From Leptospirales bacterium (lineage in GTDB: Bacteria; Spirochaetota; Leptospiria; Turneriellales; JAOUFE01), in contig JBEQLE010000055.1 in the NCBI GenBank assembly GCA_040326155.1, positions 1 to 29,505 on the forward strand: a stretch of DNA of 29,505 nt. Direction: 5' to 3'. The notes under the pieces were generated by a model. It made no database searches. It had not been told where the DNA came from and saw nothing but the letters and a program-made list of their open reading frames with translations. Within the stretch, counting starts at the first letter, position 1. Every line of letters starts with the position of its first letter. Positions 1 to 29,505 of the stretch are shown piece after piece. The translations under genes and the position numbers were made by a program.

Positions 1-86
1 GTTTCCGTGTCGGATAAACCGCCACTTCACCCCTGCGGGGGTAATCTTTGGAGTACCAAAAACTACACTTATGAAAGTCGTTATCT
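1..86 (-). other. Possible attC-like site, truncated by the window edge
   Basis: The minus strand reads AGATAAC, overlapping the TAA stop of 81..1472, followed by short hairpins (TTTGG-TACT-CCAAA; CCCC-GCA-GGGG). The partner half would lie outside the window. Confidence 0.35.
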
Positions 87-1472
87 GATATATGGTTTAT
101 TCAGAACTGTTTTCAGGATTTCCCCTGTGAAGCCGGCATTTCGAAATGGGATGTTATGATATCTAATAATTGCACGATAGTCATTCTCAAAACTAACACC
201 CATAATATATTTTGAGTTATCTTCAAAATCTTGTAAAAAATCCCATAGGTTTTCATATTTTTCTTGTATATTTTTTTCAGTTTGTTCCCAAGATCGCTGA
301 AAATAATTATTAAATATTTCCTCAAATAGTGGCCCTTCCTTTGTATAATCATTTATAATATTCAATAGTTTAATTTCTCCCGGTGAAGCACCCGATTTTT
401 CCATGTCTAGTAAGAATTTCTTATATAAATTATTCTCGACTCGCCAGATGCTGTGAAACAATTGCATCACTTTTTTGGAAAATTCATGTAATTCCTTACC
501 ATATTCTTTTTTATCAACAATATTTTCAATATACTCTTCATCTTTGTAATTGTAAAATTCCCTTTGTAAGCCTAAAGGATTTTGGTATTGATCATATAAC
601 TCTTGAAATACATTAAAGTACATAGTATTGAGTTTACTTTTAATTTTTTTTTCTTCATTTACATTAAGGTCAATTTTGTTATTCTCCTTGATACCTGCAA
701 TTAAAGTATTTATTTCATTATCTAGCATTTCTACTAGCACAACAGTTTTATATTCTATTCGAAAAATATCCGATAGCACCATATTTAAATACAGCAAATC
801 TTTATATACTTGCCCTTCATATTTATAATAGATTTGATATTTCGTTTTATTTATAATCTGTTGGTTAACGATGTAAATATTTAGTATGAAATCAGTAATT
901 AAAATCGAAACAAAAATAATACTACAAACTTCAGGTTTGCTGCATCCTGTATAATATTTGCTTGTAATCATTGTAATTAAAATAGCAGTAATTATACCAA
1001 GAGTAAATATTAATTTAATTGATCGCGATAAACTTGGCGCCCTTAATTTCCCAATAATAATAAAATCAGTAATAAAATTATCTGATATAATGTAACTTGA
1101 CTGTAACCCAGCCTTAACAAATTTTGTATGCAATTTGGCTATTGGCTTTCCATATTCGTTTTTTTCTTCAACTTTGTAATGCTTTTTATTATGCTTATCA
1201 AATTCATTGCTTAAAAAGTATAATTTTAAAATATTATTCTTGTAAGCGATCGAAAAAAAGTAAAAAATCAACAATATTAAAATTATATTTTTATTGTTCT
1301 CAAGATTTATTTCATTTCCAAAAAAATTAATTTTTCCTGATTCATCAATAAGAAGATATATTATAATAGCAATACTAAATATTATATTCTTTTGTAGTTT
1401 TTTTCCTATGGTTTTATAAGATTCAATCAGTTCATTGAAAAGAAAATTGTAATTTTTACTTGAGTTTTCCAT
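81..1472 (-). CDS. Hypothetical membrane protein (about 4 N-terminal TM segments plus a soluble C-terminal domain), cassette-like
   Basis: 463-aa ORF, extremely AT-rich, with two pairs of hydrophobic segments in the N-terminal half; no family motif recognised. Confidence 0.75.
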   Translation of the reverse strand: MENSSKNYNFLFNELIESYKTIGKKLQKNIIFSIAIIIYLLIDESGKINFFGNEINLENNKNIILILLIFYFFSIAYKNNILKLYFLSNEFDKHNKKHYKVEEKNEYGKPIAKLHTKFVKAGLQSSYIISDNFITDFIIIGKLRAPSLSRSIKLIFTLGIITAILITMITSKYYTGCSKPEVCSIIFVSILITDFILNIYIVNQQIINKTKYQIYYKYEGQVYKDLLYLNMVLSDIFRIEYKTVVLVEMLDNEINTLIAGIKENNKIDLNVNEEKKIKSKLNTMYFNVFQELYDQYQNPLGLQREFYNYKDEEYIENIVDKKEYGKELHEFSKKVMQLFHSIWRVENNLYKKFLLDMEKSGASPGEIKLLNIINDYTKEGPLFEEIFNNYFQRSWEQTEKNIQEKYENLWDFLQDFEDNSKYIMGVSFENDYRAIIRYHNIPFRNAGFTGEILKTVLNKPYIR

Positions 1473-1510
1473 ATATTCTCACCAAACCGCACATCGAATA
1501 ACAGAGTTTA

Positions 1511-1528
1511 CATCTGTTCGTGTCCTTT
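1511..1528 (+). repeat. 18-bp direct repeat, left copy (CATCTGTTCGTGTCCTTT)
   Basis: 17/18 identical to 4605..4622. Confidence 0.85.
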
Positions 1529-1863
1529 CCTGACAACAGGGGGGGCTCGCAACGATATTTTTCACAAATTGTATGTACAGTAAAGACGTTTTATTGTCAT
1601 TCGTGCTATCCCGTTTTTTGTAACCTTTTTCTGTATTGTATGGTAAATCTTTACAAGTTCGAAACCCGGCTGTAGTGCGGTCGCATTCCGAGCTATTTAC
1701 CGATGGACTAGTTTACCTTTACAATTCGAAAAAACAACTCTGGCAGACGGCCTGGTTTTTCTTTTCTTGCTTCGAGAGCATCGAGCATTTCAAAAGGAAC
1801 AAAACCGGGGTCCGTCACTACTTTCAAGACAGATTTTTTGTCTCTACTGGATATAGCGGGCCA

Positions 1864-2898
1864 TTATAAATAGGAACCATTTTGACTCCTGGTATGAGCC
1901 GCTGATACAATTTTGTCTATCATGGTCTCATAGTCTGGCAGGGTTTGGAGAGCGGCGGGAACATACGAAGAGTCAATTCTGAGATCTGGGTGAGGAGTCA
2001 GCTCCATGCAATAGAGTTGATCATCGGAGCCAATTCTGAAATCAATTCTGGAGTAGTCATAAAATTCCATGTGATCATGAATTTTTTCTGAAATACGTAG
2101 CGCTTCGTCGATTAGCTGGGGATGAGAAGCTTTTTCGTATTTTATCGCTCCGTCTACATTGTGTTCCCTTGTTTTGACCTTTCCAGCCATGCTCTTTCCG
2201 TCAAGTATGTTGGTTACGCAACCAAGGGAGAGGGTGTCGGGTTTGTTACCGATGACCGAAACGCTCCACTCATCACCGGGAATAAACTCTTCGACGGTGA
2301 TGGGTTGTCGAAACGCTTTGAGAAGATCTGTGACAACCTCAATTACTTCTTGAGGCGTATTCAATATCGATTTGTCGCTTAAACCAAGCGAGTTTGATTC
2401 ATTGCTTGGTTTGGCGAGCACCGGGAAAGAGAAATCACCTTCTTGTACTTTCACCGCATATTCAGGATAAAAGACCATCGCATGCGGTACACGGACGCCC
2501 AGCCCATGTAATAAGCGATTGCTATGAAATTTATTACGTCCCAAGGTGAGACCATACGCCGAAGCCCCCACGAGTGGGATTCCGTTGTGTCTGGCAATCG
2601 CGGGAACTGTTATTTTTTTCTCAAGCCCGCTGTCGCCCAGTGATTTATTAAATAGCAAGGAGACCTTATTCTTGATTTCGTCGATTCTGGTCATAAGATC
2701 GTCGACACCGTCGATAATTTCTACCTGATATCCTAGTTTCAGTAAAGCCTCTTTGATTGGTTCAATCTCATTGGGTTTCATATATTCGAGCAATTTGTTT
2801 GTAGATTGGTACTCTTTATTAAAAAAAGGATTTTTTGAAATTTCGTATATTAATCCGATTGTCTTATCTTGTTTTGTGTTCATAATTTTGTTGCCCAT
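1864..2898 (-). CDS. D-Ala-D-Ala ligase-like ATP-grasp amino acid ligase (non-canonical); start may be 2883
   Basis: ATP-grasp motifs FPVLAKPSNESNSLG, VEEFIPGDEWSVSVIG, YSRIDFRI and MELTPHPDL; lacks the Ddl N-terminal GGxSxEH, LHG and GEDG motifs. Confidence 0.85.
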   Translation of the reverse strand: MGNKIMNTKQDKTIGLIYEISKNPFFNKEYQSTNKLLEYMKPNEIEPIKEALLKLGYQVEIIDGVDDLMTRIDEIKNKVSLLFNKSLGDSGLEKKITVPAIARHNGIPLVGASAYGLTLGRNKFHSNRLLHGLGVRVPHAMVFYPEYAVKVQEGDFSFPVLAKPSNESNSLGLSDKSILNTPQEVIEVVTDLLKAFRQPITVEEFIPGDEWSVSVIGNKPDTLSLGCVTNILDGKSMAGKVKTREHNVDGAIKYEKASHPQLIDEALRISEKIHDHMEFYDYSRIDFRIGSDDQLYCMELTPHPDLRIDSSYVPAALQTLPDYETMIDKIVSAAHTRSQNGSYL

Positions 2899-3044
2899 AA
2901 ACCTTGTATCATCCTTTGTTCAAGCGAGAATATTTCATTCTTTACTTCAATATTTTACTTCAATATTTTTCTAAAATTTAATGCACTTTTTCGTTAAATT
3001 AAAATTACGATAAAACAGAGTCGCTGGTTTTATCTCAAGCCACC

Positions 3045-4394
3045 CTATGAAGTGGCAACCTGTAAAAGAGATTTTTCGTCGAAACTCACTACGTCATGAG
3101 CGGTATCACTAGATATGTTGAAGAAAGCTTCATCGCTTTCGTTTAACGGATACAGCTGGTCGAACCATGTGTCGGTAGATTTGTACTCGGCAAAGAAGGG
3201 AACGTAGTTGAGTTCCGGGTCGCGGCACTGGACATATCGCAGGATCATAGTGTCTTTGTTGTCTAATTTTCGAGTGCCCAGAATTTCGACCTTTCCGTTC
3301 GCGGCGCTCATGACCGGACCTTTGACCGTTTTTCCTAAACCGGAAATATTACGAACCGCTTTACGAAAAATCTCGGAGACCTGACCCAACGGCAGTTCAT
3401 AATACTTGTTAGCCCCCGTGTTTCTTTCGATAAACATATAATAGGGGATGATACCAAGTTCTAACTGCATGTTCCACATCTTTGTCCATACCCCTGGAGC
3501 ATCATTGACGTGACGCAAGATCGGAGACTGGCTGCGGATGATGATGCCTGCATTTTGGATACGTTTGATCGCCTGTGTCACAACGTCATTTTCCATTTCG
3601 CGATAGTGGTTGAAGTGAGCCATAAAAGTGACATGTTTTCCAGCCAGGTTTAATTTTTCGAACAGGCGCAAAAGGTCATCGGCATCAGGGTCTGTTGTAA
3701 AACGGTGGGGCCAGAAACTCAATACCTTGGTGCCAATGCGGATATTTTTGATATGGCCGTAGTCAGGTTTGCAGAGCTCATCGATGTATTGCGCAAACTG
3801 TTCGGCTCTCATCACCATGGGGTCGCCACCTGTAATGAGCAGATCGGTCACGTCTTCACGTTCTGAGATATATTGAAAAAAGTCTTGTTTTTTGTCCAGG
3901 GAAAATACAACTTCATCGGTATTAACAAATTGAGCCCAACGAAAACAAAACATGCAGTACGAAAAACAAACTTTGCCTTCTTTGGGGAAAAGTAATACAG
4001 TCTCTTTATATTTGTGCTGCACTCCTTCGAGACGTGAGCCATTATGGTGCGGAACATTATACTTCGATTGCCCTCCTGGGTGAGGGTTGAGTTTTGATCT
4101 GATTCTTTGGGCGCAATTTTCGATCTCTTGGGGCGTGCCTTTGCCGAGTATAACATCGACCATTTCGGAGAAGTCCTCTTCTGAGATCATATCGCGACTT
4201 GGGAACATCATCCGAAAGATTGGATCATCAGGAGCTTTTTCCCAGTCGATGAGGTTCTCGATTACGTAGTTGTTCACTCGAAACGGGAGTATGTTGGCCA
4301 TTAATTTTATTTCAAACAACAGATCTTTATTCAGAGCTTGCACCTGTGGTACTTTGTCTATATTATTTTGAGTATAGATGCTTTGCTTATACAT
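3045..4394 (-). CDS. KamA-family radical SAM/PLP amino acid 2,3-aminomutase
   Basis: HKYKETVLLFP, CxxxCxxC motif CFSYCMFCFR, LLITGGDPM, IRIGTK, QSPILRHVND, GIIPYYMF and likely PLP lysine in SAANGKV. Confidence 0.92.
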   Translation of the reverse strand: MYKQSIYTQNNIDKVPQVQALNKDLLFEIKLMANILPFRVNNYVIENLIDWEKAPDDPIFRMMFPSRDMISEEDFSEMVDVILGKGTPQEIENCAQRIRSKLNPHPGGQSKYNVPHHNGSRLEGVQHKYKETVLLFPKEGKVCFSYCMFCFRWAQFVNTDEVVFSLDKKQDFFQYISEREDVTDLLITGGDPMVMRAEQFAQYIDELCKPDYGHIKNIRIGTKVLSFWPHRFTTDPDADDLLRLFEKLNLAGKHVTFMAHFNHYREMENDVVTQAIKRIQNAGIIIRSQSPILRHVNDAPGVWTKMWNMQLELGIIPYYMFIERNTGANKYYELPLGQVSEIFRKAVRNISGLGKTVKGPVMSAANGKVEILGTRKLDNKDTMILRYVQCRDPELNYVPFFAEYKSTDTWFDQLYPLNESDEAFFNISSDTAHDVVSFDEKSLLQVATS

Positions 4395-4416
4395 TGTTTA
4401 ATTATTGCTTAATTTT

Positions 4417-4453
4417 ATTGTTTTGTATAAACCGTATGTTGATACAAAACAAT
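4417..4453. promoter_or_regulatory. Perfect 12-bp inverted repeat upstream of the aminomutase start (operator or leader hairpin)
   Basis: ATTGTTTTGTAT-N13-ATACAAAACAAT, about 22 bp from the ATG at 4394. Confidence 0.5.
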
Positions 4454-4604
4454 TGAGACTTTCCATAAAATGAAAATAGTTTATAACGTCAACCGGATTA
4501 AACACTGTTATCAGTTGGACCTTTGTGACGAATCAGGCGTTCCAATACCGGAGCTTCTCAGAGTAGTTGTCGCCTACAAATAAATGGAGGAATAAAAAAG
4601 TTCC

Positions 4605-4622
4605 CATCTGTTCGTGCCCTTT
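4605..4622 (+). repeat. 18-bp direct repeat, right copy (CATCTGTTCGTGCCCTTT)
   Basis: 17/18 identical to 1511..1528. Confidence 0.85.
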
Positions 4623-4714
4623 TTGGGTACTTGGGCCGCCAGATGAGCGCGACCGAGCCAACATCTATCGGCAGCGGTCGTAGGGAGGCGGTGGCAAAAT
4701 TCTGAACAAGGGTT

Positions 4715-4897
4715 TTGGTCAATAAAACCTCAAATATGACACATGCTGGTTTAGCTAAAATCGCAAATGTATCGAGAACCAGGTTGACTGCATTACTTAA
4801 TTATAATACGATGGGTTTATCCACCGATTTCATGCTCAAGGTTCTGAGTGCATTAGGTTATAAAGCAGATCTTAAAATCAGTAAAATAGCATCTTAA
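4715..4897 (+). pseudogene. N-terminally truncated XRE-family HTH (HigA-like antitoxin) fragment
   Basis: MTHAGLAKIANVSRTRLTALLN...STDFMLKVLSALG is an XRE HTH; an in-frame stop lies at 4703..4705 just upstream and there is no adjacent toxin. Confidence 0.6.
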
Positions 4898-4903
4898 TTT
4901 TCC

Positions 4904-5011
4904 GAACCATGGGTAAAACCATGGTTCATTCACACAGATTAGATGCTGATCACGACATGGAAGCCTTCGGCGATCCGGAGGATGTAAGAGTTCTTCGACA
5001 AACTCAGGAAC
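4904..5011. repeat. Cluster of REP-like palindromes
   Basis: GAACCATGG-GTAAAA-CCATGGTTC (4904..4927) and GTTCTTCGACAAACTCAGGAAC (4990..5011). Confidence 0.5.
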
Positions 5012-5142
5012 CGCAAGTCGACATGACGTCGTAAATAAAGGTACGTATTTCCTAAAATATAAATAGACTATACCATATCAAAATAAATATTTGTATTGAA
5101 GTAAGAGAGAAGGTTAAATAATTAACAAAGGTTATTCTGTTT

Positions 5143-5586
5143 ATGGAAAAAGTGAAATATTTGATTTTTATAATTATGATTAGTTTCTCTGGTTGTGGCT
5201 ATTTTTTAGCCGGGACATGGGAAGATGACCCTGATAATTGGGAAAGGGCATTTGGTTCAGAAAAGCCGACTTTTGTTTCTATTATTCATTCAAAATATTG
5301 GAGATCGCCTCATTTTACATATGAATTTCAATACTTCTTTTCATTTAAAAAAAATCAGCAATTTCTTGACGTCTTGATAAGAAATGATTTAATTCAGGTG
5401 TATGGAAAACGGGCATCAGAAGCTAAAAAAGATACCAGGCACGAAGCGCCCGAATGGTTTGCACCAAAAGCGGCAAATATGTATAGAGTTTATATTCTAA
5501 AAGATGCTGATGTAAATTGGATACAGTATATAATTTTGATCGATAAAAATACCGGTACTATATTTATGTCTGATATTTCTCTATAA
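5143..5586 (+). CDS. Hypothetical lipoprotein
   Basis: 147-aa ORF with basic N-terminus, hydrophobic stretch and lipobox-like FSGC. Confidence 0.75.
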   Translation: MEKVKYLIFIIMISFSGCGYFLAGTWEDDPDNWERAFGSEKPTFVSIIHSKYWRSPHFTYEFQYFFSFKKNQQFLDVLIRNDLIQVYGKRASEAKKDTRHEAPEWFAPKAANMYRVYILKDADVNWIQYIILIDKNTGTIFMSDISL

Positions 5587-5635
5587 CATATAGAAATATA
5601 TACCTTTTCCGTTTTTGAGTAGTGTAAAGTCGTTT

Positions 5636-5744
5636 AAGCTTGATTACAAGCCTGGCGGCTGGATAGTAAGAGCCGTATGAGGTGAGAGTTTCAAGTACGG
5701 TTCTGTGAGAGCCTGCCGGGGGAAGTTCCCGCGGACTACTCGAC
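5636..5744 (+). mobile_element. Group II intron 3' remnant (end of intron-encoded protein, domains V and VI)
   Basis: DV GAGCCGTATGAGGT-GAGA-GTTTCAAGTACGGTTC (5670..5703) has the AGC triad and a GNRA loop; DVI has a bulged A and ends CTACTCGAC; the overlapping frame reads KLDYKPGGWIVRAV-stop. Confidence 0.9.
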
Positions 5745-5971
5745 AGCAGTTAGTTTCATTCGAAATGAGTTTTTAAAAAACATGTGATTCGAAAAATACT
5801 GAATTTATTCAAGGTCACTAATAAAAAAAATAATTAATAGAGTTACATCATTGTAGAAGAAGAATTCTTACCGAAGGAAACTAATTATTATAATAATATG
5901 GAACAATATATTCGGTAAGGTTATTTGTTTTTATTTACAAGGTAAAGCAAAACTAGTTTTATAAATCACAA

Positions 5972-6391
5972 ATGGGAATTCCACATTTCAATGAGGCTTT
6001 AAAACGGTTTAAAGAATTTATTGCCGAACATGTACCCGACACATCTGAAAAAGAAATTCTTTGGATAACAGAAGACGATATCGTATTCGAGTATCCGAGA
6101 AAATATTATTATCGAGAAACACTGATAAGTGAACCAAATACACAAGCCTTATATGAAGAGGGAAAGGATTTAGGGTATGGATTGTCTTTAACACTTGAAG
6201 GATGTTTTAAGAACTTACTGCTATGCACATTAATGATTGCTACTAGCGAAGAAGAGGCGAGTAGTAAATTTATTAAGGGGTTTACCATGAAGGTCGTTCA
6301 AAATCGAGAATATTTTAAACCTATTGCAGATGAGTCTATATGGCATAAAAAGAAACGTAATGAGGAGAAGCACTTTTCTCAATTTAAATAA
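5972..6391 (+). CDS. Hypothetical protein
   Basis: 139-aa ATG-started ORF with protein-like composition; no motif recognised. Confidence 0.65.
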   Translation: MGIPHFNEALKRFKEFIAEHVPDTSEKEILWITEDDIVFEYPRKYYYRETLISEPNTQALYEEGKDLGYGLSLTLEGCFKNLLLCTLMIATSEEEASSKFIKGFTMKVVQNREYFKPIADESIWHKKKRNEEKHFSQFK

Positions 6392-6463
6392 TAAAACTCA
6401 AAAGTGAATAAATATTAAGCTTTGTTTCTTGGATCGATTTAGTTATAATCTACTGCTTTTTTC

Positions 6464-6680
6464 CCATAACGTTTCTTTTTAATCTGACGTACCCTGCGAG
6501 CGCAAACTAACCTCAAGTTTCGTGCGAGCTCTGGCGGTTTAGTCGAGGCACCACAAAATGTGGGTGAGCATCTACAATAATACAAAAGAACGGAGAATCA
6601 CTTTACTGGAAAATATAATTGATGTAATATATAATTGCGAGGTCCGAAGACGCGCGTGAGCAGATCAAAATTTGTTAGAT
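6464..6680 (-). other. attC-like integron cassette recombination site (217 bp)
   Basis: Minus strand: ATCTAAC-5nt-TTGATCTG ... CAGATTAA-8nt-GTTATGG, with complementary inner boxes and internal hairpins, starting 13 bp after the stop of 6694..8193. Confidence 0.65.
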
Positions 6681-6693
6681 ACAGCAAACAGAA

Positions 6694-8193
6694 TTAACGA
6701 AAATTTTTTGATATATTACTGAGTAGTGATATGACATCTGTAGCTGATTCCTTCAGGGATACTCTCGCTCTCTCTTTGTCTTGATCTAACCAACTAATTA
6801 CTTTTTCGAGTAAAAGTTTCTTGGCCCCTCTCTTTTCTTCTTTGTCTAAAATCAAAATGGATGCTACTTCACTTTGAAATTCTTTGGGGTAATATGATTC
6901 AAAGTCATGTTTAGAAAATTGAAGAAACTGTTCATCAGACCAACCACTACTACAATATGTTTTTTTTAGGTTTGCTATGATTTCTGATTCATATGAGCCA
7001 GAGTCTAGAATAACCCAAGCTTTATTTTTGTAACTTGGAGTTAAATGAATATAAACAAATAGACTGTTGAAATTCGAAAATTTTATTTCAACTTCTGATA
7101 GAGACCTAGCAGAATAAGTACGAACTTTGCCAACCATTTTTGGAATAAATATGGGTATAATATAATCTTTGATTATTCGTTCGGCAGATGATTCTTCAAA
7201 AAAAATCCAATATTGCCAAAGGTCAAAATCGAAAACTTCATAACCGAGGGCTTCTAAAACTTCAAGTCGCATTTCGGGTGTATCAATTAATTGAATATTT
7301 GATGTCGGTATTTTTTCTTTAAAAAAAGTAGTTATGCTAAATACCTTTGAAGATTCTAAGCCACCCAGTGTCTTAACAACGATATTTGAGTGCGTAGTTA
7401 TTATAAATTGATTTGAAGAAGATTTTTTTTGAATGAGTCGAAGTAATGCCTTTAATGCCTTTGGATGAATATCATTCTCTGGTTCTTCAATTAAAAATAA
7501 CTTATTCTCAGCTATGCAAAGATCTACTATCAAACCTAGTAAGTTTGTAATACCCTCACCCATATTTTCGATTGGTATATGATCTGCATTTCGAATTATA
7601 TATGCACCTTTTTTCCCATTTCTTGATGAAACTGTTGATACTCTGAAGCCGATAATATTTTCGCAAGCTTCTATGTACTCTTCATAGGCCGGTAAAAACT
7701 CTGGATTTGAAATTCGGTCAATTTTTGAGTACAAATTCGATAAGTTCCCTGTGATGGAATTAGTAGTTTGTAGATTTATATTTTCCGAAAAGCCCGCAGC
7801 CTTTCGTCTAGATAAAAATGGATAGATATAATTTTCCGGTTCTTTTGATTGTATAAATGAACCACCTTGCATCACCGAATTCTTTTCAATGTTGGTTAAT
7901 GTAGTGTAAGGTGTGCTGTTTTGCTTTAAAGTAAGGGTAAAGTCTGTATACTGTTTTGAAAAGTAAATGCCGGCATCATTTTTAAGCCTTATTTCTATCT
8001 TACCTACTTGTACCTTAAGTCTTTTATCAGATGCTAAAAATTGATTTTCAACTTGTAAATTTAATACACTTTTTAATAAAGTCGATTTGCCTGAATTATT
8101 GGGCCCGACAATTATATTGATATTATCCGAGAAATCTATTTTTTCTCGCTCGAAACAACGAATATTTTCTATACTAACATAAGAGATTTTCAT
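6694..8193 (-). CDS. OLD-like ATP-dependent nuclease (ABC/AAA_15 ATPase plus TOPRIM-like domain), putative defence protein
   Basis: Walker A GPNNSGKST, signature-like MGEG, Walker B LIEEPENDIHP, H-loop ITTHS; C-terminal IFFEES, VILDSG and DFESYYP. Confidence 0.8.
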   Translation of the reverse strand: MKISYVSIENIRCFEREKIDFSDNINIIVGPNNSGKSTLLKSVLNLQVENQFLASDKRLKVQVGKIEIRLKNDAGIYFSKQYTDFTLTLKQNSTPYTTLTNIEKNSVMQGGSFIQSKEPENYIYPFLSRRKAAGFSENINLQTTNSITGNLSNLYSKIDRISNPEFLPAYEEYIEACENIIGFRVSTVSSRNGKKGAYIIRNADHIPIENMGEGITNLLGLIVDLCIAENKLFLIEEPENDIHPKALKALLRLIQKKSSSNQFIITTHSNIVVKTLGGLESSKVFSITTFFKEKIPTSNIQLIDTPEMRLEVLEALGYEVFDFDLWQYWIFFEESSAERIIKDYIIPIFIPKMVGKVRTYSARSLSEVEIKFSNFNSLFVYIHLTPSYKNKAWVILDSGSYESEIIANLKKTYCSSGWSDEQFLQFSKHDFESYYPKEFQSEVASILILDKEEKRGAKKLLLEKVISWLDQDKERARVSLKESATDVISLLSNISKNFR

Positions 8194-8301
8194 AAAATCA
8201 CCATTATAGGATATTTATCTTTGTGATCCATTATTACAATAAAATCTCATAAAGCATATCACTCTTGCCCATAACTCTCTTTCTATTTTTCACAACGAAA
8301 T

Positions 8302-9978
8302 TCATGCAATTTTTTGGGAGTCTGGGGCATCTTCCGAATCGGGTTCCAGTTCTCCAAATTTGTCGACTATTTTGGCTTTAAACTGCAAAAATACAGATTC
8401 ATTGTGTAGAACTTTAGAGTTGTTGGGGTAGAGGAGTCTCATTTTTTTGAAAATATCTTCAGCTTCTTGTATTCTTCCTGCATGGTATGCATAAATGGCA
8501 GCTTCATTCATTAAAAGTAAATTCGTCTCTTTTCGTTTCCAGATGGTTAAAATTGCATTCCACGCTTTTTCGAAATAGCCTCTTTTGAACAGAGCGCGCG
8601 CGTAATATACATCGCCCAGAGCGTGGCGAAAGTGGGGTGATAAAAACTTGTACGTGTAATCGAGATTTTGCCAGTCTTCTTTCATAATAAAATAGATAAA
8701 TAATATGTATCGTATATGTTGTGGTACATACTTTTCATCTTTCGGTTTTAAGATCAGGTTTTCAAGCAAATGTAGTAAAACCCCTTCTTCAAGTTCAAAC
8801 GTTTTTGCATTTTCATTCTTAGCCAGATAATTTGCATAAAAATAGTGCAAGCCTGCAAAAGGATATTCTTGCAAAAGCAACTTCAGACTTTCCCAGGTTA
8901 CTCCCTCTGCCAGTTCTTCACCTGGTTTTAAAAGTAGTTTCAATTCCGGAGCTAAGAAAGAGAGACGTTTTAAGCGATCATATTTACCGTAATAAAATAC
9001 CTGGCGTAAAAGTATTTCCCGATATTCCTCATAATATTTTTCTTCGTAGTTTTTGATTAAATAATATTTCAATAAAAATGTGGTGTTTGTACGAAAGCTT
9101 TCACTGAAAAATTCAATAAAATACTCTTCGGTAAAGCCGTTAGTCAGGCTTTTGTTTACCCGTTTTTGCCAGTAACGAAATTCCGCTCTGGACCAATGTT
9201 TTCTACTCTCATTGCACTCGATGGAAATATCGAGAGTCTCAATTGCTGTTAAATTTCTGTACGCAGATAAGAAGTTCGCGAACAATACTTCATTTTTGGT
9301 AACATCATTATAAAGAAAATTCAATATTACCCACTCTTCTTCGGCCAGCTCTCCGTAGGCAAGCGCTTCATATAAAACAAACTTCCAGTTTTCTGTATTT
9401 AAAGAAGCAAAATAGTGTACAAAACAGACAGCAACACGAACGTCTCGAAACCCATATTTCCAGAGGTCGTATAGCTCTTCTAATAAAGGGTCGCGATCTG
9501 TGTTTGGAAACCCGCGAACAATGGTGTCGTCTATAATTTTGAAAAATGGGGTTCTTTGTTTTATAAATTCGTCTTTGTATAATAAAAATGCATCTCGTTT
9601 TTTGGCGTACCCTTCTTCATAAATTTTTCTAAGGGTATCATCTTGAATTCCAACGGCGAGTGTTCCGTCTTCGTTTTCTACCGCATACTCAGTATAAAGC
9701 GGCAATTCGCCCGATTCTTCTTCTACATCTGATTCACCTTTAATAACAACAGGTTTTCGATCATCTTGCAATGAAAACAAAGAGTCATCATCTACCGACT
9801 CGGGCCAGTTCTCTTCTCCCCATCTGTTTTTTATTTTACGCAGGTGAGAATCAAAACTACCAAGTGCTCCGCCGAGTAATTGAATACGAAACACAAAAAT
9901 AGTCGCCAATATTACTATAGCAACTAAAGCCAAAATGGATATTTCGACGGCTCCCAATGTGAATTCAAATATTTGCAT
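8302..9978 (-). CDS. Hypothetical membrane-anchored protein with C-terminal TPR-like repeats
   Basis: N-terminal TM helix; YYARALFKRGYFEKAW and EAAIYAYHAGRIQEAEDIF...YPNN resemble TPR helices. Confidence 0.8.
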   Translation of the reverse strand: MQIFEFTLGAVEISILALVAIVILATIFVFRIQLLGGALGSFDSHLRKIKNRWGEENWPESVDDDSLFSLQDDRKPVVIKGESDVEEESGELPLYTEYAVENEDGTLAVGIQDDTLRKIYEEGYAKKRDAFLLYKDEFIKQRTPFFKIIDDTIVRGFPNTDRDPLLEELYDLWKYGFRDVRVAVCFVHYFASLNTENWKFVLYEALAYGELAEEEWVILNFLYNDVTKNEVLFANFLSAYRNLTAIETLDISIECNESRKHWSRAEFRYWQKRVNKSLTNGFTEEYFIEFFSESFRTNTTFLLKYYLIKNYEEKYYEEYREILLRQVFYYGKYDRLKRLSFLAPELKLLLKPGEELAEGVTWESLKLLLQEYPFAGLHYFYANYLAKNENAKTFELEEGVLLHLLENLILKPKDEKYVPQHIRYILFIYFIMKEDWQNLDYTYKFLSPHFRHALGDVYYARALFKRGYFEKAWNAILTIWKRKETNLLLMNEAAIYAYHAGRIQEAEDIFKKMRLLYPNNSKVLHNESVFLQFKAKIVDKFGELEPDSEDAPDSQKIA

Positions 9979-10097
9979 AGGTTTCTCGCAGGTCTACTTT
10001 ATCATTATCGGCAAATATTAATAGATGTTGTCATTAAAGCAAGAAAAAAATACTTGCTTCGCGTAGAATTTGCTATTATAAAAGGGGAAAATATTGA

Positions 10098-11342
10098 ATG
10101 GAACTTTTTAAAACTCTGGGAATATCATTAGCAATCGGACTCTTAATAGGGTTCGAACGCAGCTGGAGTGAAAAATCTTCACCCAAGATGCACATAGCAG
10201 GGCTGCGCACCTTTGCTTTAGTCGGGCTCTTAGGTGGATTATCCGCTACCATCAGTTATGAATTTACTCCCTGGTTTTTAATTGTAACACTAATCGCCAT
10301 CTCTGTTATATTGTTTTTATTGTACAACCGTGACAGCGAACAAAACAGGTATTACGGGATGACCACGATTGTGGCGCTCTATGTTACATTTTGCCTTGGA
10401 ATTTTATCTGTAATGGGGGAGGCCCTTTTGGCCGTTGGTCTTGCTGTTCTTACGGGAACTTTACTGGGAATGAAAGGCAGGGTCAAACTCTGGCTTGAGA
10501 ATCTGGACCACAGTGAACTTTTCAGTGTCTATAAATTACTGATTATTTCCGTTGTACTACTACCGCTTTTACCCGATGAAAATTTTGGACCCTGGAATGT
10601 AATTAATCTATATGAAATCTGGTGGTTAGTGGTGTTAATTACGTCTATTTCATTTGTGGGTTATTTTGCCATAAAAATAAAAGGGACCCGAATTGGTATT
10701 TTACTTACCGCTTTTTTTGGTGGCCTTGCCTCTTCAACCGTCACCACTTTGAACTTTTCTAAAATAGGTTCACAGAACAAACACATTCACTCTCTTCTTA
10801 CAGCCGGTGTTATTGTAAGCTCTGCAACAATGTTCCCGAGAGTCATTTTAGAGGTGGTCGTCGTCCATTATCCACTCGCTTATTCGTTAATATTCCCCAT
10901 GTTGAGCATGAGCCTGATTTCATATCTGCTGGCATATTACTTCTGGAAACGAAAAGAGAAGAATACGACAAAAGAATCTATTCCGTTAAAAAACCCATTT
11001 GAACTTTTGCCGGCTCTAAAATTTGGAATTTTACTAACTCTTATACTGGTTTTAGGTAAAGTCTTTAAAATGCAATTTGGAGATACAGGAATTTATGTTC
11101 TCTCTTTTTTATCAGGAATAAGCGATGTCGATGCAATTACACTGACACTAGCGCGTATGACACGAGCAGGGGAGATTACCTCCAATGTCGCTACCATGGC
11201 GGTAGTCATTGCCGCCTTAACAAACACTTTAGTCAAAGCGCTACTCGTTATATTCATAGCGCGCGGTTTTATGGGAAAATCAATCGCCATTGCCTTTAGC
11301 ATCATTATCGCCACCGGAGTTATCGCTGCCATACTCATGTAA
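10098..11342 (+). CDS. MgtC/SapB family protein with DUF4010 domain
   Basis: LAIGLLIGFER, AGLRTFALVG, GMTT, FGGLASST and GISDVDAI motifs; multi-TM. Confidence 0.92.
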   Translation: MELFKTLGISLAIGLLIGFERSWSEKSSPKMHIAGLRTFALVGLLGGLSATISYEFTPWFLIVTLIAISVILFLLYNRDSEQNRYYGMTTIVALYVTFCLGILSVMGEALLAVGLAVLTGTLLGMKGRVKLWLENLDHSELFSVYKLLIISVVLLPLLPDENFGPWNVINLYEIWWLVVLITSISFVGYFAIKIKGTRIGILLTAFFGGLASSTVTTLNFSKIGSQNKHIHSLLTAGVIVSSATMFPRVILEVVVVHYPLAYSLIFPMLSMSLISYLLAYYFWKRKEKNTTKESIPLKNPFELLPALKFGILLTLILVLGKVFKMQFGDTGIYVLSFLSGISDVDAITLTLARMTRAGEITSNVATMAVVIAALTNTLVKALLVIFIARGFMGKSIAIAFSIIIATGVIAAILM

Positions 11343-11348
11343 ACTTGG

Positions 11349-11556
11349 GGCAGGAAGTTGGGGATAACGAATACAGGAAAAGAAAATTAGACAGGATTTA
11401 CAGGATTAACAGGATAAGATTTTGAAAATGAATATAATTTTTAAATGTTGTTATGTCGCCAATGATTTTCTGAATTTGACTTAATTCTCCTCTTAAAATC
11501 ATGTTAATCATGTAAATCCTGTCCCTTTATCTTTTTCTTTTCCTGCCGTTCCTGCC
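11349..11556. repeat. Long nested inverted repeat (MITE/REP-like) between convergent genes
   Basis: 11390..11415 GACAGGATTTACAGGATTAACAGGAT pairs with 11498..11523 (24/26); outer pairs are 11374..11386/11533..11545 and 11349..11356/11549..11556. Confidence 0.8.
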
Positions 11557-11585
11557 TTCCTTATAAAAAACTCTTTCCCATACTA

Positions 11586-12881
11586 CTATTTCTCCATTTC
11601 CTGATCAGGGTCCGGAAGTTTCATTAGCAACAGTCCGCCCGCCAAAAATAACACAGTTATGGAAACGATACTAATTCGGGTTCCCAGCTCTGGGTCTCCT
11701 AGAAATCGAATGGCAAAATACCCGGTGAGCGCCATAAGCATCGGTCCTATAATGACGGCAAATTTCCCCAGCATATTGTAAAAGCCAAAAAATTCAGCTG
11801 CTTTTTCAATTGGTATTATACGCGTATAATAAGAGCGACTGAGCGCCTGGACGCCGCCTTGTACCAAACCAACGATGCCGGCTAAAACGAAGAACTCTGC
11901 GCTGCTGTCGATGGTCGCGCCCCAGATACAGATAAATATATAGACTGAAATTCCAGCCAAAATACTTTTTTTTACTCCAATATATTTTGACAGTTTAATG
12001 TAGGCCAGACTTGCCGGAAACCCGACAAACTGTGTAACAATTAAGGCGGTAATTAGATCTTGAGTGTGCAGGTTTATGGAGCTGCCGTAAATGACAGCCA
12101 TCCGAATAATGGTATGAACACCATCGATATAGAGCCAGTAAGCAATTAAAAAGTATAACACAGTTCGTGTTTTCATTATATCTTTTACAGTCTTTTTCAA
12201 CTCACGAAAAATTTGCAATATGGTAACCCGCTCTACGTAATTTTCAGGTTTTTGTTTAGACGATTGTTTTTTATCTTTTACAAAGATCAACAAGGGAATA
12301 GAAAACAGGGCCCACCAGATACCAACAGATAAAAACGATCCTTTTACTGCGCTTTGCGCTGAGCTAAAACCAAATTTATCGGGATAGGTTGCCCATAATA
12401 CGTTCGCTGCTAAAAGCAGGCCACCGCCAAGGTAGCCCAGGGCGTAACCCAGATTCGAAGCTCTGTCGAGATTTTCTCTTTTTGCAATAACCGGTAAAAA
12501 AGAGTCGTAGAAAATATTGCCTCCAAAAAAACCCAGAGAAGCAATAATATACCAGAAAGAGGCCCATTGCCAAGAACCCGAATCGAGAAAGGCAAGAGCC
12601 ATCGAACCAAAGATTCCAGCAAAGGCAAAACCCGTTAAAAACTTTTTTTTACCAAAACTTAAATCTGCCCAGGCGCCTAAAAAAGGAGCGAGCAGGGCGA
12701 TGAACAGTCCGGCAATGGAGTTGGCAATTGCCAACCTGAGAGTAATGACATCGTCTGCTACCCCAATGTTCCAAAACTCTTTAAAAAAGAAAGGGAAGAA
12801 ACCGGCAATAATCGTTGTAGAAAAAGCTGAATTTGCCCAATCATAAAGCGCCCAGGAAAACTCTTCTTTTTTAATTTTCAA
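11586..12881 (-). CDS. MFS transporter, UMF1/ATG22-like family
   Basis: SWALYDWANSAF, APFLGAWAD, NIFYDSFLP, GYALGYLGG, QALSRS and AEFFGFY motifs. Confidence 0.92.
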   Translation of the reverse strand: MKIKKEEFSWALYDWANSAFSTTIIAGFFPFFFKEFWNIGVADDVITLRLAIANSIAGLFIALLAPFLGAWADLSFGKKKFLTGFAFAGIFGSMALAFLDSGSWQWASFWYIIASLGFFGGNIFYDSFLPVIAKRENLDRASNLGYALGYLGGGLLLAANVLWATYPDKFGFSSAQSAVKGSFLSVGIWWALFSIPLLIFVKDKKQSSKQKPENYVERVTILQIFRELKKTVKDIMKTRTVLYFLIAYWLYIDGVHTIIRMAVIYGSSINLHTQDLITALIVTQFVGFPASLAYIKLSKYIGVKKSILAGISVYIFICIWGATIDSSAEFFVLAGIVGLVQGGVQALSRSYYTRIIPIEKAAEFFGFYNMLGKFAVIIGPMLMALTGYFAIRFLGDPELGTRISIVSITVLFLAGGLLLMKLPDPDQEMEK

Positions 12882-12918
12882 ATTTTCTCTTTTGTTGGTT
12901 CATTTGTTTTAGATTATA

Positions 12919-13194
12919 CTAATTTTCAGGAAATACTTTTTTGAACGGCTTTATCTGATAGCTATGGAATACACCATGCATAACATAAGGATCGTTTTGA
13001 ATAAAGTTTTCGGCCTCTTCGAGGGAGTCGACATCGATTATAATCAGGCTGCCAGTTGTATCGGTAAAAGGACCAGCCAGGAAGAGCTTACCTTCCTTTT
13101 TAAGTATTTTCAGGTTGGCCAGGTGCGCTTCTCTGTGAATTACCCTTTTTTCTTTTGAATCTTCTGAATCGGTTCCTATAATGGCAAACAACAT
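12919..13194 (-). CDS. yciI: YciI family protein
   Basis: RVIHREAHL, LAGP, GSLII and DPYVMHGV motifs; start placed at the ATG at 13194. Confidence 0.88.
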   Translation of the reverse strand: MLFAIIGTDSEDSKEKRVIHREAHLANLKILKKEGKLFLAGPFTDTTGSLIIIDVDSLEEAENFIQNDPYVMHGVFHSYQIKPFKKVFPEN

Positions 13195-13329
13195 ATACTT
13201 TCCTTTTTTTGTCAACCATGACGATTTGGCAAGCAATTACTTGAAAACTTTTCCTGCTTCTAAAATAAAAACTCTTGACGTTACCGCGTTTCATGCCGCT
13301 TTATCTAAAAAATCAAAAAAGGTAGATAA

Positions 13330-15468
13330 ATGTCTGAAATTATTAAAGATCAAGAAAGAAATATTACAGAAACTCGCAAATTAAATGAATATTTTGGTGA
13401 GAATGTATTCAATGATAATACTATGAGAGAGAGGCTGCCAAAAGCCATCTATAAATCGCTACGAAAAACCATTGAAGGGTTTCAACCACTTCAATCGGAT
13501 GTAGCCGAAGTTGTAGCCAACGCCATGAAAGACTGGGCGATCGAAAAAGGCGCAACTCACTTTAGTCACTGGTTTCAACCTATGACGGGAATTACAGCGG
13601 AAAAACACGACGCCTTTATTAGTCCAACCCCAGATGGACGGGTTATAATGGAGTTTTCCGGTAAAGAACTCATCAAAGGAGAGCCGGATGCCTCTTCTTT
13701 TCCATCAGGTGGCCTGCGGGTAACTTTCGAGGCGCGTGGTTACACAGCCTGGGATTGTACTTCACCTGCTTTTTTTCGAGATAATACATTATACATTCCC
13801 ACCGCTTTTTACTCTTACACGGGGGATGTTCTTGATAAAAAAACTCCCTTGCTTCGATCTATGGACGCACTGTCTACACAGGCGTTGCGAGTTTTAAAGC
13901 TATTCGGAAACACCACATCGAACCGGGTGAATACAACTGTTGGCGCCGAGCAAGAGTACTTTTTAATTACAAAAGAAAACTTTCGAAAAAGACCCGACCT
14001 TGTGTACACAGGCCGAACAGTCTTTGGAGCGCCGCCTCCGAAAGGTCAAGAGTTGGATGACCACTATTTTGGGACTATTAAAGAAAGAGTCATGTCATTT
14101 ATGTCGGAGCTTGATATAGAGCTTTGGAAACTTGGTGTTTCATCAAAAACGAAACACAACGAAGTGGCTCCAGCGCAACATGAGCTGGCTCCAATTTTTA
14201 CAACAAGCAATATAGCCACCGACCACAACCAGTTAATAATGGATACTTTAAAGAAAGTAGCCGAACGTCACGGGCTTGTTTGCCTGTTGCACGAAAAACC
14301 TTTTGCGGGAGTAAATGGTTCCGGTAAACATAACAACTGGTCTATGAGCACCAACGATGGGGAAAACCTGCTGGAACCCAGCGAAACTCCTCATGAAAAC
14401 CTACAGTTTTTATTTTTTCTGGCAGCTGTCATTAAAGCTGTTGATGAATATGCAGAGTTAATTCGAGCCACTGCGGCAAATCCCGGTAATGATCATCGAC
14501 TTGGAGCCAACGAAGCTCCTCCGGCGATTATTTCTATTTTCGTGGGTGAACAACTGAACGAAATTCTGGAACAGATTGAGAAAAGTGGCTCTGTATCGAA
14601 AGTAACAGAGAACACGGAAATAAAAGATCTTATTGCTATTTTGCCTTCTTTGCCAAAAGACGCAACGGACCGAAACAGAACATCACCGTTTGCTTTTACT
14701 GGTAATAAATTTGAGTTTCGTATGGTTCCCTCATCGGCTTCCATTGCAGGCCCTAACTTTGTATTAAACACGGTTGTAGCCGAAGCGCTTCTACAAATTG
14801 GTGATGAACTTGCAAAAGAAGACAACGTCGACGACGGAGCTTTTAAGATTATTCAAAATGTGTTGAAAAAGCATAAAAGAGTCATTTTTAACGGTAATAA
14901 TTACGCCGATGAATGGGTGGCAGAAGCAGAAAAACGCGGTCTTTCGAACTTGAAATCGACCGTCGACGCCATGGGTGTTATGATGGATTCGTCTACGATC
15001 TCTGTTATGGAAAAACATGGAGTTTTGAAAGAAACAGAGCTTGAATCGCGACTTGAGATTATTTTGGAAAACTATGCGAAAACAATTCGAATAGAAGCTC
15101 TGACGATGATCAGTATTTGTCGAACCCAGATTATACCGACGGTAATTGACTTTGCCAAGGGTATTTCTGACGCTGTTATTTCTGCAAAAGCTGCCGGGGC
15201 AGATGATTCCGTTCAAAGCAGTTTATTGAATGATCTTACAGAAAATTTAAAACAAGCAGACGCAAACACCAGTAAACTTGAAAAAGCTGTTGCTAAAGGT
15301 GACGCTGATGAAGAGAACCAACCTATATTAGCATCAGCCACATATTACAAAGATGTTGTTTTTCCAATAATGGATGAGCTGAGAAGTCATGTTGACTCTC
15401 TTGAGAAAATTGTTGATACTGAGAAGTGGCCTCTACCAAGTTATGGCGAAATGATGTACAATATCTAA
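13330..15468 (+). CDS. glnA: Glutamine synthetase type III
   Basis: [52 protein letters not shown] and [18 protein letters not shown] motifs; 712 aa. Confidence 0.97.
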
Positions 15469-15593
15469 AAAAACAGGTTTAAAGTTCACTTTTTTTCAGG
15501 AAAAACAGGTTAAAATCACCTTTTTTTCAGGAAAAACAGGTTAAAATCACCTTTTTTTCAGGAAAAACAGTATCAAAGATACTTTTTTTCGGG
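15469..15593 (+). repeat. Four tandem 31-32 bp palindromic units (AAAAACAGGTTAAAATCACCTTTTTTTCAGG)
   Basis: Units start at 15469, 15501, 15532 and 15563; units 2 and 3 are identical. Confidence 0.9.
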
Positions 15594-15628
15594 GTAGTGT
15601 AAAAAAACGAAAGTTTTGTACATTACCC
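15592..15628 (+). other. Stem-loop with GAAA tetraloop
   Basis: GGGTAGTGTA..AAAAC-GAAA-GTTTT.TACATTACCC. Confidence 0.6.
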
Positions 15629-15846
15629 TATTAGTGAACCAATTTAGTTTTAACCTCAAAAAATCGCTTACATATTATATTCAACCGCTTGAGTTTTATT
15701 ATGACCAAAAAGCGGAGTTTATTAGCAACTACCGTTTAAAAAATTACCTGTTGTATAATAACTACACCACTCGCAGCCGGTGTTTTCTCTGTTTGGAGCA
15801 TTATTACCTGCAAGTGCTGAAACATAGAAAGTCAGTCTTTGAGCAG

Positions 15847-16605
15847 ATGAGACAGCAACTTTCGGAAGGTACCGCTTTAATCGCTCAATTTTCGGATATC
15901 TTGTATGAAAAAAAGTTTGATAGTATGCGAACCTTACAATATGTTCGGGCGCTTCAAAAATTTCAGTACTGGTTACAATTTCAATCGAACAAAGATTTCG
16001 AAAATATCAGCGCAACTCATGTCCATAATTATTTTAGATTTTTGCAGACAACCAAAAGTAACGCCAAAACTGAGTCTTTGGTACTTGGAGAAGCGGCGGA
16101 ACTTTTTTTTCGATTTATTTTTGATAAAAACAGAACCTTTTCGGTTGTAAATGAAAGGAACGATTTGTCGAAAACTGCCAGGTTAATCTCTTACCAGGAT
16201 TTACAATCGCTGTTTTTCCACTTGCCCGATCAAAACAGTCGTTTAATTTTTTTTATAGCGTACACCTGTTTATTATCGCCCTCAAAAATTAGCGCTCTTT
16301 CACGTAAAAGTATAAACATGGACCATAGAACTATTTACTGTTCAAAAGAGACAACTGGTTTTCAGGTTATGTTTCCGGGGCTGGCTTTGCCATATCTGAG
16401 AAATCTGAATAATAGTCCAAAAGAGATACCAACAAGGCAAAATGTACAAAACGAAAATCCAAATAAAAACTTTGATTTCATATGGAAAAATCTGCGAAAC
16501 CGCACAGTACATACTCCTGAGGACTTTATGTATACAGCGAAAATACACATGCGACAAAAACATTTTTTAAAAGAGTTTTTTAATTCTATTATAAATTTAT
16601 TTTAA
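15847..16605 (+). CDS. Degenerate tyrosine recombinase / integron-integrase-like protein (SAM-like core-binding domain plus partial catalytic fold); ORF is open from 15616
   Basis: RTLQYVRALQKF, HVHNYFRFL, ELFFRFIF, RLISYQDLQSLF, RLIFFIAYTCLLSPSKISALSRKSINM and TPEDFMYT align by eye to the IntI/XerD pattern. Confidence 0.65.
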   Translation: MRQQLSEGTALIAQFSDILYEKKFDSMRTLQYVRALQKFQYWLQFQSNKDFENISATHVHNYFRFLQTTKSNAKTESLVLGEAAELFFRFIFDKNRTFSVVNERNDLSKTARLISYQDLQSLFFHLPDQNSRLIFFIAYTCLLSPSKISALSRKSINMDHRTIYCSKETTGFQVMFPGLALPYLRNLNNSPKEIPTRQNVQNENPNKNFDFIWKNLRNRTVHTPEDFMYTAKIHMRQKHFLKEFFNSIINLF

Positions 16606-16660
16606 GCTTGCGTAAATTAAAACTTGTCATGATGAAAGAAGCAACAGGTTTATCTAAATA

Positions 16661-17551
16661 ATGAAAAGCTTTAAACGCATGTATTCTGCAATATTTTTTT
16701 TGCTTCTTATGGTCACGTTACCTATGACAGGTGTCCAGGACTCCTTGTTCAACAAGGTTCTCAGTAAAAAAATATTACGAATTGGAATCTCCGAAAACTA
16801 CCCACCCTTGAGTTTTAAAACCGATAAAAATAAATTTGACGGTATCGAAATTGAAATGGCAAAGTCATTTACCACTTTTTTAGAGGGTATTTTAAGCGGT
16901 GGTGAAACGAAAAACAGTAATAAAACTACTTTGAATAAACCAATAATTTCACTGGAATGGGTTCTTGTTAAACCGGATAATTATGTTGCCAAAGTAAAAA
17001 ACCATGAAGTTGATCTATTACTCGGAGGCGTTTCGAGGAATATGAGTCGTTCTCAACAAATGTGGTTTTCTGAACCTTATTATACCTTTACCCCCGCAGT
17101 TTTATTTGATCGCCACAAATTGCCACAAGCAAAGTATGGTGAGTTTTTTGAAGAAAGAACATACCGAACCCTCTGGGATCTAAAAAACCTTAAAAATATT
17201 AAACTGGCTGTAAAAACGGGGTCGGTATACGAGGAATTAATTCAAACTAGATTACCGAATGCTGTTATCGTAAAAGTGGACACCAATGATATAGGCTTAA
17301 ACAAGTTGAAAGCCAGACAAGTCGATGGGTTTGTACATGATTCCATTTTTTTTGATTCCAAAATGCGTGAGGAACCGAATTTTCATGGAAATTTTATTTT
17401 ACTGAAAGGGGGAAACCGTAAAGAAGTTCTTTGCATTGGTTTACCCATGGGTGATACCGTATGGTTACAAACAGTCAACGCCTGGCTGGCTGAAGTAAAA
17501 AGAGACGGGCAGCTGGAAAATTGGATTAGAAAGTATACGGAAGGGAATTGA
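16661..17551 (+). CDS. Family 3 (polar amino acid) substrate-binding protein
   Basis: Signal peptide; LRIGISENYPPLSF, FDGIEIEMAK, FSEPY, AVKTGS and VNAWLAEVKRDG motifs. Confidence 0.88.
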   Translation: MKSFKRMYSAIFFLLLMVTLPMTGVQDSLFNKVLSKKILRIGISENYPPLSFKTDKNKFDGIEIEMAKSFTTFLEGILSGGETKNSNKTTLNKPIISLEWVLVKPDNYVAKVKNHEVDLLLGGVSRNMSRSQQMWFSEPYYTFTPAVLFDRHKLPQAKYGEFFEERTYRTLWDLKNLKNIKLAVKTGSVYEELIQTRLPNAVIVKVDTNDIGLNKLKARQVDGFVHDSIFFDSKMREEPNFHGNFILLKGGNRKEVLCIGLPMGDTVWLQTVNAWLAEVKRDGQLENWIRKYTEGN

Positions 17552-17558
17552 TCGATCT

Positions 17559-18806
17559 ATGATAAAAAATATTCTTATAATATGCAGCGTTTTGGTTTTT
17601 ACCTCCAGCGCCTGGGCTGAAAAACCTGACATTGAATGGAAGGGAAAATATCGTGTTAGAGCTTTTCAATATGGGGGCCAGAGCACGGTAAATGGTTACT
17701 TAATGGGAAAGGGTTCTAATGAGGTTACTTATTTTGATCTTTTTTTCCGCAATGAAGTTTTTATACACACTGGCAGTATCTTTACTATTAAAACAAAGTT
17801 TGATACCTTTGCCGTATTTGGTGAAAACGACGCATCGATTGGCGGCAACGATCTGGGTTTTCAGATTCGAAATATTTACCTTTCGGCAGACATGAAACAC
17901 ACGCAGATTGAAATCGGTTTCTTACCCTTTACAATTCCGGGTGGTTTTATTCTCGCAACCGACGGCGGTGGCGCAAAAATTGTTTCTGATATTAAAAAAA
18001 TACCGATTAAAGTATATGGTTACTGGTTAAAAGCTTTTGATAATTCCCGATATGATTTTGGAAATGGAGTGGGGGTAAACAACTATGTGGACTCTGATAT
18101 TTACAGTGTCGGTTTTCAAATTTATGGAATTGAATCGAAGGCAATTTCCGGTTTTCCTATTGATATTTATTATGTATACCATCATGACAAAGATCATTTG
18201 AATGGTTCTAGAAACCAGTTGCATTGGGCCGGGTTGCACAGCGAGTTATTCTCGGGAAGATTTTTTACTAAATTAGATGCTATCTATAATTTTGGGGATA
18301 TAACGGATGCGGGTAAAACTACACAAATTAAAGCAGGCCTGGCTTCTCTCATATTCGGGTTTATGCTCGATAAAATACATTTAAAAGCGTTTGCCGAGAC
18401 AGCCACCGGCGATTTAGAAAACCCGAACCGGGATGATACCTTTCAAAATATTAAAGGCTCTCATTATATTTCAAATATTGTTGTTGATAATAGCGGTGGA
18501 ATGTCCATTCACTCCGGCGCCGGTTTTGCCGGACTGTTTGCTACTGGCATGGGGGCCTCGTTTTCGATTCAGCGCTTAACTTTCGATTTTACGTATGCCC
18601 ATTTTCGAGGTTTAACTTCCATGAACTATGCATATGGCAACGAGTTTGACCTGAATACAGTCTATCTGGTTAGAGAAAATATTACCTTGAATCTGAATTG
18701 TGGTATCTTTTTACCTGATCAAGGGTATGCAGATTACACTGCGCAAAATACAGGATGGCAATATCCGGTGTATGAAGTGATTGCTGCGGTAAATGTAAAA
18801 TATTAA
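17559..18806 (+). CDS. Outer membrane beta-barrel protein (porin/alginate-export-like)
   Basis: Signal peptide ending AWA, alternating amphipathic strands, YGNEFD and a terminal aromatic residue (VNVKY). Confidence 0.75.
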   Translation: MIKNILIICSVLVFTSSAWAEKPDIEWKGKYRVRAFQYGGQSTVNGYLMGKGSNEVTYFDLFFRNEVFIHTGSIFTIKTKFDTFAVFGENDASIGGNDLGFQIRNIYLSADMKHTQIEIGFLPFTIPGGFILATDGGGAKIVSDIKKIPIKVYGYWLKAFDNSRYDFGNGVGVNNYVDSDIYSVGFQIYGIESKAISGFPIDIYYVYHHDKDHLNGSRNQLHWAGLHSELFSGRFFTKLDAIYNFGDITDAGKTTQIKAGLASLIFGFMLDKIHLKAFAETATGDLENPNRDDTFQNIKGSHYISNIVVDNSGGMSIHSGAGFAGLFATGMGASFSIQRLTFDFTYAHFRGLTSMNYAYGNEFDLNTVYLVRENITLNLNCGIFLPDQGYADYTAQNTGWQYPVYEVIAAVNVKY

Positions 18807-19723
18807 AAAGGGGTTCTTTTAATCTGTTTGGTCATGGTAACTTCATTGCCAACTTTATTGTAAACCATTTTATCCATATTTACGCTGGTAATTAAAATGC
18901 CTCTTCCGTGTACTGCGTCTACCATGCGGGCCATTTTACCGTCTTTGTATTTTTCGTAGTCAAAACCTTCGCCTTCGTCTTTGATGGTAAAGGTAATTTG
19001 CCCTTTTTTGTAAGCGTAGGAGACCCAGATTTTGCGGTTTGCATATGGTTCGTTTAACGCCCGGTCACGCAGGTATTCAAGATAGTTTAAATCTTCTTCA
19101 AGCAATCTTTTTTTCTCATCATAATCGATGCCTAAATTTCCATGCTCATAGGCGTTTATTAACATTTCATAAATGGAAAGGCGAACAGAAAACATCTGGT
19201 TTTTATCGTTTAAACCAAATCGTTTTAATATTTCAAGCAATTCATGAATAAATACATTTAGAATTTCGAGGTTTGTTGGTAGACAAAACGTTCTGGCTTC
19301 TTTTGTAATTGCGCTTACAAAGTCATACTCTTCTTTTTTATGAACAGATACAGAGCGAAACTTTTCAAGCAATAAGGCAATTTCTTCAATTGTAAAGGGT
19401 TTGCGAATAAATTCCATGGCGCCGGCTTGCAAAGCACGAACTTCGCTACCAGGGTCAGATTCAGCAGTTAAAACAACAAATTGCAGGTAGGGACGAATTT
19501 CTTTTGCTTTTTTAATAAATTCAAGCCCATCCATGTCGGGTAGATCGGTATCTACGATCATAAATGCAAAATCGGTAGATGCGAGTTTAGAAAGCGCATT
19601 CTTGGCGTTAGAAGAGTAGCTAATTTCCATATGGCCGGAAAGCAGATCTTTCATGACTTCCCATGTAGCCTCAACAGAATCTACAAAAAGCAAGCCTGGT
19701 TTATAATTAACAATAAAGTCCAT
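18803..19723 (-). CDS. Response regulator receiver fused to an RsbW-like HATPase (anti-sigma factor kinase)
   Basis: REC motifs VDTDLPDMDG, VLTA, RKPF; HATPase motifs EMLINAYEHGN, IKDEGEGFD, GRGI. Confidence 0.88.
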   Translation of the reverse strand: MDFIVNYKPGLLFVDSVEATWEVMKDLLSGHMEISYSSNAKNALSKLASTDFAFMIVDTDLPDMDGLEFIKKAKEIRPYLQFVVLTAESDPGSEVRALQAGAMEFIRKPFTIEEIALLLEKFRSVSVHKKEEYDFVSAITKEARTFCLPTNLEILNVFIHELLEILKRFGLNDKNQMFSVRLSIYEMLINAYEHGNLGIDYDEKKRLLEEDLNYLEYLRDRALNEPYANRKIWVSYAYKKGQITFTIKDEGEGFDYEKYKDGKMARMVDAVHGRGILITSVNMDKMVYNKVGNEVTMTKQIKRTPF

Positions 19724-19844
19724 TAGTCGCTGGATAGGTTGAAATATGCGTTAATATACGACAAGAACTTATTCTGTATTAGGCCTGCAAAAGCGGCACA
19801 AAAGAACATGTTTTCGCAAAATTCGGTAGTGAAATTGAGTATTC

Positions 19845-21236
19845 TTAGGAAAGATTTTCGATATCAGTTATGGACGAAGGGGTATTTTGGCTCATAATCT
19901 GCTTACCACTTTCTGAGATTACGACATCGTCTTCAATTCTAATTCCTATGCCGCGAAAAGCTTCAGGCACAAAATCGTATTGCCCCGAAATGTAAATTCC
20001 CGGCTCTACGGTAAAAACCATTCCAGGTTCAATTTCTCGTTCGGACGCTGCAATGCGGTATTTGCCTACATCGTGAACATCAAGGCCTAAATAATGGGAG
20101 GTAGAGTGCATATAATAATGGCGGTACAAATTTCTCTCGATTACTTCTTTTACAGATTCAGGTTTTGCCCAGACCACCGTGTTATTCTTTTTACTGCCCT
20201 CATTTTGTTTTTTTTCGGAAGCATCATTATCGATATCGGGAATTTTCTTGAAAAAGCCAAGCTCCCATAATCCTTCTGTAATTACAAGTAGTGTAGAATC
20301 GTGTATGGATTGCAATGTGTTACCTTTTCGACACTCTTCGAAAGCTCTGTTTTGCGCTGCTAATACAATCGAATAGATTTCTTTTTGTTCTTCAGAAAAT
20401 TTACCACCCACCGGGAAAGTCCTTGTTATATCGGAGGCGTACCCGTTCCATTCACAACCAGCGTCGATTAAAACTAAGTCATTTTTATGTAATTGGCTCG
20501 AACACTCCGTATAATGTAACACTGTGCCATTGTTACCCCCCGCAACAATGGTGGGGTAGGCAAGTTCCGTTGCTCCTTGTTCAAACATCAGGGACTCTAT
20601 TTGAGTTCGAAGTCCGTGTTCGGTTAGCGGACCGGAACCTGAATAATTTCGAGAGAACTTCATTGTTTCGGTAAACGCAGAAGCGCTGATATCTACAGCG
20701 GTTTGAATCTCTTTTAATTCAGACGCAGTTTTATACAACCGCATTTCATGTAACAATTCTGAAACCTGTATTATACGTTCGGGGCCGAGCTCTTTAGCAC
20801 GATTATTTCGGTTTAAAGTTTGGAGGGTTTGCAAAAGCTTTTGGTCAAAATCGGGTTCTTCCCCGAAATCGAAATAAAGAGTTTTTTTGTTTTTCAGTCT
20901 TTCACCGATTTGATTCCAAAATAGTGTAACGTTAAAAATAGACTCTTTTGAAATGTTCAACGCTAGAGCCGTGTCTTCCGGGTTTTGCATTTTGCCTTCC
21001 CATCGTTCTTTCAGAAGGTCAGGGTATTCCATATAAATTTCAATTTCGTTGTCGGAGGTTAGAACCAGATAGAAGTTTTCTAAGGACAATCCCGTTAAAT
21101 AGAGAAGATCGGAACTTGTTCTATAGTTGTAATAGACATCTCGGTTTCGTTTCGCTCTTTCTGGCGCTTTCATTACCAAAATAGAATCTTTTTCCATGCG
21201 TTCAGCCGCACTTTTTAGTTTTTCCCGATAGCTCAT
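19845..21236 (-). CDS. pepP: Xaa-Pro aminopeptidase (M24B)
   Basis: LIDAGCE, YASDITRTFP, HSTSHYLGLDVHD, TVEPGIY and GIRIEDD motifs. Confidence 0.95.
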   Translation of the reverse strand: MSYREKLKSAAERMEKDSILVMKAPERAKRNRDVYYNYRTSSDLLYLTGLSLENFYLVLTSDNEIEIYMEYPDLLKERWEGKMQNPEDTALALNISKESIFNVTLFWNQIGERLKNKKTLYFDFGEEPDFDQKLLQTLQTLNRNNRAKELGPERIIQVSELLHEMRLYKTASELKEIQTAVDISASAFTETMKFSRNYSGSGPLTEHGLRTQIESLMFEQGATELAYPTIVAGGNNGTVLHYTECSSQLHKNDLVLIDAGCEWNGYASDITRTFPVGGKFSEEQKEIYSIVLAAQNRAFEECRKGNTLQSIHDSTLLVITEGLWELGFFKKIPDIDNDASEKKQNEGSKKNNTVVWAKPESVKEVIERNLYRHYYMHSTSHYLGLDVHDVGKYRIAASEREIEPGMVFTVEPGIYISGQYDFVPEAFRGIGIRIEDDVVISESGKQIMSQNTPSSITDIENLS

Positions 21237-21352
21237 ATTCTCAATCTCCGCATTATAGATTATATAAGTTTCGACAAGTTGTAAACCTTACTTAGGTGAA
21301 TTTGTTTAACATATAGTTTAAAGCAGTTTTAGAACTGATTCTTTACAAAATA

Positions 21353-22498
21353 TCAGTTGCCATAACGCATCATAAAACCAATTTTAATGCCGATATCGTA
21401 TGGGTATGCGAATGAACCTGCCACATTAAAAACAAATTTCTCTTTTACATAAAGCCTGAACCCGGCTTCAAAGCCGACTGTTCCACTGAATTCTCCATCG
21501 GGACTGTTATCTGGTTGGCCATAACCAGCACCAAAAAAGGCGCCAGAATAAATGGATAGCCAGGTTTTTGTTCCAGGTTTTCGAAAATGAAAAGCGATTC
21601 CATCTGATAGAGGAAAAGAACCCATTGTTAAAGGTTTCTTGGCAATTAATGCAATGGGCCATGCAAATAATAGTAAAGGGGAAAAAAACGGGATTTTTAT
21701 ATACCCAAACGTAATACCACGGCTTGTGTCACGGCCAATTCCCACCCCGAACGAGCCATAAGAGCTAAACCAATTGACGGGAAATTTTTCATCTTGTACT
21801 TCATATTGCAATATAATTCCGTATTGCCCCATGCCGCTCTGGAAACCATGCGTTTTAAATGTACGAGCGCGCCTTGTATTTAAAGCAGCGGTCGTAATCT
21901 TTTTCTTACCTTTTGTTTTTTCAATTTCTTCACCGTTCCCCTTATTTTTGGAAGCAATTTTTCGATTGTGGGCTTCAATGGTTGATGTAATTTCAATTAT
22001 AATGGTATCGGCTGCGCGATCGGAAGCTGAAAACAGAGTCGAGTCGATTGGATTTCGTATCGGGTCGAGACTCTTTTTTTCACCGATATTTGGGAAATAA
22101 ACATCGATGGAAATTACAATTTCGTTCGTTGTTTCGTCAAATACATAAACCCCGTAAATGACAATGTCAGCCTCAATTAATTTTGCCGCTTTTTTTATTT
22201 GTTTATCGACTAACACTTCAGATTGGTAATTATATAGCGTTTTAATTTTGGAAAAATTGGCTCTTTGGTATTCAAAACCCTTTCGCATTTTTTTATCTAT
22301 AGCATCGACCAGACTACTAGAAAGATACCCATAGTCCTCAGATTTAGTATTATCGGTAAATGGAAATATAGCTACTCTGGCTAATTCAGACTTCTTTTGG
22401 GTTTTTGCGTCTTTTTCGTTCTTTTTCTTTGCATATGCTGTAGAAGAAATTACAACAACAAGAAAAATTGCAACCGTCTTAAATATTGACTTTATCAT
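21353..22498 (-). CDS. Hypothetical secreted protein: N-terminal TolB-N/CsgG/FlgO-like alpha-beta domain plus C-terminal beta-barrel-like region
   Basis: Signal peptide ending AYA; RVAIFPFTDNT...YLSSSL...ADIVIYG; Gly/aromatic-rich C-terminus. Confidence 0.7.
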   Translation of the reverse strand: MIKSIFKTVAIFLVVVISSTAYAKKKNEKDAKTQKKSELARVAIFPFTDNTKSEDYGYLSSSLVDAIDKKMRKGFEYQRANFSKIKTLYNYQSEVLVDKQIKKAAKLIEADIVIYGVYVFDETTNEIVISIDVYFPNIGEKKSLDPIRNPIDSTLFSASDRAADTIIIEITSTIEAHNRKIASKNKGNGEEIEKTKGKKKITTAALNTRRARTFKTHGFQSGMGQYGIILQYEVQDEKFPVNWFSSYGSFGVGIGRDTSRGITFGYIKIPFFSPLLLFAWPIALIAKKPLTMGSFPLSDGIAFHFRKPGTKTWLSIYSGAFFGAGYGQPDNSPDGEFSGTVGFEAGFRLYVKEKFVFNVAGSFAYPYDIGIKIGFMMRYGN

Positions 22499-22781
22499 GT
22501 AGTACAATGCCAAAAATAAAGTAACCGTCAAGATCTTTTTTGGCAATTTTTATTGCTGCGCGATAGCGGTAAAAAGCAAATGGACGGGTAGGGGTGAATC
22601 TGACGATGTAAGAAACCCGGTTTATAGAATTCAATCGGGGAGACGGAAGACGGCGAGCTCAATCGAGGCTGAGTGTCGCGAAGACCTTCGGTATTACTCA
22701 CAAAAATTGATATGCATAATAAAAGACTCCTTTCGTTGTCGGTTGGGCGTCTTGCGCCGGCTGAAGTCGGGGCTTAGCCCC

Positions 22782-22991
22782 TTAAACCTTTTTTAAAAAA
22801 ACTGTTTTTAAAACAATCGTTCCTTTGCCTTTGCCCGATTCAATTTCTTCGTCTTTTGAAGTCAGACGGATATTTTTATAGATTGCGCCTCTTTTAATTG
22901 TGGATGAAGTTCCTTTTATTTTCAGGTCTTTTATTACCTGTACTGTATCGCCAGCTTCCAGCTCTGTTCCATTGCTGTCTTTAACACTCAT
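22782..22991 (-). CDS. PhnA/YjdM C-terminal-domain-only protein
   Basis: VKDSNGTELEAGDTVQVIKDLKIKG...KNIRL...LKTVFLKKV. Confidence 0.88.
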   Translation of the reverse strand: MSVKDSNGTELEAGDTVQVIKDLKIKGTSSTIKRGAIYKNIRLTSKDEEIESGKGKGTIVLKTVFLKKV

Positions 22992-23413
22992 AAATTATTC
23001 CTTTTTGTTATATAAACCTGATTTTTGGCAGATTCTACCAATAGATATATTCGTTAGTTAATGGTTCGGCTTGTAAACCTTTTTTAAAATATCGATGTGA
23101 TTCGTTTGCAGCGATTAACTATTTTTAGCACAATGATTTTGGTTTGTACGCCTTAGGTATGAAAAGCAGAGACGATTTGTCATACTTAGGTCGTATTATT
23201 GAATTATTCCAGTAGATTTACTTCAATTCATTTGACAAAATACCATGACTGTATACTTTCACGCAACTTGGAATGATAAGTTAAATTGAATTTTTAATAA
23301 ATGTTATGGCAAATGAAGAAGAATAAAATGAACACACGCGGAAAGGGGAACGGTTCGGATCATCACGAAAACAACTGAAATTGTATCAAACAAAACTCCC
23401 AATTCATCCATTT

Positions 23414-23454
23414 CGATAGACGGTTTTGAACAAGCCGTCTATCGCATTTTTTTT
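23414..23454 (+). terminator. Rho-independent terminator-like hairpin
   Basis: CGATAGACGG-N11-CCGTCTATCG followed by CA and a T run. Confidence 0.65.
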
Positions 23455-23470
23455 AGTTAAAATTCATTAT

Positions 23471-23665
23471 CTATAATTCACTTAAATGTGTATATTTAAA
23501 ACCCTTGAAGAATTTAAGACCATATTCAAATACACGATCTAAAGTGGAATGGGCTAATATGATTATCCCGGCTAAAGCAATATATGGAGTGGCGAAAAGA
23601 AGTCCAACCAGATAAAGAAATATGCCAAACCCACGAAAATGGATAATATTATAAACCATGGCGCC
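23471..23665 (-). pseudogene. C-terminal half of a DUF4260 family membrane protein
   Basis: GAMVYNIIH...IILAHSTLDRVFEYGLK...FKYTHL; the N-terminal half is absent. Confidence 0.75.
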
Positions 23666-24168
23666 AGTTTGAAAGACGTATCGATGTCCTCCGGCAATCC
23701 GAACCCGTTTTGAACTTCGAGGTCGATAAAGCCATGTAATATGCAACGTAAAAATCGAATGGCATGTATTTTGGCCTGGTTTTGAACATAGGGTTCGATT
23801 ACACGACTTAACAATTGAATTAACGAAACAGCAATTTCCTGGTACGCAGGACTTCTTTTGATATGTATAATCTGCATAGATTGATACAAGCCAGGATTTT
23901 TTAAAGCGTAACTTCTAAACGAATTACAAACTTCTCGAATAGCCATTTCGCCGGATAAACCAAAAGCATTGGTATGAATAATCTGAATAATTTCTTGCAT
24001 AAAAATAATTCCAAGTTCATCGTAAATATCATTTAAACTTTGAATGTGTTTATACAAAGAAGGGGGCTTCACGTTAAACTCCCTGGCTAATTTTGCAATG
24101 GTCAGGGCTTGAAAACCTTCGCCGTTTGCAATTACGATAGCTTTGTTAATTATCTCAGATTCATTCAT
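23572..24168 (-). CDS. TetR/AcrR family regulator (WHG-like C-terminal domain) with aberrant read-through C-terminus
   Basis: EGFQALTIAKLAREFNVKPPSLYKH HTH; YALKNPGLY, LHGFIDLE, GFGLPEDIDTSF. Confidence 0.85.
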   Translation of the reverse strand: MNESEIINKAIVIANGEGFQALTIAKLAREFNVKPPSLYKHIQSLNDIYDELGIIFMQEIIQIIHTNAFGLSGEMAIREVCNSFRSYALKNPGLYQSMQIIHIKRSPAYQEIAVSLIQLLSRVIEPYVQNQAKIHAIRFLRCILHGFIDLEVQNGFGLPEDIDTSFKLAPWFIILSIFVGLAYFFIWLDFFSPLHILL

Positions 24169-24169
24169 A

Positions 24170-24205
24170 GCTAATATTGTTAACATATAGGCTAATAGCA
24201 TTAGC
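24170..24205. promoter_or_regulatory. Two TetR operator-like palindromes abutting the tetR start
   Basis: GCTAAT-ATT-GTTAAC (24170..24184) and perfect GCTAAT-AGC-ATTAGC (24191..24205), 21 bp apart. Confidence 0.7.
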
Positions 24206-24293
24206 TTTGCAATCTAAAGATGGAAAAATAAAGGGTAATGAGAGAAAATTATGAAGAATATAACGGATAGGTGAGGGTGCCGCACAAGTAGAA

Positions 24294-24567
24294 GGTAAAA
24301 TATCCACCAACGACACTCAGAACATGGCCAGCCGAAGGCGCTGCCACTAAATGGTAAAATACCCACCAGCGACCACCCAGAACTTGGCCAGCCGAAGGCA
24401 CTGCCACTTGATGGTAAAAACCACACCAGCGACCACCCAGAACTTGGCCAGCCGAAGGCACCGCCACCCGATGGTAAAATACCCACCAACAACCACCCAC
24501 AACTTGGCCAGCCGAAGGCGCCGCCACCCGATGGTAAAATACCCACCCACCAGCGACCACCCAGAAC
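24294..24567 (+). repeat. 60-bp GC-rich tandem repeat, about 4.5 copies
   Basis: Unit GGTAAAATACCCACCAGCGACCACCCAGAACTTGGCCAGCCGAAGGCACCGCCACCCGAT repeats in register. Confidence 0.95.
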
Positions 24568-24780
24568 CAACTTGAAGCAACGAAACGGGCAGAGAAAAAT
24601 ACTGAATATCTTATGTCAAATTCAGATAATAGCCCCGGAAGAACTTACTTTAAAGAAAAAAGCCCCCAGGGTAAAAACAGAATGTGACATAATATACCTT
24701 ATGGGAAGTCGCTCACTTTTAGCCCCTTAAAAGAATATCAAAAGACTTTACAGGATGAATCCAGAATGTGAATTCCTTCC

Positions 24781-25545
24781 ATGATACAAGCGTACCCGAG
24801 AAAAACATACAGACCTTTTCGAAAGATACTCAAAACCGTCGGGGCAACATGCGCATCGTACAAGTTAATAGAACCGGGTGATCGAATTATGGTTGCTGTT
24901 TCGGGGGGAAAAGATTCGCTTTGCATGCTTTCGATTCTAATTGCATTGCAAAAAAAAGCTCCTTTTTCGTTCGAAATTTTTGCCTTTACACTCGACCAGG
25001 GACAACCTGATTTTGCAGCTCATAAACTGAAAGATCATTTTGCCTCACTTGAAATTGAAAACTATGTTGAGCTACATGACACATTTACCATTGTTCAAGA
25101 AAAGCTCGAAGAAAATCAAACCCAGTGTTTTCTTTGCTCTCGTCTTCGCCGGGGAATTTTATATTCCAGGGCCCGAGAACTCGGGGCCAATAAAATTGCT
25201 CTCGGACACCACTCTGACGACGCTTTTCAAACCCTGCTTTTGAATTTTTTCTTTTCGGGTCGAAACGCTTCCATCCCTCCCCTGCTGTTAAACGATCAAG
25301 GAGATGTGACCGTTATCCGCCCCTTAATTGAACTTGATGAATCGGCTCTCATTGACATGGCTGCGCATATGCAAATGCCAATTTTACCTTGCAATGTATG
25401 TGGTTCTCAAGAGAATCTTCAACGACAACGCATAAAAAGACTTTTACTAGCCGAAGAGCAGCTGAATCCATCTGTTCGTAGCTCCATGAAAAAAGCTTTA
25501 AAAAGTATTCAACCGAGACATCTATGGGACAAAAACTATGAATAA
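24781..25545 (+). CDS. ttcA: tRNA 2-thiocytidine(32) synthetase
   Basis: PP-loop SGGKDS, CFLCSRLRRG, ALGHH, IRPL and PCNVCGSQ motifs. Confidence 0.95.
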   Translation: MIQAYPRKTYRPFRKILKTVGATCASYKLIEPGDRIMVAVSGGKDSLCMLSILIALQKKAPFSFEIFAFTLDQGQPDFAAHKLKDHFASLEIENYVELHDTFTIVQEKLEENQTQCFLCSRLRRGILYSRARELGANKIALGHHSDDAFQTLLLNFFFSGRNASIPPLLLNDQGDVTVIRPLIELDESALIDMAAHMQMPILPCNVCGSQENLQRQRIKRLLLAEEQLNPSVRSSMKKALKSIQPRHLWDKNYE

Positions 25546-26449
25546 TAATCCAACTTTACGAGCCTATATTGAACCAGTCACAGTTTTAAAAAAAGAAGAT
25601 TACACGCAACTTATTGACCTTGCCTTGTGCGAAGATCGTATTGACCAGGATGTTACCTCACTCGCTATTTTTTCTAATGAAGAGATTACGAGGGCAAATT
25701 TAATAGCACGCCAGGACGGTATTATAGCCGGAATAGAAGTATTCACAGAAGTTTTTCGACGTGTAGACGAAACACTGACAATCGATTTAAATGTGAAAGA
25801 TGGCGATCAACTTTGTAAAAATGATGTAGTCGCTGTAATTCATGGGCCGGTCTGTTCCATATTAGCCGCCGAAAGAACATCATTAAATTTTCTAAGTATG
25901 ATTTCTGGAATTGCTAATACAGCTCGAAAATGTAAAAAGATCGCCTCGGAAATGAATATAATACCATTAGACACAAGAAAAACTTTACCAGGCTATCGCG
26001 CCCTTTCCAAATACGCCGTACAAATTGGTGGTGGCGCCAACCATCGAAAAGACTTACAGCAAATGGGGCTTATTAAAGATAACCATATTGCAGCAGCCGG
26101 ATCAATATCAAAGGCCATTCAACTGTTTCGAAAGAAATATCCTCAAAAAAAACTTGAAGTTGAAGTTGATGCATTTGAACAATTAGTAGAAGCCCTTCCT
26201 GAAAAACCAGAAATGATTTTACTTGATAATATGAAACCAGAGCAGCTGACTAAATGTGCTGCCTATATAAAGCAGTTTAATTTAGATAATAGTCTCGAAA
26301 TTACCTGTGAAGCCTCGGGAGGATACCATCCTGATAATATTCAAGTTTTAAAAAATACCGGGGTCGATTTTGTAAGTTCAGGAGCGCTGACGAATAACAT
26401 AACGCCTTTTGATTTCAGCCTCGATGTTTTGCCTCTTAGTAACTCTTAG
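25538..26449 (+). CDS. nadC: Nicotinate-nucleotide pyrophosphorylase (carboxylating)
   Basis: ERTSLN, DTRKTLPG, NHR, IKDNH, EVEVD, LLDNM and EASGG motifs. Confidence 0.96.
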   Translation: MNNNPTLRAYIEPVTVLKKEDYTQLIDLALCEDRIDQDVTSLAIFSNEEITRANLIARQDGIIAGIEVFTEVFRRVDETLTIDLNVKDGDQLCKNDVVAVIHGPVCSILAAERTSLNFLSMISGIANTARKCKKIASEMNIIPLDTRKTLPGYRALSKYAVQIGGGANHRKDLQQMGLIKDNHIAAAGSISKAIQLFRKKYPQKKLEVEVDAFEQLVEALPEKPEMILLDNMKPEQLTKCAAYIKQFNLDNSLEITCEASGGYHPDNIQVLKNTGVDFVSSGALTNNITPFDFSLDVLPLSNS

Positions 26450-26492
26450 AAAAATGAAGTAAAACAAGGCAGACAAATAAAGTAAAATAAAA

Positions 26493-29090
26493 TTAATTAA
26501 AATCTTGATCTAACCGGGGATTGTATTCGTATAACGTTGTCTCGGGCAGCCCCAGAGCGGGATAGTCGGTCAGGTTCATGGTCAGAAAAACACCTTTTTC
26601 ATAAAAACCCTTCCACTGTTTTGTGTCGACGCCATCGGGTATCCAGACACGGCTTATTGTATAACTTAAGCGCAGCACCCAACGGTGCAAATTGTGCTCA
26701 ATGCCAGCTGAAATTTTATCTACGGAAAAAGGAGACACCACACCCGAAAGATTATTGGTTACCGAAGTTCCAAAATTAGAGTACGGATCTTCCGGGGTGT
26801 CGTTTACAAATCTGCTGCGAAGATCAGCAAAGATTAACCAGTATTTTGCCACTTCTATTTCGGTATTTAATTCATACACCAGTTGGTTACGTAAATTATT
26901 ATTGAAATCGTGCAGCCACGAAATTCCGGTTTGCATAAAAAAGATTTCACGCAAAAATAAAAACTTGTAACCACCCACATTAAAATAAAGGGAAAGCGTA
27001 TTCATACCCGGTTTTTCAAACCTGATCTGGTAGTCGAATCTGTTTTCAATGGAAATTCCAAAATAGGGTTTTCGCCTTGTAAAAGGATAACCCATCGAAG
27101 GGGTTTTATTTACAAAGTCATAATCGAATCTTGCCATCGCTGTCACAGGTAACCAGCGGTCTAATTCCGCAACGGCATTGGGGTATTCCCTTAAGTCACG
27201 CCCCGAAACAATACGCATGTTAAAAAAGGGAGCCATGTCCACAACCCCGCCAACCAGCACAGCGTGATAAAGTTGATTACCAAATGTCGGGTCAGGGTCG
27301 TCTCTAAAAAATGCATACTGTATTTCATGTTGTCCAAATAAATACGCCTCGGGTAGACCAATTCGAATTAGATTTTGAGAAAAACCAAACAGGTATGAAT
27401 TTCGTCCATCTTCGGATGTTGACGCCGCAGAGTTGGCGGCAAATTCTGTTTTCTGACCTTTCGCGCCAAGACCCGCTGCTCGTATCACTGTAACAAATGG
27501 CAAATAGAACCGCACGCCATCTAAAGCAGAATAGTAGTTAATCGTTTTATAAGAACTACCGAATTTATACTCGTTTTCACGCCTTACTTCGCCAACAAAC
27601 TCATTGCGAGCGCCGGAAAATATTTCACCTTTAGGCTGAATTATACTTGTATTTGTTCGAAAAATGACCTCTGGTAAAATATCATTTTTTACCAGGTAGG
27701 AATATTCAGCGTTTGAATTTGCGCCCTTACTCCATCTGTTTTGTCTTTGCAATTTAACATTTAAACTGGCCTCAGCCCAGGTTTGTGTAAAGTGAGCCTG
27801 CCAAATGGTGTCCCGGTAAAGCTTCTCCGTGTTTGGTAAAGTTCGGTTTATCCAGAAAGAATCAAAAGAGTTGCTTGGGATATGACGTTGTTTAAAATTT
27901 TTACCAAAACTTGCATTGTTATACTGCTCAAATACCAGCATCAGCTGTGAAGAGGTATCTTTTTTTGTATTGCGAAACAAGGTGGAATTTAAATTCATAT
28001 CGAATTCATACCAGTAATCATCTTTCGTTCCAATGGAACCATTCTTCAATAGGATATAATTTGTTACTCGTTTTGTGCCAGTTAAAACATCCCGGTACAT
28101 ATAACGTGCAACACCCAGAGAGATATCGTATTTAAGGTCTGGACTTTTGCGGTTAAAATAGGCGCCGAAATACCAGCCATTGTATTGATAAATATCAGCG
28201 AGAATAGAAGCATGTTCCGGGAAAATGGATGTTTTTTTGCGCGAGATTCCAAATGAATATGTGTTTTGTAAGTAATGACCATTTGCATTACTGTTCCCAT
28301 ATAGGGTTCTAATGCCTGTGCCAATATCTGTTTGCAACAAAAAAGGAAGGTAAAATACCGGTGTCAGCCCGACATAATAGAGAACCCCGAGCGCGATGAC
28401 ATCATTCTCAGTGGAAATCCATACTTTAGACGCCCGAAAAAAGTAATGGGGGTTTATTACTTCACAACCGGTAAAAATAGTTTTGGCCAAAACATACATT
28501 TCATCGGGAACAATAGTAATCGATTCGGCTTTGAAATTGATGTTATTATAAGAAAGACTGGGATTTAATATAACTCCAATTTTTTTATTGTTATCGAAAA
28601 CAAACTGATCACCGTAAATAGTCTGATCATTGTCTCGAATAACAATATTCCCCTCGCCAAAAAATTCCCCGGTTTTAGGATTATATTTCACTTCATCGGC
28701 GTACATGTCCATATCGCCATAACGTAATATAATACCTCCACGAAAAACCAAAATACCATGATTGCCTTTTTCGATATACAGATACTCCCCTTCCTGGGCC
28801 CTTACAATCTCGATACCTTGTCCTTTGGGATATTTACTATTTTTTTCAGGTTTGGTTTGAAATGTCCAGATTTTACCTTCGGTGGAACCACTGGTTTGTT
28901 TGGTTTTAGTTGTATTGGTAGTACTTGTTGTTTTATTATCTTTCTTTTTTACATTTTCAGGTGAATTTACATCTGTTTGGGAATAACCTGGAAAGCTAAA
29001 CAGTATATTCAAACAAAAGAAGAAGGAAATTACATGTATCAGGTTTCCCGATCGGATCACTATGCAGTATAATAATTTAGCGAACAGCAT
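26493..29090 (-). CDS. lptD: LptD/OstA-like LPS assembly outer membrane protein
   Basis: N-terminal beta-jellyroll-type segments (ADEVKYN, GEGNIVI, FTGC...PHY, PVFYLPF) followed by a large barrel-like region; start uncertain. Confidence 0.75.
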   Translation of the reverse strand: MLFAKLLYCIVIRSGNLIHVISFFFCLNILFSFPGYSQTDVNSPENVKKKDNKTTSTTNTTKTKQTSGSTEGKIWTFQTKPEKNSKYPKGQGIEIVRAQEGEYLYIEKGNHGILVFRGGIILRYGDMDMYADEVKYNPKTGEFFGEGNIVIRDNDQTIYGDQFVFDNNKKIGVILNPSLSYNNINFKAESITIVPDEMYVLAKTIFTGCEVINPHYFFRASKVWISTENDVIALGVLYYVGLTPVFYLPFLLQTDIGTGIRTLYGNSNANGHYLQNTYSFGISRKKTSIFPEHASILADIYQYNGWYFGAYFNRKSPDLKYDISLGVARYMYRDVLTGTKRVTNYILLKNGSIGTKDDYWYEFDMNLNSTLFRNTKKDTSSQLMLVFEQYNNASFGKNFKQRHIPSNSFDSFWINRTLPNTEKLYRDTIWQAHFTQTWAEASLNVKLQRQNRWSKGANSNAEYSYLVKNDILPEVIFRTNTSIIQPKGEIFSGARNEFVGEVRRENEYKFGSSYKTINYYSALDGVRFYLPFVTVIRAAGLGAKGQKTEFAANSAASTSEDGRNSYLFGFSQNLIRIGLPEAYLFGQHEIQYAFFRDDPDPTFGNQLYHAVLVGGVVDMAPFFNMRIVSGRDLREYPNAVAELDRWLPVTAMARFDYDFVNKTPSMGYPFTRRKPYFGISIENRFDYQIRFEKPGMNTLSLYFNVGGYKFLFLREIFFMQTGISWLHDFNNNLRNQLVYELNTEIEVAKYWLIFADLRSRFVNDTPEDPYSNFGTSVTNNLSGVVSPFSVDKISAGIEHNLHRWVLRLSYTISRVWIPDGVDTKQWKGFYEKGVFLTMNLTDYPALGLPETTLYEYNPRLDQDFN

Positions 29091-29174
29091 GGAAAGAAAA
29101 AAGTGGATTTTTTTACAGGTGAGACTGTTTCTGTCTAATACATACGTTCGAAACTGGGAAAGTTTTTTTATTGC

Positions 29175-29229
29175 CAGTACAAGAGTATTTTATATTATAC
29201 TAATGTATAGTGTTATTATATAAGTACAG
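29175..29229. promoter_or_regulatory. Three candidate LexA/SOS boxes over the dinB promoter
   Basis: cagTACaagaGTAttt (29175), ttaTACtaatGTAtag (29195) and tatTATataaGTAcag (29214); they overlap TTGCCA-16-TATTAT. Confidence 0.5.
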
Positions 29230-29237
29230 GTTTTTCA

Positions 29238-29505
29238 ATGCGGAATAAAAAGATAATTCATGTCGATATGGACTGCTTTTACGCTGCAGTCGAGGTGCGT
29301 GATAACCCCCAATTAAGAGGGAAACCCGTGGCTGTTGGTGGTTTGTCCGACGGGCGTGGTGTCATCAGCGCCGCCAACTATGAAGCTAGAAAATTTGGGG
29401 TCAGGTCAGCTCTCGCTACGGCTGTAGCGTTGAGGAAGTGCCCTCAGTTGCAGCTAGTCGCCCCGAACATGCAGAAGTACGCACACGAATCTAAGAAGAT
29501 CCAGG
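29238..29505 (+). CDS. dinB: DNA polymerase IV, 5' part (runs off the window)
   Basis: Manual translation [35 protein letters not shown]...[13 protein letters not shown]; absent from the ORF track. Confidence 0.96.

What the first reader, a model, noticed from the sequence alone, without database searches (positions are those of the whole stretch)
1864..4394. Minimal aminomutase plus ATP-grasp ligase module: candidate beta-amino-acid dipeptide pathway
Seen: two co-oriented genes, visibly GC-richer than their neighbours, with no other pathway genes. The radical SAM enzyme has the HKYxETVLxFP...CxxxCxxCFRWAQF...MSAxxGKV pattern. From recall, this pattern fits natural-product 2,3-aminomutases (BlsG/VioP type) better than EpmB or fermentative KamA. 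The ligase lacks Ddl substrate-binding motifs and has ELTPHP where Ddl has ExNTxPG. Inference: the pair makes a beta-amino acid (beta-Lys/beta-Arg-like) and ligates it into a small peptide (antimetabolite, osmolyte or cell-wall modifier).
Basis: partly seen in the sequence, partly recalled or inferred. Interest (0 to 1): 0.7.

Follow-up and report, generated by a model that had tools for sequence, protein, structure and literature searches.

The report
Acquired aminomutase plus ATP-grasp ligase cassette
Two foreign genes sitting together, a non-lysine relative of lysine 2,3-aminomutase and a rare relative of D-alanine-D-alanine ligase, probably make and then couple an unusual beta-amino acid, but this exact pairing was found nowhere else.

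Summary
Two co-oriented minus-strand genes (3045-4394, 449 aa; 1864-2898, 344 aa) carry the quoted motifs. A 33-nt direct repeat flanks them together and occurs nowhere else in the genome.

The radical SAM enzyme is not BlsG/VioP-, KamA-, EpmB- or Eam-type. It belongs to a very large uncharacterised KamA-like clade. There the two lysine-binding Asp of lysine aminomutase are Arg (139 of 139) and Ser/Val, so beta-Lys or beta-Arg is unlikely.

The ligase has a full Ddl fold but is not Ddl; the real ddl lies on another contig. It sits in a rare clade whose members are coupled or fused to a SAM methyltransferase and lie beside a STAND NTPase, not beside an aminomutase.

The exact pair is not conserved. 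None of 80 KamA-like loci has such a ligase, and the ligase was not found in 60 relatives. Family-level links exist: 3 of 19 long homologues fuse this KamA-like clade to a Ddl-like ATP-grasp, 7 of 19 to an aspartokinase-like domain.

Best reading (about 0.5): an acquired cassette making a beta-amino-acid amide, perhaps from glutamate. This scan has repeatedly noted the canonical kamA/Ddl-like cassette on other DNA; this is a new combination.

The parts
3045..4394 (-). KamA-like PLP/radical SAM aminomutase gene (449 aa) of the non-lysine 'Arg-324' clade. Carries the cluster cysteines C143/C147/C150, R152 (alpha-carboxylate Arg of LAM), K368 (PLP lysine), and R324 and V361 at the LAM Asp293/Asp330 positions.
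2899..3044 (-). AT-rich (28% GC) 146-bp spacer between the two genes. It holds an AAGGA Shine-Dalgarno-like stretch before the ligase start.
   Evidence: read from the sequence
1864..2898 (-). Ddl-fold ATP-grasp ligase gene (344 aa) of a rare methyltransferase-linked clade. Clade invariants include K123, K163, E210, R284, D286 and E299. E299-L-T-P-H-P replaces the Ddl E-x-N-x-x-P-G.
4590..4622 (.). Upstream copy of a 33-nt imperfect direct repeat (28 of 33 identical), 195 nt before the aminomutase start.
1496..1528 (.). Downstream copy of the 33-nt direct repeat, 335 nt after the ligase stop. Start-to-start spacing is 3094 bp, so the two copies bracket both genes.
4715..4897 (+). Context: N-terminally truncated HTH_37/XRE remnant ORF just outside the upstream repeat.

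Best explanation
A 3.1-kb, horizontally acquired two-gene cassette lies in a variable, AT-rich stretch at the contig end and is bracketed by a 33-nt direct repeat.

Gene 1 is a PLP- and [4Fe-4S]/SAM-dependent amino-acid 2,3-aminomutase of a very large, uncharacterised KamA-like clade. It keeps the catalytic apparatus but has replaced the two Asp that hold lysine's epsilon-amine by Arg and Ser/Val. It should therefore move the alpha-amino group of a non-basic amino acid to C3. Glutamate giving beta-glutamate is my best guess.

Gene 2 is a Ddl-fold ATP-grasp ligase. By the chemistry of its superfamily it activates a carboxylate as an acyl phosphate and joins it to an amine. Read together, the pair makes a beta-amino-acid amide or dipeptide.

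Shown: family, fold, conserved catalytic residues, the Asp-to-Arg change, foreign origin, the flanking repeats, and fusion of related domains elsewhere.

Inferred: that the two enzymes work on one metabolite, the substrate, the product and its role.
For: Gene 1
- All KamA-family models are the only NCBIfam hits.
- LAM (2A5H) is the only PDB sequence hit and by far the best fold hit, E 3e-16 against 5e-05 for the next.
- CxxxCxxC, R152, GGD and K368 are invariant. The exception is C147, which is C in 119 of 120 (W in one).
- R324 is present in 120 of 120 clade members, 19 of 19 fusions and 4 of 4 plasmid copies. In 10 of 10 canonical KamA the same two columns hold D and D.

Gene 2
- The model has pLDDT 91.7 and only Ddl structures top the fold search, with TM 0.7-0.8.
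- ATP-grasp core residues are invariant across 22 clade members.

Link between the two families
- 3 of 19 homologues longer than 786 aa are an N-terminal Ddl-like ATP-grasp plus a C-terminal KamA-like domain of this clade. The KamA-like part is 46-47% identical to ours and the ligase part 27-28% identical over residues 34-337.
- 7 of 19 are KamA-like plus an aspartokinase-like domain, another enzyme that phosphorylates a carboxylate. Three of the seven were scanned. These two fusion groups are sisters, SH-aLRT 98.
- A rhizobial plasmid has an Arg-type KamA-like gene followed by a Ddl-like ATP-grasp in the same order.
- Canonical KamA lies within 3.3 kb of Ddl-like ligases in 27 of 80 metagenome loci.

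Moved as a unit
- The two genes have similar GC.
- The 33-nt repeat brackets both genes, has exactly 2 copies in the genome, and has none in 40 relatives.
- The ligase was not found in 60 relatives and the aminomutase in 1 of 60.
Against: - The exact pairing is a singleton. 0 of 80 genome loci of the KamA-like clade hold a relative of the ligase within the up to 8 kb of flank held on each side.
- The window's aminomutase falls in the 'standalone' subclade. Its neighbours there are housekeeping genes and no neighbour family is conserved across lineages.
- The closest aminomutase relative (69% identity) sits on an 11.8-kb contig. None of the five ligase homologues comes from a contig of that length. 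This is an inference from contig lengths.
- The ligase nests, with support 99/91, in a clade containing 4 methyltransferase/STAND loci and one methyltransferase-ligase fusion. It does not group with the ligase domains fused to KamA-like proteins.
- The genes are 146 bp apart, not overlapping as the methyltransferase-ligase pairs are.
- The ligase clade lacks the usual Asn metal ligand of the E-x-N motif: Thr, Ser, Glu or Ala stands there.
- R324 is invariant also in subclades fused to lysine/ornithine N-monooxygenase. Its meaning for substrate charge is therefore uncertain.
Confidence: 0.5

Rival explanations
1. Chance juxtaposition. Two unrelated cargo genes landed side by side in a mosaic island. 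The aminomutase works alone, like its standalone relatives. The ligase has lost its usual methyltransferase partner and is orphaned or decaying.
For: - The pair was found nowhere else.
- The aminomutase belongs to the standalone subclade and the ligase to the methyltransferase-linked clade.
- A 146-bp AT-rich spacer separates the genes.
- The surroundings are a junkyard: an HTH remnant, a group II intron 3' end without an RT gene, and genes of 25-34% GC.
Against: - Both ORFs are full length against relatives, with 94-99% coverage, and keep the catalytic residues.
- Both lie inside one repeat-bracketed 3.1-kb unit of similar GC.
- The two families are repeatedly linked and fused elsewhere.
Confidence: 0.27
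2. Conflict or defence cargo. The ligase clade is part of an undescribed mobile module (methyltransferase, ATP-grasp, STAND NTPase). Here the methyltransferase slot is taken by an aminomutase. The pair would make a toxic beta-amino-acid antimetabolite or modify a macromolecule during phage or inter-bacterial conflict.
For: - 4 of 4 close ligase loci with flanks hold an overlapping methyltransferase and a convergent AAA_16+TPR STAND NTPase. The STANDs are 30-67% identical to each other. Integrases lie beside the module in 3 of 4 loci.
- The window has an AriA/GajA/PtuA-like AAA_15/21 ATPase 2.3 kb away and mobile-element debris.
Against: - PADLOC gave no significant hit for the aminomutase or ligase in the window. 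For the module it gave nothing for ligase or STAND, only a weak generic methyltransferase hit.
- No close STAND homologue lies in the window; the weak tblastn hits are on other contigs.
- Nothing was tested functionally, and island location is weak evidence.
Confidence: 0.15
3. One reading: a BlsG/VioP-like lysine or arginine 2,3-aminomutase feeding a beta-Lys or beta-Arg dipeptide.
For: General KamA-family homology.
Against: - Both Asp that bind the basic side chain in LAM are absent (R324, V361), while 10 of 10 canonical KamA keep them.
- Model scores are far below cut-offs: arginine aminomutase 97.6 against 600, AblA 106.9 against 525.4.
Confidence: 0.05
4. An alternative cell-wall ligase (D-Ala-D-X) whose aminomutase neighbour is irrelevant.
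For: Ddl is the closest solved fold and sequence family.
Against: - The protein is far below every Ddl and Van model cut-off.
- The E-x-N-x-x-P-G loop is replaced.
- The genome has a bona fide ddl at 344.9 bits.
- Clade partners are methyltransferases, not mur or van genes.
Confidence: 0.03

Closest known systems
Lysine 2,3-aminomutase KamA/LAM (Clostridium subterminale, PDB 2A5H)
   Same: It is the only solved relative by sequence and the best fold match. The CxxxCxxC cluster motif, the Arg aligned with LAM R134, and the PLP lysine are shared.
   Different: - About 20% identity.
- Below the KamA subfamily cut-off: 135.1 against 199.2.
- Arg and Val/Ser stand at the Asp293/Asp330 columns.
- PLP-phosphate region H-K-Y-x-E-T instead of H-R-Y-x-x-R.
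- No C-terminal CxCxxC. That this motif is the LAM zinc site is recalled; the absence is read.
- Extra conserved N- and C-terminal regions.
AblA/AblB pathway to N-epsilon-acetyl-beta-lysine (methanogens; review PMC1224877, passages read)
   Same: A two-gene logic: an aminomutase makes a beta-amino acid and a second enzyme caps it with an amide bond.
   Different: - The second enzyme there is a GNAT acetyltransferase, not an ATP-grasp ligase.
- The aminomutase there is a true lysine enzyme.
- Ours scores 106.9 against 525.4 on the AblA model.
Glutamate 2,3-aminomutase (Eam; Ruzicka and Frey 2007, not held in the library, recalled) and beta-glutamate to beta-glutamine by glutamine synthetase (PMC1224877, passages read)
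   Same: - A KamA-family enzyme whose lysine-binding Asp residues are replaced, one by a basic residue (recalled).
- ATP-dependent amidation of a beta-amino acid is known for beta-glutamate.
   Different: - Ours scores 87.6 against 650 on the Eam model, so it is not a member of that family.
- The glutamate assignment here rests on the Arg substitution and the aspartokinase-like fusions only.
D-alanine-D-alanine ligase (Ddl; e.g. PDB 8EVX, 2DLN)
   Same: Full three-domain fold with TM 0.7-0.8. The ATP-grasp core Lys, Glu, Arg and Asp residues are kept.
   Different: - 14-21% identity.
- 75.9 bits against a cut-off of 243.
- The E-x-N-x-x-P-G substrate and metal loop reads E-L-T-P-H-P.
- The real ddl is elsewhere in the genome.
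Uncharacterised 'kamA + two Ddl-like ligases (+ GNAT)' cassette noted repeatedly by this scan (e.g. e1-4696692, e1-3229178, e1-1402354)
   Same: An aminomutase next to Ddl-like ATP-grasp ligases. I saw it independently in 27 of 80 metagenome loci, with two paralogous ligase clades.
   Different: - There the aminomutase is canonical: TIGR03820 scores 447-564 and Asp/Asp is kept in 10 of 10.
- There are usually two ligases.
- The window's ligase belongs to neither of those ligase clades and its aminomutase belongs to another clade.
Natural fusion proteins of a Ddl-like ATP-grasp plus a KamA-like domain (P0127, P0130, P0132; 847-909 aa)
   Same: The KamA-like clade is the same: 46-47% identity and R324 kept. 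The ligase superfamily is the same: 27-28% identity over nearly the full length.
   Different: - Domain order is ligase first.
- The fused ligase domains group with rhizobial plasmid ligases (100/100), not with the window's ligase.
- The fused KamA-like domains form a different subclade from the window's.

Membership tests
KamA family (PLP-dependent radical SAM amino-acid 2,3-aminomutases, TIGR00238) | CxxxCxxC motif for the [4Fe-4S]/SAM cluster | tested here: met
   C143, C147 and C150 are present. C143 and C150 are conserved in 120 of 120 clade members and C147 in 119 of 120.
KamA family (PLP-dependent radical SAM amino-acid 2,3-aminomutases, TIGR00238) | PLP-binding lysine (LAM K337) and alpha-carboxylate arginine (LAM R134) | tested here: met
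   K368 and R152 share columns with K and R of 10 of 10 canonical KamA. R152 aligns with LAM R134 in the HMMER alignment. The residue roles are recalled from the LAM structure paper.
KamA family (PLP-dependent radical SAM amino-acid 2,3-aminomutases, TIGR00238) | Curated subfamily score | tested here: not met
   135.1 bits against a cut-off of 199.2. The protein is a divergent sister clade, not a curated member.
KamA family (PLP-dependent radical SAM amino-acid 2,3-aminomutases, TIGR00238) | LAM-like fold | tested here: met
   AlphaFold model with pLDDT 83.9. 2A5H is the top match at E 3e-16 and TM 0.57-0.64; the next hit is at E 5e-05.
Lysine 2,3-aminomutase (KamA/AblA, TIGR03820) | Two Asp binding the epsilon-ammonium (LAM Asp293, Asp330) and the equivalog score | tested here: not met
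   R324 and V361 stand at those columns, against D and D in 10 of 10 canonical KamA. Score 106.9 against 525.4.
Arginine 2,3-aminomutase (BlsG type, TIGR04468) | Equivalog score | tested here: not met
   97.6 against 600.
Glutamate 2,3-aminomutase (Eam, TIGR04368) | Equivalog score | tested here: not met
   87.6 against 650. No bona fide Eam sequence was available to align; 0 of 14 control genomes scored over the cut-off.
EpmB (EF-P beta-lysylation, TIGR03821) | Equivalog score | tested here: not met
   101 against 369.3. The genome has a separate EpmB-like gene on contig C85 at 232.5 bits.
D-alanine-D-alanine ligase (Ddl) | Three-domain ATP-grasp fold of Ddl | tested here: met
   Model pLDDT 91.7. 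All top Foldseek hits are Ddl/Van ligases with TM 0.7-0.8.
D-alanine-D-alanine ligase (Ddl) | Curated family score | tested here: not met
   NF002378 75.9 against 243; TIGR01205 57.9 against 245.65. The own-genome search shows the real ddl on contig C85 at 344.9 bits.
D-alanine-D-alanine ligase (Ddl) | E-x-N-x-x-P-G metal and second-substrate loop | tested here: not met
   E299-L-T-P-H-P aligns with 'EvNtlPG' of solved Ddl. Across 22 clade members the Asn position is T, S, E or A.
Known anti-phage defence systems (PADLOC-DB 2.0) | Significant match of either protein to a system component | tested here: not met
   The aminomutase has none. The ligase has only E 0.006 to PDC-S34 over 70 residues.

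The most novel reading that the evidence does not exclude
The ligase belongs to a rare, undescribed mobile module (SAM methyltransferase, ATP-grasp ligase, STAND NTPase, next to integrases) that acts in biological conflict. In this genome the methyltransferase has been swapped for an aminomutase of a widespread orphan clade. The result would be a minimal, repeat-bracketed cassette that makes a beta-amino-acid (possibly beta-glutamyl) antimetabolite or tag. It would also give the first handle on the substrate of a KamA-like clade with thousands of members.
Probability: 0.1. Interest if true: 0.8.

Novelty: new variant of a known kind. Interest (0 to 1): 0.45.

Why it matters
The aminomutase belongs to a clade with more than 7,800 database hits across many phyla, including Halomonas, Marinobacter, Thiothrix, Ignavibacteria, Nostoc and actinomycete plasmids. 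I found no described substrate for it.

Three clues turn 'unknown KamA-like protein' into a testable proposal: the invariant Asp-to-Arg change, and the natural fusions to aspartokinase-like and ATP-grasp domains. The proposal is a non-basic, perhaps glutamate, 2,3-aminomutase whose product is carboxyl-activated.

The window offers a compact two-gene unit in which to test this. The ligase's own clade points to a separate undescribed methyltransferase/ligase/STAND module.

If the pair is only a chance neighbour, the finding reduces to two uncharacterised enzymes in an island.

Tried and rejected
- Complex prediction of the two proteins: no verdict, score 0.00, controls not run. It is not evidence either way.
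- Sequencing runs holding window 1000-6500: none was listed, and no RNA holder was listed.
- Viral contigs: 2 distant ligase loci and 6 KamA-like loci. These were not followed up.
- Rfam on 1-10200: nothing in the cassette or its leader. The leader fold z-score is -1.69 and unremarkable.
- Promoter and terminator scan: only weak consensus matches (15 promoter-like sites against 8.9 expected). Not used.
- PADLOC: no known defence system.
- Literature:
  - Searches found no paper on an aminomutase/ATP-grasp pair of this kind or on this KamA-like clade. Two 'KamA' hits were the name Kamada.
  - Ruzicka and Frey 2007 is not held. The Eam residue statement is therefore recalled.
- Rhizobial plasmids: most ligase and KamA-like hits there are not adjacent. 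One Mesorhizobium record has them adjacent.
- Neighbour clustering around 80 KamA-like loci used a crude ORF caller. It picked antisense ORFs in GC-rich genomes, and only 66 of the 80 KamA ORFs clustered as expected.
- Correction 1: in the trees the outgroup I labelled 'true Ddl' (contig C40) is a divergent Ddl-like paralogue (79.7 bits). The real ddl is on contig C85. I therefore use only the unrooted splits.
- Correction 2: my notebook says 30 of 80 loci. The count is 27 of 80.
Full report
**What is there**

The window is one whole contig of a 4.26-Mb, 171-contig genome. On the minus strand lie a 449-aa ORF (3045-4394) and, 146 bp downstream, a 344-aa ORF (1864-2898).

The first ORF hits only KamA-family models. 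The generic subfamily TIGR00238 gives 135.1 bits, below its cut-off of 199.2. The specific models are far below theirs: AblA 106.9/525.4, EpmB 101/369.3, arginine aminomutase 97.6/600, glutamate aminomutase 87.6/650.

The second ORF hits Pfam Dala_Dala_lig_C (55 bits). It lies far below every Ddl and Van model, best 75.9 against 243.

**Foreign origin and boundaries**

- Genome GC is 39.6%.
- The two genes have 42.6% and 44.2% GC, with GC3 at the 91st and 98th percentile of 1603 long ORFs.
- The flanking genes are extremely AT-rich, 25.7-34%.
- In 60 relatives the ligase was not found (0 of 60 at E 1e-20). The aminomutase was found once (44% identity, same order).
- A 33-nt direct repeat, 28 of 33 identical, lies at 1496-1528 and 4590-4622 and brackets both genes. 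Its 18-nt core has two copies in the window against 0.02 expected. It has two copies in the whole genome. A 24-nt version has none in 40 relatives.
- Just outside the repeat lie an N-terminally truncated HTH_37 remnant and a group II intron 3' end without an RT gene. An AriA/GajA/PtuA-like ATPase also lies outside it.
- From about 10 kb onward the contig is housekeeping: MgtC, MFS, GS type III, NadC.

**The aminomutase**

It belongs to a very large clade. 7859 of 8000 scored candidates were significant, and the top 120 are about 46-52% identical apart from one at 69%. Named members include Halomonas, Marinobacter, Thiothrix, Ectothiorhodospira, Nostoc and Ignavibacteria.

The only solved relative is lysine 2,3-aminomutase 2A5H. 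The model (pLDDT 83.9) matches it far better than anything else.

I aligned 120 clade members, 19 long fusions, 4 plasmid copies and 10 canonical KamA genes taken from ligase-linked loci.
- The cluster cysteines, R152, the GGD motif and K368 are conserved throughout.
- The two columns that are Asp/Asp in 10 of 10 canonical enzymes are Arg in 120/120, 19/19 and 4/4, and Ser or Val (one Leu).
- HMMER aligns the first of these columns with LAM residue 293.
- That Asp293 and Asp330 bind lysine's epsilon-amine is recalled from the LAM structure paper.

A lysine or arginine substrate is therefore unlikely.

**What this clade does elsewhere**

Around 80 genome loci no neighbour family is conserved beyond single lineages, and none encodes a relative of the window's ligase. 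Annotated examples of the lineage-specific neighbours are PDH E1/E2, Lon, thioredoxin-TPR and a TRAP transporter.

On plasmids it occurs in two kinds of setting:
- a natural-product-like cluster in Rhodococcus, with two ATP-grasp genes, AMP-binding, carrier protein, N-monooxygenase and GNAT;
- a catabolic-looking cluster in Amycolatopsis.

Among 19 homologues longer than 786 aa:
- 3 carry an N-terminal Ddl-like ATP-grasp domain;
- 7 carry a C-terminal aspartokinase-like domain (3 of the 7 scanned: TIGR00657 193.5-209.1 bits against a cut-off of 208.7);
- 2 carry a Lys/Orn N-monooxygenase;
- 1 each carries an AMP-binding domain, an aminotransferase, an FAD/NAD-binding domain, a permease and a ferredoxin;
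- 2 carry nothing recognised.

ATP-grasp-fused and aspartokinase-fused proteins are sister groups, SH-aLRT 98. Both partner types activate a carboxylate with ATP. Together with the Arg substitution, this is why I favour an acidic substrate such as glutamate. Beta-glutamate offers the same NH2-CH-CH2-COOH arm that aspartokinase phosphorylates. This step is inference, and R324 is also invariant in the monooxygenase-fused group.

The window's protein, with its 69% relative, sits on a long branch inside the standalone subclade, not among the fusions.

**The ligase**

The word-based search found only 5 relatives. An exhaustive phmmer over 1.84 billion representatives found 4440 at E 1e-3 but only 29 at E 1e-30.

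The model (pLDDT 91.7) has a complete Ddl fold. The core Lys, Glu, Arg and Asp residues are invariant in 22 clade members. The E-x-N-x-x-P-G loop of Ddl reads E-x-[T/S/E/A]-x-H-P.

The genome's real ddl is on contig C85, at 344.9 bits.

In the four close loci with flanks (41-43% identity), three features recur:
- the ligase start overlaps the stop of a roughly 248-aa SAM methyltransferase;
- a roughly 828-aa AAA_16+TPR STAND NTPase converges on it;
- integrases lie beside the module in three of the four.

A 589-aa protein fuses such a methyltransferase to a ligase 41% identical to ours.

In a 53-row tree, hand-picked from the hits, the window's ligase nests with these in a 15-row group (99/91). 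The ligase domains fused to KamA-like proteins group with rhizobial plasmid ligases (100/100). The ligases next to canonical KamA form other groups (a 100-row quick tree agrees). I left out the frameshifted L136 and ORFs under 280 aa. The outgroup was a paralogue, so only unrooted splits are used.

**Wider pattern**

Of 80 metagenome loci retrieved with the ligase alignment, 27 also hold a KamA-family gene within 3.3 kb. All 10 that I annotated pass the KamA subfamily cut-off and score 447-564 on the AblA model, 4 of them over its cut-off. Often two paralogous ligases are present, and in one locus a GNAT.

This is the uncharacterised cassette that this scan has already noted many times on other DNA. 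Earlier notes also describe a large non-lysine KamA branch and orphan copies. I reached both points independently.

**Verdict**

The two genes are real, intact and foreign, and probably arrived as one repeat-bracketed unit. Aminomutase-plus-ATP-grasp is a recurrent and sometimes fused partnership. The simplest mechanism is therefore a beta-amino acid made by gene 1 and coupled by gene 2.

This particular combination draws each gene from a lineage that normally has no such partner, and it was seen only here. I put about 0.5 on a joint pathway and 0.27 on chance juxtaposition.

It is a new variant of a kind already seen in this scan and, as far as my searches went, not described in print.

Noticed in passing
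window 5668-5744 (+): Rfam RF00029 (group II intron domains V/VI) matches at 60.1 bits (gathering score 40), E 4e-10. No reverse-transcriptase ORF is nearby, so this is an intron 3' remnant or an ORF-less intron. It lies between the 147-aa lipoprotein-like ORF and the 139-aa ORF.
   Followed up: no
L088:7204-11524, L089:4956-9177, L090:5628-9859, L091:7252-11636: A conserved three-gene module: a SAM methyltransferase (about 248 aa) overlapping an ATP-grasp ligase (about 330 aa), with a convergent AAA_16+TPR STAND NTPase (about 828 aa; the STANDs are 30-67% identical to each other). Tyrosine integrases lie beside it in 3 of 4 loci. A methyltransferase-ligase fusion also exists (P0151). PADLOC gives only a weak generic methyltransferase hit (mad2, E about 1e-9) and nothing for the ligase or STAND. 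This may be an undescribed mobile or conflict module.
   Followed up: partly
window 6694-8193 (-) and 8302-9978 (-): A 499-aa AAA_15/AAA_21 ATPase whose best PADLOC hits are AriA, NsnB, GajA and PtuA. It is preceded on the same strand by a 558-aa gene with no family. This could be a defence pair in the same AT-rich stretch.
   Followed up: no
window 4715-4897 (+): A 60-aa HTH_37/XRE ORF that covers only profile positions 30-80 of 80 and has an in-frame stop upstream. It is a truncated regulator or antitoxin remnant next to the upstream repeat copy.
   Followed up: partly
window 81-1472 (-): A 463-aa ORF with no Pfam, NCBIfam or PADLOC family and 25.7% GC, the lowest GC percentile among 1603 long ORFs of the genome. 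It is probably foreign DNA of a different origin from the cassette.
   Followed up: no
proteins P0128, P0129, P0131, P0133-P0136: Seven proteins of 837-959 aa fuse the non-lysine KamA-like domain to an aspartate-kinase-like domain with an ACT domain. This fusion hints at the clade's chemistry. I found no description of it in my literature searches.
   Followed up: partly
L174 (Rhodococcus plasmid pDK3) 2987-17206: A copy of the KamA-like clade sits in a natural-product-like cluster. The cluster holds a cupin, a luciferase-like monooxygenase, a SidA-type N-monooxygenase, a class I tRNA-ligase-like protein, a saccharopine-dehydrogenase-like protein, two ATP-grasp genes, AMP-binding and carrier proteins, and a GNAT. 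From recall, it resembles hydrazine-forming cassettes.
   Followed up: no
G000 contig C40:455-1540 (-): The genome holds a second divergent Ddl-like ATP-grasp paralogue (TIGR01205 79.7 bits, below cut-off), besides the real ddl on contig C85.
   Followed up: partly
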